Part shown: positions 1-56,868 of the stretch, piece by piece | Layout of the letters: each line of letters opens with the position of its first letter | How positions within the stretch are numbered: the stretch's first letter is position 1 | Virus record (IMG/VR): IMGVR_UViG_648276647_000006 | Coordinates: 1-56,868 of that record | DNA length: 56,868 nucleotides | DNA from: a virus | Lineage: Duplodnaviria; Heunggongvirae; Uroviricota; Caudoviricetes | Strand: one strand, 5' to 3' | The notes under the pieces: model-generated | What the model was told of the DNA's origin: nothing | The model's input: only the letters and a program-made list of their open reading frames with translations | Database searches by the model: none | Program-made: the position numbers and the translations under genes

Positions 1-12486: not shown

Positions 12487-12499
12487 TTATTAGAGCAAT
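12483..12499 (-). promoter_or_regulatory. C1 operator (inverted)
   Basis: Reverse complement ATTGCTCTAATAAAAAA. Confidence 0.6.
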
Positions 12500-12513
12500 C
12501 CATAAGGTGCACT

Positions 12514-12732
12514 ATGTGGCCATTCCGACGGAAATATCACTACTGGCTGATCGCCTTTGTTACGCCGACCGGCGGTATCAGGCATGTCATCACCAGGTAT
12601 CGCAACAAGAGACTCACCTTAGCCAGAATTTTACAGGCTGCCATAGGTGAGGGACTGGATACAAATTGCGTAGTCCTTCCACCTTCATACTTAGGAAAAA
12701 TGACCGAAGCACAAGCTAATACGGAACTTTGA
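12514..12732 (+). CDS. hypothetical small protein
   Basis: ORF track 72 aa; AAGGTG RBS; stop abuts the next start. Confidence 0.35.
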   Translation: MWPFRRKYHYWLIAFVTPTGGIRHVITRYRNKRLTLARILQAAIGEGLDTNCVVLPPSYLGKMTEAQANTEL

Positions 12733-12733
12733 A

Positions 12734-13996
12734 ATGAGCACTTCAGCACAAAACCAATCAATCGAAAATGTATCTATCCCTGACGTCCTGAATGCCGGTA
12801 TCCCGGCCATTATCCAGAACATCCGAGCCGCGCAACGCCGCGTTAGTTGTGATGACCTCACAGCGCGTTTTTTTGATAATGCGGTTCAGTCAGCGGAGAT
12901 GCTTCACGCACAGCTTATTGATGTTTATAACGCAGAAGCTGATAGCCATAACTCCCTGGTAGATGCAGCTGAAAATATGCAGTTGGATCTCGGTCTGAAG
13001 GGTAAAGAAATTGAAGAGCTTCAGCTGCAAATTGAACATTTGAAACGCCAGCAACAGGACGCGATCGACGATGCGACGCATGACGCCAACCAGCGTGCTG
13101 ATAATGCCGAACGTATAAGCATTGAGCTGGAAACAAAACTCAATGAAATGACCGCGATGGTTGAACTGCGGAACTCACAGATTTCAACGCTAAAATCTCA
13201 ATATAAAGAGATCATGAAACTTGATCCTTTTAACCTTGAGAAACGCTATAACAAAGCTAAAAGCGAGCGACAGGAACTGCGTAAGCAGGTCGCCGACCTT
13301 AACCAACAGCTCAAAAAAACTATTAAAGATGCAAGCGAGGCGCGCGTGGCATTTGCTAATAAAAAAGCAGAGGTTACCGCGCTGGTTAATGAGAATGCCA
13401 AATTTGCGACGCTCAAGAAGGAAATGTATGGCATTACTGAGCGCCGTTTCCCTGCAAGCAAACTTCATCCGACGTTAGGGCAAATCTCCTTCTTCCCGCG
13501 CCTCCTGGCTTATGGGATCTCATCGCCTAAAGAGTTCAATAACGAGCGTCCTTATATCGTTTCTAAGCTGGACTTTGCTTATCAGTTCTGCTGCGACATG
13601 GGCTATGCCATTGATATCCGAATCAACGAATGGTTGATGCCAAACTTCCAGCCGTTGGCAATTTTCCGCGAGTTCCAGCCGGAAGGTTGGGTAGAGTTCT
13701 TCCATGAATTGATCTGTAAAGAGATGGAAAGCCGCCGCCCGGAACTGGTCCGCCGTGTCGAGTGGGCGCAAGAGGTTATGTTGGCAGATGCAGAGCTGCC
13801 GTTCGAACCGGAATTCATTGATGATCTGGCAACTAAAGGGCTGCATACCCTGTTTGATGTGGTTACCCGCCGTCATGAGCAGTTGGTTGTCGAATTGGGT
13901 TTAGAGGAAACAGCGGCAAGAAGACTTCTCGATGTTTGCTATGCACGTAGCGATGCATGGGAAAAAGAGAACGGCGGCACTATTTACGTTCGCTGA
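12734..13996 (+). CDS. coiled-coil protein, unknown function
   Basis: ORF track 420 aa; long heptad-rich N-terminal half. Confidence 0.7.
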   Translation: MSTSAQNQSIENVSIPDVLNAGIPAIIQNIRAAQRRVSCDDLTARFFDNAVQSAEMLHAQLIDVYNAEADSHNSLVDAAENMQLDLGLKGKEIEELQLQIEHLKRQQQDAIDDATHDANQRADNAERISIELETKLNEMTAMVELRNSQISTLKSQYKEIMKLDPFNLEKRYNKAKSERQELRKQVADLNQQLKKTIKDASEARVAFANKKAEVTALVNENAKFATLKKEMYGITERRFPASKLHPTLGQISFFPRLLAYGISSPKEFNNERPYIVSKLDFAYQFCCDMGYAIDIRINEWLMPNFQPLAIFREFQPEGWVEFFHELICKEMESRRPELVRRVEWAQEVMLADAELPFEPEFIDDLATKGLHTLFDVVTRRHEQLVVELGLEETAARRLLDVCYARSDAWEKENGGTIYVR

Positions 13997-14016
13997 TAGT
14001 TACAGTGTCACTTTTA

Positions 14017-14051
14017 ATGCTGGTGGAGTGCGTCCCACCAGCATTTTTTTC
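14017..14051 (+). terminator. rho-independent terminator
   Basis: ATGCTGGTGG-AGTGCGTC-CCACCAGCAT followed by T7. Confidence 0.65.
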
Positions 14052-14069
14052 GTCCAATGAGGAGGGCAT

Positions 14070-14576
14070 TTGAGTATTTTCAATAAACACGCACACCAGG
14101 AACGTCCGTATATCGTCATAGTCGATATTGATGGAACAATATCAGAGGCAACTGAAGACAGACTGCATTTGCTTCCGCCACCAGGTAAAGGTGCATTAAC
14201 AAAGGACTGGAACGAGTTTAATCTCGCCTGTGACACCGATACTCCCATCACTCCAGTTATTGATATGGTGCGCCAGTTATTTAACGTTTACACGGTCTGG
14301 TTTGTAACCGGGCGCTGTGAGATCGCAAGGGATAAAACACGAGCTTGGCTGCGGAAGTACGTAACAAACGGGGCTGAGCCTTTGCTATCTATGCGTCCTG
14401 CCACCGATGACAGAAATGACGGCCCAGCAAAGATTGATCTCCTTAAGAAAATTGGTCTAAGTAAAATCGCGTTCGCGCTGGAAGATAAGATTGAAGTGGC
14501 GCGTGTTTTCAGGAGTCACGGCGTACTTACGTTAATGGTCAGGGAGTATGAAAACGCGCTTCTCCATCAGCAATAA
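14070..14576 (+). CDS. HAD-superfamily phosphatase-like protein
   Basis: ORF track 168 aa, TTG start after GAGGAGGG; HAD motif I VIVDIDGTI. Confidence 0.6.
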   Translation: MSIFNKHAHQERPYIVIVDIDGTISEATEDRLHLLPPPGKGALTKDWNEFNLACDTDTPITPVIDMVRQLFNVYTVWFVTGRCEIARDKTRAWLRKYVTNGAEPLLSMRPATDDRNDGPAKIDLLKKIGLSKIAFALEDKIEVARVFRSHGVLTLMVREYENALLHQQ

Positions 14577-14592
14577 TTGCTCTAATAAATCT
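14576..14592 (+). promoter_or_regulatory. C1 operator
   Basis: ATTGCTCTAATAAATCT. Confidence 0.7.
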
Positions 14593-14674
14593 TGATTTTT
14601 AAAACAGAGAAAGTGAAAATAAAAACATGCCGCAAGGCGCGGCATGTATCCAATCAATCACAGGAGCTGAAAAT

Positions 14675-14761
14675 ATGAACACGGCATTCAAAATCATTAT
14701 GGCCGCGATCTATTTCTGGCTGTTCTCTATCACTTTTGGCGGCATCGTCGCACATGGGTAA
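14675..14761 (+). CDS. small hydrophobic peptide (28 aa)
   Basis: Own translation MNTAFKIIMAAIYFWLFSITFGGIVAHG; AGGAG RBS 9 nt upstream. Confidence 0.3.
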   Translation: MNTAFKIIMAAIYFWLFSITFGGIVAHG

Positions 14762-14770
14762 GGGGGATGC

Positions 14771-15349
14771 ATGAAAGGCGAAGTGAAAGAGCGCGGCATG
14801 ATTTTTAACGATGAGATGGTCCGGGCAATTCTTGGCGGGAATAAAACACAGACTCGCAGGATTGTTGAAGAAAAATTCTATGGACGGGCAGTGGCCGCAG
14901 AGTTGCTTGCCAAGCATTGTCCATATGGTCAACCGGGCGATCGTATTTGGGTTCGCGAAACCTACCGGGTACATGGCAAAGCGACGGACGTAGCAACGCT
15001 GGTTTATCGCGCAAGCGTGCGTAACTCCTGGACAGAACAAACGCACCGGGTTCCGGTCGAGGTTTGTAATAAACCAGTATCAGAAAAGTGGACTCCATCA
15101 ATTCACATGCCGCGCTGGGCATCGCGCATTCTTCTGGAAATTACCGACGTGCGTGTGGAACGGCTACATGACATGAGCGAGGCAGATGCTAAAGCAGAAG
15201 GCGCAACTCCGGCGACGTACAAGATTACGCCACCTGAAGCTGTTTATCGCGTTGGTTTTGGTGATATCTGGCGCAGTATTTACGGGCAGGATAACTGGCT
15301 ATCTAACCCGTTGGTATGGGTAATCGAGTTTAAGCGCATTCAGGAATAA
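14771..15349 (+). CDS. ASCH/PUA-like domain protein
   Basis: ORF track 192 aa; AAGGGGG RBS; FNDEMVRAILGGNKTQTRR and GQPGDRIWVRETY resemble the ASCH signature. Confidence 0.55.
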   Translation: MKGEVKERGMIFNDEMVRAILGGNKTQTRRIVEEKFYGRAVAAELLAKHCPYGQPGDRIWVRETYRVHGKATDVATLVYRASVRNSWTEQTHRVPVEVCNKPVSEKWTPSIHMPRWASRILLEITDVRVERLHDMSEADAKAEGATPATYKITPPEAVYRVGFGDIWRSIYGQDNWLSNPLVWVIEFKRIQE

Positions 15350-15358
15350 ACCGTGAGT

Positions 15359-16231
15359 ATGCATCAAGTCGTCAGCTTTTCAGGTGGACGAACATCGGCT
15401 TATCTCGTTCATCTGATGGAAGCACGGCGAAAAGCTGGCGCTAGCGTCCATTTCATTTTTATGGATACCGGCTGTGAACATCCTCTGACGTATCGCTTTA
15501 TTCGTGAGGTTGTGAAGTTCTGGAACGTTCCGCTAACGGTGTTGCAGGTCGATATAAATCCAGAACCTGGGCAGCCAAATGGTTATACGGTATGGGAACC
15601 AAAGGATATTCAGACGCGACTGCCGGTGCTTAAACCGTTTATGGACATGGTTAAAAAGTACGGTACGCCATACATCGGCGGCGCGTTCTGTACCGACAGG
15701 CTAAAACTCACCCCTTTCACGAAATATTGCGATGACCATTTTGGGCGAGGGAACTACATCACGTGGCTGGGTATTCGTGCAGACGAACCCCGTAGGCTGA
15801 AACCGAAACCGGGCGTCCGGTATCTTGCCGAGCTGTCAGATTTTGATAAGTCGGATGTTATCCGGTGGTGGCGAAAACAACCTTTTGATTTGCAAATCCC
15901 GGAGCACCTCGGGAACTGTGTTTTTTGCATCAAAAAGTCAACGCAAAAGCTGGGGCTTGCATGTAAAGACGAACCAGGTCTGATGCGGGTTTTTAATGAA
16001 CTGGTTACAGGCAAACACGTCAGGGATGGTCATCGCAGAACAGGTAAAGACGTTATGTACCGTGGCCACCTGACGCTTGACGGGATTGCCAGAATGTATG
16101 CCGACAGTGACTACAGAAATTTGTATCAGGCGATGGTGCTGACCAAGCGGTTTGATACTGGTTCGTGTTCCGAATCATGTGAAATCTGGGGTGACCAATT
16201 GGAGTTGAAATTCGAAGAGGTAGTGGAATGA
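15359..16231 (+). CDS. pap: PAPS-reductase-family (PP-loop) protein
   Basis: ORF track 292 aa; PP-loop SFSGGRTS; P1 has a gene named pap of this family (recollection). Confidence 0.8.
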   Translation: MHQVVSFSGGRTSAYLVHLMEARRKAGASVHFIFMDTGCEHPLTYRFIREVVKFWNVPLTVLQVDINPEPGQPNGYTVWEPKDIQTRLPVLKPFMDMVKKYGTPYIGGAFCTDRLKLTPFTKYCDDHFGRGNYITWLGIRADEPRRLKPKPGVRYLAELSDFDKSDVIRWWRKQPFDLQIPEHLGNCVFCIKKSTQKLGLACKDEPGLMRVFNELVTGKHVRDGHRRTGKDVMYRGHLTLDGIARMYADSDYRNLYQAMVLTKRFDTGSCSESCEIWGDQLELKFEEVVE

Positions 16232-16431
16232 CAATCGTAAAAACCCATACCGGTACCGTGATCACCAAAGATGGCCCGAAGGTAAAAAAACTGCACCAAA
16301 CAGAGCGGATGTGGGTCGTTGGCAAAAACGAGTTTTACCACAAAGAAACTGGACGCCGCCATTTTGCAGAAAATACGCGCCGCCGACTGCTGTTAGACAC
16401 CATCAAGCCTATCGAGGTGAAGCATGTTTAA
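16228..16431 (+). CDS. hypothetical protein
   Basis: ORF track 67 aa; start overlaps the pap stop. Confidence 0.5.
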   Translation: MTIVKTHTGTVITKDGPKVKKLHQTERMWVVGKNEFYHKETGRRHFAENTRRRLLLDTIKPIEVKHV

Positions 16432-16663
16432 ACAGAACGAAAAAGCTATCGCTCAAATTGCTGATTATATCCCGCGTGCGTGCCGGGGTATGCAGTTGCA
16501 GGAAGCCAAAGCGCGCCTGGAGAAAAAAATTGCGCTCTATATTGATGACGGCTGTGATGCCGCCGTTCTTAACGAGGCGTTCGCACCAGCTCTTAACAGT
16601 CATACTCGGGAGTCTTTTTTTTCGTGCATCGAAGCGCAACTCCGCAAAGGAGGCAGCCAGTGA
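16424..16663 (+). CDS. hypothetical protein
   Basis: ORF track 79 aa; GAGGTGA RBS. Confidence 0.5.
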   Translation: MFKQNEKAIAQIADYIPRACRGMQLQEAKARLEKKIALYIDDGCDAAVLNEAFAPALNSHTRESFFSCIEAQLRKGGSQ

Positions 16664-17292
16664 GCGAAATTAATTACCAGGCACTGCGTGAGGCGGCGGA
16701 ACGTGCAATTCCAGCAATGGAACGCCTGTTAATGTTGCCAGCTGATGATGATTTGTTAAGTGAACAGGAACTTAAAGATTACGGTGTGGATATTGATGCG
16801 CTCAACGCCTTCAAATTTCTGACCGGACCAGAAACCGTGCTGGCGCTGCTGGATGAACGGGAAAGAAACCAGCAATACATAAAACGCCGCGATCAGGAGA
16901 ACGAGGATATTGCGCTAACGGTAGGGAAACTGCGTGTTGAGCTTGAGGAAGCAAAATCAAAACTCAACGAGCAACGCGAGTATTACGAAGGTGTTATCTC
17001 GGATGGGAGTAAGCGTATTGCTGAACTGGAAGCACGGGAAATAAAACCAGCCAAAGGTGAAGTTCTTGTCGTTGTTTCTGGTTTTACTGGTTGCGGAAAA
17101 AGCGCCATTGCCGGGGAAATAGAAATCGCGATGAAGGCTATTGGTGTACCGGTTAAGTGGACTAATGGCGATGCAGAAAAGCGCATGACTGGCGCTGACT
17201 GGCTGACAGCGATTGAGATGTATAAACCAACTGTGCGCATCGTGGAAGTTAATGTGCCACGCGCCGCTGGCATTCGCATCAAAGGAGAGTGA
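16660..17292 (+). CDS. P-loop NTPase-like protein with coiled-coil N-terminus
   Basis: GTG start after AGGAGG; Walker A-like GFTGCGKS. Confidence 0.55.
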   Translation: MSEINYQALREAAERAIPAMERLLMLPADDDLLSEQELKDYGVDIDALNAFKFLTGPETVLALLDERERNQQYIKRRDQENEDIALTVGKLRVELEEAKSKLNEQREYYEGVISDGSKRIAELEAREIKPAKGEVLVVVSGFTGCGKSAIAGEIEIAMKAIGVPVKWTNGDAEKRMTGADWLTAIEMYKPTVRIVEVNVPRAAGIRIKGE

Positions 17293-17293
17293 T

Positions 17294-17809
17294 ATGGCGT
17301 TAACACACCGCGAACTCTGTCAGATTGCGTACAAGTTCCTTAAGCGCAACGGGTTCAAGGTTTGTTTTCATGACCGCTTTATAGCTGTAACCAGTACCGG
17401 AGAACAGCCAGATGCTATGGGATTCAGAAATTCAGCATCATGCCTGATAGAGGCGAAATGTTCTCGTGCTGACTTGTTGGCAGATAGAAAAAAGCGTTTT
17501 CGTAAAAATCCATCTCTTGGAATGGGCGACTGGCGATTCTTTATTAGTGAGCCGGGAATTATTTCAGTTGAGGATTTACCACCTGGCTGGGGATTACTTC
17601 ACGTTGTTAACGGAAGAGTACGGAAAGTACATGGGTGGCCCAAGGGGAATTGCTGTTGGGGTAACCCTGAAGATAAACCTTTTATTGGGAACAAGCAGGT
17701 TGAATGCGATTACATGTTATCTGCATTAAGGCGCATGGAGTTGAGAGGGCACCTTAATGAAATATATGACGGTGTAATTGTTAATAAGAAAGAAGGAAAC
17801 GCGGCATGA
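17294..17809 (+). CDS. PD-(D/E)xK nuclease-like protein
   Basis: Internal ATG with AAGGAG RBS; EQPDAMGF...IEAK matches a D...(D/E)xK core. Confidence 0.5.
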   Translation: MALTHRELCQIAYKFLKRNGFKVCFHDRFIAVTSTGEQPDAMGFRNSASCLIEAKCSRADLLADRKKRFRKNPSLGMGDWRFFISEPGIISVEDLPPGWGLLHVVNGRVRKVHGWPKGNCCWGNPEDKPFIGNKQVECDYMLSALRRMELRGHLNEIYDGVIVNKKEGNAA

Positions 17810-18816
17810 TCACTATTACCAAAGAGTTCACCAAAGAGCAGTTGATTGAGCAGGCTAAGAAGAATATTGAGGTTCTTCGCGTTGCGGTGGAAAGAGTCCC
17901 GGGCGCTTCTGATGCGGCGGTTATTCACCTCAAGCTGGCCGAAATTACGCTGGCATCGCTGGAAGCCGAGCCTGTTCTGTATCAGTCCTGCACTCGCCCC
18001 ACCTGGAATAGCGGTGTTCCGTGGACGGAATGGAAAGAACGAAGTCGTGAGTGCTACGAAGACGATTTGCGCTTTACAGACACGCCTGACCATGCCGGTT
18101 GGATATACAAATGCCGAAAACTATATACCACTCCGCCAGCGCCGGTAATACAGGCTGATGTCGCGCAAGCAATTGAAAATCTCAAGCAGAAGTTAGTGGA
18201 ATGCAATCGCTATAACTACTGCGCAGATGCAGTTAAAGGCGTAGAGGATGCCTGCCGTGCTGTTAGCTATAGCCAAGCCGACAATCAACCAGCATCTGGC
18301 AACCAGGCTGCCGAATCCAATCGCGGTAATGAGTGGACTGGCAATCCTGATATTGATAACGCCATCATCATGCTCGACCGCATAGATACGCTGGAAAATT
18401 GCGATGATGACCGTATTGAGGCTGTTAAGGCTGTTTTGCGTAGACTGGCTGGCAACTATCCGGATATTCCGGATAGTTCGGTGTCAGCGCCAGCAAAGGG
18501 CGTCACCGGTGAACGTATCCGCATTAAGCCGCATGTTTATCGCGAACTGGTTAACCGTCTCCACGATACAGCGGTCAAGTGTGCTGGCACCCAGCAATTA
18601 CGAGAAAGAATTAGCCGTGTTTTGGGCGACGTTATTACGCCAGATCATCATAAACAAGCCGAGAAAAGTGACCTAGAAAGGTGTCACCTTGAGGCGGCAT
18701 TAAACATTAAGCCGGGGCATACGCTTGGCATTATCGATGCTCTGTTGGTTCATAAGATGGCCATGGCTTTATTGCCGTTGGTGGATGCTGGCGATACAAG
18801 CGAGGGTGAGGTATGA
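17806..18816 (+). CDS. hypothetical protein
   Basis: ORF track 336 aa; ATGA overlap with the upstream stop. Confidence 0.65.
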   Translation: MITITKEFTKEQLIEQAKKNIEVLRVAVERVPGASDAAVIHLKLAEITLASLEAEPVLYQSCTRPTWNSGVPWTEWKERSRECYEDDLRFTDTPDHAGWIYKCRKLYTTPPAPVIQADVAQAIENLKQKLVECNRYNYCADAVKGVEDACRAVSYSQADNQPASGNQAAESNRGNEWTGNPDIDNAIIMLDRIDTLENCDDDRIEAVKAVLRRLAGNYPDIPDSSVSAPAKGVTGERIRIKPHVYRELVNRLHDTAVKCAGTQQLRERISRVLGDVITPDHHKQAEKSDLERCHLEAALNIKPGHTLGIIDALLVHKMAMALLPLVDAGDTSEGEV

Positions 18817-19175
18817 GAGTTGCAGATCACATCAAACACCTTGAAAGAATTATCGAAAACGGTGAACTCTTAAGAGATCAGATGAGACGCACGGCAGAAG
18901 TCAGAGAGGCGATAATCCGCAGTCAGGCTGGTAAATTAAAGCAATTGTCAGAGATTAACGCGCTATACAAGAACAGACGTAACCGGGCGGCGCTGCGGCT
19001 TCAGAAAGCACGTAATGAAATTAAATTGGTGGAGGCAAAACTGAAAAAACAGATTCAGCGTTACGATCAGCAAGATGCTTTTTATGCCGCCATCAAGGCG
19101 GCTGCTAATGAAATAGGCATCTGGAAGTTGCTGGTGGAGAAAGCAAAGACGAAGTTAAATGCCAACGAAAGCTGA
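18813..19175 (+). CDS. coiled-coil protein
   Basis: ORF track 120 aa; ATGA overlap. Confidence 0.6.
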   Translation: MRVADHIKHLERIIENGELLRDQMRRTAEVREAIIRSQAGKLKQLSEINALYKNRRNRAALRLQKARNEIKLVEAKLKKQIQRYDQQDAFYAAIKAAANEIGIWKLLVEKAKTKLNANES

Positions 19176-19250
19176 ACTACAGGTACCCACCAGCACATAC
19201 AGAAAATGATTGTTTCCACATCAAGGAGATTTTAATGTTTCACTGAAACA

Positions 19251-19388
19251 TTAAGTAAGCCAGTGCATAATTCCATTTTTTACTGACCTTAAAAGCAAAA
19301 TCAAAACGATGATGAGGATAATAGCCAGAATCTGGCTAATAACAGGCGCATCTAAAAATGCACTCAGGAACTGAAAAAAAGCAGTCAT
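19251..19388 (-). CDS. small hydrophobic peptide (45 aa), possible membrane toxin or lysis-type peptide
   Basis: Own translation MTAFFQFLSAFLDAPVISQILAIILIIVLILLLRSVKNGIMHWLT; AGGAA-type RBS; sits in an otherwise non-coding AT-rich 0.65-kb gap. Confidence 0.3.
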   Translation of the reverse strand: MTAFFQFLSAFLDAPVISQILAIILIIVLILLLRSVKNGIMHWLT

Positions 19389-19826
19389 TAAGGTGGTTCC
19401 TTGTCAAATGTAAAGGTGCACTTGCTCACGTTGACGTAGAAACCCAACCCCTATATAGTTGGATTCGGTAAATGAAAGTCGTTAACGTGAGCTTACGGCA
19501 CATGTTTTCGGAAAAACATCAGGGAACGGCTAATTCCTTGATGCGGATGGGGTCTGTAATGCAGACCCTATCTATTAACCTCATAAATGCATCTCAAATT
19601 TTCTCCTTATCTTCAATTAATCGACATTCATTTCATTTGTTAGTTACCACAATAAGTAGAAAATGGCCCTCTTGCAAGTGCACAACTTTGTGGATAACTC
19701 AGGAAGAAAAAAGTGGATTCTGCGCACGGAAAGGCAGATAAGTTGTGCACAAAAATCAATGGGAGAAGAAAAAAAATTAAAAGTTACTTTGATGGTTAAA
19801 TAATAGTCGTTACTCAATTATTCTGG

Positions 19827-20090
19827 ATGGGATTTGATATGCACGATTGGAATATTGCAGCTAAAAGTCAGGAAGAACGGGATAAGGTTAACGTTGATCT
19901 GGCTGCCAGCGGTGTGGCGTACAAAGAGCGATTGAACATACCTGTCATAGCTGAACAAGTATCCCGCGAGCAACCGGAGAACCTGCGTGCCTATTTCATG
20001 GAACGGCTACGGCACTACCGGCAGTTAAGCCTCCAGTTGCCAAAAGGGAGTGATCCGGTGTATCAGAACGAGGATGCGCAAAAAAAATAA
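19827..20090 (+). CDS. hot: DNA polymerase III theta-subunit homolog
   Basis: ORF track 87 aa; [39 protein letters not shown] parallels E. coli HolE as I recall it. Confidence 0.8.
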
Positions 20091-20123
20091 CGGCAAGATG
20101 GGGGAGATGGGGGAGACTTAAAC

Positions 20124-20474
20124 ATGCTTAACTATCACGACAACTCGCGTTCTATGCAGATAATCCGCACCAATACAGCGGTAGTCGATAGCTTTTCTGT
20201 ACATACTCAAGGCCGTGAAGATACCGTGGAAGTGCGACGCATGTTGTGTCGCTGGTCACCAGGCCACCAGCACTTCATCGTAACGTTTAAAAGCGATGTA
20301 GAGCGCGCCGAGAAAATCTCTAACTCCACATCTCTGGTGAAGCCGTTGGCGGAGGTTATTGTGCGCAACAATAAGGCGAGCTTTGTCCTTGAGGAGCATC
20401 ATTCTGATTTTAATGAAAAAATCAAATCAAGCATTTTGCAATATATGAATGGCAAGTTCACGCCACCAATGTGA
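20124..20474 (+). CDS. hypothetical protein (lxr position in P1)
   Basis: ORF track 116 aa; lies between hot and humD. Confidence 0.6.
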   Translation: MLNYHDNSRSMQIIRTNTAVVDSFSVHTQGREDTVEVRRMLCRWSPGHQHFIVTFKSDVERAEKISNSTSLVKPLAEVIVRNNKASFVLEEHHSDFNEKIKSSILQYMNGKFTPPM

Positions 20475-20537
20475 TTAGCCCCCAGCGTGGCGCGCCTGCA
20501 AACCCCGCTTTCACAAACTATGCCTTTTCAATGTATA

Positions 20538-20553
20538 CTGTATGAATAAACAG
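20538..20553 (+). promoter_or_regulatory. LexA (SOS) box
   Basis: CTGTATGAATAAACAG fits CTGT-N8-ACAG, about 20 nt upstream of humD. Confidence 0.7.
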
Positions 20554-20574
20554 TATCATTGAGGTGAAAACGCT

Positions 20575-20964
20575 ATGGGCTTCCCTTCTCCTGCGGCGGA
20601 TTATGTTGAAAGCCGAATTTCTCTTGATCAGCAACTAATCAGGCATCCATCAGCAACCTACTTCATGCGGGCAGCTGACAGCCATCACCGTGAGGGAATA
20701 TTGCAGGGTGCTTTGCTGGTGGTTGATTCCTCGCTTACTCCGGTTGATGGTTCTCTGCTTGTGTGCGCTATGGAGGGTGAATATCGCATAAAGAGATACA
20801 GGAAGTATCCGCGCCAGCACCTGGAGGATTTAAGCACCGGGAAGAAAGAGGCGTTACCAGTGGATGACGATGGGTACACGGGCAGTAATGCTGTTTTTGG
20901 TGTGATCACTCATGTCATCAATGATGCCCGAAGTGGGGAATTTGATGATTGTCCGGTGATTTAA
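20575..20964 (+). CDS. humD: UmuD-like translesion-synthesis accessory protein
   Basis: ORF track 129 aa; S24 peptidase-like C-terminal domain (LLVVDSSLTPVDGSLLVCAMEGEYRIKRY...VFGVITHVIN); LexA box upstream. Confidence 0.9.
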   Translation: MGFPSPAADYVESRISLDQQLIRHPSATYFMRAADSHHREGILQGALLVVDSSLTPVDGSLLVCAMEGEYRIKRYRKYPRQHLEDLSTGKKEALPVDDDGYTGSNAVFGVITHVINDARSGEFDDCPVI

Positions 20965-21036
20965 GCTGCAAAGTGCTGGTGCTTTATGCCTGTGAAGTTT
21001 ATAATTGTGTACACATAACGAGTACACGAGGTGTTT

Positions 21037-21258
21037 ATGCAATCCATTAACTTCCGTACCGCGCGCGGCAACCTTTCTGAAGTGCTCAACAATGTTGAAG
21101 CCGGGGAAGAGGTTGAAATCACACGCAGAGGCCGTGAGCCAGCAGTAATTGTCAGCAAGGCGACTTTCGAAGCCTACAAAAAAGCGGCGCTGGATGCCGA
21201 ATTTGCATCCCTGTTTGACACTCTGGACTCCACCAACAAGGAACTGGTTAACCGATAA
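21037..21258 (+). CDS. phd: Phd antitoxin
   Basis: [39 protein letters not shown]... matches P1 Phd as I recall it; RBS GAGGTG. Confidence 0.9.
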
Positions 21259-21638
21259 TGAGGCATATATCACCGGAAGAACTGATAGCGCTTCATGATG
21301 CGAATATAAACCGCTACGGCGGCCTGCCGGGAATGTCAGATCCGGGTAGGGCAGAGGCCATTATCGGGAGAGTTCAGGCCAGAGTTGCCTACGAAGAGAT
21401 CACCGACCTTTTCGAAGTCTCCGCCACCTACCTGGTGGCTACTGCGAGAGGGCATATATTCAATGATGCCAATAAGCGTACCGCGCTAAACAGTGCGCTG
21501 CTATTTCTACGCCGTAATGGGGTGCAGGTATTTGATTCACCTGAACTGGCAGACCTTACTGTAGGGGCTGCGACTGGTGAAATCGCCGTATCTTCAGTCG
21601 CAGAAAAGCTACGTGAACTATATGGTTCCAAGACCTGA
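21258..21638 (+). CDS. doc: Doc toxin (Fic-fold kinase)
   Basis: ORF track 126 aa, overlapping the phd stop; Fic-like motif [11 protein letters not shown]. Confidence 0.9.
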
Positions 21639-21657
21639 GTAGTGGAGTTACGAAACA

Positions 21658-21933
21658 ATGTCGAAAATTAACTTAAGAACCGAATCTGCGGTGTTCAAGA
21701 ATCCTACGTTTAACGTACCCAAACAAACGCTTGATGAACTTGTGCCGATTGATAGCAGGTTTGTTATTCCTGCGGAACTGGTCGAGAACTGCAAAGAGAA
21801 GCAAAAGTCGTTAAAGGAAATATCGCCTTCTGAAATCCTCTCCCGCAGTGATGTAAGTAAGGAGGAGGTTTTAAGGGCGATATCTGCATCTACTGCTACC
21901 ACGCTACGTAGATTGTATGGTTCTGCGGAGTAG
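21658..21933 (+). CDS. hypothetical protein
   Basis: ORF track 91 aa. Confidence 0.5.
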   Translation: MSKINLRTESAVFKNPTFNVPKQTLDELVPIDSRFVIPAELVENCKEKQKSLKEISPSEILSRSDVSKEEVLRAISASTATTLRRLYGSAE

Positions 21934-21937
21934 ATTA

Positions 21938-22117
21938 ATGGCACGTAAATACAACAAATTGTCCCGTGAAGCGTTAAAGATGCTTCTTGATGGCGTGAGT
22001 CGCAGCGAGGTAAAGCAATACCTGGTTGGTAAGCAAATTGGTGCCAGGACCGCTATTGCTGTGTTATGCCGTCAGGAAATGGTTGTGCTTAAACAGAGAA
22101 TGCCGGGCAGCAGATAA
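21938..22117 (+). CDS. small HTH-like protein
   Basis: Internal ATG with GGAG RBS; 59 aa. Confidence 0.45.
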   Translation: MARKYNKLSREALKMLLDGVSRSEVKQYLVGKQIGARTAIAVLCRQEMVVLKQRMPGSR

Positions 22118-22144
22118 AGCCCAATCAGTGATGAAAGGTGTGAT

Positions 22145-23188
22145 GTGAAAGCCGTAATTACTCCCTTTGTACAAAAAGAGCTTGGCGTCGCCACATTCAA
22201 AGTGGATCAGGAAGTCAGAAAGCTGGTGGAGGCTGGCCGTAAATTTATTATGGAGCCGGTGCCGCGTGAGTTAATCGAGCACATGGACGACGGCCTCGTT
22301 GTTTCCGAGCAAACTATGGCAACAAATGAGGCGTTGCAGCCGTTTTTTAACAGCGATGAACTGTTTCGCCGTATTGGTGGAATTGACGCGCTGGTGGCGT
22401 GGTTGCGCAGGAAAGAGGGGCAATGCCAGGCCGCAGATCGTAGCTGGTGTGACAACCATATTGTCCACGCAGAACGAGACAATAGCGCGGTGTTGTTGTG
22501 CTGGCATCACGATAACCATTACCGGATGCGTGGTTTTAATGAGCTGAAAGAAACGCTGCATAATAATCGCGTTAACTGGATACTGGATGTCGCCCGTCAG
22601 GAAATGGGGCTTTCAGATGGCCATGATTTAAGTATTCAGGAACTGTGCTGGTGGGCTTTCATGCGCAACATGATGCACCTGATGCCGGAAGAAGTTTGCC
22701 GTATATCAATAAATAAGATGAAAGCCGCAACGCAGGATAGCGGACCTCTGAAAGAGGCGGATATTCGCCCGTATGACGATCGCGCTACAGCATATGTTCA
22801 GATGATGGAAGAACGCGCCGCGCCGATGCGTGCAAAAGTATGCCCTGTGGATGTTGACTCCGACCCAGGTATGGCGCATTTCAAGATACCAAAACTTCAA
22901 TCGCTAAAATTGCCCGAGTACATGGACTTTGTGGCTTCCCGTCCATGCTGTGGCTGTGGAGCTGCGGGAGCTGGCGCTCACATTACGCCTTATATCGTTC
23001 GTCATAGTCGATTATGCGCGCATGACATTTATGCTATTCCTCTGTGCCAGTCATGCCAGCGTGATATTGAGCGTGACCGCGATAATTGGGAGAAGACGCA
23101 CGGTAGGCTGGCGATGCATCAACGATTGTTCTTTGATTACGCGCTTGGAGTCGGCGCTATCACAAGTCATTCGTCGAGTGTTAGATAA
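22145..23188 (+). CDS. Cys-rich hypothetical protein
   Basis: ORF track 347 aa, GTG start with AAGGTG RBS; several C-x2-C pairs near the C-terminus. Confidence 0.65.
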
Positions 23189-23189
23189 A

Positions 23190-23206
23190 ATTGCTCTAAT
23201 GTATTG
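23190..23206 (+). promoter_or_regulatory. C1 operator upstream of lpa
   Basis: ATTGCTCTAATGTATTG, followed by a second partial copy ATTGCTATTTC. Confidence 0.65.
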
Positions 23207-23276
23207 CTATTTCTTTAATCGAGGGTATTATATTCGACGTTGATTAGTTGACATGGGCTAATCAGTAGGTGACAGG

Positions 23277-23729
23277 ATGTTACTTAACTGGCAGGGACGC
23301 CACTTCATGGAAATAAATCACTCACGAATAACATCGTACGAGATTGCGGATTACATGATCCGCACTAAATCTCTTCTATCAGCGAAAGAACTCGCAGCAA
23401 TTCTTGAAAAGGAATACCCGCATCTGGATGTCGATAAGCGCGATGTTTATCTGCGCTTAAAGGCTATCGCTGTGTCTAAGTATTCGTCTGTTTTGATTGA
23501 TGACAGTACACGCCCACGTAGATTTCAGATCCACTCTCTGAATCCTGAATTCTTTCGCCGCAGCCGCGCTCCGCGCCGGTTTGATGAAAAACTCCAGAAC
23601 GAACTCTATATGACGCAGGACGAAAAGGAACGCCGGGAGCACCAGCCTTGGGTGATGGCGCGTCAACTTTTCAATAAGGTGGTCCGTCAGCACCGTCATT
23701 ACGGTAATGCCACATCCGCACGTATCTGA
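23277..23729 (+). CDS. lpa: late promoter activator
   Basis: ORF track 150 aa; position between the doc block and pacA with a C1 operator upstream matches P1 lpa (recollection). Confidence 0.65.
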   Translation: MLLNWQGRHFMEINHSRITSYEIADYMIRTKSLLSAKELAAILEKEYPHLDVDKRDVYLRLKAIAVSKYSSVLIDDSTRPRRFQIHSLNPEFFRRSRAPRRFDEKLQNELYMTQDEKERREHQPWVMARQLFNKVVRQHRHYGNATSARI

Positions 23730-23815
23730 TTGATTGCTTGCCCGTTCCGGGCCTTTTGACATGTGACTTTCGTTACCCTCGCGTCAAAAAGAGTTTTATA
23801 CGAAAGGAAGCATAA

Positions 23816-25009
23816 GTGACCTGGGACGATCACAAGAAGAATTTTGCTCGCCTGGCGCGAGATGGTGGTTACACCATCGCACAGTATGCCGCCGAGTTTA
23901 ATCTTAACCCTAATACCGCACGTCGTTATCTCCGTGCCTTCAAAGAAGACACCAGGACTGCGGACAGCCGCAAGCCAAATAAGCCAGTCAGGAAGCCACT
24001 AAAAAGCATGATCATTGATCACTCTAATGATCAACATGCAGGTGATCATATTGCGGCTGAAATAGCGGAAAAACAGAGAGTTAATGCCGTTGTCAGTGCC
24101 GCAGTCGAGAATGCGAAGCGCCAAAATAAGCGCATAAATGATCGTTCAGATGATCATGACGTGATCACCCGCGCCCACCGGACCTTACGTGATCGCCTGG
24201 AACGCGACACCCTGGATGATGATGGTGAACGCTTTGAATTCGAAGCTGGCGATTACCTGATAGATAACGTTGAAGCGCGGAAGGCCGCGCGTGCTATGTT
24301 GCGTCGTTCCGGAGCTGATGTTCTGGAAACCACTCTTCTGGAAAAGTCTCTTTCTCATCTCCTTATGCTGGAGAACGCCAGGGATACGTGTATTCGCCTG
24401 GTGCAGGAAATGCGCGATCAGCAAAAAGACGATGATGAAGGTACTCCGCCTGAATACCGTATCGCGAGCATGCTAAACAGCTGTTCCGCGCAGATAAGCA
24501 GCCTGATCAACACCATTTACAGCATCCGGAATAACTATCGAAAAGAAAGCCGGGAGGCGGAAAAGCACGCTTTGTCTATGGGGCAAGCTGGCATTGTTAA
24601 GCTGGCATACGAACGAAAGCGTGAAAATAACTGGTCAGTGCTGGAAGCGGCTGAATTCATCGAGGCGCATGGAGGGAAAGTGCCGCCCCTGATGCTGGAG
24701 CAAATCAAAGCCGATCTGCGTGCTCCTAAGACCAATACCGATGATGAGGAAAACCAAACAGCATCTGGCGCTCCATCACTTGAAGATCTGGATAAAATCG
24801 CGCGAGAACGGGCCGCCAGCCGCCGCGCTGATGCCGCATTGTGGATTGAGCATCGTAGAGAAGAAATTGCCGATATCGTCGATACAGGTGGTTATGGTGA
24901 TGTCGATGCGGAAGGCATATCAAACGAAGCATGGCTTGAACAGGATCTGGACGAAGACGAGGAGGAAGACGAAGAAGTTACCCGCAAACTGTACGGGGAT
25001 GATGATTAA
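23816..25009 (+). CDS. pacA: terminase small subunit / pac-recognition protein
   Basis: ORF track 397 aa, GTG start with GAAAGGAAG RBS; contains the pac hexamer cluster. Confidence 0.85.
24009..24167 (+). other. pac packaging site
   Basis: Four TGATCA hexamers (24009, 24016, 24028, 24043) and three TGATCG/TGATCA (24139, 24151, 24162) about 160 bp apart, each carrying a Dam GATC. Confidence 0.8.
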
Positions 25010-26493
25010 TGGCCAGAAGTTGCGTAACGGACCCACGTTGGCGCGAGCTGGTGGCGCTATATCGTTATGACTGGATTGCGGCCGCTGATGTGTTGTTTGG
25101 GAAGACACCAACCTGGCAGCAGGATGAGATCATTGAGTCCACGCAGCAGGACGGCAGTTGGACAAGTGTGACCTCCGGCCATGGTACTGGTAAGTCGGAT
25201 ATGACGAGTATCATTGCAATACTCTTCATCATGTTTTTCCCCGGCGCCCGCGTCATTCTGGTCGCTAACAAAAGACAGCAAGTCCTTGATGGTATTTTCA
25301 AATACATAAAGAGCAATTGGGCTACTGCTGTTAGCAGATTCCCGTGGTTGTCGAAGTATTTCATTCTTACAGAAACGTCTTTTTTTGAGGTGACTGGCAA
25401 GGGTGTTTGGACAATATTGATAAAGTCCTGTCGCCCCGGAAATGAGGAGGCGTTGGCTGGTGAACACGCCGATCATCTCTTGTATATCATCGACGAAGCG
25501 TCGGGTGTGAGTGATAAAGCATTCAGTGTGATAACAGGTGCGCTGACCGGTAAGGATAACCGTATTCTGCTTCTTTCCCAGCCTACGCGACCTTCAGGCT
25601 ATTTCTACGATTCACACCACAGACTAGCTATTCGCCCGGGAAATCCTGATGGATTGTTTACTGCGATAATACTGAATAGTGAAGAATCTCCGCTTGTAGA
25701 TGCAAAATTTATACGAGCAAAACTTGCGGAGTATGGCGGTCGTGATAACCCCATGTACATGATCAAAGTACGTGGTGAATTTCCCAAATCTCAAGATGGC
25801 TTTCTTCTTGGTCGTGATGAGGTTGAGCGGGCGACGCGGCGAAAGGTCAAGATTGCCAAAGGATGGGGCTGGGTTGCATGTGTTGACGTTGCTGGTGGCA
25901 CAGGACGAGATAAGTCCGTTATTAATATCATGATGGTGTCCGGCCAGCGAAATAAACGCCGTGTAATCAACTATCGTATGCAGGAATACACAGACGTTAC
26001 AGAAACGCAGTTAGCCGCCAAGATTTTCGCAGAATGTAACCCAGAACGGTTCCCGAACATAACCATAGCTATTGATGGCGATGGCTTGGGGAAATCGACG
26101 GCTGATCTGATGTACGAACGCTATGGTATTACCGTCCAGCGTATCCGCTGGGGTAAAAAGATGCACAGCCGTGAAGATAAAAGCCTTTATTTCGATATGC
26201 GCGCTTTCGCGAATATTCAGGCGGCAGAAGCTGTAAAATCAGGGCGTATGCGGCTTGATAAGGGGGCTGCGACTATAGAGGAAGCATCAAAGATACCGGT
26301 AGGGATAAATTCCGCAGGTCAATGGAAGGTGATGTCAAAGGAAGATATGAAGAAAAAACTCAACCTGCACTCACCGGACCATTGGGATACATATTGTTTC
26401 GCTATGTTGGCGAACTATGTTCCCCAAGATGAAGTGCTTAGCGTCGAAGACGAAGCGCAGGTTGATGAAGCTCTGGCATGGCTTAATGAATAA
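25009..26493 (+). CDS. pacB: terminase large subunit
   Basis: ORF track 494 aa; ATG overlaps the pacA stop; ATPase-like IIDEASGV segment. Confidence 0.85.
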
Positions 26494-26518
26494 CAATTTG
26501 ACCATGCCGGATGGAAAA

Positions 26519-27370
26519 CTATTGCGCGCTTTCGGGGTTGCTGTTTACTGGCTGCCCCTTCTTAGTTTTACGGCTGCGCGTAACTGATGCGGCTGATTTG
26601 ACCTTTTTCTCTTCGCGAGTGATGGCAATTTGTTTTTTTACATTTTCAATATCTGCCAGGCGATATATTTTTGCCTGCGGCCAGCGGTCGCAGATGATCG
26701 GTTCTATAGAGTCATAAAGGCTAAATTTTGCTTTCTCGAATTCACCGTTGATGATGATTCCATCACGGAGAGTTTCATCGCAGATAAACACACCACATAG
26801 CGGCACATGGTAACTAACTGATTTACCATCATTGTAGTTAGGGCTACTGGAAATGTAATGGACGCGCAGCATTGTTTCGCTAAAGCCGTGTACGCGCATA
26901 CGGAATTTTTCATCCTCCGGGTACTGCTTCATTAGCTCTTTTGTTGCTTCCAGGTTCTCTATGTATTTCGCACTGTGCTCATTGATCCCCGCGCTTTTTT
27001 GGATGCGAATGTCCTTATCAATCAGATGAATAATGCGGCCAGCGGTCATATTGACGCTGTTCACAGCTTCTGTCTGATAAGTCGTAACCTTACGCACACC
27101 GCGAAGGATGTTAGGCACAGGATATAAAATAGTCTTTGGGATATTGAGATCTGGGTACTGTTCCAGTTCCCGCGCCATTAAAGTCCATTTATCAATTTCA
27201 GCCTGAATGCTGTCCGTTTCTTTGAACGGTAGAACGACAACCGGGCGTACAGGACGACCGTCGCTGGCGGTATCAACGTGTTGGGCGCGTGCAACAGCTT
27301 TTTTTAGAAAGAGATCCCTGAAGCTGACGAACTCCTGGTACAGTTGTTCGCCGTAGACATAATTTATCAT
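26519..27370 (-). CDS. c1: C1 repressor of lysogeny
   Basis: ORF track 283 aa; sequence and length match P1 C1 as I recall it; its operator motif recurs across the window. Confidence 0.9.
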   Translation of the reverse strand: MINYVYGEQLYQEFVSFRDLFLKKAVARAQHVDTASDGRPVRPVVVLPFKETDSIQAEIDKWTLMARELEQYPDLNIPKTILYPVPNILRGVRKVTTYQTEAVNSVNMTAGRIIHLIDKDIRIQKSAGINEHSAKYIENLEATKELMKQYPEDEKFRMRVHGFSETMLRVHYISSSPNYNDGKSVSYHVPLCGVFICDETLRDGIIINGEFEKAKFSLYDSIEPIICDRWPQAKIYRLADIENVKKQIAITREEKKVKSAASVTRSRKTKKGQPVNSNPESAQ

Positions 27371-27480
27371 TGATCCTCCTCCAGAATTGACATGGTCAAT
27401 AACGCCCGGCTGAGAAAACCGGTCATTACTGACCTATATTATAGAGGGATCAAACAAAAATAATAGATTTATTAGTGCAT

Positions 27481-27690
27481 TTATTGTGAGTCTAACTGGT
27501 TAGTTGCCATGAGATATTCGATTGTGTCAGTGAGGTCATCCAGGTCGTCTTGGGTGATTCGGTACTCCTGATTGGATATCTTTGAGTAGTGTTCAGCAAT
27601 GGCGCGGGCAGCGTCGGTTTCGGCAGGGTCTACAGATAAAGCGTTAGAGCAATGTCTAACGTCGTCGATGGTTGGTTGAATGAAAGCCAT
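27481..27690 (-). CDS. coi: C1 inactivator
   Basis: ORF track 69 aa immediately upstream of c1 on the same strand. Confidence 0.75.
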   Translation of the reverse strand: MAFIQPTIDDVRHCSNALSVDPAETDAARAIAEHYSKISNQEYRITQDDLDDLTDTIEYLMATNQLDSQ

Positions 27691-27928
27691 AATTATGCCT
27701 CACTGTATTGACAACACAGAGCCTGAAGCTCTGACCTACTGTTTCACCCATGATCCATGCTGGGGTAATCTAACAACATTGCGCTGTGTGTAAGATGAGC
27801 AATGCATAGCTGTAATGCCGTTGTATAAGGTTTCCCTGTTTGCTCATTTCCTTCTGAGCCGCTCTACAACGCTGAAGACACATTAAATAGTGAATCCAAA
27901 GTCGTATTACGTAACGGCGGCAAAACTA

Positions 27929-27945
27929 TAATTTATTAGAGCAAT
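27929..27945 (-). promoter_or_regulatory. C1 operator (Op99-type, c1/coi autoregulation region)
   Basis: Reverse complement ATTGCTCTAATAAATTA. Confidence 0.8.
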
Positions 27946-28011
27946 TGTCAAACAACTATGAAAAACAATCCAGTTTTTAGCTGGTGGAGTGGGATTTTTC
28001 TCTCAAAATTT

Positions 28012-28028
28012 ATTGCTCTAATAATTCT
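28012..28028 (+). promoter_or_regulatory. C1 operator
   Basis: ATTGCTCTAATAATTCT. Confidence 0.75.
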
Positions 28029-28071
28029 TGATTTTTGTTCGCAGCTGGACGTAAACTCCTCTTCAGATCTA

Positions 28072-28105
28072 ATAACTTCGTATAGCATACATTATACGAA
28101 GTTAT
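28072..28105 (+). other. loxP recombination site
   Basis: ATAACTTCGTATA-GCATACAT-TATACGAAGTTAT: two 13-bp inverted arms around the 8-bp spacer. Confidence 0.97.
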
Positions 28106-28294
28106 CTTAAGGGTTATTGAACATGATCAATTTACCTGTAAATCCATACAGTTCAATACCTTATCAGGTCAAATAGTGATCACTTGATCATTTGATCAAG
28201 GTTGCGCTACGTAAAATCTGCGAAATGTTGGCAGTGTTAGTGCTCCAGATTTCGCGTAGCGCACTTAGCACCACCAATCAATCAGAGGTGAAAA

Positions 28295-28516
28295 ATGGGA
28301 TATTCAGCTGCTAAAGTGTCCACTCATATTGAGCTTGAGAAAAACCGTGGTTACTGGCGGGCAAAAGGGTTTGAGCGTGATAGTTACCAACTGTCATTAT
28401 CTCGCGGTGAAGAGAAAATAGAACGCACGCGCGGTCGCTGGCGTTTCTATGACGAGAACCATAACCAGGTAAAGGCAGAGCCAATCCTGTACACTCTGCT
28501 GAAAACAATAATTTAA
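28295..28516 (+). CDS. hypothetical protein between loxP and cre
   Basis: ORF track 73 aa; AGAGGTGA RBS. Confidence 0.55.
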   Translation: MGYSAAKVSTHIELEKNRGYWRAKGFERDSYQLSLSRGEEKIERTRGRWRFYDENHNQVKAEPILYTLLKTII

Positions 28517-28535
28517 CTTGATCATGAGGTGATGA

Positions 28536-28931
28536 ATGTTTAATGGCCTGACAGATGCCAAGGTAAACGCCTTACTGAACGACGCAAAACAAAAAGCTGC
28601 TAACCCTGGAACGAATGAAAATGAACGTGCTATGGCTGTTGCAATTTGGGAGTTAGCAGAAGAAGTAAAGCGAAACCGCTTACTATACACTCGGGTTTAC
28701 CAGCAATTTGATGGTGCGAGCTGGATAGATATCGAAGAGGCTGAATATGCAACATGCAAAAAAGAAAAAAAGATTGTTCGGATTTTGCATAAAGCAGCAA
28801 CCCCAATCACTGTAGAAATCCCCGATCACAGATATTTCGAGAACGATGATCTACCAGGGGATGTGATTCGAATTATTGATGAGATACTTCATGAACAAGG
28901 CTTAACTGTTAAAATTACGCATAATAAATGA
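28536..28931 (+). CDS. hypothetical protein, translationally coupled to cre
   Basis: ORF track 131 aa; GAGGTGA RBS; its stop overlaps the cre ATG. Confidence 0.6.
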   Translation: MFNGLTDAKVNALLNDAKQKAANPGTNENERAMAVAIWELAEEVKRNRLLYTRVYQQFDGASWIDIEEAEYATCKKEKKIVRILHKAATPITVEIPDHRYFENDDLPGDVIRIIDEILHEQGLTVKITHNK

Positions 28932-29959
28932 CTAATTCGTTAACCGTTCACCAAAATTTGCCTGCATTGCCGGTCGATGCAACGAGTGATGAGGTTCGCA
29001 AGAACCTGATGGACATGTTCAGGGATCGCCAGGCGTTTTCTGAGCATACCTGGAAAATGCTTCTGTCCGTTTGCCGGTCGTGGGCGGCATGGTGCAAGTT
29101 GAATAACCGGAAATGGTTTCCCGCAGAACCTGAAGATGTTCGCGATTACCTTCTATATCTTCAGGCGCGTGGTCTGGCAGTAAAAACTATCCAGCAACAT
29201 TTGGGCCAGCTAAACATGCTTCATCGTCGGTCCGGGCTGCCACGACCAAGTGACAGCAATGCTGTTTCACTGGTCATGCGACGGATCCGAAAAGAAAACG
29301 TTGATGCCGGTGAGCGTGCAAAACAGGCGCTGGCGTTCGAACGCACTGATTTCGACCAGGTTCGTTCACTCATGGAAAATAGCGATCGCTGCCAGGATAT
29401 ACGTAATCTGGCATTTCTGGGGATTGCTTATAACACCCTGTTACGTATAGCCGAAATTTCCAGGATCAGGGTTAAAGATATCTCACGTACTGACGGTGGG
29501 AGGATGTTAATCCATATTGGCAGAACGAAAACGCTGGTTAGCACCGCTGGTGTAGAGAAGGCACTTAGCCTGGGGGTAACTAAACTGGTTGAGCGATGGA
29601 TTTCTGTCTCTGGTGTAGCTGATGATCCGAATAACTACCTGTTTTGCCGCGTCAGAAAAAATGGTGTTGCCGCGCCATCATCCACCAGCCAGCTATCAAC
29701 TCGCGCCCTGGAAGGGATTTTTGAAGCAACTCACCGATTGATTTACGGGGCAAAAGATGACTCTGGTCAGCGATACCTGGCCTGGTCTGGACATAGTGCC
29801 CGTGTCGGTGCCGCGCGAGATATGGCCCGCGCCGGAGTTTCAATACCGGAGATCATGCAAGCTGGTGGCTGGACCAACGTAAATATTGTCATGAACTACA
29901 TTCGTAACCTGGATAGTGAAACGGGGGCAATGGTGCGCCTGCTGGAAGATGGCGGTTAG
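28928..29959 (+). CDS. cre: Cre tyrosine recombinase
   Basis: ORF track 343 aa; near-identical to P1 Cre as I recall it (LTVHQNLPALPVDATSDEVRKNLMDMFRDRQAF...), with catalytic R, H-x-x-R and Y regions present. Confidence 0.97.
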   Translation: MTNSLTVHQNLPALPVDATSDEVRKNLMDMFRDRQAFSEHTWKMLLSVCRSWAAWCKLNNRKWFPAEPEDVRDYLLYLQARGLAVKTIQQHLGQLNMLHRRSGLPRPSDSNAVSLVMRRIRKENVDAGERAKQALAFERTDFDQVRSLMENSDRCQDIRNLAFLGIAYNTLLRIAEISRIRVKDISRTDGGRMLIHIGRTKTLVSTAGVEKALSLGVTKLVERWISVSGVADDPNNYLFCRVRKNGVAAPSSTSQLSTRALEGIFEATHRLIYGAKDDSGQRYLAWSGHSARVGAARDMARAGVSIPEIMQAGGWTNVNIVMNYIRNLDSETGAMVRLLEDGG

Positions 29960-29975
29960 CCGTCAATTTGCGCTT

Positions 29976-29992
29976 GATTGCTCTAATTATTT
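29976..29992 (+). promoter_or_regulatory. C1 operator
   Basis: ATTGCTCTAATTATTTG just after the cre stop. Confidence 0.7.
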
Positions 29993-30009
29993 GATGTTTA
30001 TGGTGACAC

Positions 30010-30321
30010 ATGCGGAAGGATTTCAAAATAGACGGAAAATATGTGGTGCTGTCTGTAAGCTCTCAAATTCAGTCACCATCTGTCATTGTCACCGTAAAAT
30101 TGAGCGATAGGATGCCAGATATCGACTCGATATCTGTTGCGTTCCCCGTTAAAAGCATGCGGAGTGCTGAACATTTTGTGATGAATGCAACGGAGGAGGA
30201 AGCGCGGCGCGGGCTTAATAGAGTGATGGCGGAATTTGGCGAACTCCTGGGTAAGGTAAACAATGCCCTTTCAATCAGTTCAGCAAGATCCAAAGCGTTA
30301 ACAGCTTCCATGATGAAATAA
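30010..30321 (+). CDS. hypothetical protein (c8 region in P1)
   Basis: ORF track 103 aa; GGTGA RBS. Confidence 0.6.
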   Translation: MRKDFKIDGKYVVLSVSSQIQSPSVIVTVKLSDRMPDIDSISVAFPVKSMRSAEHFVMNATEEEARRGLNRVMAEFGELLGKVNNALSISSARSKALTASMMK

Positions 30322-30325
30322 AAAA

Positions 30326-30346
30326 AGCCTGGCAAGGAGCCAGGCT
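30326..30346. terminator. hairpin
   Basis: AGCCTGGC-AAGGA-GCCAGGCT with an A run on the 5' side. Confidence 0.5.
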
Positions 30347-30452
30347 GCACAAAAGAGCGGGTTTGTATTCCGCATCCAATCAATCAAGAAGGAGTATAGC
30401 ACACAGGTACTGAAGTGAAAAAATGTGATTCGCGATTAACAAAATATCTATC

Positions 30453-30481
30453 ATTGCTCTAATTGATTGCTATAATTGAGC
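30453..30481 (+). promoter_or_regulatory. tandem overlapping C1 operators upstream of ref
   Basis: ATTGCTCTAATTGATTGCTATAATTGAG: a full operator copy followed by a second ATTGCTATAAT copy containing a TATAAT -10. Confidence 0.7.
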
Positions 30482-30536
30482 CGCAGTTTTTGTCAACTAC
30501 GAAGACATTGCCATTACTTCACTCCTTGACATCATT

Positions 30537-30562
30537 GGCGGCCATTAGGCCGCCTTTTTTTT
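30537..30562 (+). terminator. intrinsic terminator-like hairpin 5 nt upstream of the ref ATG
   Basis: GGCGGCC-ATTA-GGCCGCC followed by T8. Confidence 0.6.
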
Positions 30563-30567
30563 GCCAT

Positions 30568-31128
30568 ATGAAAACAATCGAACAAAAAATTGAACAGTGC
30601 CGCAAGTGGCAGAAGGCAGCCAGAGAACGAGCTATCGCTCGGCAACGGGAAAAGTTGGCTGACCCCGCCTGGCGAGAATCGCAATATCAGAAAATGCGGG
30701 ATTCTATCGACCGCCGTATCGCTAAACAGAAAGAGCGCCCACCAGCCAGCAAAACGCGGAAAAGTGCGGTAAAGATAAAATCTCGTGGCTTGAAGGGGCG
30801 AACACCGACAGCGGAGGAACGGAGCATCGCCAATGCTCTTGGCGCTCTCCCCTGCATTGCCTGCTATATGCATGGAGTAATATCTGAAGAGGTATCTCTG
30901 CACCATATCTCCGGTCGTACCGCGCCGGGTTGTCACAAAAAGCAATTGCCCCTTTGTAGATGGCACCACCAGCATGCAGCACCGGCTGAAGTAAGAGAAA
31001 AATACCCCTGGCTGGTCCCTGTCCATGCCGATGGTGTGGTTGGAGGCAAGAAAGAATTCACCTTGCTGAACAAGTCAGAGATGGAGTTGCTGGCTGACGC
31101 CTATGAGATGGCAAACATCATGCACTAA
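30568..31128 (+). CDS. ref: Ref recombination-enhancement HNH endonuclease
   Basis: MKTIEQKIEQCRKWQKAARERAIARQREKLAD... matches P1 Ref as I recall it; HNH-type Cys/His cluster (CIACYMH...HHISG...CRWHH). Confidence 0.9.
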   Translation: MKTIEQKIEQCRKWQKAARERAIARQREKLADPAWRESQYQKMRDSIDRRIAKQKERPPASKTRKSAVKIKSRGLKGRTPTAEERSIANALGALPCIACYMHGVISEEVSLHHISGRTAPGCHKKQLPLCRWHHQHAAPAEVREKYPWLVPVHADGVVGGKKEFTLLNKSEMELLADAYEMANIMH

Positions 31129-31317
31129 TAAATATATTATTTTTAATGATAAATGATTGACAACTGACAAGTTACTTCAGTCAGAATCATCACACGCCCG
31201 GTACGGATGGATCCCTTTTCAAATATTCCATGGACGGCACAGTCTGAGTACCGGGCGCTACCTTCAGTTGTATTGCTAAGCCGCCGCTGGTGGCTTTTCT
31301 TTTTTGTAGGGGGCGCT

Positions 31318-31959
31318 ATGGATAAGAAAATATGCGTTGTTTCGATGAGCGTCGGCAAACCGGCGTCAATGACTGCTGCATGGATCAATAACGAGCTGAT
31401 AATGGCTGAGCGGACCAGCTACCCTGAACGCCGCCGCGATATGGAACTCCAGCTGCTGCGCGAATTGCGAGAAAAAGAGGAAAAGGGTTTTATCGTGCTG
31501 GTGGAAGAGGAAAACAGCTTTATTACTGGACGAGTTGGCCAGCGTGTAAGGTTGCGCGATCCCTTCATGAACGGCAGGCCGGTACTAATTGAGGCAATGC
31601 AGATTTACAAGGAGCTGGAACGCCAGAAAGCGATCAAGTTACCGCGCAAAGAATCCGGCAAATACATCCTCCACCAAAGCATCTTCGATTCCGAACACGA
31701 CAAAAAAGGCGATGAATTTTTCAACATCAACTGGAGCGAAATAACGACAGAGCATGTTCTGACGTTACTATGTTGCTTTGCGACGGAATACAACAACGTT
31801 GCCAGCGCAGACTACATCAGGGCAATGGCTGGAGAAGTTGAGGCACGCCAGGAACCATCGTTACTAAGCCCTCTGATTAACATAATTCGCGGAACCCAAA
31901 CGCTGGCACAAAAACAGGTGCCTAAGGGAGTATTAACAGGAAAAGGAAATTATCTATAA
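31318..31959 (+). CDS. hypothetical protein (mat position in P1)
   Basis: Start taken at ATG 31318 (AGGGGG RBS) within track ORF 31207..31959. Confidence 0.55.
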   Translation: MDKKICVVSMSVGKPASMTAAWINNELIMAERTSYPERRRDMELQLLRELREKEEKGFIVLVEEENSFITGRVGQRVRLRDPFMNGRPVLIEAMQIYKELERQKAIKLPRKESGKYILHQSIFDSEHDKKGDEFFNINWSEITTEHVLTLLCCFATEYNNVASADYIRAMAGEVEARQEPSLLSPLINIIRGTQTLAQKQVPKGVLTGKGNYL

Positions 31960-32015
31960 ACGTCAATGCATTAGGGTATACTTCTCCGTAGAACTATAAG
32001 TAAATGGAGTAAGTA

Positions 32016-33320
32016 ATGAGCGAGTATATAGAAATTGCCTATGCAGCAGCTACACATAGGCTGTGCTTTCTTACAGGCACTGGATTTTCAAAGGCTGTTT
32101 CTGATGATAAAGCCCCAAGTTGGCAATCTTTATTGGAGCAACTGTGCGGTTTATTGAAGGATGGTGACTCACTCAAAGAGGAATTATTTCCTGATGGAAA
32201 AGCAAAAGACCTTAGCCTTGAAGAGGCAGCTCAGGTTATTGCACTAAAATTTATACTTTCGGGGAAGAATATTTACCAGGAGATTGAGAAAATCATAGCC
32301 TCAATCGAACTTGATCCATCAATTGAATATATTCAAGACTTTTTCAAAGAAAACACATTTAAAGTAATTACGACAAATTATGACAAGTTAGCAGAAAAAC
32401 TGGCTGGAGAGAATCGAACGTGTACAATCACCCCCGGTCTGCCAATTCCAAAATATAATTGTGAGGTTAAAGTCTACCATGTTCACGGCTCTATAGACTC
32501 CCCATCAGATATGGTTGTTACTAGCGAGGATTATTTCAGATTTATAAATGGTAACTCTTACTTTTCAAATAAACTAAGCACAGTTCTACATGAAAACACT
32601 ATTGTTATTCTTGGCTATTCTCTAAGTGACGCGAACCTCAAGGCGATTATAAATGAATATAAGGTATTTTCACGGGACAACGTAATGTCCTCCAATATTT
32701 TCCTTATTTCCCGAGGGAAACTATTGCAACCTATTAAAGATTACTATTTTTCCTGCTTTGGGATTAGGGTTATAGATAAAACAGAGGTGTCTGATTTCTT
32801 TAGAAAACTTAACAAGAAAATTCCAGAAGCAAAAAAAATAAAAGACAAATTGAGGCACTCAATCAAATCGGTAATAAAAAACGGAAGAGAGTATAAAATA
32901 GAGTTCTTGAAGTTAGAGGATTCTTTTTATCATATCATTTCCTCCATTTCATCATCTGGATATAGCTGGAATGATGAAAAGGTATTAAATGTTTTTTGTG
33001 ATATAATAGATAAAAAAATAGATCTTACTAAAGAGTCTGGCGCATGGGAGCAGTATGAACACCTGGCAAAATGGCTTATTTATTTCGGTAGTTTATTTGA
33101 AGTAAAAGGAACCAACTTTGAGAAAAAATACATACATGCGGTTGAACACTCAATGACTTATATGAATAAACCTTACGAAACAGGCTACTCATGGCGAGCA
33201 TATCTAGCCTGGAAAACAAAATGGCCTTCACTGACAGCATCTAACCGCTCTCTTATTAAGAGTAAGATGGAAGAAATCCCGCTACAACAGATTCACGATA
33301 TTATATCTAAGTTTATATAG
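32016..33320 (+). CDS. SIR2-like (SIR2_2 family) protein, candidate NAD-depleting defence effector
   Basis: ORF track 434 aa; GGAG RBS; motifs GTGFS (res 21-25), TTNYD (119-123), HVHGS (155-159), GYSLSD (200-205); C-terminal ~180 aa with no motif I recognise; gene is conspicuously AT-rich relative to its flanks. Confidence 0.8.
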   Translation: MSEYIEIAYAAATHRLCFLTGTGFSKAVSDDKAPSWQSLLEQLCGLLKDGDSLKEELFPDGKAKDLSLEEAAQVIALKFILSGKNIYQEIEKIIASIELDPSIEYIQDFFKENTFKVITTNYDKLAEKLAGENRTCTITPGLPIPKYNCEVKVYHVHGSIDSPSDMVVTSEDYFRFINGNSYFSNKLSTVLHENTIVILGYSLSDANLKAIINEYKVFSRDNVMSSNIFLISRGKLLQPIKDYYFSCFGIRVIDKTEVSDFFRKLNKKIPEAKKIKDKLRHSIKSVIKNGREYKIEFLKLEDSFYHIISSISSSGYSWNDEKVLNVFCDIIDKKIDLTKESGAWEQYEHLAKWLIYFGSLFEVKGTNFEKKYIHAVEHSMTYMNKPYETGYSWRAYLAWKTKWPSLTASNRSLIKSKMEEIPLQQIHDIISKFI

Positions 33321-33329
33321 TATATTTAT

Positions 33330-33356
33330 CTCCGGCCTAATCTCCCTAGGCCGGAG
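33330..33356. terminator. hairpin between convergent genes
   Basis: CTCCGGCCTA-ATCTCCC-TAGGCCGGAG, perfect 10-bp stem. Confidence 0.5.
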
Positions 33357-33361
33357 AGTTC

Positions 33362-33610
33362 TTAATCAGCATTCAGGAGCAATGCGTTATCTATGATGAT
33401 CTGCTCCCATTCCTCGAATGCCCGGTCACGGACGCCCTGGGGAACGCTGTTAGTTTTGAAATCGACGACCGTCCGCCATTTCCCGTCCGGACGGTACATG
33501 CGCAGAGCTTTACTCCCCCCTTCCCTGCGCACCTCTACGTTATGCTTATCAGCAAACTCTTGTAATGCTCGTAGCGTCCCATGCTTTACTGTGTAGTATC
33601 GCTTTTTCAA
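33362..33610 (-). CDS. hypothetical protein (lxc position in P1)
   Basis: ORF track 82 aa; last gene of the darB operon. Confidence 0.6.
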   Translation of the reverse strand: MKKRYYTVKHGTLRALQEFADKHNVEVRREGGSKALRMYRPDGKWRTVVDFKTNSVPQGVRDRAFEEWEQIIIDNALLLNAD

Positions 33611-34047
33611 GTTTTCTCTCCAGCCTGTGCTAAGGCTTCAACTTCCAAATCGTAAGACTCAAACTCATAGTCCTGGTCGTCAACCTCTTCAGACACTGGC
33701 AGTAAATGCCAGGCTGAGTATATCTGGCCATTATCGAAACGCTCCTGGCTGTAGAGCGTCGCGGCTATGAGTGTCAGCGCCGGGCGGTCATAACGGTAAA
33801 TTTTGCGAACGTCACGGTCAACGAGACGACCGAAATTACCATAACCGCGCTCCAGTAATAATTTTTTAATTTCCGGCCAGTATGGGCCATAGCTGCGGTA
33901 CAGGCGGGGATTTTTCAGTAATCGCCCGCGTAGCCCTGACAGGAAGAAATCAACGTATTCGTCTTCTGTCTTTCCTAACAACGCCGTACGCAGTACCGCC
34001 TCAAGATATGTTTTATTCGGTTTTATTGTATCAGATAGTGTGGCCAT
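33607..34047 (-). CDS. hypothetical protein (ulx position in P1)
   Basis: ORF track 146 aa; 4-nt overlap with the downstream gene. Confidence 0.6.
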   Translation of the reverse strand: MATLSDTIKPNKTYLEAVLRTALLGKTEDEYVDFFLSGLRGRLLKNPRLYRSYGPYWPEIKKLLLERGYGNFGRLVDRDVRKIYRYDRPALTLIAATLYSQERFDNGQIYSAWHLLPVSEEVDDQDYEFESYDLEVEALAQAGEKT

Positions 34048-34080
34048 ATTATGCGACGCCCGGCGAACCGGGCGCTCCTG

Positions 34081-37000
34081 TTATGCGTATTGTTGGATGA
34101 CGGCCATAACGTCCGCCACGTTGTGTTTTGTCTCGATAATCCACCAGTTACCCGGGAAATCGCTGTTCTTCGCCTTCGCTGGCAGCCAGCGAGCGCCGAA
34201 TTTCGCCTTGATTGCGTCTTTCGCACGGAAAAGAATGCCTTTCATGCCGGACGCCTCCTGAAGCCCAAATACCTCGCCAGCGGCGAATTTTGGTGCGTAC
34301 ATCATCTTCAGGTCTGCGGTGGATACGCGATAATTCAGACCAAGAGACTGAGCTATGCTGGTGGCATCACCCTGTATTGATGATAACTCTTCTTGTTTCT
34401 CGTTTCTGGCGGCAATTTCTTCCTCCGTGATGTTGCCAAGGGCCAGGTTTATCCGATCAGCGTCTGCCTGTTTCTCTTCATCGGTGCGCCCGGCAAGAAC
34501 CGTGTTAATTCTCTGCAATATCTCCACATGATTCTTGCGCATGCTGAGCAATTCCGGCGTAACCTCGTTAAGATCCACCAGCCCTAGGATGGCAAGGTCG
34601 GAAAACATTGATACCAGGTTGTAGGTCATGCGATAGCTGAGTTGACCATAGGCTGATGGCAACTTCACCGCATCCATTTGATAGGCATCCATAAATTTAG
34701 AGCCGTCGTTTACGACATCCGCAATTGCAGGTGTGATTTTCCCTGTGGTGGCGGCCTCCCTGATTGCTGTTACCCACGATTGAGTCAGCGCGGCGACTGC
34801 ATGATTCAGATTGGTTTTCCGTTCTGCTGCAATGCGCGCGCTTGCTGCGTCCATTGCCTGCTTGACCTCGTCTTTATTGCTGTAAATGCCAATGGTGCCA
34901 AACTGTGCTGTGGTGATCTCATAATCTGACGCCCGGAACTCATGGGTACCGAAAATGGCATTGGTGACCTCAAGTTCAGAATCCCCGTTACGGGTAGCCC
35001 CCTGGCTTGTTTTCTCCGGCATTCTGGCGATCGCATCCGCTATTTTCTCCTGAATTGCTTCAGGGGATAGCGTATCTCCGTATGACGCGATTACATCGCC
35101 ATAATTGGAGCCAAACAGTTCAGTCAGGAATACTTCTGCCAAACGGATCTGGCGGTTATTCCCTTCCGACATCATACCAAGCACCCATTTAGCAATTGAC
35201 GACTTCAGCGCGCCGTCACGGCGATCCGGATAAACCGCATGCTTCAGCGGGTCCGTATAGGTACCAACAAAATCAATGCTGTAGCCTGACTCTGTAGTCT
35301 GAACGCCGTATGAGTCAGTGATTTTGATCATGCCGCGCTGCTGGAAACGGTAGAAATCGTCACAGGAAATGATGTCGTTAATCCCGGCGATGGAGACGCC
35401 ACCACTGATTTTCTGCATAACAGCATCTTCATTGGGAGTTACATCAACCTGTTTATCCAGCGTCTTCACATCCCAGTTACCCGATTTTGTGCCTTTGAAG
35501 GTAAAGATAATCTCCACGTCTGCGCGCTGGCTGTCGAAGTCCAGAGACTTAATGCGGACGATATCACCGGCAAAATCATAGTATTGGCCTACACGCCATG
35601 AGCGATCGCCGATAACAAGGAACTCACTCGCATGGTTAACCAGGTCAGGATCAACATCCAGAATGCCTTTATTTATTGCATCCTCCACCAGCGGGCGCAG
35701 GCGTTTGATATCCGTCGCGGCCTTCTGGGTACGGTTCAATAATTTCTCATAGCGGGAGATGGCTTGAGAGATATTAGCCTTCTGTTGAATAGCATTTTTT
35801 AACGAAGCGCGATATCGAGCTAACAACATACGGTCAGCGTTATGGACACTCCCCCAACGAGCCTTCCAGTCTGCGTTATCAGCTGCTTTGGCCATTACCG
35901 CCTGTTTGAATTTAGCTACCTCGGCGGTGGTCTTTTCAAGTTCCGCTTTGTTTCGCTCTAATTCAGCGGTAAGTACCTCCACATCCTCGCCAGCTGCGTG
36001 CTGCGCCTTGATGTAGTTCTGAAGGTCGATAGTAGCCTGTTCTTTCTGGCGAGCGCGTTGCGCGGCTTTCGCCTTATCCATTTGAACCTGCATCATTGCC
36101 AGACGTTCGCCATCATCCTTAGCGGTATACATCTGCATTTCGATCATATCGTTGGCGTCTGCGTTCTCCATTTCTGACTTATCTGAACGGAGGATATCGG
36201 AGATCCAGCCTGCTTTACGCTTCAGCGTCTTCAGTCGGTATTCATCGAAAGAACCCTTGCCGCAGTAGTAATGAACGCGAACGCTTGCACGGTTGGAGCC
36301 AACTCGGGCACCGCGACCGTTACGCTGTGCGATACTGGCTGGTGTCCATGGCAACGTCAGGTGGTGGATATCCGTCGTTCCTCGATGCAGGTTGATACCC
36401 ACCTCTGCCTTTTTGTTGCAGATGATGATCGGGGTCCGGCCCTCCTGGAAGTCGGCAGCAATCTTTTCCAGACCGCCCAACGACATTTCATTTTGCTGCG
36501 CGATATAGGCGTCATACAGAGCCATTTGCTCGTTGTATTTCGCTAGCTGTGCATCTGTTGGTTCATCCGGTAACTCTTTCGGCGGTTTAACCGCTTTCAG
36601 TTTCTTACCGGTTTTACCTGCCTCGGCAACCGTCTGAGCATTCAGGATCCCCACCTTTGAAGGTTCAAGGTTAAGAGCATTGCAGATAATGCGCTTGAGC
36701 TTCTGGTGCTGCGTTTTTTCATCGGTGAAGATGATTTGCTTACCTTCCGGGAAAAACTCCTTCAGCGTGGCGATCAGCTTCGCGTATTTGGGCGTAACGG
36801 GGTGAGTTACGGTCTGTTCGTCAATGCCAAACCTGGCCAGGCGCTTATTCACTTCCTGCTCGAACGCTTCCGGAACCTGCAACTGAATAAACTCGCCCTT
36901 ATCTATCAGGGAGTATTGCGATTGCTGCGTGATTGCATCATCACTGTCGTCGTCTTCGCTGGTGGCTTGTTTAGGCAAACTGTCCGCCAGCTGCTGCACC

Positions 37001-40000
37001 GCATCGGCATACTCCGGCAGGAAACGATAGGTGATCCGGCGATAGTACAGGTCCATGTCAGTACATACGCGGTCCATATCCCTGATTATTGAGAAGATCG
37101 GACGGGCTTTCTCGTGCTCAATCACGCCGTCTTCATTGACCGAGGTCGTTACGCCATTGTTGGCTTTGGCCGCCGCTTCCGCCTGCTGACGCAATTCTTC
37201 ATACGCCGCCAGTTGTTCTTCAGTAAGTGGTGCATCCTGCTGGTGCTCGTCCAGCTCCGGGATCTCCACGGTATCCTTAACGTCTTCCGCCGTTTTAAGC
37301 GTTGTCCACCGATGGAATATACCGCGCAGCGCATCAAGGTTTTCAAAGCCCACCAGCGCCATTTTTTCTTCAACTTCACCGCTGATTTTCTGTACCGTTT
37401 CCAGCCTGGTCTTACCGAAGAATTTAACGAAGTCATCAGGACCGTAGATCCCCATCTTCTGCCAGTATTCCTTCGGCAGCACATGAGAAAGCATGTTGTA
37501 TGCATCGATCGGGGTGTTAACGACTGGCGTTGCAGTCAGGAGAACCGGTCCGCGCCCGCCATTCTTTTTCATCAGGTATGCGTTTTTGATTGCCATATCT
37601 CGCGCCGATTGCGCCACCGCGCTGGTGGGCAGATAGGCCAGCTGTGACGCTTCGCGACCATTTTTATAGCTATTGCGGTAGTTGTGGCCTTCGTCAACGA
37701 TCACGCTATCGAAACCCATATCCTCAAAGTACGGATACTTCTCTGATTTTTCGGTGCCGGTATCTGAATACTCCGACAAGATACGGCGACGCGCGGCCTC
37801 TTTGCGGTGGGAGTCGGAGTCCATTGCGCTGGCTACACGCCCGGCGGCAACAAAGTCCAAAAGCATATCTTGAGCATGCTCATCTACGGTTTCATCGCGT
37901 AGAGGAAGGCGGAAGTATTGTTCTTTGGTGAGCACTACAGCACGGTAATTTGAGTGCGGGATAGCGTTTATCCGCGCCGTGATAGTGGCTTCATCAGCCA
38001 GCTTAAGGGCATCGCGCATAACGGGAGTGCCATCTGCACCAACGACAGCTTTACCGTTCTCATCGAGCACCGGCACCTGGCGAATCTGATCGCCATCCAT
38101 CAGCACATCAAGACCGACAAACAGGTAGTTACTGAATGCCTCTTCACTCAGGAACTCTTTTGCCTCGTAATACCAGTTTTCCAGCACTGATTTAGGTACT
38201 ACATACAAAGTTCTGGTTGATCGGCCATTCTCATAGTTGAACGCCTCAAGCGCCAGCGCAGTCGTGGTTTTACCCAGCCCGGTACCGAAGCCCAGGATGC
38301 CGCGCCCATCTTCGGACAGTCGGCGCACCTCGCTATTCTGGTAATCAAATGGCTGTCGCTTACCGCTTAATCCCTTCAACCCAAGCGGATCGCCAGAGTG
38401 TTCATACGGGATATTGCTATTGAACACATCGTTGTATTTGGCAACCAGCTCATCGTAGCGATCGTGCGTCTTGATCCACTTATTGAACTGGTCCTCAAGC
38501 AGTGCCATCTGCTCGCGGTAGCCGTTCGCCGTCGCGCTATCTTTGCCACCGATACGCGCACCATTGAGATACTTTTCCAGCTGTGCCGGGAACCCGGTCG
38601 CGTTTTCACCTGATTTACGGTCCCACTCGTAGCGGATCTCGCCTGTTTCTTTATCCTTGCGCTGGACGACACCGTATCGGTGTCCGACGAACAGACCATC
38701 ACCACCGTGATAGGTGTCAGAAACCATTTCGTCGCCTTCCAGCTGCACTGACTGCACATAGCGCAGATCCGGATAGCCGTTTTCCTGCAAAAATTCCAGA
38801 ATGACGGAACGGTCGAACCAACGGCTATTGAGCTTAAACCGGATATTCTCTGCTGGCGTCTTGATGCGCTTCTCTTCGATCGCTGCCAGCTGATTAAGGA
38901 CGTTGTTCTTTACTGGACCGTCGGGGAGCGTGGCGAGGAATTCCTGTTTTGGAGCCACTATCTCGTTAATGTCGCCGCTGGTGGCGCGGGCGAACGGAAC
39001 AATCCCGCCATACGGTGAAACCGCAATACCAGGGGTGCTGGCCAATAAATTAAGCAACTCTTCATCACTGGCTGGCAGTTCGCCGGTAAACGCAAGGCGG
39101 AAATCATCGAGCTGGATTGGATCGCGGGTAAGATCGCTATAGAGATAACGCAGGGTGTCCTGATAGCTGGTGGAGTCATAACTGGCGCTGGAATCATGCG
39201 TAACCAGCTTTCCTGTCAGCTCGTCAGAAATAGTGCCATCCAGCTTAATCGCACCACGGAAAGCAAACCAGGCGCGCGCACCGCTCCCCGACAATTTCGC
39301 TATAGGACCGCGACCTGGATTACCAAAGCGGTCAATCTCTGCCTGCAAACGGGATACCAGAGAAAGGCGCTGCTGTTCGATTTGTTCAGCACTATGCCCG
39401 GCGGCCTTCATATCCTGATATTCAATTAACATCCGGCCAATCATCGCCCCGCGATACAAGCGTTCACGGTATTTTTCAGGCTGGCTGTTAATCCAGTCCA
39501 CCAGCTGCACCATATCGTCGCTGATTGATGTGGTGTACTTATCGCGGACATTTGCCATCTGGGTAAATGTCATACCGAGACGGCCTTCTGTTGTAGTCAG
39601 GTTACGCTGAAGAGCCTCCCAGCTATTCGCGCCATAACTGGCAGCATCAATCTTAAGCTCCTTCCCGGCATCAGCTTCAATCCAGCGACCACCAGCATAT
39701 TTTTGCCATACGCCATTAATCAGGCGCATTTCCCCTTCATCAACAACGTCTGCGGTCGGTGACGGTTCGGCCATATTGAGCAAAGACCAGTCGATACGAC
39801 TTTCGAAACGATGAATCAGCTTCGCTTTAAGAGCCTGGTTATCAATCTGCCCGTCGGCACGAACCTCAATACGCCCCTGGAAGCCCTTTTCCTGGGTGCC
39901 ATGAACAAACCGGCGGCCATCCTTTTCAAACCACTTGCCAGAAATAAACGTTGGCCAAAGCACATTTGCCGATTCAAGAGTGCCTTCATCCACCAGGGGG

Positions 40001-40848
40001 ATTTTCTCAGCCATTTCTGCCGGATGTTTGCGCATCAGCACCACATCAACGACCGTACTGGTCCCGTTTGCATCAAAAGTACCGGTAGGCAAGCGGTGGG
40101 CGCCAAGAAATTCAGCTTTACGGGATAGGCGCAGGCGCAACCGCTTCATGTTTGAACCTGAAACAATGGACGGCGGCACAATCACACACATGAATCCGCC
40201 TGGCTTTATCTTGTCCAGCATGCGGAGCATGAAGTAAGACCCCATGTCCGTTTCTTCTGCGTAAGGCTTATCGATGTTGCGTGTGTTATCACGCCCGCCG
40301 AACGGAACGTTACCCACAACATGGTCGAATGAATCGTTAGGCGTGCTTACAGCCAGCTGTTCGAACGGGGAAATCTGTACGCTGTCTTCCGGATGTAACA
40401 GCTGGTTTATACGACCGGAAACACTGCTGATCTCAGTCGCAGTCATCACTGTACCAACCGGTTTTGTCTCATTAAAAACACCGGTTCCCGCGGAAGGTTC
40501 CAGGGTGTTACCTACGTCCGCGCCGTAGAGCTTCATGATCTCCCAGACACCTTCAGCGATCGGCTTTGGTGTGTAATATTCGGAGACAGAACCACCAATG
40601 CCGCCCTCCCCGGTGTACCCGGCCAGGATCTGGCGCTGTTCATCTGTCAGTGTCGCGCCGTCCACCAGCGAATTAAGCAAATCTATCGCCTTCTGATTCG
40701 CCTCCCGGCGCAGTCGGTCATAGCTTTTGCCTTCCACCTTTTCCACGCCGTATCTAATCGGCGCTCGGTGAGATGTTATTGCCCTAATGTATTTCAATAT
40801 TTCGCTGACACTTGAACAGCGAAACACCCCCATAGATAGCTTGTTCAT
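34081..40848 (-). CDS. darB: DarB-like antirestriction protein (N6-adenine methyltransferase plus DExH helicase)
   Basis: ORF track 2255 aa, the length I recall for P1 DarB; MTase motifs LEPSAGTGVF and NVPFGG; helicase motifs LGFGTGLGKTTTAL and DEGHNYRN. Confidence 0.9.
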   Translation of the reverse strand: MNKLSMGVFRCSSVSEILKYIRAITSHRAPIRYGVEKVEGKSYDRLRREANQKAIDLLNSLVDGATLTDEQRQILAGYTGEGGIGGSVSEYYTPKPIAEGVWEIMKLYGADVGNTLEPSAGTGVFNETKPVGTVMTATEISSVSGRINQLLHPEDSVQISPFEQLAVSTPNDSFDHVVGNVPFGGRDNTRNIDKPYAEETDMGSYFMLRMLDKIKPGGFMCVIVPPSIVSGSNMKRLRLRLSRKAEFLGAHRLPTGTFDANGTSTVVDVVLMRKHPAEMAEKIPLVDEGTLESANVLWPTFISGKWFEKDGRRFVHGTQEKGFQGRIEVRADGQIDNQALKAKLIHRFESRIDWSLLNMAEPSPTADVVDEGEMRLINGVWQKYAGGRWIEADAGKELKIDAASYGANSWEALQRNLTTTEGRLGMTFTQMANVRDKYTTSISDDMVQLVDWINSQPEKYRERLYRGAMIGRMLIEYQDMKAAGHSAEQIEQQRLSLVSRLQAEIDRFGNPGRGPIAKLSGSGARAWFAFRGAIKLDGTISDELTGKLVTHDSSASYDSTSYQDTLRYLYSDLTRDPIQLDDFRLAFTGELPASDEELLNLLASTPGIAVSPYGGIVPFARATSGDINEIVAPKQEFLATLPDGPVKNNVLNQLAAIEEKRIKTPAENIRFKLNSRWFDRSVILEFLQENGYPDLRYVQSVQLEGDEMVSDTYHGGDGLFVGHRYGVVQRKDKETGEIRYEWDRKSGENATGFPAQLEKYLNGARIGGKDSATANGYREQMALLEDQFNKWIKTHDRYDELVAKYNDVFNSNIPYEHSGDPLGLKGLSGKRQPFDYQNSEVRRLSEDGRGILGFGTGLGKTTTALALEAFNYENGRSTRTLYVVPKSVLENWYYEAKEFLSEEAFSNYLFVGLDVLMDGDQIRQVPVLDENGKAVVGADGTPVMRDALKLADEATITARINAIPHSNYRAVVLTKEQYFRLPLRDETVDEHAQDMLLDFVAAGRVASAMDSDSHRKEAARRRILSEYSDTGTEKSEKYPYFEDMGFDSVIVDEGHNYRNSYKNGREASQLAYLPTSAVAQSARDMAIKNAYLMKKNGGRGPVLLTATPVVNTPIDAYNMLSHVLPKEYWQKMGIYGPDDFVKFFGKTRLETVQKISGEVEEKMALVGFENLDALRGIFHRWTTLKTAEDVKDTVEIPELDEHQQDAPLTEEQLAAYEELRQQAEAAAKANNGVTTSVNEDGVIEHEKARPIFSIIRDMDRVCTDMDLYYRRITYRFLPEYADAVQQLADSLPKQATSEDDDSDDAITQQSQYSLIDKGEFIQLQVPEAFEQEVNKRLARFGIDEQTVTHPVTPKYAKLIATLKEFFPEGKQIIFTDEKTQHQKLKRIICNALNLEPSKVGILNAQTVAEAGKTGKKLKAVKPPKELPDEPTDAQLAKYNEQMALYDAYIAQQNEMSLGGLEKIAADFQEGRTPIIICNKKAEVGINLHRGTTDIHHLTLPWTPASIAQRNGRGARVGSNRASVRVHYYCGKGSFDEYRLKTLKRKAGWISDILRSDKSEMENADANDMIEMQMYTAKDDGERLAMMQVQMDKAKAAQRARQKEQATIDLQNYIKAQHAAGEDVEVLTAELERNKAELEKTTAEVAKFKQAVMAKAADNADWKARWGSVHNADRMLLARYRASLKNAIQQKANISQAISRYEKLLNRTQKAATDIKRLRPLVEDAINKGILDVDPDLVNHASEFLVIGDRSWRVGQYYDFAGDIVRIKSLDFDSQRADVEIIFTFKGTKSGNWDVKTLDKQVDVTPNEDAVMQKISGGVSIAGINDIISCDDFYRFQQRGMIKITDSYGVQTTESGYSIDFVGTYTDPLKHAVYPDRRDGALKSSIAKWVLGMMSEGNNRQIRLAEVFLTELFGSNYGDVIASYGDTLSPEAIQEKIADAIARMPEKTSQGATRNGDSELEVTNAIFGTHEFRASDYEITTAQFGTIGIYSNKDEVKQAMDAASARIAAERKTNLNHAVAALTQSWVTAIREAATTGKITPAIADVVNDGSKFMDAYQMDAVKLPSAYGQLSYRMTYNLVSMFSDLAILGLVDLNEVTPELLSMRKNHVEILQRINTVLAGRTDEEKQADADRINLALGNITEEEIAARNEKQEELSSIQGDATSIAQSLGLNYRVSTADLKMMYAPKFAAGEVFGLQEASGMKGILFRAKDAIKAKFGARWLPAKAKNSDFPGNWWIIETKHNVADVMAVIQQYA

Positions 40849-40857
40849 TAGTAATCC

Positions 40858-40880
40858 TTAACAAGTGACTAGTGTTAAAT
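40858..40880 (+). promoter_or_regulatory. candidate late (Lpa-dependent) promoter element
   Basis: TTAACAAGTGACTAGTGTTAA: TTAACA/TGTTAA inverted repeat around AGTGACTAG, 45-65 nt upstream of the portal-position gene. Confidence 0.35.
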
Positions 40881-40914
40881 TCCGTTCAAACACGATGCGA
40901 ATTATTCTAATTAA

Positions 40915-42645
<1,731 letters not shown>

Positions 42646-43920
42646 ACGGCAAACATTCCCAATTCACAGAGTCCGACCTAAACCACATGAAGCGGCTTAG
42701 GAATTACAGACTCTCCAAGGGCTAACACTGCCAGCCCGGCAGCTTTTATATTACGGGCCGCGTTAATATCACGATCATGCTCTGCGCCACATTCCGGGCA
42801 GTGCCATTTACGAATATTAAGAGGCATTTTTTGCATGGTGAAGCCGCAACTGCTGCAACGTTTGGAAGAAGGGAAATACTGGTCGATAGCGACAATGCTA
42901 CGTCCACCCCATTCTCCTTTGTACTGGAGTTGGCGTACAAGTTCGCTCCAGCCTGCGTCAGCTATTGCTTTAGACAGCTTCGGGTTACGGATCATGTTTT
43001 TCACTTTAAGGGATTCGACGCAAACAACTTGGTTTTCGTTAATCAGTTTGCGGGACAACTTATGCAGGTTATCCATCCGACAATCGACTATTCTCGCGTG
43101 GAGGCGGGCAACCTTTAAACGTGCTTTGGCGCGGTTCTTTGAGCCTTTTTGTTTCTTGCTCAATCTGCGCTGTAACACTGCTAATCGCTTCGCGTATTTA
43201 GCGTTGTGTCGAGGATTGCCAGTTTTGAAACCGGTATCGGTGACGAACAAATCTTTTAAACCAATATCAATGCCGACCGTGGAAACGGTGATCGGCAGTG
43301 ATACAGGCTCAAACTCGCAGAGACAGGATACAAAATATCGTCCGGCAGCATCCCTGGTGATAGTGACAGTGGATGGAGCAGACGGCAACGGACGGCTCCA
43401 GCGAACATCTAACGGCTCTTTGCTCTTTGCCATGTACAGCTTGCCGTCACGGTATTTAAATGCGCTGGCAGTTAGTTCTGCGGCCTGTTTATGCCGCTTG
43501 CTCTTAAAAACTGGGTATGCAGCACGCCCGGCGAAAAAGTTAGCAAAAGCCGTTTGTTGGTGGCGCAGAGACTGCTGGAGGGGGACGCAGGAAACGTCAT
43601 TCAGCCAAGCGAATTCTGGTTCTTTTTTCAGTGCCGTTAATTTGGCGCTGGCTTGTGCATAGCCGACCCTCTCATGGCGTGCGTAGTACGCATCGGTGCG
43701 CCAGCGAAGGAGGCTGTTATAGACAAAACGCACACACCCAAAAGTCCGGGCTAATAGCTCGGTTTGTTCGGGAGTTGGATAGAATCGATATTTATAGGCA
43801 CGCTTCATGTTCTATATAATACATTGAAACTAATGAGTATATAAATGAATACACGGACGAAAATGTTATCAAAGCCAATATACCAACAGACATTAGGTAA
43901 GGTAGCTGGAGGGCAATATA
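42646..43920 (-). mobile_element. IS200/IS605-family TnpB-only (IS1341-like) element, ends not resolved
   Basis: A single tnpB with no tnpA, wedged between two conserved head genes; extent taken as the whole intergenic interval. Confidence 0.5.
42678..43808 (-). CDS. tnpB: TnpB RNA-guided endonuclease (OrfB)
   Basis: ORF track 376 aa; RuvC-I VGIDIGLKDL, RuvC-II E in VVCVESLKV, zinc finger CSSCGF...CPECGAEHDRDINAARNI. Confidence 0.9.
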   Translation of the reverse strand: MKRAYKYRFYPTPEQTELLARTFGCVRFVYNSLLRWRTDAYYARHERVGYAQASAKLTALKKEPEFAWLNDVSCVPLQQSLRHQQTAFANFFAGRAAYPVFKSKRHKQAAELTASAFKYRDGKLYMAKSKEPLDVRWSRPLPSAPSTVTITRDAAGRYFVSCLCEFEPVSLPITVSTVGIDIGLKDLFVTDTGFKTGNPRHNAKYAKRLAVLQRRLSKKQKGSKNRAKARLKVARLHARIVDCRMDNLHKLSRKLINENQVVCVESLKVKNMIRNPKLSKAIADAGWSELVRQLQYKGEWGGRSIVAIDQYFPSSKRCSSCGFTMQKMPLNIRKWHCPECGAEHDRDINAARNIKAAGLAVLALGESVIPKPLHVV

Positions 43921-44940
43921 ATGACTGATGTTTTGAAAACGGTCACTGACCGCTTTTGTCTCTATAGCAATGCTCGAAAAGGTCGCCAGAACGGGCGACA
44001 GTATGTATTAAGCGCGGTAAAGACCATGCTTGAAAGCAAGGAAACTCAGGAAGGTTTACGCCTTGGTGAGCTTTTCGGCTATTACGGTCACGGTCGCCGA
44101 CAGCTGACCGGCAAACTGGAAGTACCAGAAACCAGCGTGATCATGGTGGAAGGTCGCCCGGTCGTAATCGACAATGTTCCAGCGTGCCGAACAGTGGCTA
44201 TATCTGTTGACGACAACGGCATCGTTACCCATACACAGGAAATTCTTAACACAGAGCCGGGTAAAATTGTCGCCGCGATGATCGAAAGCCGAGCTGGTGG
44301 CTGGAGCTGGGCCACTGGCGGGCGCGAGTCCGGGAAAATTGCTGTAACCACCAGCTTCCATGGTGTGGATTATGTGACAACGCCGAACTATATCAGTCTG
44401 GATCATCCTGCCAGCGCCGGAATGTTTGAAAGCGCGGATTCTAAATCTCTACTGGCAGAGTCCCTGGCGGCGCATGGGTACTCCGACGAGTCAGTGCAGG
44501 CAGTTATATCCCATTACGGCAAAATGGCTGAACTGGAAATGATGGTGGAGGCGACAGAGCGTACGGCAGAACTGGAAACCGCACTACTCGAAAGCCAGGG
44601 CCGCCACCTCGAAGCAATGGCCAAGATCGCAGATGCTGAAGCGCGAATCGCTTTGCTGGAGGAAACAGCGGGTATCCGCGACGATGTGCTGGCAGCAATG
44701 CAAGACGAACTGGATAACCTCCCGATTTTCGTCTCCGCCGCCCAAAAAGACGCATTCCGCCTCAAAGAACCTGGTGATGCAAAAATCGTTGCCACACTTT
44801 TCGAATCTCTGATCAAAGTTGGCGCACGCAACTTGCCTGTTACCAAGAAAATTAAGGAGGTTCCGCAAGCGGCTAACGTCCAGGCACCGCGTGAGACAAG
44901 CATCATCACGTTTAATAATTCAATCAATCCGTTTAAATAA
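43921..44940 (+). CDS. pro: head maturation protease/scaffold-like protein (pro position in P1)
   Basis: ORF track 339 aa; GGAGGG RBS; coiled-coil C-terminal half; assignment from synteny. Confidence 0.6.
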   Translation: MTDVLKTVTDRFCLYSNARKGRQNGRQYVLSAVKTMLESKETQEGLRLGELFGYYGHGRRQLTGKLEVPETSVIMVEGRPVVIDNVPACRTVAISVDDNGIVTHTQEILNTEPGKIVAAMIESRAGGWSWATGGRESGKIAVTTSFHGVDYVTTPNYISLDHPASAGMFESADSKSLLAESLAAHGYSDESVQAVISHYGKMAELEMMVEATERTAELETALLESQGRHLEAMAKIADAEARIALLEETAGIRDDVLAAMQDELDNLPIFVSAAQKDAFRLKEPGDAKIVATLFESLIKVGARNLPVTKKIKEVPQAANVQAPRETSIITFNNSINPFK

Positions 44941-44951
44941 CCATCAAAAAT

Positions 44952-44973
44952 AACCCCGGCGGCTGCCGGGGTT
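44952..44973. terminator. bidirectional hairpin terminator
   Basis: AACCCCGGC-GGCT-GCCGGGGTT between convergent pro and lysis genes. Confidence 0.6.
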
Positions 44974-44984
44974 CTCGTTAACTA

Positions 44985-45239
44985 TTATCGCCTTCGTCTG
45001 CGTGCCATATATTTTCGCACCGCGCGACGTGGGCAATCTGAAGCGGTTTCTTTCTGCTGCATCAATCTTGCAGCCATGCTCAAAAATGTCAGGCACAGCC
45101 GAAGCCCGGCATATAATAGCGGTTCCAGTGGCCACGTCTCATTGAGCACATATACCGCCATGAAAATCGAGTCGAAAACTATCGCCGCCAGCGATAACTT
45201 CATTGTCGAAAGTCGGCGGAGCTGCCGGAGTTTATTCAT
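44985..45239 (-). CDS. small membrane protein of the lysis region
   Basis: ORF track 84 aa; hydrophobic core; overlaps the lyz stop. Confidence 0.5.
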   Translation of the reverse strand: MNKLRQLRRLSTMKLSLAAIVFDSIFMAVYVLNETWPLEPLLYAGLRLCLTFLSMAARLMQQKETASDCPRRAVRKYMARRRRR

Positions 45240-45789
45240 TGAACAGCCCCGTCAGGCAAAGCTGGCGTTCTTTTTCACGGCGAATCTTTAACCCAGGCAG
45301 GGGGACGCCGTTACTGTTCACAAAATCAGGGAGATGGTTACACATATTCACCCATTCCCCTTTCTGCGCCCACTTGTGGATGGACGTTTCTACTCGCATG
45401 CCTCGCGCTTTGCTGTAGTAGGTCCGTAAACTATTGCATCCCATATTGAATGCCGCGCTTGTCATTGCGCTGAAGGCATTATCGGGCATGTCTTTGCCCC
45501 GGAAGTGCTGGTTAATACAGCGTTCAGCGAACAGGATATTCTTTTCCCAATCAGCGGCGATTTGCTGGTCGGTTTTTCGCACGCCTGGCGTTACCCCGTG
45601 TGTATTACCAATCCCGTCAGTCCATACACCCGCCGGGCACATGTATGGATCACGTCGGCAACCTTCAGCGTTTCCGATAAGCTCAAGCCCCGCCTGGTTG
45701 GTTCGTACATTGCCATTACCCATCACGATGGTAATCATCACCGCGATAGCGCAAATTGCACCGCCTCCTGCGGCTGTTTTTCCCTTCAT
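45232..45789 (-). CDS. lyz: SAR-type endolysin (T4-lysozyme fold)
   Basis: Start at internal Met of track ORF 45232..45888; N-terminal signal-anchor AAGGGAICAIAVMITIVMG followed by catalytic-region motif DGIGNTHGVTPG; 185 aa as I recall for P1 Lyz. Confidence 0.85.
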   Translation of the reverse strand: MKGKTAAGGGAICAIAVMITIVMGNGNVRTNQAGLELIGNAEGCRRDPYMCPAGVWTDGIGNTHGVTPGVRKTDQQIAADWEKNILFAERCINQHFRGKDMPDNAFSAMTSAAFNMGCNSLRTYYSKARGMRVETSIHKWAQKGEWVNMCNHLPDFVNSNGVPLPGLKIRREKERQLCLTGLFNE

Positions 45790-45883
45790 AAAGACCTCAT
45801 AAGCGAATTTTTTACGCTCCAGGACAAACACCCATTCACAGCCAATACCGACTGACTCGATCCCTTTAGAAGGCACAGGATAA

Positions 45884-45900
45884 TGCAAATCACTTGTTAG
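45884..45900 (-). promoter_or_regulatory. candidate late promoter element
   Basis: Minus-strand TAACAAGTGATTTGC about 100 nt upstream of lyz. Confidence 0.3.
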
Positions 45901-45922
45901 CTACGTTTCAAAGATATACATT

Positions 45923-45939
45923 ATTGCTCTAATTAATTT
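45923..45939 (+). promoter_or_regulatory. C1 operator upstream of ssb
   Basis: ATTGCTCTAATTAATTT. Confidence 0.7.
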
Positions 45940-45958
45940 ATTTTATTAGGTAAGATAA

Positions 45959-46447
45959 GTGGCACAACGCGGTGTAAACAAAGTCATCCTGATTGGTACC
46001 CTGGGGCAAGACCCGGAGATCAGGTATATACCAAATGGCGGCGCGGTCGGAAGACTCAGCATCGCAACGAATGAATCATGGCGCGACAAGCAAACGGGCC
46101 AACAGAAAGAGCAAACAGAATGGCATAAAGTCGTTTTGTTCGGAAAACTTGCTGAAATTGCGAGTGAGTATTTACGAAAAGGTTCTCAGGTATACATCGA
46201 AGGGAAACTTAAAACCCGTAAGTGGACAGATGACGCCGGTGTAGAACGTTACACGACGGAAATTATCGTCAGCCAGGGCGGCACCATGCAAATGATCGGC
46301 GCTCGCCGTGACGATTCACAGTCCTCAAATGGCTGGGAGCAATCAAACCAACCTCAAAACCACCAGCAATACAGTGGTGGCGGTAAACCTCAGAGCAACG
46401 CCAATAACGAACCTCCAATGGACTTTGACGACGATATTCCGTTCTGA
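45959..46447 (+). CDS. ssb: single-stranded DNA-binding protein
   Basis: ORF track 162 aa; OB-fold N-terminus [19 protein letters not shown], Gly/Gln-rich linker, acidic tail DFDDDIPF. Confidence 0.95.
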
Positions 46448-46643
46448 ATGTGTAAAAAACGACTGAAAGAAAAGCGGTGGTCCAGACGCCGACAAAAGCA
46501 CGAACTCGCTAAAAAACGCCAAAGCTGGCAATGGCACGCGCTTTTCACGAAAAGAACACCCCGAGGCATTGCTTTCGCTGGTGGGAAAACATTCCTCCCC
46601 ACCTGAAGGCGCAATACATCAAATTTTAAGCAGAGAAAAGACT

Positions 46644-47324
46644 ATGAATAAAATGGCAACGAAAGAGCTTTTTAAGTTCCTTCCCAAATACAAAGCTCAC
46701 AAAATCGTTAGTGCATCGAAAATCAAAGATATCGAGATTATCTCATTGATTGATAATACCCCTGCTTGTGGCTATATCACATTAATGGACCCCCAAGGCG
46801 TAACGGTTCGTGTTGATGCAGCGTTTTTGCAAAAACACCGACCAGATACTGGCGGCTATCTGCTCGGTTATGAGGACGGTTATCTGTCCTATTCACCAGA
46901 AAAAACATTTGAAGAAGGCTTTAGTCGGACTAACGACTTCTTCGAAAATGAGGTATCGCTTAGCATTGAAGGTCACAATGGGGTGACATTCATTACAGCC
47001 AGGGACGTAACTATTTCTGCTGGCGGTATCGCTACGCTACAAGAAGAAATCGACCTTGAAGCAGCCGACTTTTCTGACGCGCTGATGTGGCTGAAGGATG
47101 GCAAGAAAGTTGCTCGACGCGGGTGGAACGGCGAAAACCAATTCTGCTGGCTGGTTCCTGAAGGACAGAACCCGGCACGAATGGAAGCCATTAAGGGATA
47201 TTTCCCCGGCGACCTCGTTCCGTATGGTGCTTATTTCGCCTTAAAAAATGCACAAGGTGTAGTTGTTCCGTGGGTTCCTTCTGTAGGCGACTTACTGGCA
47301 TGTGACTGGTTTGTAGTGGAGTGA
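46644..47324 (+). CDS. DUF2829 (Tad2-like fold) domain protein
   Basis: C-terminal ALMWLKDGKKVARRGWNG...VPWVPSVGDLLACDWFVV matches the DUF2829 hallmark; start taken at an internal Met of track ORF 46569..47324. Confidence 0.65.
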   Translation: MNKMATKELFKFLPKYKAHKIVSASKIKDIEIISLIDNTPACGYITLMDPQGVTVRVDAAFLQKHRPDTGGYLLGYEDGYLSYSPEKTFEEGFSRTNDFFENEVSLSIEGHNGVTFITARDVTISAGGIATLQEEIDLEAADFSDALMWLKDGKKVARRGWNGENQFCWLVPEGQNPARMEAIKGYFPGDLVPYGAYFALKNAQGVVVPWVPSVGDLLACDWFVVE

Positions 47325-47330
47325 TTTAAC

Positions 47331-48113
47331 GTGGAAAATACTAAAGCAATTCAATACCGCCTGCGTAATGGCCAGAGTGTCGAAGTGACCATCAATAATG
47401 ATGGAGTACCTGGCGAAAAGGTTTCTATCTCTGCTCTGGCTATCGAAAAAACCATCATGTGCCACCTTGGCTTTACTGAAGAAGTGAGCAAAAAGCATGG
47501 TGTAGCAATCTGGAGCGCAATGGATACTGGTATGCGCAAATTCATTACTGCTCGTACCCCAGGGATGACCATGATGGACCTCATGCAGATTGCGCCGCTG
47601 TTTGAATGTGAGCCTTTAGATGTATTCAGCAATCCAGCTATCTGCCAGCAGTTATATGGTGAGATGAAACTCGCGGTTACCCCCATTGTGCTGCATGAAG
47701 GATCGCTTGCTGGCGTGTGGAAAGTGGAGCGTATTTCAAGCTACATGCCTTTCCATGTCAACGGCGTAATCACTGGTGAAAATCAACCTGTTTCCGTTAT
47801 AAAGTCAGACCTCAAGCGCGCAATTCTTGAAGCAAGTTGTCGAATTGTCGGCCTGGGCAAACAGTCTTATGTTTCCTTCCCGGCTGGCCCTGAAGGCCCG
47901 GCAGAAATTCTGATTATGGATGCCGATCTGCTATGGCAAATACAGTTTCTGATTGGCAAAAGCATCATCCGCGCTGAAGAACTCGATCAGTACATTACCT
48001 GCACGATGACGGATGAAGTCAAAAGTGTGGCTATAGCCAATGCCCGGAACCTATGTCGTGCTGCATTAACAGAACTGCAAGAAAACACCACGGAAGAAGT
48101 GGAAAGCGATTAA
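47331..48113 (+). CDS. hypothetical protein
   Basis: ORF track 260 aa; GTG start with GGAGTGA RBS. Confidence 0.6.
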   Translation: MENTKAIQYRLRNGQSVEVTINNDGVPGEKVSISALAIEKTIMCHLGFTEEVSKKHGVAIWSAMDTGMRKFITARTPGMTMMDLMQIAPLFECEPLDVFSNPAICQQLYGEMKLAVTPIVLHEGSLAGVWKVERISSYMPFHVNGVITGENQPVSVIKSDLKRAILEASCRIVGLGKQSYVSFPAGPEGPAEILIMDADLLWQIQFLIGKSIIRAEELDQYITCTMTDEVKSVAIANARNLCRAALTELQENTTEEVESD

Positions 48114-48145
48114 AAAAAATCCCGCCAATTGGCGGGATTTCTTCA
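48113..48145. terminator. bidirectional terminator
   Basis: A8-TCCCGCC-AATT-GGCGGGA-TTTCTT. Confidence 0.7.
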
Positions 48146-48451
48146 ATATACGATCTGGTCTACATGATCACCAAAATCATCGTCGTCGTCCTCATCGCCA
48201 CCATCTACTGCTGGCCAATCAACAAACCAGCCAGCGTAAAGATGCAGCGTTCGGAGAACATCACTTGCGGGAACATCAAGGGTGTTAACGAATCCCATAT
48301 AGCTATTGGGATTTGCCCCAGCTATGGCTTCAGCGATCATGTCCTCGGTAATGTCACCGGAGATAATGCTTAAACGCCCGGAAACTTCTTCATTATCATC
48401 AAATTCGATAATGGCATCTCCACCTAATGGCGCTGCGATTTTAATCTGCAT
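48143..48451 (-). CDS. hypothetical protein (hdf position in the P1 dar operon)
   Basis: ORF track 102 aa; last gene of a long minus-strand operon. Confidence 0.5.
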   Translation of the reverse strand: MQIKIAAPLGGDAIIEFDDNEEVSGRLSIISGDITEDMIAEAIAGANPNSYMGFVNTLDVPASDVLRTLHLYAGWFVDWPAVDGGDEDDDDDFGDHVDQIVY

Positions 48452-51428
48452 TATTTAGCTCCTTTGCCACACCTAATAACAGTTCCAGCAATCCGTCACC
48501 ATTCATCAGTGATGCGGCAGCGGCCTCTTTGTCATGATACAACTGAAGAGCCATAGAGAATACTTCCGTTGCTGACGTTTTGGAAATAGTCGGTGATTTC
48601 TGCCGAATTTTCCCGGTGTTACTTACTGAGGCTGGCGGGTATACCTTCGCCATATAAATATTACTCAATCGAGATCTGAAGCACCATTCAGGCTTGCCAC
48701 GCCCACCGATATTGACGAAAGATGGCTTATCCCCTTCAACATTGGCCTTCAGGAATGACCGGGCTTTCTCTAACAAACCAGGGTTACTGTACTCAAGATG
48801 ATGACCCAGCTCGTGCCACAGTGCACTTGCATTTTCATCGTTCAAATTGACAGCAACAACACCATTTAGATTTGCATATGCCCTTCCCTGGTGGTGAACT
48901 ACCTTTGATAAGGTCGATATTTTCCCGCCGGTCAGGCGATAAATATCAGCAAGTTCCTTGCGCAGGTCTATCCCACCATTCTGTCCAGCGCGGGCTTCTT
49001 CCACTTCTTCTGTGATAAAAGAGTCAGCCCACTCAAGAGCTTTTTCTTCAGATACGGATGAGTTTGCGATCGCACTGTTCATGGCAGATAACACTTTCTC
49101 GTGGACCGAACCCATACTTCGCTGATTCATTTGCCAGCGTGTCTGCGGGTTATATGAGAATCGCTTAAGTAGTTGGTCAAGCTGCTCAAGTTCTTCTTCA
49201 CTGACATACTTTTTAGCCTCACCAATAATGCCAGGGAGAATATTGCCGTTAGGATTAAACGCTCGCGAAAGGAAGAGTTTCAGCGCCCCCATGCCCTCCG
49301 ATGCTTCAATATCACCAATAACCCGGTTAACAATGGCCGCACTCTTCGGATTAGCATCCGCCAACGCTCTGGCTACGATTTGCAGGGACGATACGACCTC
49401 ACGCTGCATATCAGTCCTGATCTCATCAATAAGCTCTGGCGTTATGCCGTGCTCTTTAAGGATATCCCGGCCTTCCGCCGTTACCCCATCGATATCACCG
49501 ACATGTTTATTAACACGACTTTGCAATGCCTTAAATGCCTTCAGAATTCCACGGGCATCATCCGCTTTACTAACGGCCTTCCTGAATGCTGGCAAGAAGT
49601 CTGAGTTAACCTCATTTTGTTGATCGGCCCACTGAATGGAGGCTTCTTTCATCTCGTCCAGAGTCAGATCACCCAACGCGGTATGGTCTGTGAATATGAG
49701 CGACAACCTCTGAACCATTTCTGCCAATGGTGATGCCGAATGCGCCGCGCTAAGGAATGCTTTCACCCTGGTTGGGCGAATGGAAAACCAGTCAATAGCT
49801 GGTGGCATATCTCCGTTTTTTATCGCCTGCGCTATCTCGTCAAAGCCATCGCGCCCAAGGGAGGATGCGTGATTTAACAAGCCGCGAAGTAACGAATTGC
49901 TGATACCGAATAATCGGCACCATTTTTTCACGTCGGCAACAGGCATTCGAACAAAATGCGCAAGCACTTGTACAAGCTGTTCATCCTGGGGATCTGTGCG
50001 GGAAAGCAGCCTGATCAGATGAATAATGTCTTTGATGCCGGATGCCCGATGTAATAGCAAACTGGTATACGGAGCAACACCGTTGTAACTACCGCCGGAA
50101 ACGGACTCGAAAAGACCGCCGGATATCCCTTGCATGCCTTCGTTTTCCAGTTCCTGAGACACCTGGCGAAGGATATCCTGTAACGACACATCGCCGCCGC
50201 CAAACATATCCCCCAGCGCCTGGCCCTGGTGCTGTAACTCATCATTGATACGTTGAGCCATCAACTTAAAGGCGGTGGCCATACGCTTCGCGCTACGGTT
50301 ATTCGCGACGATGAACAACGCGAGTGCTTTCACTTCCGGGGCCGTTTCGCTGAACATATCCCCCTGAGCAATAACATCGGTAATATGCTGGCCTGACTCC
50401 TTCGATTGCCTTACCAGGTCTACCGCATCTTTCAATGCCTCCAGCGCCTTTTTATCGAGGCTATCCGCTGTCTCAATGCCATCAACAATAGTTGTCACAG
50501 CCTGCTTGTGCGCTTCTCCTGATAAAGCCTGCATCTGGACAAAATCATTGGCTGCCGCATTAAGCGCCGTCAGAACATTACGCATATCCGGATCAGGTTC
50601 TTCTGCAACCATCCTTACCAGGCGCGCATCCTTATATGCCTTGGCAAAGATCGCGTTTTGTATACGGTCTACAAGTTGCCGTGTTGGTCGCCCATCTTCA
50701 GTTACAAGGCCAGCCGCCTGTGTGGCACCAACTTGCGTCATAAATCCGCGAATAAACGCGTCATTACTGCGGCTAAGCAGATCTCCGCTTTCTGACGGGT
50801 TAAAAAGCGCCATCATCGCCGGTGTTATGCTGTCGGCATCAACAAAAGCTTTTTCACTGGCTGCCATTTCCTGAAGATCAGAAATATTTGAGTCCTTGGC
50901 AAACTGAACGCGGTCAACCTTAGTTAACCGGCGGCGCACCAGTACCGGAGCCGTCATTGATTCAACCTTTTCAGGTCGTATGCCGAATTCGGTCGCATGA
51001 TCAATCAGGTACTCACGATACCGATCCGCATTGCCGTCCTGATAGGCTTTGATGATCCCCATGGTCCGTCCATTACCTGACTCAACGGCATTGTCCTCAC
51101 CAATTATCGGCGCACCATGGCTGGATAAACCGGAATCAGTAAGCTGAGCTGGCCGCAAATCTTTGGATATCTGGTTAACCTGAAGAAGGCTGGATGCGCG
51201 GGTCCGGTCGCGCGGCTGAAGTTCCTGGGGATAGTCAGGATTAATTTTCCCATCCAGAGTATTGGATACCAAAAGAGCTGAGGCATCGACGATATCAAAC
51301 GCTGTTTTTACCTCGTCTCCCTTCGCTGTCACCACATACGAAACCCGCCCATAATCGGGCAGGTTCTTTAGCAGCTCGATCAGCGTTTCTATGCTGGTGG
51401 CCATTACCACCTGATCGCTTAAGCTCAT
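48441..51428 (-). CDS. large virion-associated protein with HExxH zincin motif (DdrB-like)
   Basis: ORF track 995 aa; HELGHHLE near the C-terminus; size fits P1 DdrB as I recall it. Confidence 0.65.
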   Translation of the reverse strand: MSLSDQVVMATSIETLIELLKNLPDYGRVSYVVTAKGDEVKTAFDIVDASALLVSNTLDGKINPDYPQELQPRDRTRASSLLQVNQISKDLRPAQLTDSGLSSHGAPIIGEDNAVESGNGRTMGIIKAYQDGNADRYREYLIDHATEFGIRPEKVESMTAPVLVRRRLTKVDRVQFAKDSNISDLQEMAASEKAFVDADSITPAMMALFNPSESGDLLSRSNDAFIRGFMTQVGATQAAGLVTEDGRPTRQLVDRIQNAIFAKAYKDARLVRMVAEEPDPDMRNVLTALNAAANDFVQMQALSGEAHKQAVTTIVDGIETADSLDKKALEALKDAVDLVRQSKESGQHITDVIAQGDMFSETAPEVKALALFIVANNRSAKRMATAFKLMAQRINDELQHQGQALGDMFGGGDVSLQDILRQVSQELENEGMQGISGGLFESVSGGSYNGVAPYTSLLLHRASGIKDIIHLIRLLSRTDPQDEQLVQVLAHFVRMPVADVKKWCRLFGISNSLLRGLLNHASSLGRDGFDEIAQAIKNGDMPPAIDWFSIRPTRVKAFLSAAHSASPLAEMVQRLSLIFTDHTALGDLTLDEMKEASIQWADQQNEVNSDFLPAFRKAVSKADDARGILKAFKALQSRVNKHVGDIDGVTAEGRDILKEHGITPELIDEIRTDMQREVVSSLQIVARALADANPKSAAIVNRVIGDIEASEGMGALKLFLSRAFNPNGNILPGIIGEAKKYVSEEELEQLDQLLKRFSYNPQTRWQMNQRSMGSVHEKVLSAMNSAIANSSVSEEKALEWADSFITEEVEEARAGQNGGIDLRKELADIYRLTGGKISTLSKVVHHQGRAYANLNGVVAVNLNDENASALWHELGHHLEYSNPGLLEKARSFLKANVEGDKPSFVNIGGRGKPEWCFRSRLSNIYMAKVYPPASVSNTGKIRQKSPTISKTSATEVFSMALQLYHDKEAAAASLMNGDGLLELLLGVAKELNNAD

Positions 51429-51440
51429 CCCTGTTACGCC

Positions 51441-51806
51441 TTATGCTGCCTCTTTAATGTTGGCGGCTATCCATGCCGCCGTGTGCTGTTTAACCTGGTC
51501 CAGGTCGATGTATGTGCCAACATATTGACTCAAATCCTGCAAGGTACCGATAAATGCATCGGTGCTCTGATCGACGAATTTATCAGCCAGGAAATCAGCA
51601 ACCAGTTTTGGCACACCATCATGTACCGAAGGTTGTTTTTCCTCGCCACTACTGCCGCCGGACACACCGTACCCCATCTGTTGCATGATCTGGTCAATTT
51701 CATCGCTGATATCCAGCAACTCCATGCCACTCGCGGTAGCCGCTTTGGACATCAGAGCATCCAACTTATCGCTGAGATCCATTAACTCAATAGCTGATAG
51801 TGTCAT
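51441..51806 (-). CDS. hypothetical protein (DdrA-like position)
   Basis: ORF track 121 aa. Confidence 0.5.
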   Translation of the reverse strand: MTLSAIELMDLSDKLDALMSKAATASGMELLDISDEIDQIMQQMGYGVSGGSSGEEKQPSVHDGVPKLVADFLADKFVDQSTDAFIGTLQDLSQYVGTYIDLDQVKQHTAAWIAANIKEAA

Positions 51807-53722
51807 GCCGCTACCCCCGCTTTCTGGATTGCTACCAGCAGATCAGCCAGGTGGCGAGCAGCGCCATTAACCAGCTCTTCGTTTTCCTCAAAACGCCCGG
51901 CAGCCTGAAGGGCTGCAATCGCTTCCCGGACATTACCCCGGGCGTTACGGATCTCCGCCATGTCAGTGCTTTGCATATCCATCACGTTATTGAGATATTC
52001 AATGGCTTTATTAGCCTCTGCATCTGCTTCGCTAACCGTTTCATCAGGCTGTGCCGGGGCAGGTTCTGGCTGAGTAATCTCACCGACTTCGGCCTGCAAT
52101 GCATTGATCATGCTCTGCACCATTTTCTCGGTGCCAGCGCCCCCCGGAAACGCAATATTGGGGAAAGTTTTTTGAAACTGAGTTTTCAGCATTACGCGGA
52201 ACTCGTCTGGTGAGCTGGTGGCCAGCTCCAGAGCTTTTTGTGCATATTTGCCAAACGGACCATTAGTAAGTGTCTTCGCCAGGAAGTCGAAAGAATCCTC
52301 GCGAGGCAATAACTTCAGGTCGTACTCACTCATTTGCTGATCAGAAAGCGGGGTATCGTAAGTAGCAATGCCGTAGCGTGCATATTCATAATACGGGTCA
52401 CCTTCATCAGGGCGCGGCAGAATTGCTTTGTTACCTTCAGGTATTGCGCCAGGGGCCGCCGGACGCATTTGCAGGGCATATCGATATGCACCTATAGAGA
52501 CTTCTGGTTCAGGCGAAGAGCTACCGGTATCCTCCGCTGGTTCAGGTTCGACGTTTTCCGGTTTATGTTCTTCTGGTTGGACCAGGTATTCCGATACATT
52601 ACCCGCTTTATAGGCTTTAAACAGCTTGCCGATCGCATCTGCCATGTCCACACCCTGTATGGATTTAGCCTTGATCATGTACACGCTGCCATCCGAATCG
52701 GTTAACTGGATATACCCTTCACCGTCCTCAATGAATTGCTTCATTGATGCACCATTACTGAGCGTCACTTCCCCGTTCATATGCATACGATTTTTGATAC
52801 TTGCAAGGCGATCCGTCATCGCGCGAGAGTGTCCACCAGTCATCCCCGCAGGAGCAATGGTTTCGCGCCCACCAGTGCGATTGAGCTGATCAATCTCCGT
52901 CTGCAAACGCTCATTCTCTTCATAAAGAGAATCCGCTTCCGATGCAACAGCGTTAATTTTCTGCTCCAGATCTACCTTCTGCCCTTCTACCGCTGCCACC
53001 TGATCCGCGAGGTCGCTCATGGCATCCTCTTTCTGGTCACTGTCAGCCTGTAGTTGGGTTATTTCATCAACCAGGGCTTTTTTCTTCTTCTGCGCACGCT
53101 GGAATTTTGCCGAGTTTTTCTCTGCAAGGTTGGCAAGTTTCATGGTGACCTGCGCCAGCGTCATATCACGTCCACTCATCGGAGCAACGGTATGAGTAAC
53201 GTCTTTTTTATTCAGTAAGAACTGGAAAGCAATCAGCGTATCGCTATTGGTGATCCGGTTTTCCGCTGTCGGGCTATGAAACAGAATGCTGATAGTCTGA
53301 CCATCACTGAGCGGAATAATGGCTGGCAGGACCGGCAGCCCGTTAACGTTACGTGCCCGGCCAATTTCAGCCCCGCCGATCGCGCGTGCACCGTTCTGGG
53401 CCACATCCCCCGTTTTATCACTCCCCGCAGAGATTCCGGTACCATTCAGCTTCTGGTTTAATGCCCGGACAAATGCCTGCATGGTCCGGTGTAACTGCAA
53501 ACGAGTAGAACTAATCGCCTCCAGTAAATCCGTAGCACACCAGTGGATCGGCGTGTCATAGAAGAACGTAGCCTCGATTTCCTCCAGGGTGTTGGATTCC
53601 GTCATCAGATAGCGGTCCTCACCGGCCATTAATGCGCGATATTCATCATCAGTCACTGGCGGGGGAAGCACGTCAAGCCCAGGCTTGATCGTCACCCCTT
53701 TATTGATATTGAACTGTTCCAT
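51803..53722 (-). CDS. DarA-like internal head / antirestriction protein
   Basis: ORF track 639 aa; coiled-coil middle; assignment by size and synteny only. Confidence 0.6.
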   Translation of the reverse strand: MEQFNINKGVTIKPGLDVLPPPVTDDEYRALMAGEDRYLMTESNTLEEIEATFFYDTPIHWCATDLLEAISSTRLQLHRTMQAFVRALNQKLNGTGISAGSDKTGDVAQNGARAIGGAEIGRARNVNGLPVLPAIIPLSDGQTISILFHSPTAENRITNSDTLIAFQFLLNKKDVTHTVAPMSGRDMTLAQVTMKLANLAEKNSAKFQRAQKKKKALVDEITQLQADSDQKEDAMSDLADQVAAVEGQKVDLEQKINAVASEADSLYEENERLQTEIDQLNRTGGRETIAPAGMTGGHSRAMTDRLASIKNRMHMNGEVTLSNGASMKQFIEDGEGYIQLTDSDGSVYMIKAKSIQGVDMADAIGKLFKAYKAGNVSEYLVQPEEHKPENVEPEPAEDTGSSSPEPEVSIGAYRYALQMRPAAPGAIPEGNKAILPRPDEGDPYYEYARYGIATYDTPLSDQQMSEYDLKLLPREDSFDFLAKTLTNGPFGKYAQKALELATSSPDEFRVMLKTQFQKTFPNIAFPGGAGTEKMVQSMINALQAEVGEITQPEPAPAQPDETVSEADAEANKAIEYLNNVMDMQSTDMAEIRNARGNVREAIAALQAAGRFEENEELVNGAARHLADLLVAIQKAGVAA

Positions 53723-53723
53723 G

Positions 53724-54335
53724 TTAATTTCCTGCTTTCAGTTGCTTAAGACGGCGTTTGAGTTCGCCATTTCGGGCCTTTTCGTTATTGAGTCGGCCTG
53801 TCTCCTTATCCAGCTTCGCCCGCAAATCAGTGATCTGCTGTTGATTGAAAGACACCGAGTTCTGCGCTGATTTATAAGCGGCAACCACCTGAGCATTCCG
53901 CTGTTTTGCCTCTTGCAGGCGCTGAAAGTTGGATTTTACTGCCGGTTTCTTGTCTACCGGATTGGCAACACGTTTCGCTTTGGCGATCAGTGATTTCTGG
54001 AATTTTGCGGAGTTTTTGCGGGCCGCTTGCCCCATGACGGTACCAAGCGTCTTGATATCCGGCGACTGAGCGTTAGGAATAGCTTTTCCATTCAGCCTCA
54101 CAGACGATATATCGCCAGTATCGTTTACCTGTATGGCAAGAATTTGTCCGTCGTTAAGAACCAGCTTTGCGGTTTTAACTTTAACGCCATCTTTCGTTGT
54201 TGCGCGGTTGCTGGAGTCAACCTCAATTACCGTAACACCGGTTTTATTGATCGCCGCGATAAGGGATTTCAGCCCCTTTTCATTAACCTGGTCAAAATCG
54301 ACCGTTGCATACTTATTTTTCGTCATCTGACACAT
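53724..54335 (-). CDS. hypothetical K-rich protein
   Basis: ORF track 203 aa. Confidence 0.55.
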   Translation of the reverse strand: MCQMTKNKYATVDFDQVNEKGLKSLIAAINKTGVTVIEVDSSNRATTKDGVKVKTAKLVLNDGQILAIQVNDTGDISSVRLNGKAIPNAQSPDIKTLGTVMGQAARKNSAKFQKSLIAKAKRVANPVDKKPAVKSNFQRLQEAKQRNAQVVAAYKSAQNSVSFNQQQITDLRAKLDKETGRLNNEKARNGELKRRLKQLKAGN

Positions 54336-54756
54336 CCTGTGCGAGATTTATTACGTAACTTCTGCGGATTTGCTGAGTAACAGGGAAAATCCGATACAAC
54401 GGGTTAATGAACGAGTCGCCATGCGTAACCATGACGTTGAAATGCCACAGCCGTTCTCCTTTACCCATATATTCAGTGGGTATGTACAACCATTCACTGT
54501 TTTCGCCCTGTTCAGCCGACGTCAGACAACGTTGTTCGCCTTCAATCACAGTCGTCGGCTTCTGAACATCGCGGATCCAATATCTGACCGTTGCGCCGCG
54601 CAAAAACGGGAATTTAGACCGGTATTTGAACGGCACCCGGATGAAACCCGGTTTAATTTCCACATCACCAAGTTCTAAATGCGTGATGTCCTTGCGTTTT
54701 AGCAAATAGCGATCGGCTAAGGCTAACGCAAGAACGCATACACCCCAGCCAATCAT
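54313..54756 (-). CDS. hypothetical protein (LydB-like position)
   Basis: ORF track 147 aa; N-terminal hydrophobic segment. Confidence 0.5.
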   Translation of the reverse strand: MIGWGVCVLALALADRYLLKRKDITHLELGDVEIKPGFIRVPFKYRSKFPFLRGATVRYWIRDVQKPTTVIEGEQRCLTSAEQGENSEWLYIPTEYMGKGERLWHFNVMVTHGDSFINPLYRIFPVTQQIRRSYVINLAQDVSDDEK

Positions 54757-55082
54757 TTCCCACCTCCCTTTTTCACCAAACTTGTAAGAACATTCAGAAT
54801 GCTATCGATATTCACTCGTTTCATCCCTGAAATCACCTCATGACCGTTATTGCTGGCTATCGTTACCATTAAGTACGTAATTGATAACTCCCAGCCCTCA
54901 TGTTGCCCCAATAGGTACGCCACCGCGCCAGCTGTCACTGCAACAAAGATCTCCGTAACCAATCCCAACAAATTGCCAGACTGGCGACCGTCTCGGACAT
55001 CCATCAGGAACGTGCCTATCCCACCAATTACTGAAAGCAGGAGCGCAATAGCAACTGGAGCTAATTCCTGTGTGTCAAGCAC
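54753..55082 (-). CDS. holin-like membrane protein
   Basis: ORF track 109 aa; two to three predicted TM helices, charged C-terminus. Confidence 0.6.
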   Translation of the reverse strand: MLDTQELAPVAIALLLSVIGGIGTFLMDVRDGRQSGNLLGLVTEIFVAVTAGAVAYLLGQHEGWELSITYLMVTIASNNGHEVISGMKRVNIDSILNVLTSLVKKGGGK

Positions 55083-55156
55083 AAGTTCCCTCCTACGTTG
55101 TCAGGAGGTAATGGTATGCAAAGTAACTTCTCAACCGGTTATGTTGCATAAGAGAC

Positions 55157-55420
55157 TTACCTATTCAACCGACTTTTGGAACCTTCAATAATAAGCCTGC
55201 TATTGGCGCTAAAAATAAGAACCATGCAGCTCTGAAGGCTTTCATTCATGTCCTTATATTCCGCGAGATACATGCCAATAAAGCCAGCAAGTACGGCGGA
55301 AATACATTCGGCCAGCAATTTCTTGCATGAAGACTCGTAACGGTTTTCACATAGCCCACTCAAATACGAATACACCCCACCAAGAAGGGATAACATCACG
55401 ATATGTACATAAAATGTCAT
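55157..55420 (-). CDS. small membrane protein
   Basis: ORF track 87 aa; two hydrophobic segments. Confidence 0.5.
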   Translation of the reverse strand: MTFYVHIVMLSLLGGVYSYLSGLCENRYESSCKKLLAECISAVLAGFIGMYLAEYKDMNESLQSCMVLIFSANSRLIIEGSKSRLNR

Positions 55421-55855
55421 TTTTTACCTATACAACAGTAAGTTGAACAACATTTGAGAACGGTATGCACTTTGTGATTTCCACACACACTGGTTTTGTT
55501 AATTAAAACCAGTAGCTTGCAATAAATAACGATAGTGGGCAGAAAATATGCTAATAGGCTATGTACGCATATAGACAAATGAACAAAACACAGCTATGCA
55601 GTGAAAAGCACTTGAAAGCGCAGGATGTGAGCTAATTTTTGCGAATAAGGCGAGCAGCAAAAAGGCTGGGCACCCTGGGTTAAAAAAGGTTCTGCGTATG
55701 CTTTCCAGAGGTGATACCCTAGTCTCGGACTAGGGACAACATTTCGAGGACAGTTTTCATTAGCGGTCAGCAGGCGCTAGATACATCGAATTGATGTGCC
55801 GCGCGATAAATGTACCTATTCTATCAAGATAAATTACACCGACGCGGCATTAGAA

Positions 55856-56428
55856 TTACAGCTCAGATTGAGTTTGGCGCTTCTCTACAGGATGATAACG
55901 ATAAATCGTCGATACACCGATATCGTAAATAATTGCCAACTGTTTCCTGCTGTAGCCATTTTCGATCAACCTCGCTATTTGCTCATGTTGTTCTTTTGTC
56001 AACTTCGGGCGACGTCCGCCAATGCGTCCCTGTTCGCGTGCAGCTGCCAGTCCGGCCAGTGTTCTCTCAACAATTAATTCACGTTCCATTTCTGCTAAAG
56101 CCCCCATGACGTGAAAAAAGAAACGCCCCATGGGTGTTGATGTGTCAATACTGTCTGTCAGACTACGGAAATTAACACCTTTTTCCCGCAACTCCTCTAT
56201 AAGCGTGATAAGGTGTTTCATACTTCTGCCAAGCCTATCCAGCTTCCAGACAACCAGCGTATCTCCTTCTGATAACGTTCTGAGCAGCTTTTTCAAGCCT
56301 GGTCTGGCTGACTTTGTTCCGCTTATTTTATCTTCAAAAATCAGTTCACATCCTGCGCAGTTCAGTGCATTTCTTTGTAAATCTGTGTTTTGGTCATTTG
56401 TTGACACACGAATGTAGCCAATTTGCAT
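55856..56428 (-). CDS. cin: Cin serine invertase
   Basis: Start at internal ATG (AAGAGG RBS); GYIRVSTNDQ with catalytic Ser, LVVWKLDRLGRS, C-terminal HTH; Hin/Gin/Cin family. Confidence 0.9.
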   Translation of the reverse strand: MQIGYIRVSTNDQNTDLQRNALNCAGCELIFEDKISGTKSARPGLKKLLRTLSEGDTLVVWKLDRLGRSMKHLITLIEELREKGVNFRSLTDSIDTSTPMGRFFFHVMGALAEMERELIVERTLAGLAAAREQGRIGGRRPKLTKEQHEQIARLIENGYSRKQLAIIYDIGVSTIYRYHPVEKRQTQSEL

Positions 56429-56482
56429 GAAAAACAACCTCTTTGTTTAGTTAAAAATACATCGTTGGTATAGGTAGGGATT

Positions 56483-56508
56483 AAGACTAAAACGTTGGTT
56501 TGGGGGAA
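56483..56508. other. candidate cix crossover site
   Basis: AAGACTAAAACG-TT-GGTTTGGGGGAA fits the gix/hix-type layout AAAC(C/G)-2 bp-GGTTT; lies exactly where the tail-fibre reading frame opens. Confidence 0.4.
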
Positions 56509-56868
56509 GGCTCGGCGCTGCCCGTTGGTGTACCTGTTCCGTGGCCCTCAGCCACACCGCCAACGGGGTGGCTGAAATGTAACGGAGCAGCATTTTCTTC
56601 TGAAAAGTACCCAAATCTGGCAAAGGTTTACCCAACGTTAAAATTACCTGATTTACGCGGTGAGTTTATCCGTGGTTGGGATGATTCGAGAGGGATTGAT
56701 ACAGGGCGTTCATTGCTAAGTGGTCAGACTGCAACATTTATTCGTACAGCTTTGCAGGATTATTACGGTTACGATCTGAATACTAATGTCAAAGTAGGTA
56801 TCGCTTATGCTACTGCTGATTCTGTTATAACTGTTGGAAACCCTGCTAATCCTAAAGCAGGAAATAAT
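56491..56868 (+). CDS. tail-fibre variable C-terminal segment inside the invertible segment (partial, runs off the 3' edge)
   Basis: Own translation ...GVPVPWPSATPPTGWLKCNGAAFS...LPDLRGEFIRGWDDSRGIDTGR..., a motif conserved in tail fibres of P1/Mu/P2-type phages; in-frame stop immediately upstream at 56488-56490. Confidence 0.7.

Follow-up and report, generated by a model that had tools for sequence, protein, structure and literature searches.

Organization and control of the locus

The locus lies within a window of 56,868 nucleotides (the whole stretch of DNA analysed here), which is a P1/P7-like phage-plasmid sharing synteny and 96-98% DNA identity with P1, P7 and JL22. Its genes and control sites are listed below.

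14016-14045, plus strand: terminator-like hairpin between pmgS and pap (11-pair stem with 6 G-C pairs), followed by the T-run TTTTTCGTCC
14070-14576, plus strand: pap, HAD-superfamily protein with a PNKP-type 3'-phosphatase domain and no kinase domain, 168 aa
14576-14592, plus strand: C1 repressor operator, ATTGCTCTAATAAATCT, 16/17 consensus matches (1 mismatch)
14577-14620, plus strand: predicted sigma-70 promoters of the operon, by homology to the P1 annotation
14627-14761 (44 aa) or 14675-14761 (29 aa), plus strand: small hydrophobic ORF, annotated gp98 in JL22
14771-15349, plus strand: PmgT-N/upf86.8 homologue with a weak ASCH-like signal, 192 aa (phrog_874, 1.5e-83)
15353-16231, plus strand: NinC orthologue, PP-loop PAPS-reductase family, 292 aa, 79% identical to lambda NinC
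16228-16431, plus strand: small ORF, 67 aa (phrog_1226, 2.7e-42)
16424-16663, plus strand: small ORF, 79 aa (phrog_1344, 7.5e-52)
16660-17292, plus strand: Ead/Ea22-family protein (Pfam Ead_Ea22, 2e-37)
17294-17809, plus strand: P7 upf89.0 homologue with a PD-(D/E)xK fold, distantly related to SPO1766, 171 aa
17806-18816, plus strand: EaA-like protein, 336 aa, annotated eaA in JL22 and Ss-VASD
18813-19175, plus strand: pmgV, conserved closing gene of the operon (phrog_4403, 6.6e-78), annotated pmgV in P1 and JL22

The eight tightly coupled genes between 14771 and 19175 form one transcription unit, the P1 pmgT (Op88) operon. From ninC through pmgV they are joined by ATGA/GTGA start-stop overlaps, including an ATGA between the ninC stop and the 67-aa ORF and another between pmgV and the gene before it, and they carry good Shine-Dalgarno sequences. 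The first-pass annotation had described five plus-strand genes as a module extending from 14070 to 17809. These five are real and conserved, but the two small ORFs at 16228-16431 and 16424-16663 and the hydrophobic ORF (14627/14675-14761) had been left out, and the coupled unit runs on through the eaA-like gene and pmgV.

The module had also been placed behind a C1 operator at 14576. The operator is real: the window has 13 operator-like sites where chance alone would give 0.29, and a comparison of annotations showed that the site at 14576-14592 takes the place of OpmgT/Op88 in P1 and of Op(hea) in P7. It overlaps the pap stop codon by a single base, the last of the codon and the first of the operator; because the operator comes after pap, this gene does not lie behind it. 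pap is a P1 backbone gene upstream of the operator, preceded by the terminator-like hairpin. The operon promoters are predicted by homology with P1, with a P2pmgT equivalent (TTGCTC ... TAAAAC) and a P1pmgT equivalent (TTGATT ... GAAAAT) positioned as in P1, such that the P2pmgT -35 element falls within the C1 operator; a consensus promoter scan returned only a weak site at 14548-14577. Downstream, the hydrophobic ORF overlaps a 10-pair hairpin (14625-14647), and its 29-aa form, starting at ATG 14675 with AGGAG preceding, is more likely than the 44-aa form.

Identity of the operon genes and pap

The earlier assignment of the first gene to the HAD superfamily is borne out by a Pfam HAD_PNKP match above its cut-off (7.8e-12; 46 bits versus 27.6) and by the motif D19-x-D21-G-T23, which could be read from the sequence together with T80, K121 and E138-D139. 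The protein also matched phrog_415 'polynucleotide kinase' (3.3e-57) and the PDB entry for Pnkp1 (4xrp; E=0.0012), and the gene, which starts at a TTG with GAGGAGG ahead, carries the name pap in the annotations of P1, P7 and JL22. Pap would be expected to take 3'-phosphates off the ends of damaged nucleic acids.

The PmgT-N/upf86.8 homologue is the conserved opening gene of the operon. It aligns with residues 1-239 of P1 PmgT at 43% identity, the first 19 amino acids being identical, and has matches in 42,754 representative clusters (E<=0.001). The proposal that it is an ASCH/PUA-like protein holds only at a sub-threshold level, with Pfam ASCH scoring E=0.044 on the window protein and reaching E<=0.01 in 8/54 homologues.

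Further downstream, the 79-aa ORF is annotated in Ss-VASD and plasmid CP091040. The protein previously read as a P-loop NTPase belongs to the Ead/Ea22 family, and its start is likely GTG 16660 (AAGGAGG ahead) and not the mechanical ORF start at 16624. What stood of the earlier reading is a Walker-A-like GFTGCGKS in the ~85-aa C-terminal domain of this Ea22 variant, a tail for which the only matches were generic P-loop ones (E 0.02-0.06). Ea22 C-terminal domains are variable (PMC10834534). The PD-(D/E)xK gene likely starts at ATG 17294, not 17213, and its product would act as a nuclease; the family is found only in Enterobacterales prophages (320 proteins), sometimes fused behind Ea22 N-terminal domains. 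The last 111 residues of the EaA-like protein correspond to P1 PmgU (95% identity). Pfam searches gave no match for either the PD-(D/E)xK or the EaA-like protein.

A mosaic cassette between conserved operon ends

What lies between pap and pmgV differs widely among P1-like elements, the locus being a hypervariable slot. Among 25 complete P1-like loci the interval ranges from 0.5 to 8 kb and takes at least 18 architectures, and 108 cargo clusters were found in 85 P1-like loci, NinC being present in 8 of them. The Pfam families of this cargo are those of lambdoid accessory genes, including 14 Ea22 variants, 8 DUF551 proteins, an N6/N4 methyltransferase, a dATP/dGTP pyrophosphohydrolase, integrase, Xis and IS elements. 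Within the window, the block from ninC to eaA shares ~94% identity with Stx and Shigella lambdoid phages. At the site of ninC and the two small ORFs, P7 carries upf87.4 and upf87.6, and JL22 carries two small genes and an adenine methyltransferase.

The five genes first singled out assort independently and are not one conserved module. Across 80 viral loci that encode a NinC homologue, no pap gene was found near it, an ASCH-like gene was found three times, a PD-(D/E)xK nuclease twice and the Ea22 P-loop tail in two or three loci; the 67-aa ORF accompanied NinC in 7/80. The NinC neighbourhoods contained no DndA/D/E, SspB/C or HAD genes and showed no enrichment of ASCH genes.

We therefore consider it probable that the region is a C1-repressed early pmgT (Op88) operon with independently assorting mosaic cargo, plus the upstream backbone gene pap. 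The conserved operon ends (PmgT/ASCH-like first, pmgV last) flank a mosaic accessory cassette made up of ninC, the two small ORFs, the ea22 variant, the PD-(D/E)xK gene and eaA, a content typical of lambdoid nin, exo-xis and ea regions. The operon would be kept off in the plasmid prophage and come on in the absence of C1, upon infection or induction. The cargo genes would be individually dispensable and would not represent steps in one pathway; their most likely role may be host takeover or counter-defence.

The coupling of the eight genes may also reflect a functional interplay of a kind that co-occurrence statistics over 80 loci would miss.

NinC and its candidate role in counter-defence

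NinC, whose start may be at ATG 15359 instead of 15353, was correctly recognized as a PAPS-reductase-like PP-loop protein: it scored above the cut-off for Pfam PAPS_reduct (4.3e-9; 37.1 bits versus 22.5), and a Foldseek search with its AlphaFold2 model (pLDDT 88.8) returned CysH and APS reductase as best matches, with TM-scores of only 0.35-0.5 over ~180 residues. PADLOC profiles matched SspD (2.9e-13, N-terminal half only), BrxP (1.6e-4) and DndC (~7e-4). Invariant residues are S8, S10, G11, G12, R13, S15, D38-T39-G40, E42, C113, C126, C189, C192 and C276, and the PP-loop residues and the six conserved cysteines of the family are strictly retained across homologues down to 52% identity. NinC is probably a PP-loop enzyme bearing an Fe-S cluster. 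Members of its family are fused to Dam, D12 and C5 DNA methyltransferases, with a Dam domain fused or nearby in 19/80 loci, and homologues are found among replication, recombination and nin genes.

The first-pass annotation had proposed an anti-defence function for the genes together; among the five, only NinC has a relative shown to aid phage escape from Dnd, and the proposal is supported for none of the others. This relative is p0018 of Vibrio phage 44E38.1, the PAPS domain of which is 55% identical to window NinC (residues 3-282) and 59% identical to lambda NinC. When p0018 was moved together with p0019 into a sensitive phage, resistance to the host Dnd system resulted (bioRxiv 10.1101/2021.05.05.442762). 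NinC might act either on the DNA of the phage or on the phosphorothioation machinery of the host and thereby blunt Dnd/Ssp-type restriction; we give an anti-defence role of NinC alone a little less than an even chance. Because the Vibrio transfer involved two genes and a PAPS domain fused to Dam, the PAPS domain alone may be insufficient. Against an anti-Dnd role, NinC is a stand-alone protein in which no recognisable DNA-binding domain was found, and the survey of NinC-locus neighbourhoods revealed no DndA/D/E or SspA/B/C partner genes. Moreover, E. coli seldom carries Dnd or Ssp systems, whereas ninC is very common in coliphages, such that its real target could be something else.

Two other accounts of NinC were weighed. 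In the first, NinC would be a non-catalytic decoy that imitates DndC or SspD in a dominant-negative manner and ties up IscS/DndA, DndD/E, SspB/C or the restriction module. SspD is indeed the closest defence-system profile, the gene is solitary, and the anti-Dnd phenotype of the Vibrio homologue is compatible with inhibition. However, the strict conservation of the PP-loop and cysteines argues that catalysis is retained, and fusion to active-looking DNA methyltransferases suits a modification enzyme better, making a decoy unlikely. In the second, NinC would be an auxiliary metabolic gene of sulfur assimilation, a PAPS/APS reductase boosting sulfite and cysteine during infection. Here the PHROG label ('moron, auxiliary metabolic gene') and the top structural matches agree, as do the conserved cysteines: with a CxxC pair and a flexible C-terminal tail rich in cysteines, their arrangement resembles the APS reductase layout. 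However, those structural matches have the low TM-scores given above, a profile comparison with E. coli CysH aligned only the N-terminal ~63 residues (probability 93%), NCBIfam CysH/APS-reductase models scored far under cut-off (21.7 bits versus 154) and the ECGLH motif is absent. The three kinds of methyltransferase fusion and the replication, recombination and nin context link NinC to DNA and not to metabolism, and we judge the metabolic account quite improbable.

Alternatives to independently assorting cargo

The five genes had originally been read as one co-functioning nucleic-acid-modification module. In its fullest form, this would be a small-scale counterpart of Dnd, Ssp or BREX-4, in which the PP-loop enzyme, the P-loop protein, the phosphatase, the ASCH reader and the nuclease jointly modify phage DNA or RNA and tell modified from unmodified nucleic acid. 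The genes are tightly coupled, two non-P1 contigs (L006 and L007) have an ASCH-like gene next to a NinC gene, and known phosphorothioation systems combine a PAPS-reductase-domain protein with a P-loop NTPase, to which BREX type 4 adds a phosphatase (PMC12914056). However, the co-occurrence counts in the 80 NinC loci and the hypervariability of the slot speak against this reading, the 'NTPase' is a ~85-aa tail on an Ea22 coiled-coil protein and not a DndD/SspC/BrxC-like ATPase, pap stands outside the operator-controlled unit, and P7, JL22 and P1 carry the same operon without ninC. We abandoned the single module as very unlikely, in favour of an operon with mosaic cargo.

A morphogenetic role, suggested by the historical 'pmg' (putative morphogenetic) gene names of P1 and by some RefSeq labels, is barely credible, as the earlier annotation had rightly held: such labels in P1 and JL22 are all that favours it. 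CRISPRi screens (PMC10695390) found P1 pap, pmgT, pmgU and pmgV, as well as lambda ninC, to be non-essential, the whole internal block is naturally deleted in P1, where pmgT is fused to the eaA 3' end (pmgT/pmgU being a deletion fusion), and the encoded domains are those of enzymes or of lambdoid early proteins and not of structural ones.

Comparison with known systems

The PD-(D/E)xK protein is only 23% identical to SPO1766 (PDB 3dnx), with a sequence-profile E-value of 0.2; we take SPO1766 to represent the DUF1052/MmcB-like branch of PD-(D/E)xK nucleases. NinC shares with the sulfurtransferases DndC, SspD and BrxP a cysteine-rich character and a PAPS_reduct/PP-loop N-terminal domain, but the match is limited to its N-terminal half, and the NCBIfam DndC model scored 16.7 bits against a cut-off of 290. 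Its PP-loop reads SGGRTS, that of DndC SGGKDS, and the other genes of Dnd and Ssp systems are absent from its surroundings. The PAPS domain of p0018 is homologous to NinC from end to end; in the Vibrio phage this domain is fused to Dam, whereas window NinC has neither a Dam domain nor a p0019-like neighbour. p0019 belongs to DUF6475 and bears no relation to the ASCH-like gene.

Lambda NinC (orf290), which has no assigned function in the literature (PMC3224144), is an orthologue: the 79% identity extends over 285 residues, the proteins are of equal length, and the PP-loop and all conserved cysteines are retained. The settings differ: lambda ninC is flanked by ninB and ninD in the pR delayed-early nin region, and window ninC belongs to a P1 operon under C1 control, where it neighbours Ea22 as it does in Stx phages.

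As a unit, the region corresponds to the P1 pmgT/P7 'hea' operon. It occupies the same position, after pmgS and pap and before upfM, hot and lxr, and has the same C1 operator, predicted promoters, first gene (PmgT-N/upf86.8) and last gene (pmgV). The window differs from P7 and JL22 in having ninC and two small ORFs where these carry upf87.4/upf87.6 and the adenine methyltransferase, respectively, and from P1 in retaining the internal block, the deletion of which joined pmgT to the eaA 3' end. With P7 it further shares the Ea22, upf89.0 and EaA genes.

The pap–pmgV region: pap and a predicted C1-controlled operon

The gene order pmgQ, pmgS, pap, ..., pmgV, hot, lxr, humD, phd/doc is common to the window, P1, P7 and Escherichia phage JL22. 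Positions 14000-17900 are 96-98% identical at the DNA level to the Punavirus genomes JL22 and P7, and hundreds of IncY-type P1-like plasmids also match this interval. Together, the shared order and identity place the region in a P1-like phage-plasmid, where it comprises pap and the operon known as pmgT-pmgU-pmgV in P1 (operator OpmgT, formerly Op88) and as "hea" in P7.

The first-pass annotation had proposed that five genes at 14070-17809, encoding a HAD-like hydrolase, an ASCH-like protein, a PAPS-reductase-like protein, a Walker-A protein and a PD-(D/E)xK nuclease, form a module behind a C1 operator with a role in modification or anti-defence. All five reading frames are present and conserved. 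The operator is also real: ATTGCTCTAATAAATCT at 14576-14592 agrees with the consensus at 16 of 17 positions (one mismatch) and lies where the P1 and P7 annotations put OpmgT and Op(hea), respectively. However, the pap stop codon and the operator share one base, the last of the former and the first of the latter, and pap is therefore located upstream of the site rather than behind it. Likewise, the genes are coupled as described, but the operator-controlled unit begins with the gene at 14771, runs past 17809 to 19175 and includes small genes that had been missed.

Features of the pap–pmgV region
14016-14045, terminator-like hairpin preceding pap
14070-14576, plus strand, pap
14576-14592, C1 operator
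14627/14675-14761, small hydrophobic ORF missed previously (29 aa from ATG 14675, AGGAG upstream; gp98 in JL22)
14771-15349, plus strand, ASCH-like gene
15353-16231, plus strand, ninC
16228-16431, small gene missed previously (phrog_1226)
16424-16663, small gene missed previously (phrog_1344)
16660-17292, plus strand, ea22
17294-17809, plus strand, putative nuclease gene (homologue of P7 upf89.0)
17806-18816, eaA-like gene
18813-19175, pmgV

From ninC through the eaA-like gene to pmgV, the junctions are ATGA or GTGA overlaps or gaps of 1-3 nt. These start-stop overlaps, together with the absence of plus-strand terminators, argue for a single transcript of the predicted operon. Ribosome-binding sites place the start of ea22 at GTG 16660 (AAGGAGG upstream) and that of the nuclease gene at ATG 17294 (AAGGAG upstream) rather than at 17213. 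By analogy with P1 Op88, expression would be expected only without C1, during infection or induction, a timing that would fit counter-defence or host-takeover functions.

Sites resembling the C1 operator with at most three mismatches number 13 in the window, against 0.29 expected in shuffled sequences, and are scattered over 8810-45939. A facing pair upstream of pmgR/pmgS, at 12434-12450 (plus strand) and 12483-12499 (minus strand), has the arrangement of P1 OpmgRa/b. A ten-pair G+C-rich hairpin at 14625-14647, downstream of the operator and ahead of the operon's first gene, is terminator-like on the minus strand only. Rfam detected no RNA family in the region; its sole match in the window was a tRNA gene at 1218-1290 (64.7 bits).

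A slot for exchangeable genes rather than a module

The proposal that the five genes act as one functional module did not survive comparison with other loci, in which they assort independently. Among 80 IMG/VR loci encoding NinC, none contained pap, three contained the ASCH-like gene (adjacent to ninC in two), two the PD-(D/E)xK gene, two the P-loop tail of Ea22, and seven the two small ORFs. Of 80 loci collected with the P-loop Ea22 tail instead, 3 have NinC no more than 3 kb away and 16 have the nuclease. Two non-P1 contigs (L006:7299-8879 and L007:7305-8879) have the order DUF968, ASCH-like gene, ninC, with ASCH-like proteins 56-57% and ninC 97% identical to those of the window; beyond these two contigs, nothing hints that ASCH-like genes and ninC recur side by side.

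The interval between pap and pmgV is hypervariable within P1-like elements. In 25 complete P1-like loci it spans 0.5-8 kb and holds at least 18 gene combinations, and across 85 loci its cargo comprises 108 protein clusters, with NinC present in eight. The cargo is drawn from lambdoid exo-xis/ea/nin families: 14 Ea22 variants, eight DUF551 proteins, dATP/dGTP pyrophosphohydrolase, DUF968, an N6/N4 methyltransferase, integrase and excisionase, IS elements and even an invasin-like protein. P7 and JL22 differ from the window in carrying other genes at the position of ninC, and from ninC to the eaA-like gene the sequence shares ~94% identity with lambdoid Stx and Shigella phages. We propose that this stretch would be an early operon under C1 repression, conserved in its two end genes, into which lambdoid accessory genes can land and be exchanged independently of one another. 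In one P1-like IMG/VR contig (L220:10204-13839), the slot appears to hold an intimin/invasin-like inverse autotransporter (Pfam IAT_beta at 6e-109, Big_1 and Invasin_D3), a 1211-aa ORF being the sole cargo ORF long enough to encode it.

P1 pmgT and pmgU resemble deletion products

Unlike the window, P1 (L005 5489-6558) lacks the whole internal block. An alignment of window 14771-15349 and 17806-18816 with P1 DNA reveals the deletion junction: in P1, the ASCH-like gene runs out of frame into the central part of the eaA-like gene to give pmgT, while the final 111 residues of the EaA-like protein, kept in frame, make up PmgU (95% identity). In the P1 reference, both genes thus look like deletion products. 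Such remnants argue against "morphogenetic" labels and suggest that the pap-pmgV interval is a hotspot at which P1-like and lambdoid phages exchange early genes. P1 pap, pmgT, pmgU and pmgV are non-essential by CRISPRi (PMC10695390), and the view that the region does not function in morphogenesis was upheld by this dispensability and by the loss of the block from P1.

Proteins encoded around ninC

Pap belongs by sequence to the HAD superfamily as a PNKP-type phosphatase, as the initial HAD assignment had it. It matches Pfam HAD_PNKP (PF25109) at 7.8e-12 and 46 bits against a cut-off of 27.6, and its DxDGT catalytic motif is intact (D19-I-D21-G-T23, with T80, K121 and E138-D139 also read from the sequence). 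A weak match to the Pnkp1 phosphatase domain was found, and the alignment to phrog_505 is confined to profile positions 156-292. The 5′-kinase P-loop domain of T4 Pnkp is absent, the 168 residues constituting a phosphatase domain alone. Pap is probably an end-healing 3′-phosphatase.

The product of the gene at 14771 is homologous to residues 1-239 of P1 PmgT and belongs to a very large family (42,754 representative clusters). Its assignment to ASCH is plausible but unproven: the protein scores 14.9 bits against a gathering score of 21.2 for PF04266 (E=0.044), and a set of 54 diverse homologues includes 8 at E<=0.01 (best 0.0011), with no other family matched. Its profile yielded zero matches among PDB sequences, and hhalign against an approximate E. 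coli YqfB sequence gave a probability of 18% over a C-terminal stretch only. A word-index homologue search with this gene returned only proteins at least 96% identical.

The Walker-A protein does contain a Walker-A-like GFTGCGKS, but it is a member of the Ead/Ea22 family (PF13935, 2e-37, 129 bits) across residues 14-136, which cover the N-terminal and coiled-coil parts. The motif lies in a C-terminal domain of ~85 residues that gives generic P-loop matches only (E 0.02-0.06; PDB SRP54 at E=0.06), and all 80 homologues retrieved for this tail were 96-100% identical. C-terminal domain swapping is known for Ea22 proteins (PMC10834534).

The upf89.0-like protein is probably a nuclease of the PD-(D/E)xK superfamily, in agreement with its original description. 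Its top Foldseek matches are nearly all of that fold, but at E>=0.013, and the residues D40, E53 and K55 are the same in all 42 sequences compared. In three Salmonella prophage proteins (P0207, P0208, P0220), this domain follows an Ead/Ea22 N-terminal region within one polypeptide, and so counts among the C-terminal domains that Ea22 proteins exchange; in the window it forms a separate gene directly 3′ of ea22. No evidence was found that ties Pap or the upf89.0-like protein to NinC. In the P7 RefSeq record NC_050152.1, the product names 'DNA primase' for upf86.8, 'minor tail protein' for upf89.0 and 'alpha-2;3-sialyltransferase' for hdmB look spurious, and the profile and fold results for the homologous window genes lend them no support.

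The PP-loop protein as an orthologue of lambda NinC

The 292-aa PP-loop protein had been called PAPS-reductase-like, and both profile and structure bear this out: it matches PAPS_reduct (PF01507) at 37.1 bits against a cut-off of 22.5, and the nearest folds to its AlphaFold2 model (pLDDT 88.8) are CysH and APS reductases (Foldseek probability 1.0). In a tblastn search of phage genomes it aligned with lambda NinC without gaps over 285 aa (79% identity, 92% positives), identifying it at the sequence level as the lambda NinC orthologue. Lambda NinC is non-essential (PMC10695390) and has been described as "poorly understood" (PMC3224144).

In 54 homologues with identities down to 52%, three sets of residues are invariant or nearly so: the PP-loop S-x-S-G-G-R-x-S (S8, S10, G11, G12, R13, S15), the D-T-G-x-E motif (D38-T39-G40, E42) and six cysteines (C113, C126, C189-x-x-C192, C272-x3-C276). 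The C272/C276 pair falls in a low-confidence, probably flexible C-terminal tail of the model. This conservation pattern suggests an Fe-S or reactive-cysteine enzyme.

Two familiar identities for such a protein were ruled out. In PADLOC, NinC alone matches defence models (SspD, DndC, BrxP), and these matches cover its N-terminal half only (profile positions 2-121 of 277 for SspD). Against equivalence to the phosphorothioation sulfurtransferases DndC or SspD, the score against the DndC model TIGR03183 is 16.7 bits against 290.4, and no DndA/D/E or SspA/B/C partner families occur among 123 NinC-neighbour proteins. An assimilatory CysH is excluded by an hhalign alignment with E. coli CysH limited to 63 N-terminal residues and by NCBIfam scores far under the cut-offs of the PAPS/APS-reductase models (21.7 bits against 154; 15.8 against 165); the catalytic ECGLH cysteine motif is absent, and the NinC C-terminus reads SCSESCE.

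NinC and evasion of Dnd restriction

Modification or anti-defence had been proposed for the five genes jointly, which the data do not favour; for NinC alone such a role is plausible, since by homology NinC is the only operon gene with a phenotype. The PAPS domain of p0018, a protein of Vibrio phage 44E38.1, is 55% identical to the window NinC (residues 3-282, E=7e-110) and 59% identical to lambda NinC. The adjacent genes p0018 and p0019 are specific to phages growing on Dnd-carrying Vibrio crassostreae, and moving both into a sensitive phage gave full growth despite intact host Dnd (Piel et al., bioRxiv 10.1101/2021.05.05.442762). A 2026 paper cites this result as a phage PAPS reductase aiding Dnd evasion (PMC13551039).

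The two systems are not identical. In p0018 the PAPS domain is fused to Dam, whereas the window NinC ends after the PAPS domain and no Dam match was found in 14070-19175. p0019 is a DUF6475 protein unrelated in sequence to the ASCH-like gene upstream of ninC, which rules out the latter as its counterpart. The anti-Dnd protein JSS1_004 (PMC12345140) was likewise dismissed as a relative of NinC, being a T7 gp0.7-like kinase and not a PAPS reductase.

In the 80 loci, the neighbours of ninC are early genes of replication, recombination and the nin region (Ea22, HTH, NinG, NinB, DnaB, YqaJ, SSB), and its sole recurrent association is with DNA methyltransferases. A Dam domain is fused to or near NinC in 19 of the 80; NinC-Dam (PF05869) fusions occur in five contigs, a fusion to a D12-class methyltransferase (PF02086) in one, and a C5-methyltransferase (PF00145)-NinC-Dam triple fusion spans 968 aa (fusion loci L048:6582-9488, L040, L042, L044, L047, L081 and L082). 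These fusions point to DNA and restriction evasion as the arena in which NinC would act. Another contig, L043, encodes an 824-aa NinC-family protein with a long unannotated N-terminal extension.

We judge an anti-defence role for NinC to be a serious possibility, if slightly short of an even chance, and any particular chemistry to be much less likely than the role as such. NinC would probably act as a catalytic PP-loop/cysteine enzyme that shields phage DNA from Dnd/Ssp-type, phosphorothioation-linked restriction, either by modifying the DNA itself or by engaging host machinery. A bolder version, which we regard as unlikely, is that the NinC family, including the lambda protein, consists of autonomous single-polypeptide PP-loop/Fe-S enzymes that mark phage DNA as it replicates, in a sulfur- or adenylate-dependent way, with no partner of the DndD/E or SspB/C type. 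If true, this would be a new minimal route to modifying DNA, at the backbone or the bases, as a counter to Dnd, Ssp or BREX-4-type defences, and the window ninC would have thousands of counterparts in circulation among coliphages and P1-like plasmids.

Overall, the initial observation was confirmed in part and its interpretation partly supported. As a "module" the five genes carry little weight, as a single variant of a dispensable P1-like accessory slot that exists in many shuffled forms. Each component falls into a described family or a PHROG already on record; existing P1, P7 and plasmid entries already display the operon with its operator and variability, and sequenced plasmids include at least one with a near-identical arrangement (NZ_CP091040.1, 81% coverage, 97.5% identity). 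Compared with searchable papers, two points are modestly new: the recognition of P1 pmgT and pmgU as probable deletion remnants, and the connection of the lambda NinC, Stx and P1-like "PAPS reductase" copies with the Vibrio anti-Dnd PAPS-Dam protein. The links of NinC to Dnd and to methyltransferases provide a concrete, cheap hypothesis for tests in E. coli. Through them, the long-unexplained NinC of lambda is now tied to the one homologue that has a phenotype, the determinant with which Vibrio phage 44E38.1 counters Dnd.

Follow-up and report, generated by a model that had tools for sequence, protein, structure and literature searches.

SIR2 NADases are well established as effectors of abortive infection. 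DSR2 (PMC11850899) is described as a single-chain SIR2 NADase equipped with an α-solenoid sensor, and the abstract of the Kongming report presents KomC as acting together with KomA/KomB and a dITP signal. Rousset et al. cloned pFR88, a single-gene SIR2 protein from the P4 hotspot, which does not appear among the systems that their text presents as validated; it corresponds to PDC-S25, a catalogued but unvalidated candidate. The term sole-Sir2 was found in the literature only in one preprint (10.1101/2024.12.27.630466), where it denotes a single Sir2-like protein of ~440 aa that converts NAD+ to ADPR in vitro. In that account, the Sir2 domain is C-terminal and the N-terminal part is non-DSR2-like. 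The gene is embedded in type I-C operons, flanked by cas3 and cas5c; a crlRNA unit follows it, and it is under crlRNA control. CRISPR-linked sole-Sir2 genes gave no protection against the panel used, and a ‘close homolog’ that is not CRISPR-linked protects E. coli from T2 and T4 (10.1101/2024.12.27.630466).

Here, we analyze a stand-alone SIR2 gene in a 56,868-nt stretch of P1-like viral DNA, referred to below as the window. We estimate a probability of roughly 0.6 that its 434-aa product is a self-contained, single-polypeptide defence that depletes NAD+ to abort infection and is carried as exchangeable P1 cargo.

The SIR2 cassette and its slot in P1-like elements

The SIR2 gene occupies positions 32016..33320 of the plus strand, including the stop codon, and opens with an ATG. 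A Shine-Dalgarno GGAG is read directly from the sequence at 32006..32009 (plus strand), 6 nt 5′ of the start codon, confirming the claim of an earlier note on this DNA that a single 434-aa reading frame has its own ribosome-binding site. The encoded protein is identical to the RefSeq WP_000006034.1 class. The SIR2 and lxc genes converge on a terminator-like hairpin (33329..33357, plus strand) with a perfect 11-bp stem and a 7-nt loop; the earlier note had seen it correctly, although its stem is slightly longer than the 10 bp at 33330–33356 given there. The terminator scan and RNA folding assign this hairpin a stability of −20.8 kcal/mol (z = −4.88), which none of 200 shuffles equalled. The GC content is 0.32–0.37 within the gene versus 0.45–0.53 in its flanks, so the gene is indeed more AT-rich than the P1 backbone, and it holds the lowest-GC kilobase (0.353) of the whole window. 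An Rfam scan of the cassette returned no match.

The left flank is mat (maturation control; 31207..31959, plus strand), recognized as a reading frame with 96–98% identity to mat of P1-like phages and by P1 annotation. The right flank is lxc (modulator of C1; 33362..33610, minus strand), followed by ulx (33607–34047) and darB (34081–40848), all three assigned from their reading frames and from homology and annotation in P1, P7, and RCS47. The cargo cassette of ~1.4 kb (31960..33361, plus strand) thus spans the distance from the mat stop codon to the lxc stop codon, and the SIR2 gene is the sole noteworthy reading frame inside it.

Junction alignments place the boundaries of the cassette precisely. 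Homology to P1, RCS47, SJ46, and JL22 stops exactly after the mat stop codon and resumes at the lxc stop codon (TTAATCAGCATTCAGG). In canonical P1, the interval contains res, mod, and IS5, and no SIR2 gene. It is empty in RCS47, carries a RelA/SpoT (CapRel-like) gene in SJ46 that is probably also a defence gene, and holds other genes in JL22 and Ro157c2YLVW. In pE2865-1, a SIR2 gene adjoins res/mod, and the hairpin has moved together with the SIR2 cassette. Other cargo is found in either orientation and with its own signals. The mat–lxc interval is a general cargo hotspot whose content varies among P1-like elements. P1 annotation and alignments agree with the earlier note that the SIR2 gene sits where P1 keeps res/mod, and that it is missing from this position in canonical P1. 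The idea that one defence cargo had been swapped for another needs amending: the slot is the same and the cargo different, but pE2865-1 carries the SIR2 gene plus res/mod, so that the two are not mutually exclusive. EcoP1I res/mod shares the same mat and lxc stop-codon boundaries with the SIR2 cassette; it is a type III restriction-modification system, unrelated to the SIR2 protein in sequence and mechanism.

Domains, relatives, and neighbours

The N-terminal 255 residues (32016..32780, plus strand) form a Rossmann-type SIR2 catalytic domain. Its motifs are TGTGFS (residues 20–25), ITTNYD (118–123), YHVHGS (154–159), and ILGYSLSD (198–205), containing the signature residues G21-x-G23-x-S25, T119-T120-N121-Y122-D123, H155-x-H157-G158-S159, and G200-Y201-S202-x-x-D205. 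The Pfam profile SIR2_2 (PF13289) matches residues 117–245 with 83.8 bits, well above its cut-off of 24.5 (E = 1.6e-23), and ten divergent relatives score 67–98 bits against the same profile. Both the order of the motifs and the numbering of N121 and H157 were given correctly in the earlier reading. When the protein is aligned with ThsA and DSR2, N121 and H157 coincide with their TTNYD and HG motifs; both residues are invariant in alignments of 32 and 45 family sequences, the latter reaching down to 25% identity. The protein has a SIR2 fold, and its catalytic N/H dyad is intact.

The remaining residues, 256–434 (32781..33317, plus strand), form an all-α domain of nine helices that corresponds to neither SLOG nor Macro nor any known nucleotide-binding fold, which bears out the earlier description of a helical, non-SLOG-like C-terminal part. 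Across 1.84 billion protein clusters, this domain of ~180 residues was seen only in this architecture; the C-terminal signature of the family is W344/Q346/Y347/W353...W393/W399/W403/N410/R411. A fold search with the C-terminal domain gave no specific structural homolog, and BFVD gave no match at E ≤ 1e-3. We propose that the domain is a sensor/regulatory or oligomerisation module; since no specific structural homolog is at hand, the sensor role is a guess.

The exact protein is present on at least 1000 public contigs. The gene is common in E. coli of clinical and veterinary origin: it occurs in 70 of 5,426 complete E. coli genomes, corresponding to ~10% of the genomes that have a P1-type lxc flank. 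Family relatives range from 430 to 480 aa. PHROG 7567 matches the protein over its full length with 965 bits; despite this, DNA and tblastn searches of INPHARED phage records did not find the gene and returned only remote SIR2-core matches. A profile search with the 45-sequence alignment gave only close members and no new taxa among the matches listed. Among P1-borne alleles, dN/dS is 0.12–0.21, and between alleles that are ~92% identical it is 0.11–0.20 in both domains; purifying selection acts on both. Between the two closest alleles, the replacements number 14 and all fall at or beyond residue 220, and the ratio of nonsynonymous to synonymous changes is 12N:4S in the C-terminal domain versus 3N:14S in the SIR2 domain (Fisher p = 0.0016). 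This clustering would fit faster change in a sensor domain.

We surveyed 61 loci from diverse bacteria, with 222 nearest neighbours, for genes that accompany the SIR2 gene. Within 10 kb, no neighbour family is present in more than 6 of the 61 loci, and those present lie at scattered distances; PADLOC assigns no family more than three times among the 222 nearest neighbours. A conserved small upstream gene (167–301 aa) was sought in Pseudoalteromonas, Halomonas, Comamonas, and Pseudomonas, where relatedness never extends beyond three loci, and PADLOC identifies none of these small neighbours except for PDC-S66 in Vreelandella. PDC-S66 is a TIR-like gene that adjoins the SIR2 gene in two loci (2/61; 2/222 nearest neighbours), and the Vreelandella neighbour, examined individually, is a full-length copy. 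PDC-S66 is itself catalogued as a single-gene candidate. As the earlier note had stated, no TIR, HerA, pAgo, or STAND partner accompanies the P1-borne gene: none is annotated within 20 kb on either side in a 99.7%-identical plasmid.

The surroundings of the relatives are those of mobile elements and defence loci. An E. coli homolog immediately follows the integrase of a lambdoid prophage, one from K. oxytoca is inside a P4-like satellite, and another family member (P0136) adjoins a prophage cI/cro/antirepressor module. The Treponema member sits between hsdS and hsdR, and neighbours at other loci include Gabija, dGTPase, PD-T7-5, DRT, and type I and IV restriction genes. Some relatives reside in chromosomal defence islands without surrounding phage. 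No cas gene lies in the window or near family members in ~68 loci; none was seen in the 61 surveyed loci or around four divergent members, and no Neisseria member is among the related loci found. The SIR2 cassette travels as a single gene among P1 elements, prophages, and a satellite; the gene is solitary and resident in mobile-element and defence hotspots.

Proposed function and alternatives

From homology and genomic context, we infer a role in defence that operates by NAD+ depletion. The N-terminal 255 residues would act as a SIR2-type NAD+ glycohydrolase, like Thoeris ThsA, DSR2, Kongming KomC, and Avs5. The last 180 residues, a helical-repeat region private to the family, would hold the enzyme off in healthy lysogens, where the gene is presumably expressed. 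When a competing phage infects, the C-terminal domain may switch the enzyme on by attaching to a phage product or by promoting self-assembly, as happens in related SIR2 NADases. The infected cell would then arrest and replication of the invader would abort, so that sibling cells carrying the plasmid-prophage would be protected. A more ambitious version of this scheme is possible, although we hold it only tentatively. In it, the protein is a candidate for the smallest self-sufficient SIR2 immune receptor, whose private helical-repeat domain would directly recognize the phage trigger and license the NADase. The 1.4-kb cassette would then be portable immunity against rival phages for P1-like phage-plasmids, lambdoid prophages, and P4-like satellites, and the C-terminal replacements would mark the recognition surface. 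If this is true, the replacements that separate near-identical alleles would reflect an ongoing arms race.

Several other explanations deserve weight. The protein could belong to the already reported sole-Sir2 family and so represent the same NADase defence, a known system in a new location. A stand-alone protein of ~440 aa agrees in size with the 434-aa product and its 430–480-aa relatives, and sole-Sir2 converts NAD+ to ADPR and has a homolog active against T2/T4. The domain order, however, argues the other way, because the Sir2 domain is placed at the C-terminus in the preprint and is N-terminal in our family, as do the lack of cas neighbours in ~68 family loci and of a Neisseria member. 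The mismatch in cas location is itself compatible with membership, since the active homolog of the preprint is likewise not CRISPR-linked. On balance, we consider this identity rather unlikely. We give little credence to the idea that the gene encodes the effector half of a split system, with the SIR2 enzyme activated by a small-molecule signal or partner protein encoded elsewhere, on the host chromosome or at another site of the plasmid, in the way that ThsB activates ThsA and KomA/B activate KomC. KomC and ThsA, the closest structural relatives, are both signal-activated effectors, and the two loci with an adjoining TIR-like PDC-S66 leave some room for signal-dependent activation. Yet PDC-S66 is a single-gene candidate in its own right, no partner recurs across the 61 loci, the C-terminal domain corresponds to neither SLOG nor Macro nor a known nucleotide-binding fold, and the cassette moves as one gene among P1 elements, prophages, and the satellite.

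A self-contained NAD+-depleting defence, which we prefer, must also be set against two readings that assign the protein a different kind of work. Its RefSeq name, ‘NAD-dependent protein deacylase’ (it is also annotated ‘SIR2 family’), implies a protein-modifying sirtuin and not a bulk NAD+ depleter; such an enzyme would have a specific target in the host or phage, which it would deacylate in an NAD-dependent manner or ADP-ribosylate. The fold is nearer to NADase-type SIR2 proteins than to deacetylase sirtuins, and the sequence lacks a CxxC Zn-ribbon; we regard a protein-modifying role as quite improbable. The last alternative concerns the time of expression. The SIR2 gene is on mat’s strand, 56 bp downstream, and P1 annotation gives mat a C1 operator and a late promoter, making it C1-repressed and late-transcribed. 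A strict σ70 promoter scan from mat to the SIR2 ATG, which is insensitive to weak or AT-rich promoters, found none, and a terminator scan found none separating the two genes. For these reasons, we can only infer that the gene is expressed in the lysogen. If C1-repressed and late promoters drive it together with mat, its product would appear only upon induction or infection and would serve the phage's own lytic programme instead of protecting the lysogen, perhaps by excluding co-infecting phages, manipulating the metabolism of the host, or countering defences. This we judge very unlikely, because relatives occupy positions typical of morons expressed in the lysogen (after int, beside cI) as well as chromosomal defence islands without phage, other mat–lxc cargo is carried in either orientation with its own signals, and the strict scan would overlook promoters of the weak or AT-rich kind.

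The gene had been put forward as undescribed, which is doubtful given its presence on so many contigs, its ‘SIR2 family’ annotation, its inclusion in PHROG 7567, and the preprint on a similar protein. Nothing was found in the literature on WP_000006034 or on P1-like elements with SIR2. The profile libraries searched contain no family-specific name for the protein, and the gene receives no mention in a DefenseFinder-based survey of P1-like elements; the family therefore probably goes uncounted in defence surveys. The advance would be incremental, as the concept of the SIR2 NADase in abortive infection was already in place. If confirmed, the proposed function would nevertheless provide a compact, single-gene NAD+-depletion defence with a coding sequence of 1.3 kb, and a tractable, minimal system in which to study how a SIR2 NADase is kept inactive and then activated. 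It would be further evidence for a defence-cargo hotspot in the mat–lxc interval of P1, and be relevant to phage-therapy host-range prediction and to users of P1-like elements or of P1 transduction in wild strains.

Comparison with named SIR2 defence systems

PADLOC and NCBIfam profile searches support the earlier view that the protein has no full-length match to a named defence family. Membership of ThsA, Dsr1/2, LmuA, or PDC-S25 was rejected because matches in PADLOC, NCBIfam, and PDB sequence searches are confined to the SIR2 core. DSR2 of B. subtilis (PDB 8k98/8wy8) is the top Foldseek match in the PDB (E = 1e-11), with aligned catalytic N/H motifs, and is alike in being a single chain with an N-terminal SIR2 NADase, a following all-helical region, and no partner. 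It differs in length (~1005 aa versus 434 aa here) and in its MID and CTD domains, through which it binds the phage tail tube. Similarity is limited to the SIR2 core, and none was detected in sequence between the helical domains of DSR2 and our protein. NCBIfam scores are 30.6 bits for Dsr2 and 21.2 bits for Dsr1, against cut-offs of 1400 set for full-length DSR1/DSR2 proteins of about 1000–1250 aa (SIR2, MID, and CTD).

Thoeris ThsA combines SIR2 with a C-terminal SLOG domain, which binds the gcADPR signal, whereas the C-terminal half of our protein is all-α and lacks a SLOG domain; PADLOC matches to ThsA cover only profile positions 107–215 of 478, and neither the window nor 20 kb on either side in the near-identical plasmid contains a ThsB/TIR gene. 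Kongming KomC (PDB 8zsf/9v0g) consists of SIR2 only (264–278 aa), while the 434-aa protein has an extra 180-aa domain and no KomA/KomB partner genes nearby. SIR2-HerA (Nezha) and PD-T7-2 have an adjacent HerA-type ATPase gene that is not present here. The Sir2 homologue of Vassallo et al. is PD-T7-2A, a different system, as it is a DUF4917/SIR2 protein with an ATPase partner. Avs5 and SIR2-STAND proteins exceed 750 aa and join a central STAND NTPase to a C-terminal repeat sensor, and Pfam, NCBIfam, and PADLOC find no NTPase domain in our protein. Lamassu LmuA scores 48 bits in PADLOC over residues 20–219 only, and no SMC gene (LmuB) is adjacent.

The best PADLOC match is PDC-S25, with 83 bits over profile positions 127–283 of 517 only; pFR88 scores 285 bits against the same profile, over positions 10–342. 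PDC-S25 and the P1-borne gene are alike in encoding single-gene SIR2_2 proteins and in residing in E. coli mobile-element defence hotspots. We rejected pFR88 as the same protein: within the SIR2 core the two are 25% identical across 240 aa, and they share no C-terminal similarity. Sole-Sir2, compared by description only, differs in its cas context and in its domain order, which is the opposite of the N-terminal SIR2 arrangement of our family. It is the nearest functional precedent, and resembles the 434-aa protein in size and stand-alone state.

The SIR2 cassette in the mat-lxc interval

The SIR2 cassette extends from the mat stop codon to the lxc stop codon (window 31960-33361) and contains an intact plus-strand ORF (32016-33320) of 434 residues that begins at an ATG. 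As proposed in the earlier note, the ORF has its own ribosome-binding site, a GGAG Shine-Dalgarno sequence at 32006-32009, six bases 5' of the ATG. A terminator-like hairpin follows at 33329-33357; it had been placed at 33330-33356 with a perfect 10-bp stem, and although the hairpin is real, that extent is one pair short of the true, perfect 11-bp stem, which encloses a 7-nt loop. RNA folding gives -20.8 kcal/mol (z = -4.9), with none of 200 shuffles equally stable. The AT-richness ascribed to the gene relative to the P1 backbone is borne out: GC content is 0.32-0.37 within the gene versus 0.45-0.53 in the flanks, and the gene is the lowest-GC kilobase of the 56.9-kb window (0.353). The left backbone flank carries cre (28928-29959), c8, ref, and mat, which ends at 31959, on the plus strand; the right flank carries lxc (33362-33610), ulx (33607-34047), and darB (34081-40848) on the minus strand. 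An Rfam scan of both strands of the cassette matched no family. The best sigma-70-like match of the region (GTGAAA-16-TATAAT, 10/12) lies antisense within the gene (32646-32673, minus strand); it is probably a chance outcome of AT-rich DNA, or could drive antisense transcription.

Canonical P1 (NC_005856) lacks the SIR2 gene. There, mat (2716-3468) is followed by res (3544-6456, minus strand), mod, which is split by IS5, and lxc (9750-9998), so the P1 map given in the earlier note, with res and mod between mat and lxc, is correct. Junction alignments revealed that homology among P1-like elements stops at the mat stop codon and restarts at the lxc stop codon, and that each cargo of the interval comes with its own hairpin. 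The interval is empty in RCS47, while it holds a 373-residue RelA/SpoT (CapRel-like) gene in Salmonella phage SJ46 (locus L010, 2372-3493), a 316-residue hypothetical gene in the opposite, minus-strand orientation in JL22 (L012, 2302-3252), and two hypothetical genes in vB_EcoM-Ro157c2YLVW (L013, 1725-3299). Because its content differs among P1-like elements, the interval is a cargo hotspot rather than the site of a one-off swap. The SJ46 gene is probably a CapRel-type fused toxin-antitoxin defence gene, and the JL22 and Ro157c2YLVW genes may be further candidate defence genes. SJ46 also carries a Tn1721 transposase upstream of mat, ahead of its cargo.

The plasmid pE2865-1 (NZ_AP018809.1; L107, 2193-8934) has the order mat, SIR2 (a 97.5% identical allele), res, mod, lxc. 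Its SIR2 hairpin is followed by a ~95-bp remnant of the lxc 3' end and then by the res terminator region (compare window 33318-33420). This remnant is the scar of cassette insertion by recombination: its position after the hairpin indicates that a cassette with the window-type SIR2/lxc junction recombined into an element already bearing res and mod. SIR2 and type III restriction-modification (RM) are not mutually exclusive cargo, and the proposed replacement of res-mod by SIR2 is right about the slot but not about a plain swap, since hotspot cargo can co-reside with res and mod. Elsewhere in the backbone, darB of pE2865-1 is cut down to a 144-nt pseudogene fragment. A P1-like plasmid near-identical to that of the window (NZ_CP033848.1, L020) has an InsQ/TnpB RNA-guided endonuclease gene (38213-39421) inserted beside ddrA.

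Fold, catalytic residues, and constraint

The observation made from the sequence is confirmed at the protein level: the SIR2 motifs GTGFS, ITTNYD, YHVHGS, and ILGYSLSD all occur in that order, N121 and H157 are correctly numbered, and Pfam SIR2_2 scores 83.8 bits over residues 117-245, above its cut-off of 24.5. An AlphaFold2 model built from 32 homologs (mean pLDDT 83.7, pTM 0.75) displays an alpha/beta Rossmann-type domain (residues 1-255) and nine helices (residues 258-434), in agreement with the helical, non-SLOG C-terminal part predicted earlier. Structural comparison scored KomC at 22.9 and 22.3, SeThsA at 21.6, Avs5 at 17.3 and 14.8, PsSIR2 at 16.7, human FAM118B at 16.5, HerA-associated SIR2 at 12.3-12.4, classical deacetylase sirtuins at 10-12.6, and SirTM at 10.2. 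Foldseek matches to DSR2, ThsA, and KomC are confined to the SIR2 core. In alignments, the catalytic Asn and His coincide with their ThsA and DSR2 counterparts, and both are unvarying across the family down to 25% identity; the protein sequence has no CxxC zinc ribbon.

The C-terminal domain is as conserved as the catalytic core, with W344, Q346, Y347, W353, S379, M380, M383, G390, S392, W393, Y396, W399, W403, N410, and R411 invariant in an alignment of 32 members. Residues 255-434 alone retrieved 75 proteins in an exhaustive phmmer search of 1.84 billion cluster representatives. The domain always sits at ~255-430 of 430-480-residue proteins, or else in fragments, and SIR2_2 was present in all ten divergent full-length matches tested; the C-terminal domain is thus private to this architecture and not a module shuffled among effectors.

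P1-borne alleles have an overall dN/dS of 0.12-0.21; at ~92% allele identity, the SIR2 domain has values of 0.11-0.17 and the C-terminal domain values of 0.13-0.20. In the closest pair (window 32016-33317 and the pE2865-1 allele, L105 1201-2502), residues 1-255 carry 3 nonsynonymous and 14 synonymous changes versus 12 and 4 in residues 256-434 (Fisher p = 0.0016), and all 14 replacements are located from residue 220 onwards. This pattern, seen in one pair with small counts, would fit a recognition surface that evolves faster; the cluster could stem from diversifying selection or from recombination within the C-terminal domain.

Genomic autonomy, proposed mechanism, and expression

The gene stands alone, as the earlier note had claimed. 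ORFs were called and clustered in 61 loci (members from GTDB plus earlier loci), and within 10 kb no neighbour family occurred in more than six loci, those few at scattered distances. Within the window's own plasmid type, the gene is surrounded by the usual P1 backbone for 20 kb in either direction. When the 222 nearest neighbours were screened with PADLOC, a wide variety of defence genes emerged, among them GajB, dGTPase, R and S subunits of type I systems, PD-T7-5, DRT, type IV restriction, NERD+UvrD, PDC-S05, PDC-S02, and PDC-S66; none occurred in more than three neighbours. Two of the neighbours are TIR-like genes with the same PADLOC matches. In Vreelandella nanhaiensis (L036), a full-length PDC-S66 gene (11406-12308; 364 bits; ThsB-like, E=6e-52) follows the family member in the same orientation after a gap of 146 bp; PDC-S66 is itself a single-gene candidate, and the arrangement reflects either shared residence in a defence island or an occasional pairing of SIR2 with TIR.

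The K. oxytoca member lies within a P4-like satellite, the V. cholerae member is close to a GmrSD-type gene, and the Halomonas member belongs to a defence island. A 32% identical member from a Treponema sp. MAG (L074, 5819-11616) is set between hsdS and hsdR, all three in the same orientation and separated by 23 and 68 bp, much like PrrC-type genes in type I RM operons. The P. putida member (L018) is beside a Gabija-like pair; next to that pair, 4 kb downstream of the member, is a DUF4917 protein (11556-12566) of a SIR2-related family, and the island holds two different SIR2-type genes. P0136, a divergent 455-residue member on a metagenome contig (L099), neighbours a prophage cI/cro/antirepressor module. 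The same prophage encodes a metallo-beta-lactamase-fold protein (8753-9433) with a weak Pfam match to Anti-Pycsar Apyc1, so the element may combine a defence gene with a possible anti-defence gene.

We infer, on good grounds, a defence function, and the reading with the best support is that of sensor and effector in one protein. Fold, catalytic residues, autonomy, presence in hotspots, and selective constraint are observed here, whereas enzyme activity, trigger, the part played by the C-terminal domain, the abortive outcome, and the time of expression are proposed. The protein would be kept inactive in the lysogen and switched on when another phage infects; it would then hydrolyse NAD+, and this hydrolysis would abort the infection. 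DSR2 is described as a single-chain precedent that combines SIR2 with an alpha-solenoid sensor binding the tail tube (PMC11850899), and ThsA, KomC, Avs5, and FAM118B are described as assembly-activated SIR2 NADases. A strict sigma-70 scan and a terminator scan found neither signal in the 56-bp gap that separates mat from the SIR2 ATG, and P1 mat is annotated as C1-repressed with a late promoter; the gene may therefore be expressed by read-through, in lytic growth only. Family relatives, however, occupy lysogen-expressed positions, immediately behind a lambdoid prophage integrase in E. coli chromosomes and beside the cI/cro module.

Distribution and relation to known systems

At ≥90% identity, the gene is carried by 66 PLSDB plasmids of ~92-120 kb, nearly all from E. 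coli and annotated 'SIR2 family protein'. It occurs in 70 of 5,426 complete E. coli genomes, with 71 of 72 places plasmid-borne. The P1-type lxc flank is present in 699 complete E. coli genomes and SIR2 abuts lxc directly in 66, so about 1 in 10 P1-like elements bear the gene. The exact protein is found in at least 1000 contigs and is absent from INPHARED phage records; it corresponds to PHROG 7567 ('unknown function') and to RefSeq WP_000006034.1 ('SIR2 family NAD-dependent protein deacylase'). Among GTDB representative genomes, a profile-guided scan recovered 56 full-length members, distributed over Gamma-, Beta-, and Alphaproteobacteria, Desulfobacter, Actinobacteria, a Treponema MAG, and a Caenarcaniphilales MAG.

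Known systems were compared in turn: ThsA of Thoeris (SLOG domain and ThsB both absent), DSR1/2 (21-31 bits against cut-offs of 1400), SIR2-HerA and PD-T7-2 (ATPase partner absent), Kongming KomC (KomA/B absent), Avs5 (NTPase domain absent), and Lamassu (SMC partner absent) were all rejected, as was PDC-S25, matched at profile positions 127-283 of 517 only. The single-gene SIR2 clone pFR88 of Rousset et al., from a P4 hotspot, is a genuine member of PDC-S25 (285 bits) and shares 25% identity with our protein in the SIR2 core only; the accessible text of that study does not place it among the validated systems. For 846 P1-like contigs surveyed with DefenseFinder, type III RM, dGTPase, PrrC, and CapRel are reported, and no SIR2 system is mentioned in the text and supplementary material consulted.

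The nearest functional precedent is sole-Sir2 (bioRxiv 10.1101/2024.12.27.630466), a stand-alone Sir2-like protein of ~440 residues inside type I-C cas operons. It acts on NAD+ in vitro, and a non-CRISPR homolog shields E. coli from T2 and T4. Its Sir2 domain is described as C-terminal, whereas our protein has the reverse order, and no cas neighbours occur at any family locus examined; compared by description, the two are unlikely, though at odds well short of negligible, to be the same family. The SIR2 identity, solitary state, and res/mod-slot location put forward in the earlier note are supported, while its claim of an undescribed gene holds for the catalogues queried but is doubtful because the sole-Sir2 preprint exists. 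Abundant and compact, the gene is a good experimental target that would not greatly surprise a specialist: its architecture is new, but the type of system is well known.

Follow-up and report, generated by a model that had tools for sequence, protein, structure and literature searches.

A probably immobilized solo TnpB/omega-RNA element at the prt/pro junction of a P1-like phage-plasmid, with a predicted guide against the uninterrupted junction

Why does a tnpB gene, unaccompanied by tnpA, lie antisense between two head genes of a phage, and what might it do there? The locus is part of a viral DNA of 56,868 nt (IMG/VR record IMGVR_UViG_648276647_000006, positions 1 to 56,868; hereafter the window), a P1-like phage-plasmid in which darB, prt, pro, lyz and ssb follow one another in P1 order. 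Our analysis leads us to propose, with a probability of roughly 0.7, that the locus is an immobilized solo TnpB/omega-RNA element belonging to the GipA/ISEc42-like group found in Enterobacterales, and that its guide is aimed at the uninterrupted P1 junction.

Alignment of the window with the phage P1 genome (NC_005856) delineated an insert of 1295 bp on the minus strand at positions 42626-43920, without a target duplication. The point of insertion is the 8-nt overlap between prt and pro of P1 (ATGACTGA). An initial annotation of this DNA had described an element inserted between two head genes and antisense between the genes in portal and protease position. Both statements were borne out by the precise insert and by the arrangement of tnpB (minus strand) between the portal gene prt (40924-42645, plus strand) and the head-processing gene pro (43921-44940, plus strand). 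The span given there, 42646-43920, was exact at its right boundary, whereas the left boundary lies at 42626; the distance between the stop codons of prt and tnpB measured 32 nt instead of 33 nt. Record comparison and alignment ruled against tnpB being native to P1, as the gene is absent from reference P1 and from 17 other P1-like phage records, which cover the flanks only and show an 8-nt overlap of prt with pro. The same insert occurs in record ON470615, where it is annotated as 'ISEc42'.

Position 43920 marks the left end (LE) of the element, and position 42626 its right end (RE). On the minus strand, the empty site of P1 reads ...CAGTCAT directly followed by TATCGTTTCCC, while in the occupied window the element, starting with TATATTGCCCTCC and ending with TTGTCAA, stands between these two sequences. 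A three-base ambiguity at the junction (TAT) was settled because 45 homologous elements all finish with ...GTCAA (tnpB strand) at their RE. The element lacks terminal inverted repeats as well as a target-site duplication and is inserted 3' of the tetranucleotide TCAT. This target-adjacent motif (TAM; 43921-43924, minus strand) lies immediately 5' of LE and is the reverse complement of ATGA, made up of the pro start codon and the base after it. In every type-A relative inspected, the conserved LE tip is preceded by TCAT, and the junctions were identical in 8/8 occupied P1-like copies examined. The comparison with P1, which the initial annotation had called for, thereby fixed the junctions to the base and defined the TAM. 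The bioA/ybhB element of E. coli Nissle (L004) served as an independent check of this boundary rule; its predicted empty site was found in 4466 E. coli genomes. An empty ybhB site perfectly matching the Nissle flank occurred in 0 complete E. coli genomes; L100 and 4466 other genomes all differ from this flank at guide position 3 (GAGCCC versus GAACCC).

The tnpB gene (42678-43808, minus strand) encodes an uninterrupted protein of 376 aa. Pfam searches identified HTH_OrfB_IS605 (PF12323, 1e-21), OrfB_IS605 (PF01385, 4e-25) and Cas12f1-like_TNB (PF07282, 1e-23), and the NCBIfam model guided_TnpB (NF040570) scored 358 bits against a cutoff of 100. Structures of ISDra2 TnpB (8BF8, 8EXA, 8H1J) matched residues 3-365 with E = 7e-77. 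In this alignment, D181, E265 and D347 correspond to the catalytic residues D191, E278 and D361 of ISDra2 TnpB, and both CxxC pairs of the zinc ribbon (C318/C321 and C337/C340) are retained. The protein families and the structural alignment thus agree with the intact 376-aa TnpB with RuvC and zinc-finger motifs that had been read from the sequence, and inactivating changes in the ORF, which the initial annotation had envisaged, were not found on alignment with ISDra2. A dead nuclease of the TldR type was also considered and rejected; the RuvC triad is intact, and so is the C-terminus, which shows no truncation. Compared with 11 relatives, tnpB yielded dN/dS values of 0.08-0.12 and is, by this measure, under purifying selection. 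Among the P1 copies of the element, 11 nonsynonymous and 11 synonymous substitutions were counted, a ratio that suggests somewhat relaxed constraint within this set.

We also determined whether a guide RNA could be assigned to the element. The terminal 230 nt of 35 elements were aligned, and in the consensus structure derived from them 96.5% of the cells were paired and 17 of 30 pairs displayed compensatory changes. This degree of pairing and covariation was reached by 0 of 500 shuffles, and slid controls were paired to at most 48%. A covariance model built from 34 relatives, with the window sequence excluded, gave exactly one match within the 56.9-kb window (42626-42750, minus strand; 126 bits, E = 4e-36), which terminates precisely at RE. 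The matching region consists of the last ~70 nt of tnpB and 52 nt downstream, including the RE hairpin. The window retains 29 of the 30 pairs of the family structure, and its terminal hairpin at RE carries two compensatory double changes relative to the family. As a scan of positions 41500-45000 against Rfam at E <= 1 matched no family, the RNA was defined by comparison with the relatives. According to these comparisons, a conserved and covarying omega-RNA-like structure ends exactly at RE. This outcome fits the suggestion of the initial annotation that a covariance-model search be directed at 42.6-42.85 kb of the minus strand, and also its view that RE and any omega-RNA scaffold must abut or overlap the 3' end of prt.

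In characterized TnpB systems, the guide is the flank of the right end, for which the work of Karvelis 2021, Altae-Tran 2021 and Meers 2023 reportedly stands. By analogy with ISDra2 TnpB, the predicted guide is therefore the RE flank TATCGTTTCCCTCTTTAAAG (42606-42625, minus strand). Since RE is located 20 nt inside the present prt ORF, this guide would come from prt coding sequence, which agrees with the earlier expectation that it is read from the flanking phage head gene. The guide runs antisense to the final native codons of prt and to the native Shine-Dalgarno (SD) sequence of pro. TCAT and the 20-mer TATCGTTTCCCTCTTTAAAG are contiguous and intact in P1 and in the P1-like locus L088. The sole match to the guide in the window is the occupied junction itself, which is preceded by TCAA, not TCAT; this difference would be the expected self-protection of the occupied allele.

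The left end of the element has fared differently from the right. LE (43809-43920, minus strand; 112 nt) has kept its conserved tip and lost its subterminal hairpin. Its DNA folds with -2.5 kcal/mol (z = +0.95), compared to -32.5 kcal/mol (z = -7.95) for the LE of the gipA element in Gifsy-1, and alignment with Klebsiella-type LEs showed that both hairpin arms are mutated and that 11 nt are deleted. The relatives possess matching subterminal hairpins at both ends in an IS608-like geometry, whereas in the window only the RE hairpin is present and the two hairpin sequences are no longer alike. A Y1 (HUH) TnpA was absent from the window both in a Pfam scan of 105 stop-to-stop frames of 100-300 aa and in a tblastn search with IS200C TnpA, in line with the earlier reading. 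Similarly, no Y1 transposase was located within 2.5 kb of any relative of at least 56% identity; a nearby one occurred only in distant relatives from Paenibacillus, Bacteroidaceae and archaea. As the LE hairpin has decayed and the variant is known from prt/pro only, this copy is most likely stranded at one site and no longer mobile.

With regard to expression of tnpB, a promoter-like TTTATA-18-TATTAT (43845-43816, minus strand) is positioned directly upstream of the tnpB ATG, although the promoter scan returned 2 sites against 1.9 expected and is thus not above chance. In both the window and the relatives, the tnpB ATG is preceded at a distance of 7-8 nt by a -10-like hexamer (TATTAT, TAATAT or TATTTT). 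An SD sequence was absent before the ATG in the window (43809-43845, minus strand) and at the same position in the relatives. The hexamer at the ATG together with the missing SD suggests a leaderless or near-leaderless tnpB mRNA.

The insertion also alters the signals of its two neighbors. Prt has acquired a changed C-terminal tail because the prt reading frame runs into RE. The last six prt codons and the stop codon are supplied by the element (42625-42645, plus strand), so that ...NDND at the end of P1 Prt becomes ...NDIDNCPP in the window (573 aa compared to 569 aa), with the stop codon situated in the loop of the RE hairpin. The pro gene is unchanged, and the element now stands between it and both prt and the late promoter LPpro. 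An SD-like GGAGGG read from the LE tip (43908-43913, plus strand), 7 nt upstream of the pro ATG, stands in for the native GAGGG that was displaced by the insertion, and it may serve as the SD of pro. In Gifsy-type LEs the SD sits inside a strong hairpin and its use in translation is only presumed; in the P1 copy, the SD would be released by loss of the LE hairpin, which is a possible reason for the decay.

Further features of this region concern transcription and annotation. Between 42300 and 44200, 10 terminator-like hairpins were counted compared to 2.3 expected, several of them on the plus strand inside the element. One of these hairpins in the window, at 42728-42742 and with CTTTTATATT after it, is complementary to a stem of the omega-RNA. 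The plus-strand terminator-like hairpins might lower read-through from LPpro into pro. A promoter-like TTTATA-18-TATAAT at 43791-43820 on the plus strand points toward pro. RefSeq NC_005856 (L001, 2127-3146) calls P1 pro a 'tail fiber protein', although a note in the same record refers to head processing; the label is repeated in other RefSeq P1-like records and is likely an automatic mis-annotation. Downstream of ssb, a plus-strand gene (46569-47324) encodes a 251-aa protein whose residues 167-250 form a Tad2-like (Thoeris anti-defence 2) domain (E = 3e-22).

Is the position in front of a start codon peculiar to the P1 copy? We collected 79 loci by protein, plus further ones, with relatives including L003, L004, L005, L008-L073, L187, L188 and L190. 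Among elements of the TCAT type, the CAT of the TAM coincided with the ATG of an opposite-strand ORF of at least 100 aa in 26 of 32 independent insertions, compared to a generous background of 25% (binomial P = 4e-11). The hosts of such start-codon insertions include, besides the Gifsy-1 gipA element, kdpC/kdpD, trbC, ybhB and Klebsiella and Pseudomonas phages. A displaced native SD was present in the RE flank in 19/29 cases versus 12% of background TCAT sites, and the LE tip provided a GGAG-like motif 7-8 nt from the ATG in 25 of the 32 TCAT-type relatives. ATGA is the commonest stop/start overlap, and in 8 of 31 reconstructed empty sites the canonical ATGA overlap was recovered, among them Z/U of Gifsy-1, the capsid genes of Klebsiella phage ZCKp20p and a site in Pseudomonas phage phita81A. 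For Gifsy-1 and ZCKp20p, the records annotate the TGA within the right tip (T-TGA-C) as the stop of the upstream gene. At 8-nt overlaps (prt/pro of P1 and kdpC/kdpD of E. coli), the upstream protein gains a short tail of the form ...D(N/C)(C/S)PP, which ends at the hairpin-loop stop; in KdpC the tail reads ...DCSPP.

Sister TnpB subfamilies have other tetranucleotides at the left flank, TTAT (L016, L017, L023) or TTAC (L021, L024, L034, L050), and their left tips (CAATTTGCGCG...) are without an SD-like motif. The Halomonas and Zobellella elements use TCAT and likewise have a tip without such a motif.

We further surveyed how the element is distributed among P1-like genomes. Among 5426 complete E. 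coli genomes, the prt 3' end was present in 490 records; the element was present in 39 of these P1-like records (~8%), and 436 had an empty junction, which in 269 cases was 100% identical to P1 over 60 nt. IMG/VR contained 3 occupied and 86 empty contigs, 64 of the latter with a perfect target and 22 with a variant termed the GAGA allele. Given this prevalence, there is no sign of a sweep. The GAGA empty-site allele (L087, 1490-1510; IMG/VR contigs L165-L186) has ...AACGAGAATG in place of ...AACGATAATG. It creates a mismatch at guide position 2, changes a Prt residue from D to E and is linked to SNPs in pro at +48 and +55; GAGA could be an escape allele or a plain polymorphism. Carriers belong to E. 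coli, E. albertii and E. fergusonii, and their plasmids were typed as IncY or IncHI1B by MOB-suite. In PLSDB, the LE sequence of the window occurred only in 25 P1-like Escherichia plasmids, all of them 100% identical. Throughout PLSDB, the 5426 E. coli genomes, phage records and a collection of 5.8 billion proteins, the variant was confined to prt/pro of P1-like elements; in the protein collection, which yielded roughly 7200 homologs, identity was 98-100% for clusters on ~98-103-kb P1-like contigs and then dropped straight to 88%.

Mean pairwise diversity among eight carriers was 5.3/kb for the element, compared to 13.7/kb for prt and 13.8/kb for pro, and the element was found on 7 flank haplotypes. 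Across 10 occupied and 76 empty sites, the flank haplotypes were highly mosaic. As recombination among P1-like phages is pervasive, the lower diversity and the occurrence on several backbones fail to separate homing from ordinary recombination. One of the copies, on the P1-like hybrid plasmid pL9-1 (L089, 2019-3661), has its tnpB truncated by an ISL3/lnu(G) resistance insertion. Phage-borne tnpB genes are common, with 231 phage records matching TnpB at E <= 1e-40, and public entries for dozens of P1-like plasmids already carry an automatic TnpB annotation of the present insertion. The searchable literature on ISEc42, on TnpB with TCAT or with start codons, on TnpB in P1-like elements and on phage 673R5 describes neither the insertion nor the start-codon placement. 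Phage vB_EcoM-673R5 reportedly stems from a study of phages located in the genomes of clinical isolates, and for this reason we do not take it as proof of virion-forming carriers.

From these data we favor the following scenario. A TnpB-only IS200/IS605 derivative would have inserted once, 3' of a minus-strand TCAT and directly before the pro ATG, in a P1-like phage-plasmid. TnpB and omega-RNA would be made from the element's own promoter and would cut the uninterrupted prt/pro junction (TCAT followed by TATCGTTTCCCTCTTT...) of co-resident or co-infecting P1-like genomes, while the occupied allele would be spared owing to TCAA instead of TCAT. Subsequent repair from the occupied copy could keep the element in place or spread it, in line with the canonical 'retention/homing' model for TnpB, although a Y1 TnpA could probably no longer excise or transpose this copy. 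The phage would tolerate the insert as the left tip gives pro a Shine-Dalgarno sequence and RE gives prt a nearby stop. In addition, we tentatively advance two linked proposals, which we consider possible but hold with much less confidence: that the TnpB family is adapted to gene junctions in operons, and that the P1 copy, its transposition signals lost, works as a module for RNA-guided homing or exclusion directed at element-free relatives. If the former is true, insertion into the tightly packed late operons of phages would be nearly scarless, and the placement, if confirmed, would explain how such elements persist in essential phage and host operons (kdp, tra, head and tail genes).

How well does this scenario hold against other readings of the same data? 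The element may be an inert relic, a recent neutral hitch-hiker with TnpB and omega-RNA silent or inactive and an ORF that is intact only through its youth. The low prevalence, the decayed LE, the near 1:1 ratio of nonsynonymous to synonymous substitutions among the P1 copies, one of which has 7 amino-acid changes, and the copy truncated by ISL3/lnu(G) are all in accord with this reading. However, the ORF is intact in 8/8 complete occupied copies, the catalytic triad and zinc ribbon are preserved, and the RNA retains 29/30 pairs along with the two compensatory double changes in its RE hairpin. Moreover, the homologous gipA of Gifsy-1 was reportedly transcribed in all conditions tested (bioRxiv 10.1101/787010). 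We therefore regard a relic as unlikely. About equally doubtful in our judgment is that the same mechanism has been domesticated by the phage and is kept for destroying or converting rival P1-like genomes with an uninterrupted junction. Such exclusion, or marker exclusion, would resemble that of the free-standing homing endonucleases of T-even phages. In accord with this reading, the probably immobile copy keeps TnpB and its RNA structure, its predicted guide perfectly matches the majority allele of competitors, and the common GAGA variant (22 IMG/VR contigs and L087) has a mismatch at guide position 2, as would be expected of an escape allele. Carriers are not enriched, however, at about 8%, and since GAGA also alters a Prt residue and is linked to other SNPs in the flank, it may be ordinary polymorphism.

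The element could also still be a mobile insertion sequence that is transposed in trans by a host Y1 TnpA encoded elsewhere. Trans-mobilization must occur in the family, because the close relatives are all TnpB-only yet occupy more than 30 different sites, and a potential donor is at hand in the carrier plasmid p50579417_1, which has an IS200C with a Y1 tnpA just downstream of pro (L093, 5996-6454) that is missing from the window. For the P1 copy we nevertheless consider this highly improbable, as its LE is without a hairpin, the hairpin sequences of its two ends have lost their similarity, and it occupies one site across PLSDB, the E. coli genomes, phage records and the protein collection. 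Least credible of all, to the point of being nearly negligible, is a nuclease-dead, regulatory TnpB of the TldR type, or a 'virulence factor'. The latter is brought up by the annotation of the Gifsy-1 homolog (84.5% aa identity) as the Peyer's-patch virulence factor GipA, but the P1 copy has an intact RuvC triad and a full-length C-terminus, and its guide is predicted to aim at the element's own empty site rather than at a host promoter. We thus retain the immobilized solo element with a guide against the uninterrupted junction as the preferred reading. The locus in itself is an ordinary solo TnpB element, and its appeal lies in the natural set-up and in the placement of the family at operon junctions. 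It provides a clean natural test case in which TnpB and guide RNA were kept after the transposition signals had gone, and the abundance of the empty target in the same phage population, together with the tractable genetics of P1, allows a direct test of TnpB-only homing or exclusion.

Among known systems, ISDra2 TnpB of Deinococcus radiodurans shares with the P1 copy the full-length domain architecture, the catalytic D-E-D and the zinc ribbon, as well as a structured RNA over the 3' end of the gene that stops at RE, a guide from the flank and a TAM beside LE. The P1 copy differs from it by the TAM (TCAT versus TTGAT), the missing tnpA partner, the lost LE hairpin and the phage-plasmid host, and its activity is only predicted. 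A closer counterpart is the GipA element of the Salmonella prophage Gifsy-1 (84.5% aa and 79.7% nt identity), which is also a solo tnpB of 376 aa, lies antisense between late structural genes (Z/U), places its LE at the downstream ATG via TCAT and ends with ...GTCAA. In contrast to the P1 copy, the Gifsy-1 element keeps a perfect 21-bp LE hairpin and occupies an ATGA overlap of 4 nt, with the stop supplied by the right tip itself. Chromosomal E. coli elements labeled ISEc42-like fall into the same group as the Gifsy-1 GipA element, whereas the P1 copy forms a separate lineage with at most 88% aa identity to anything outside P1-like elements. ISfinder usually assigns a common name at about 95% aa or 90% nt identity and above; as the nearest non-P1 relatives do not exceed 88% identity in aa and reach about 81-86% in nt, the 'ISEc42' label in ON470615 probably denotes the closest insertion sequence and not identity. 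Like IS1341-type elements, the TnpB-only members of IS200/IS605, the P1 copy has no tnpA, inverted repeats or target duplication and is inserted 3' of a fixed tetranucleotide, but only one of the two subterminal hairpins is left and a single site is occupied. Finally, the free-standing homing endonuclease genes of T-even phages, such as SegF, resemble the locus in that a nuclease gene lies between conserved structural genes and the predicted target is the element-free allele; recognition would be RNA-guided in the P1 copy, where homing and marker exclusion are conjectural, in contrast to the protein-based recognition of the T-even enzymes.

Follow-up and report, generated by a model that had tools for sequence, protein, structure and literature searches.

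A predicted immune-signal sponge gene encoding a Dec-like OB domain and a Tad2 domain in the ssb-isaA region of a P1-like phage-plasmid

The window is the whole 56,868-nt stretch of viral DNA analysed here (IMG/VR record IMGVR_UViG_648276647_000006), from a P1-like phage-plasmid. Its Tad2 gene lies on the + strand at 46644-47324, starts with ATG and encodes 226 aa plus stop, laid out as a Dec-like OB domain, a linker and a Tad2 domain. PHROG 872 matches the 226-aa protein over its full length (E=2e-58). The first gene of the operon is ssb (45959..46447, +), a 162-aa ORF with ~96% nucleotide identity to the ssb genes of P1 and SJ46, and the Tad2 gene starts 197 nt after it. DNA alignment with P1 and SJ46 defines a 196-nt untranslated leader with a ribosome-binding region between the two genes (46448..46643, +). 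The same leader is present in P1, where isaA comes directly after it. We rejected this leader as a regulatory RNA (folding z=-0.39; no match in Rfam). The isaA homologue (47331..48113, +) is the last gene of the operon and encodes 260 aa assigned to PHROG 2326, a family of unknown function; its product corresponds to P1 IsaA minus the annotated leader. In phage D6 a DUF2829 gene likewise lies directly upstream of an isaA homologue, at another genome position, and the isaA homologue is a conserved partner of the Tad2 gene. The ssb promoter region contains a C1 repressor operator (Ossb/Op21; 45923..45939, +) with the sequence ATTGCTCTAATTAATTT, identical to the annotated P1 monovalent C1 operator, and the whole region is collinear with P2ssb/P1ssb of P1. 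No terminator-like site is found on the + strand between ssb and the Tad2 gene or before isaA. From the missing terminator and the P1-identical operator we infer that the Tad2 gene belongs to a C1-operator-controlled ssb-isaA early operon, in which the genes downstream of the operator would be under C1 control as annotated in P1.

The start codon is shared with NCBI-annotated homologues, which begin at the same MN.M..KEL methionine. Longer reading frames were considered and discarded. A TTG-started ORF (46569-) is unsupported, since the DNA upstream has lost 1 nt in comparison with P1 and SJ46 and contains an in-frame stop. The 281-aa ORF annotated in SJ46 and the upstream-extended ORF annotated as IsaA in P1 fail for the same reason, as the upstream 'leader' is frameshifted and contains a stop codon in the window. 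Neither the Tad2 gene product nor the isaA product has a match in NCBIfam or PADLOC.

Residues 135-226 (47046..47321, +) make up the Tad2/DUF2829 domain, identified by Pfam PF11195, the ModTad2 alignment and Foldseek. The PF11195 Tad2-like profile covers residues 142-225 with profile positions 2-73 of 73, at 79.8 bits and an E-value of 2.1e-22. With a curated cut-off of 25 bits, this score lies far above chance, and the segment of residues 135-226 is a genuine Tad2/DUF2829 domain. This confirms the original prediction of a DUF2829 protein with Tad2-like fold downstream of ssb, and the hallmark quoted for it, GKKVARRGWNG ... PWVPSVGDLLACDWFVVE, occurs exactly in the translation of ORF 46644-47324. 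The profile and structure comparisons to Tad2 that it had proposed give the same answer. For the C-terminal half, the only significant PDB sequence matches are Tad2 structures (9eib/8v3e of ModTad2 at E~1e-19, HgmTad2/AcrIIA7, SPO1 Tad2 and SptTad2). With the single-chain AF2 model as Foldseek query, the 24 best PDB matches are all Tad2 structures with TM(target) of 0.60-0.86, and the best is again 9eib (E=4e-8, TM(target)=0.76). The modelled Tad2 part consists of helix 143-151 followed by β strands, with pLDDT of about 85 except in loop 180-192.

The ligand pocket is well preserved. The codons of W161-N162 in the GWNG motif (47124..47129, +) are equivalent to the ligand contacts W25/N26 of SPO1 Tad2 and W21/N22 of HgmTad2, and the codons of W210, S213 and D216 in the WVPSVGD motif (47271..47291, +) are equivalent to W73/S76/D79 of SPO1 Tad2. 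In SPO1 Tad2 these five residues contact gcADPR (10.1101/2023.05.01.538930), and in the alignment all five are identical in the window protein. The original prediction had been staked on conservation of this pocket. W210, P212, S213 and D216 are invariant across 47 homologues, and the position of SPO1 T78/HgmTad2 T92 is occupied by G215 in the window protein. In HgmTad2, W21/N22 and S90/T92/D93 are ligand contacts, and a separate CDN pocket is made of R31, P32, D34, L36, S47, F70 and N85 in a long insertion (PMC10680739). That CDN pocket is not conserved here: R31 is replaced by V, D34 by G and L36 by N, and the insertion is 17 residues shorter.

The best match for aa 135-226, both in sequence and in structure, is ModTad2 (MoTad2) of a Myroides odoratus prophage (PDB entries 8V3E, apo, and 9EIB, with His-ADPR). 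The two are 44% identical across 88 aa, interrupted by one 1-aa gap, whereas alignment of the window domain to SPO1 Tad2 and HgmTad2 requires 4-17 gapped residues. Both have an insertion of equal length after β2, which creates a second pocket, both have V at the position of HgmTad2 R31, and their GWNG and W..S..D motifs are identical. ModTad2 differs in being an 89-aa single domain from a Bacteroidota prophage, while in the window protein, encoded by an enterobacterial phage-plasmid, an N-terminal extension of 134 aa precedes the domain. In addition, the two disagree at 56% of residues, some of them in the loop of the cUMP pocket. [quoted passage not shown] Secondary contacts change from SPO1 to the window protein as I63L, T65N, D67Q, H71V and T78G. 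The reported ligands of ModTad2 are His-ADPR (10.1101/2024.01.03.573942), cUMP/cCMP (PMC12393519) and 2'cADPR (10.64898/2025.12.03.692087). Specificity in the Tad2 family is plastic and covers 3'cADPR, His-ADPR, N7-cADPR, CDNs and cUMP (PMC12393519), so the ligand is not readable from 44% identity to ModTad2. Comparison of the pockets nevertheless makes an ADPR-derived TIR signal of the ModTad2 kind (His-ADPR, 2'cADPR, perhaps cUMP/cCMP) more likely as ligand than a cyclic dinucleotide, given the V, G and N found at the positions of HgmTad2 R31, D34 and L36. The N-terminal extension sits on helix α1, which is the tetramer core in SPO1 Tad2, and it could affect assembly. The Acb4-Tad2 fusion of Pasteurella phage Pm86 is functional, which indicates that Tad2 tolerates an N-terminal fusion (PMC12265669).

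The N-terminal domain comprises aa 1-98 (46644..46937, +), with a folded core of about aa 10-97. The N-terminal ~120 aa had been described as uncharacterised, and as far as databases are concerned this is correct: the N-terminal part has no Pfam, NCBIfam or PADLOC match and falls only into PHROG families whose function is unknown. Searching PDB with the N-terminal 136 aa as a single sequence also gives no match. With a profile and a fold search, the domain tests as an OB-fold homologous to the capsid-binding domain of the phage L decoration protein Dec, so the N-domain is distantly homologous to the Dec capsid-decoration domain. Phage L Dec (PDB entry 6E3C) is a late virion protein with a 55-aa trimeric β-helix spike. 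In the window protein the Tad2 domain stands where Dec has its spike, the gene lies in an early operon, and the conserved H19/K20/E77/D78/S82/S84/P85 of the N-domain family are missing from Dec. Identity of the N-domain with Acb4 (PF13876) was rejected, as hhalign finds no similarity to an Acb4 protein. The N-domain family is a large, unnamed phage family of at least 2,800 clusters at 50% identity with no Pfam entry, and its members are mostly independent genes of 85-100 aa. In 87 sequences K20, V22, A24, G71, Y72 and F89 are invariant and 17 more positions are conserved at ≥90%, at a mean column identity of 27%; the β-hairpin of aa 28-60 is hypervariable. The conserved H19, K20, K64 and H65, together with Tyr, Ser and Asp residues, could fit positively charged interface pockets, but they are proof of nothing.

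The two domains are joined by a variable β-rich linker of aa 99-134 (46938..47045, +), modelled at pLDDT below 50. It has no significant sequence similarity to the Dec C-terminus, and in homologues it is replaced by unrelated β-rich, helical or long segments. The linker ends in a conserved junction, GGI.T.QEEIDLEAADF, which is also the breakpoint of dUTPase-Tad2 and tail-fibre-repeat-Tad2 fusions.

P1 lacks the Tad2 gene by a precise one-gene indel at about 46647-47335 in the DNA alignment, and it occurs in 229 PLSDB plasmids, nearly all of them ~95-kb non-mobilisable elements of Escherichia, Salmonella and Shigella. Absence from the one and presence in the others define it as a dispensable cassette. 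DefenseFinder reports Tad2 in 56% of P1-like and 93% of D6-like phage-plasmids (10.1101/2025.09.12.675607), and the Tad2 call made here adds a further member to these already reported P1/D6-group genes. That survey records presence only, without the two-domain architecture, the Dec-like domain or the allele structure (10.1101/2025.09.12.675607). No protein with >85% full-length identity to the window allele is found among 5.8 billion clusters. Its parts, however, recur: the N-domain is 100% identical to that of homologue P0003, and the Tad2 part is 98.9% identical to that of many others. Compared with J46_0048 of SJ46, the nearest annotated orthologue, dS falls from about 0.8 over codons 1-60 to 0.035 over codons 99-226. 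With this contrast and dN/dS of 0.2-0.5, positive selection was rejected in favour of recombination as the source of the N-domain divergence. The Tad2 gene of D6 encodes 146 aa and has no N-domain. The locus evolves by cassette exchange, with presence or absence of the whole gene, swaps of N-domain alleles, and alternative β2-β3 loop alleles in the Tad2 domain.

The company of the N-domain elsewhere is informative. Among 90 multi-domain cluster representatives, the partners recognized by Pfam are Tad2 (5), Acb4 (3), Sequestin (3), the Acb2/Tad1 hairpin (1) and DUF1508 (1), and in 77 of the 90 the partner region has no Pfam match. A C-terminal Sequestin is present in the close relatives P0063, P0075 and P0110. 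In a sample of 80 IMG/VR loci, covering up to 10 kb per side, all six sponge-domain matches lie within 0.5 kb of the N-domain, three in the same ORF and three adjacent. When 22 fused ORFs and 72 directly adjacent ones are scanned with Pfam, the matches are RyR three times, Acb4 and the Acb2 hairpin twice each, and Tad2 and Sequestin once each; nine other families occur once each. The two Acb2 hairpins come from Pfam, as the local Acb2-hairpin HMM was too insensitive and gave 0 matches. Three individual loci (L004, L013 and L015) show the N-domain with anti-signalling genes, while around four of seven individually inspected stand-alone genes there is no known sponge. Altogether, N-domain fusions are found with Tad2, Acb4, Sequestin, the Acb2/Tad1 hairpin and RyR. 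Phage proteins with a RyR domain degrade or sequester cADPR signals (PMC13232231).

Fusion to or adjacency with five independent families that neutralise immune nucleotides argues for an anti-signalling role of the N-domain, and this is the same guilt by fusion and adjacency that previously led to Sequestin. The features by which Tal et al. recognized sponge families recur as well (PMC12265669): the domain is ~100 aa or less, phage-specific, mostly stand-alone and recurrently fused to known sponges. In the sponge-sponge fusions Acb4-Tad2 of Pm86, Tad2-Sequestin and Acb4-Sequestin (Ab09 gp59), a linker likewise lies between a sponge and a second small phage-specific domain, and in phage Ab09 the hotspot adjoins the phage ssb gene, as in the window (PMC12265669; 10.64898/2026.06.04.730250). 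Unlike in those fusions, the second domain of the window protein is not Acb4, Sequestin or any Pfam family. The N-domain family could be a new sponge, or its members could bind sensors through the hypervariable β-hairpin. Tentatively, at somewhat below even odds, the N-domain may found a new and very large anti-immune-signalling family, with Tad3-Tad8 standing outside the comparison; the window protein would then be a dual inhibitor and Dec an exapted relative.

Judged by its sequence, the gene very probably codes for a protein that mops up alarm molecules of bacterial immunity, and the comparisons support its earlier reading as a signal-sponge counter-defence gene. On the domain identities, pocket conservation, genomic arrangement, mosaicism and fusion and neighbourhood statistics observed here, we consider it probable that this P1-like phage-plasmid makes an early-expressed counter-defence protein with a Tad2 sponge and a second anti-signalling OB module. 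As part of one transcription unit with ssb and isaA under the C1-repressed ssb promoter, the gene would be expressed immediately on infection or induction. The C-terminal 92 residues are expected, from family knowledge, to assemble as a homotetramer. This sponge would sequester ADPR-derived signals from host TIR (Thoeris-type) sensors and thereby prevent activation of the effector. The likeliest repertoire is that of the ModTad2 clade, namely His-ADPR or 2'cADPR and possibly 3'cADPR, with cUMP/cCMP in the second pocket. The N-terminal 98 residues would be a separate OB module on a flexible, replaceable linker. Most likely this module would not be a structural component but a second anti-signalling unit, acting as a sponge or binding sensors, because it occurs stand-alone next to, or fused with, the five families.

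It is unlikely that only the Tad2 domain functions and that the N-domain, common in phage accessory regions by chance, is a neutral or structural passenger, such as a scaffold for solubility, oligomerisation or stability. Stand-alone Tad2 proteins of ~90 aa suffice for activity, the 146-aa D6 protein does without the N-domain, and N-domain alleles are exchanged freely next to a Tad2 part that remains ~99% identical; moreover, the partners in those 77 of 90 multi-domain members are not known sponges. A passive tag would hardly show a strongly conserved motif at such low mean identity or exist mostly as an independent gene, and the five anti-signalling families dominate the annotated partners and neighbours. 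An anti-CRISPR function like that of AcrIIA7, or another non-sponge use of the DUF2829 fold, is extremely improbable, even though AcrIIA7 is a DUF2829 protein found among the PDB matches (8kbi, 9kzr) and the DefenseFinder label of the family is 'Tad2 AcrIIA7'. To our knowledge, type II-A CRISPR-Cas is absent from the Escherichia and Salmonella hosts of P1-like elements. The ADPR pocket of the window protein is intact, and attempts to reproduce the anti-Cas9 activity of AcrIIA7/HgmTad2 failed, the protein turning out to be a gcADPR and CDN sponge (PMC10680739; 10.1101/2025.06.06.658234).

The homology to Dec suggests a different role, in which the OB domain and a short β-helical stalk sit on the capsid and the Tad2-fold domain is displayed or carried for decoration, adhesion or as a sponge tether. 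The only homologue of known function is indeed a capsid decoration protein; the 36 residues after the N-domain are β-rich with G/N/D turns like the Dec spike, and their low-confidence model is expected of an intertwined trimer. But helical or unrelated segments replace this linker in close homologues, a trimeric stalk is incompatible with a tetrameric Tad2, and Dec lacks the most conserved residues of the family (H19, K20, E77-D78, S82, S84 and P85). Other homologues point both ways. A tail-fibre repeat is fused to homologue P0022, terminase, portal or capsid genes often adjoin stand-alone homologues, as they do dec, and homologues in Pseudomonas phages Dolphis and Jeremy are annotated as 'capsid decoration protein'. 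The Dolphis gene, however, lies within an array of small accessory genes, SopranoGao gp55 comes after cro/cI-like regulators, and the GP4 homologue gp05 is not among the proteins seen in the 3.7 Å capsid map (PMC9698820). By context the window gene belongs to the C1-operator-controlled early ssb operon and not to a late operon, and it is dispensable, being missing in P1. We regard a virion-associated role as quite improbable.

The proposed sponge with a second anti-signalling module bears on the biology of P1-like phage-plasmids, which occur frequently in pathogenic E. coli, Shigella and Salmonella and disseminate genes for resistance and toxins. Their host range and stability become easier to understand once it is known which host immune systems they disarm. 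Assigning one more protein to Tad2 is routine, but the architecture points to a large family, as yet without a name, that is systematically tied to five families of immune-signal inhibitors. If anti-signalling, the N-domain family could add a new inhibitor family, possibly with new ligands or sensors, and could connect a capsid decoration protein with counter-defence in an evolutionary relationship that was not expected. The diversification of such genes is exemplified by this locus too, with its one-gene cassettes, its exchange of N-domain alleles and its alternative alleles of the ligand loop at a conserved linker. The original prediction had further noted a SIR2 effector carried by the same phage. 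A link of the Tad2 gene to the phage's own SIR2 gene is unsupported, and so is an assignment of the latter to Thoeris, as only its SIR2 core matches ThsA models. At the domain level the assignment stands, with Pfam SIR2_2 matching the gene at 32016-33320 (E=1.6e-23).

The ORF at 46644–47324 on the + strand starts with ATG, has 226 codons and a stop, and begins 197 nt downstream of ssb (45959–46447, +). It encodes the motifs GKKVARRGWNG and PWVPSVGDLLACDWFVVE. In Pfam, residues 142–225 match PF11195 'Tad2-like' over the full profile length (E=2.1e-22), so the original prediction of a DUF2829 ORF downstream of ssb holds. PHROG 872 (function unknown) covers the protein over its full length (E=2e-58). 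The best-supported reading of the product is an early counter-defence protein.

Significant sequence matches in the PDB are confined to Tad2 proteins: ModTad2 of a Myroides odoratus prophage (9eib with His-ADPR and 8v3e apo, E~1e-19), HgmTad2/AcrIIA7, SPO1 Tad2 and SptTad2. ModTad2 shares 44% identity with the Tad2 domain (88 residues aligned, a single 1-residue gap); SPO1 Tad2 shares 38%. In the AF2 model, built on 47 homologues, the domain has a pLDDT of ~85 except for loop 180–192. The 24 best Foldseek matches of this model in the PDB are all Tad2 structures, with 9eib at the top (E=4e-8, TM(target)=0.76). The predicted Tad2-like fold, for which profile and structure comparison had been proposed, is borne out by both searches. 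SPO1 Tad2 contacts gcADPR through W25, N26, W73 and D79, plus S76, T78, I63, T65, D67 and H71 (10.1101/2023.05.01.538930). W25, N26, W73, S76 and D79 are identical in our protein (W161, N162, W210, S213 and D216), and secondary contacts are altered (I63L, T65N, D67Q, H71V and T78G). W161, W210, P212, S213 and D216 are invariant across the 47 homologues. The core of the pocket on which the prediction hinged is thus conserved. The cyclic-dinucleotide pocket of HgmTad2 includes R31, D34 and L36 (PMC10680739); in the alignment it is not conserved, these residues being V, G and N here (ModTad2 likewise has V at the R31 position), and HgmTad2 has the longer insertion. ModTad2 takes cUMP/cCMP in a second pocket (PMC12393519) and also binds 2'cADPR (10.64898/2025.12.03.692087). 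The Tad2 domain probably functions as a sponge and would sequester TIR-derived ADPR signals. Since Tad2 specificities are very plastic (PMC12393519), we infer only loosely that its ligand is an ADPR-derived TIR signal, and any one specific ligand is far less probable than the sponge function itself. An anti-CRISPR role like that reported for AcrIIA7 is unlikely, because the anti-Cas9 activity of AcrIIA7 could not be reproduced (PMC10680739).

For the N-terminal domain (residues 1–98), three sequence-aware tests all point to Dec, the capsid decoration protein of phage L. Dec is the sole PDB match to a profile of 19 N-domains (E=2.9e-4); hhalign aligns the two over 84 columns, the whole OB domain (93% probability, E=3e-7); and Foldseek ranks Dec next after the Tad2 structures (E=1.3e-3). 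By eye, they have LP.YK, V.A..IK and P..GGYL...G.L.Y....FE..Y in common. Modelled alone, residues 1–101 form a small β-barrel with two short helices (pLDDT 87, pTM 0.79). Residues 98–138 are of low confidence in the AF2 model. In Dec, the OB domain is capsid-binding and the C-terminal 55 residues form a trimeric β-helix (PMC6449081). The linker of our protein (residues 99–134) is β-rich. It has no significant similarity to this Dec spike, and close homologues carry helical or unrelated segments in its place.

A profile search finds 1,110 clusters of N-domain proteins, most of them stand-alone proteins of 82–105 residues without a Pfam domain, and exhaustive phmmer with our N-domain alone finds 2,817 cluster representatives at E≤1e-3. 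Among 87 N-domain sequences the mean column identity is only 27%; K20, V22, A24, G71, Y72 and F89 are invariant, and P14, H19, I27, P67, G70, V74, Y76, D78, G79, Y80, S82, S84, P85, A88, E90, G92 and Y93 are at least 90% conserved. Residues 28–60, a β-hairpin in the model, are hypervariable. Pfam partners in 90 multi-domain representatives are Tad2 (5), Acb4/PF13876 (3), Sequestin/PF21825 (3), the Acb2/Tad1 hairpin (1) and DUF1508 (1); in the remainder the partner region has no Pfam match. Fusion to Tad2 and Acb4 is what led to PF21825 being recognised as the sponge Sequestin, and sponge–sponge fusions work against both targets (PMC12265669; 10.64898/2026.06.04.730250). With custom sponge HMMs, 80 IMG/VR loci (up to 10 kb each side) contain six sponge domains, three in the same ORF and three in an adjacent gene, all 0–496 bp from the N-domain and none farther away. 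A Pfam scan of 22 multi-domain N-domain ORFs and 72 immediate neighbours gives RyR (3), Acb4 (2), the Acb2/Tad1 hairpin (2), Tad2 (1) and Sequestin (1), with nine other families once each; individual fusions were confirmed singly. Phage RyR-domain proteins degrade or sequester 2'/3'cADPR (PMC13232231). At three individually inspected stand-alone N-domain genes, Acb4 (locus L013) or Sequestin (L015) follows directly, or Tad2 and Acb4 lie two and four genes off (L004). The N-domain is also fused to RyR domains on IMG/VR contigs L070 and L076, and to DUF4406 at L067 9434–10282 (E=2.5e-28). DUF4406, with no anti-defence role assigned in the literature searched, might be another candidate anti-defence domain.

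These partners make a second anti-signalling module the most plausible reading of the Dec-like domain, albeit a tentative one. Four other individually inspected N-domain loci have no known sponge nearby. A capsid-associated role is suggested by several homologues that adjoin terminase, portal or capsid genes, like dec in phage L, and by two Pseudomonas phages whose homologue is annotated as a decoration protein; however, this Pseudomonas homologue sits in an array of small accessory genes. Several conserved polar residues of the N-domain family are absent from Dec, the proteins that the capsid map resolves (PMC9698820) do not include the GP4 homologue gp05, and in Klebsiella phage SopranoGao the N-domain–Tad2 gene comes after cro/cI-like regulators. 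The domain could also be a passive scaffold. The two-domain architecture, the Dec homology and the systematic ties between five anti-signalling families and the N-domain family are absent from the literature searched, whose scope left aside the description of Tad3–Tad8. Membership of the Tad2 family is ordinary and already catalogued: in a 2025 preprint, DefenseFinder, run on 2,304 phage-plasmid contigs, reports 'Tad2 AcrIIA7' in 56% of the P1-like elements and 93% of the D6-like ones (10.1101/2025.09.12.675607), so such genes are known in this phage group at the annotation level.

The protein is a mosaic. None of 5.8 billion clusters exceeds 85% full-length identity, but taken separately the N-domain matches that of homologue P0003 at 100% identity and the Tad2 part matches many other proteins at 98.9%. 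Against Salmonella phage SJ46, dS is ~0.8 in codons 1–60 and 0.035 in codons 99–226, with dN/dS of 0.2–0.5. These values point to alleles being replaced by recombination and not to point-mutational positive selection. Over residues 158–208, the alignment of homologues contains at least three alternative Tad2 β2–β3 alleles in P1-like elements. In one, RREWKGEK replaces RRGWNGEN (GWNG to EWKG), so the equivalent of N26 is lost; this Asn is a ligand contact in SPO1 and HgmTad2 (10.1101/2023.05.01.538930; PMC10680739), and the allele possibly marks a different ligand specificity. The conserved junction GGI.T.QEEIDLEAADF is a fusion breakpoint and behaves like a recombination hotspot. In P0054, P0022, P0063, P0075 and P0110, a nearly identical Tad2 domain is joined at EIDLEAADF to a dUTPase at its N-terminus (241 aa), to the N-domain together with a tail-fibre repeat (306 aa) or to a C-terminal Sequestin (191–363 aa).

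The window is a P1-like phage-plasmid (Punavirus), and 45900–48200 is 95.9% identical to SJ46 and ~95% to P1 where alignable. Long ORFs annotated in P1 and SJ46 begin ~30 nt past ssb. Here the stretch between ssb and the ATG at 46644 has a 1-nt deletion and is interrupted by a stop codon in frame, so it is a non-coding leader; NCBI-annotated homologues use the same start methionine. The isaA homologue (47331–48113, +; 260 aa, PHROG 2326) has no known domain. The 17-bp C1 operator Ossb (45923–45939) and the ssb promoters match their P1 counterparts at every base. Since no + strand terminator-like site is found between ssb and isaA, we infer from the P1 annotation that ssb, the Tad2 gene and isaA would form one C1-repressed early operon. 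Terminator-like leader matches are present only past isaA (~48110–48240). Sub-threshold Rfam matches (Trp, Leu, Thr and rnk leaders, E 0.004–0.5) cluster on both strands at 48109–48239, in the gap between convergent isaA and hxr; the simplest reading of this cluster is a bidirectional intrinsic terminator.

P1 shares this leader and ATG, which there continue straight into isaA; it lacks the Tad2 gene through a precise indel (~46647–47335). The gene is also carried by SJ46, vB_EcoM-Ro157c2YLVW and 229 PLSDB plasmids (best nucleotide identity only 91.4%), nearly all of these plasmids being non-mobilisable replicons of ~95 kb from Escherichia, Salmonella or Shigella. In phage D6, a 146-aa DUF2829 gene lies immediately upstream of the isaA homologue (locus L016, 2525–3748), after cre and a dUTPase gene. 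The genome position of this pair differs from ours, which suggests a mobile two-gene module. IsaA might itself have an accessory or counter-defence role. Some P1/D6-like elements carry the N-domain without a fusion partner. One example is P0124, a 99-aa stand-alone gene product on a D6/P1-like 92-kb contig (L012, 3501–3800), whose allele is close to our N-domain and adjoins a HicB-like antitoxin gene and the ddrB/darA anti-restriction genes.

The SIR2 effector attributed to this phage is present at the domain level as a 434-aa protein (32016–33320, +; Pfam SIR2_2, E=1.6e-23), with no demonstrable connection to the Tad2 gene. In PADLOC it comes closest to PDC-S25, the SIR2 part of ThsA and LmuA, with alignment confined to the SIR2 core. 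The 250-aa ORF upstream (31207–31959, +; PHROG 1837, unknown function) has no match in Pfam or PADLOC. Together they likely form a phage-borne defence cassette of unassigned type. The pair is flanked by a cre-like recombinase (28928–29959) and darB (34081–40848), the position where P1 has its res/mod genes.
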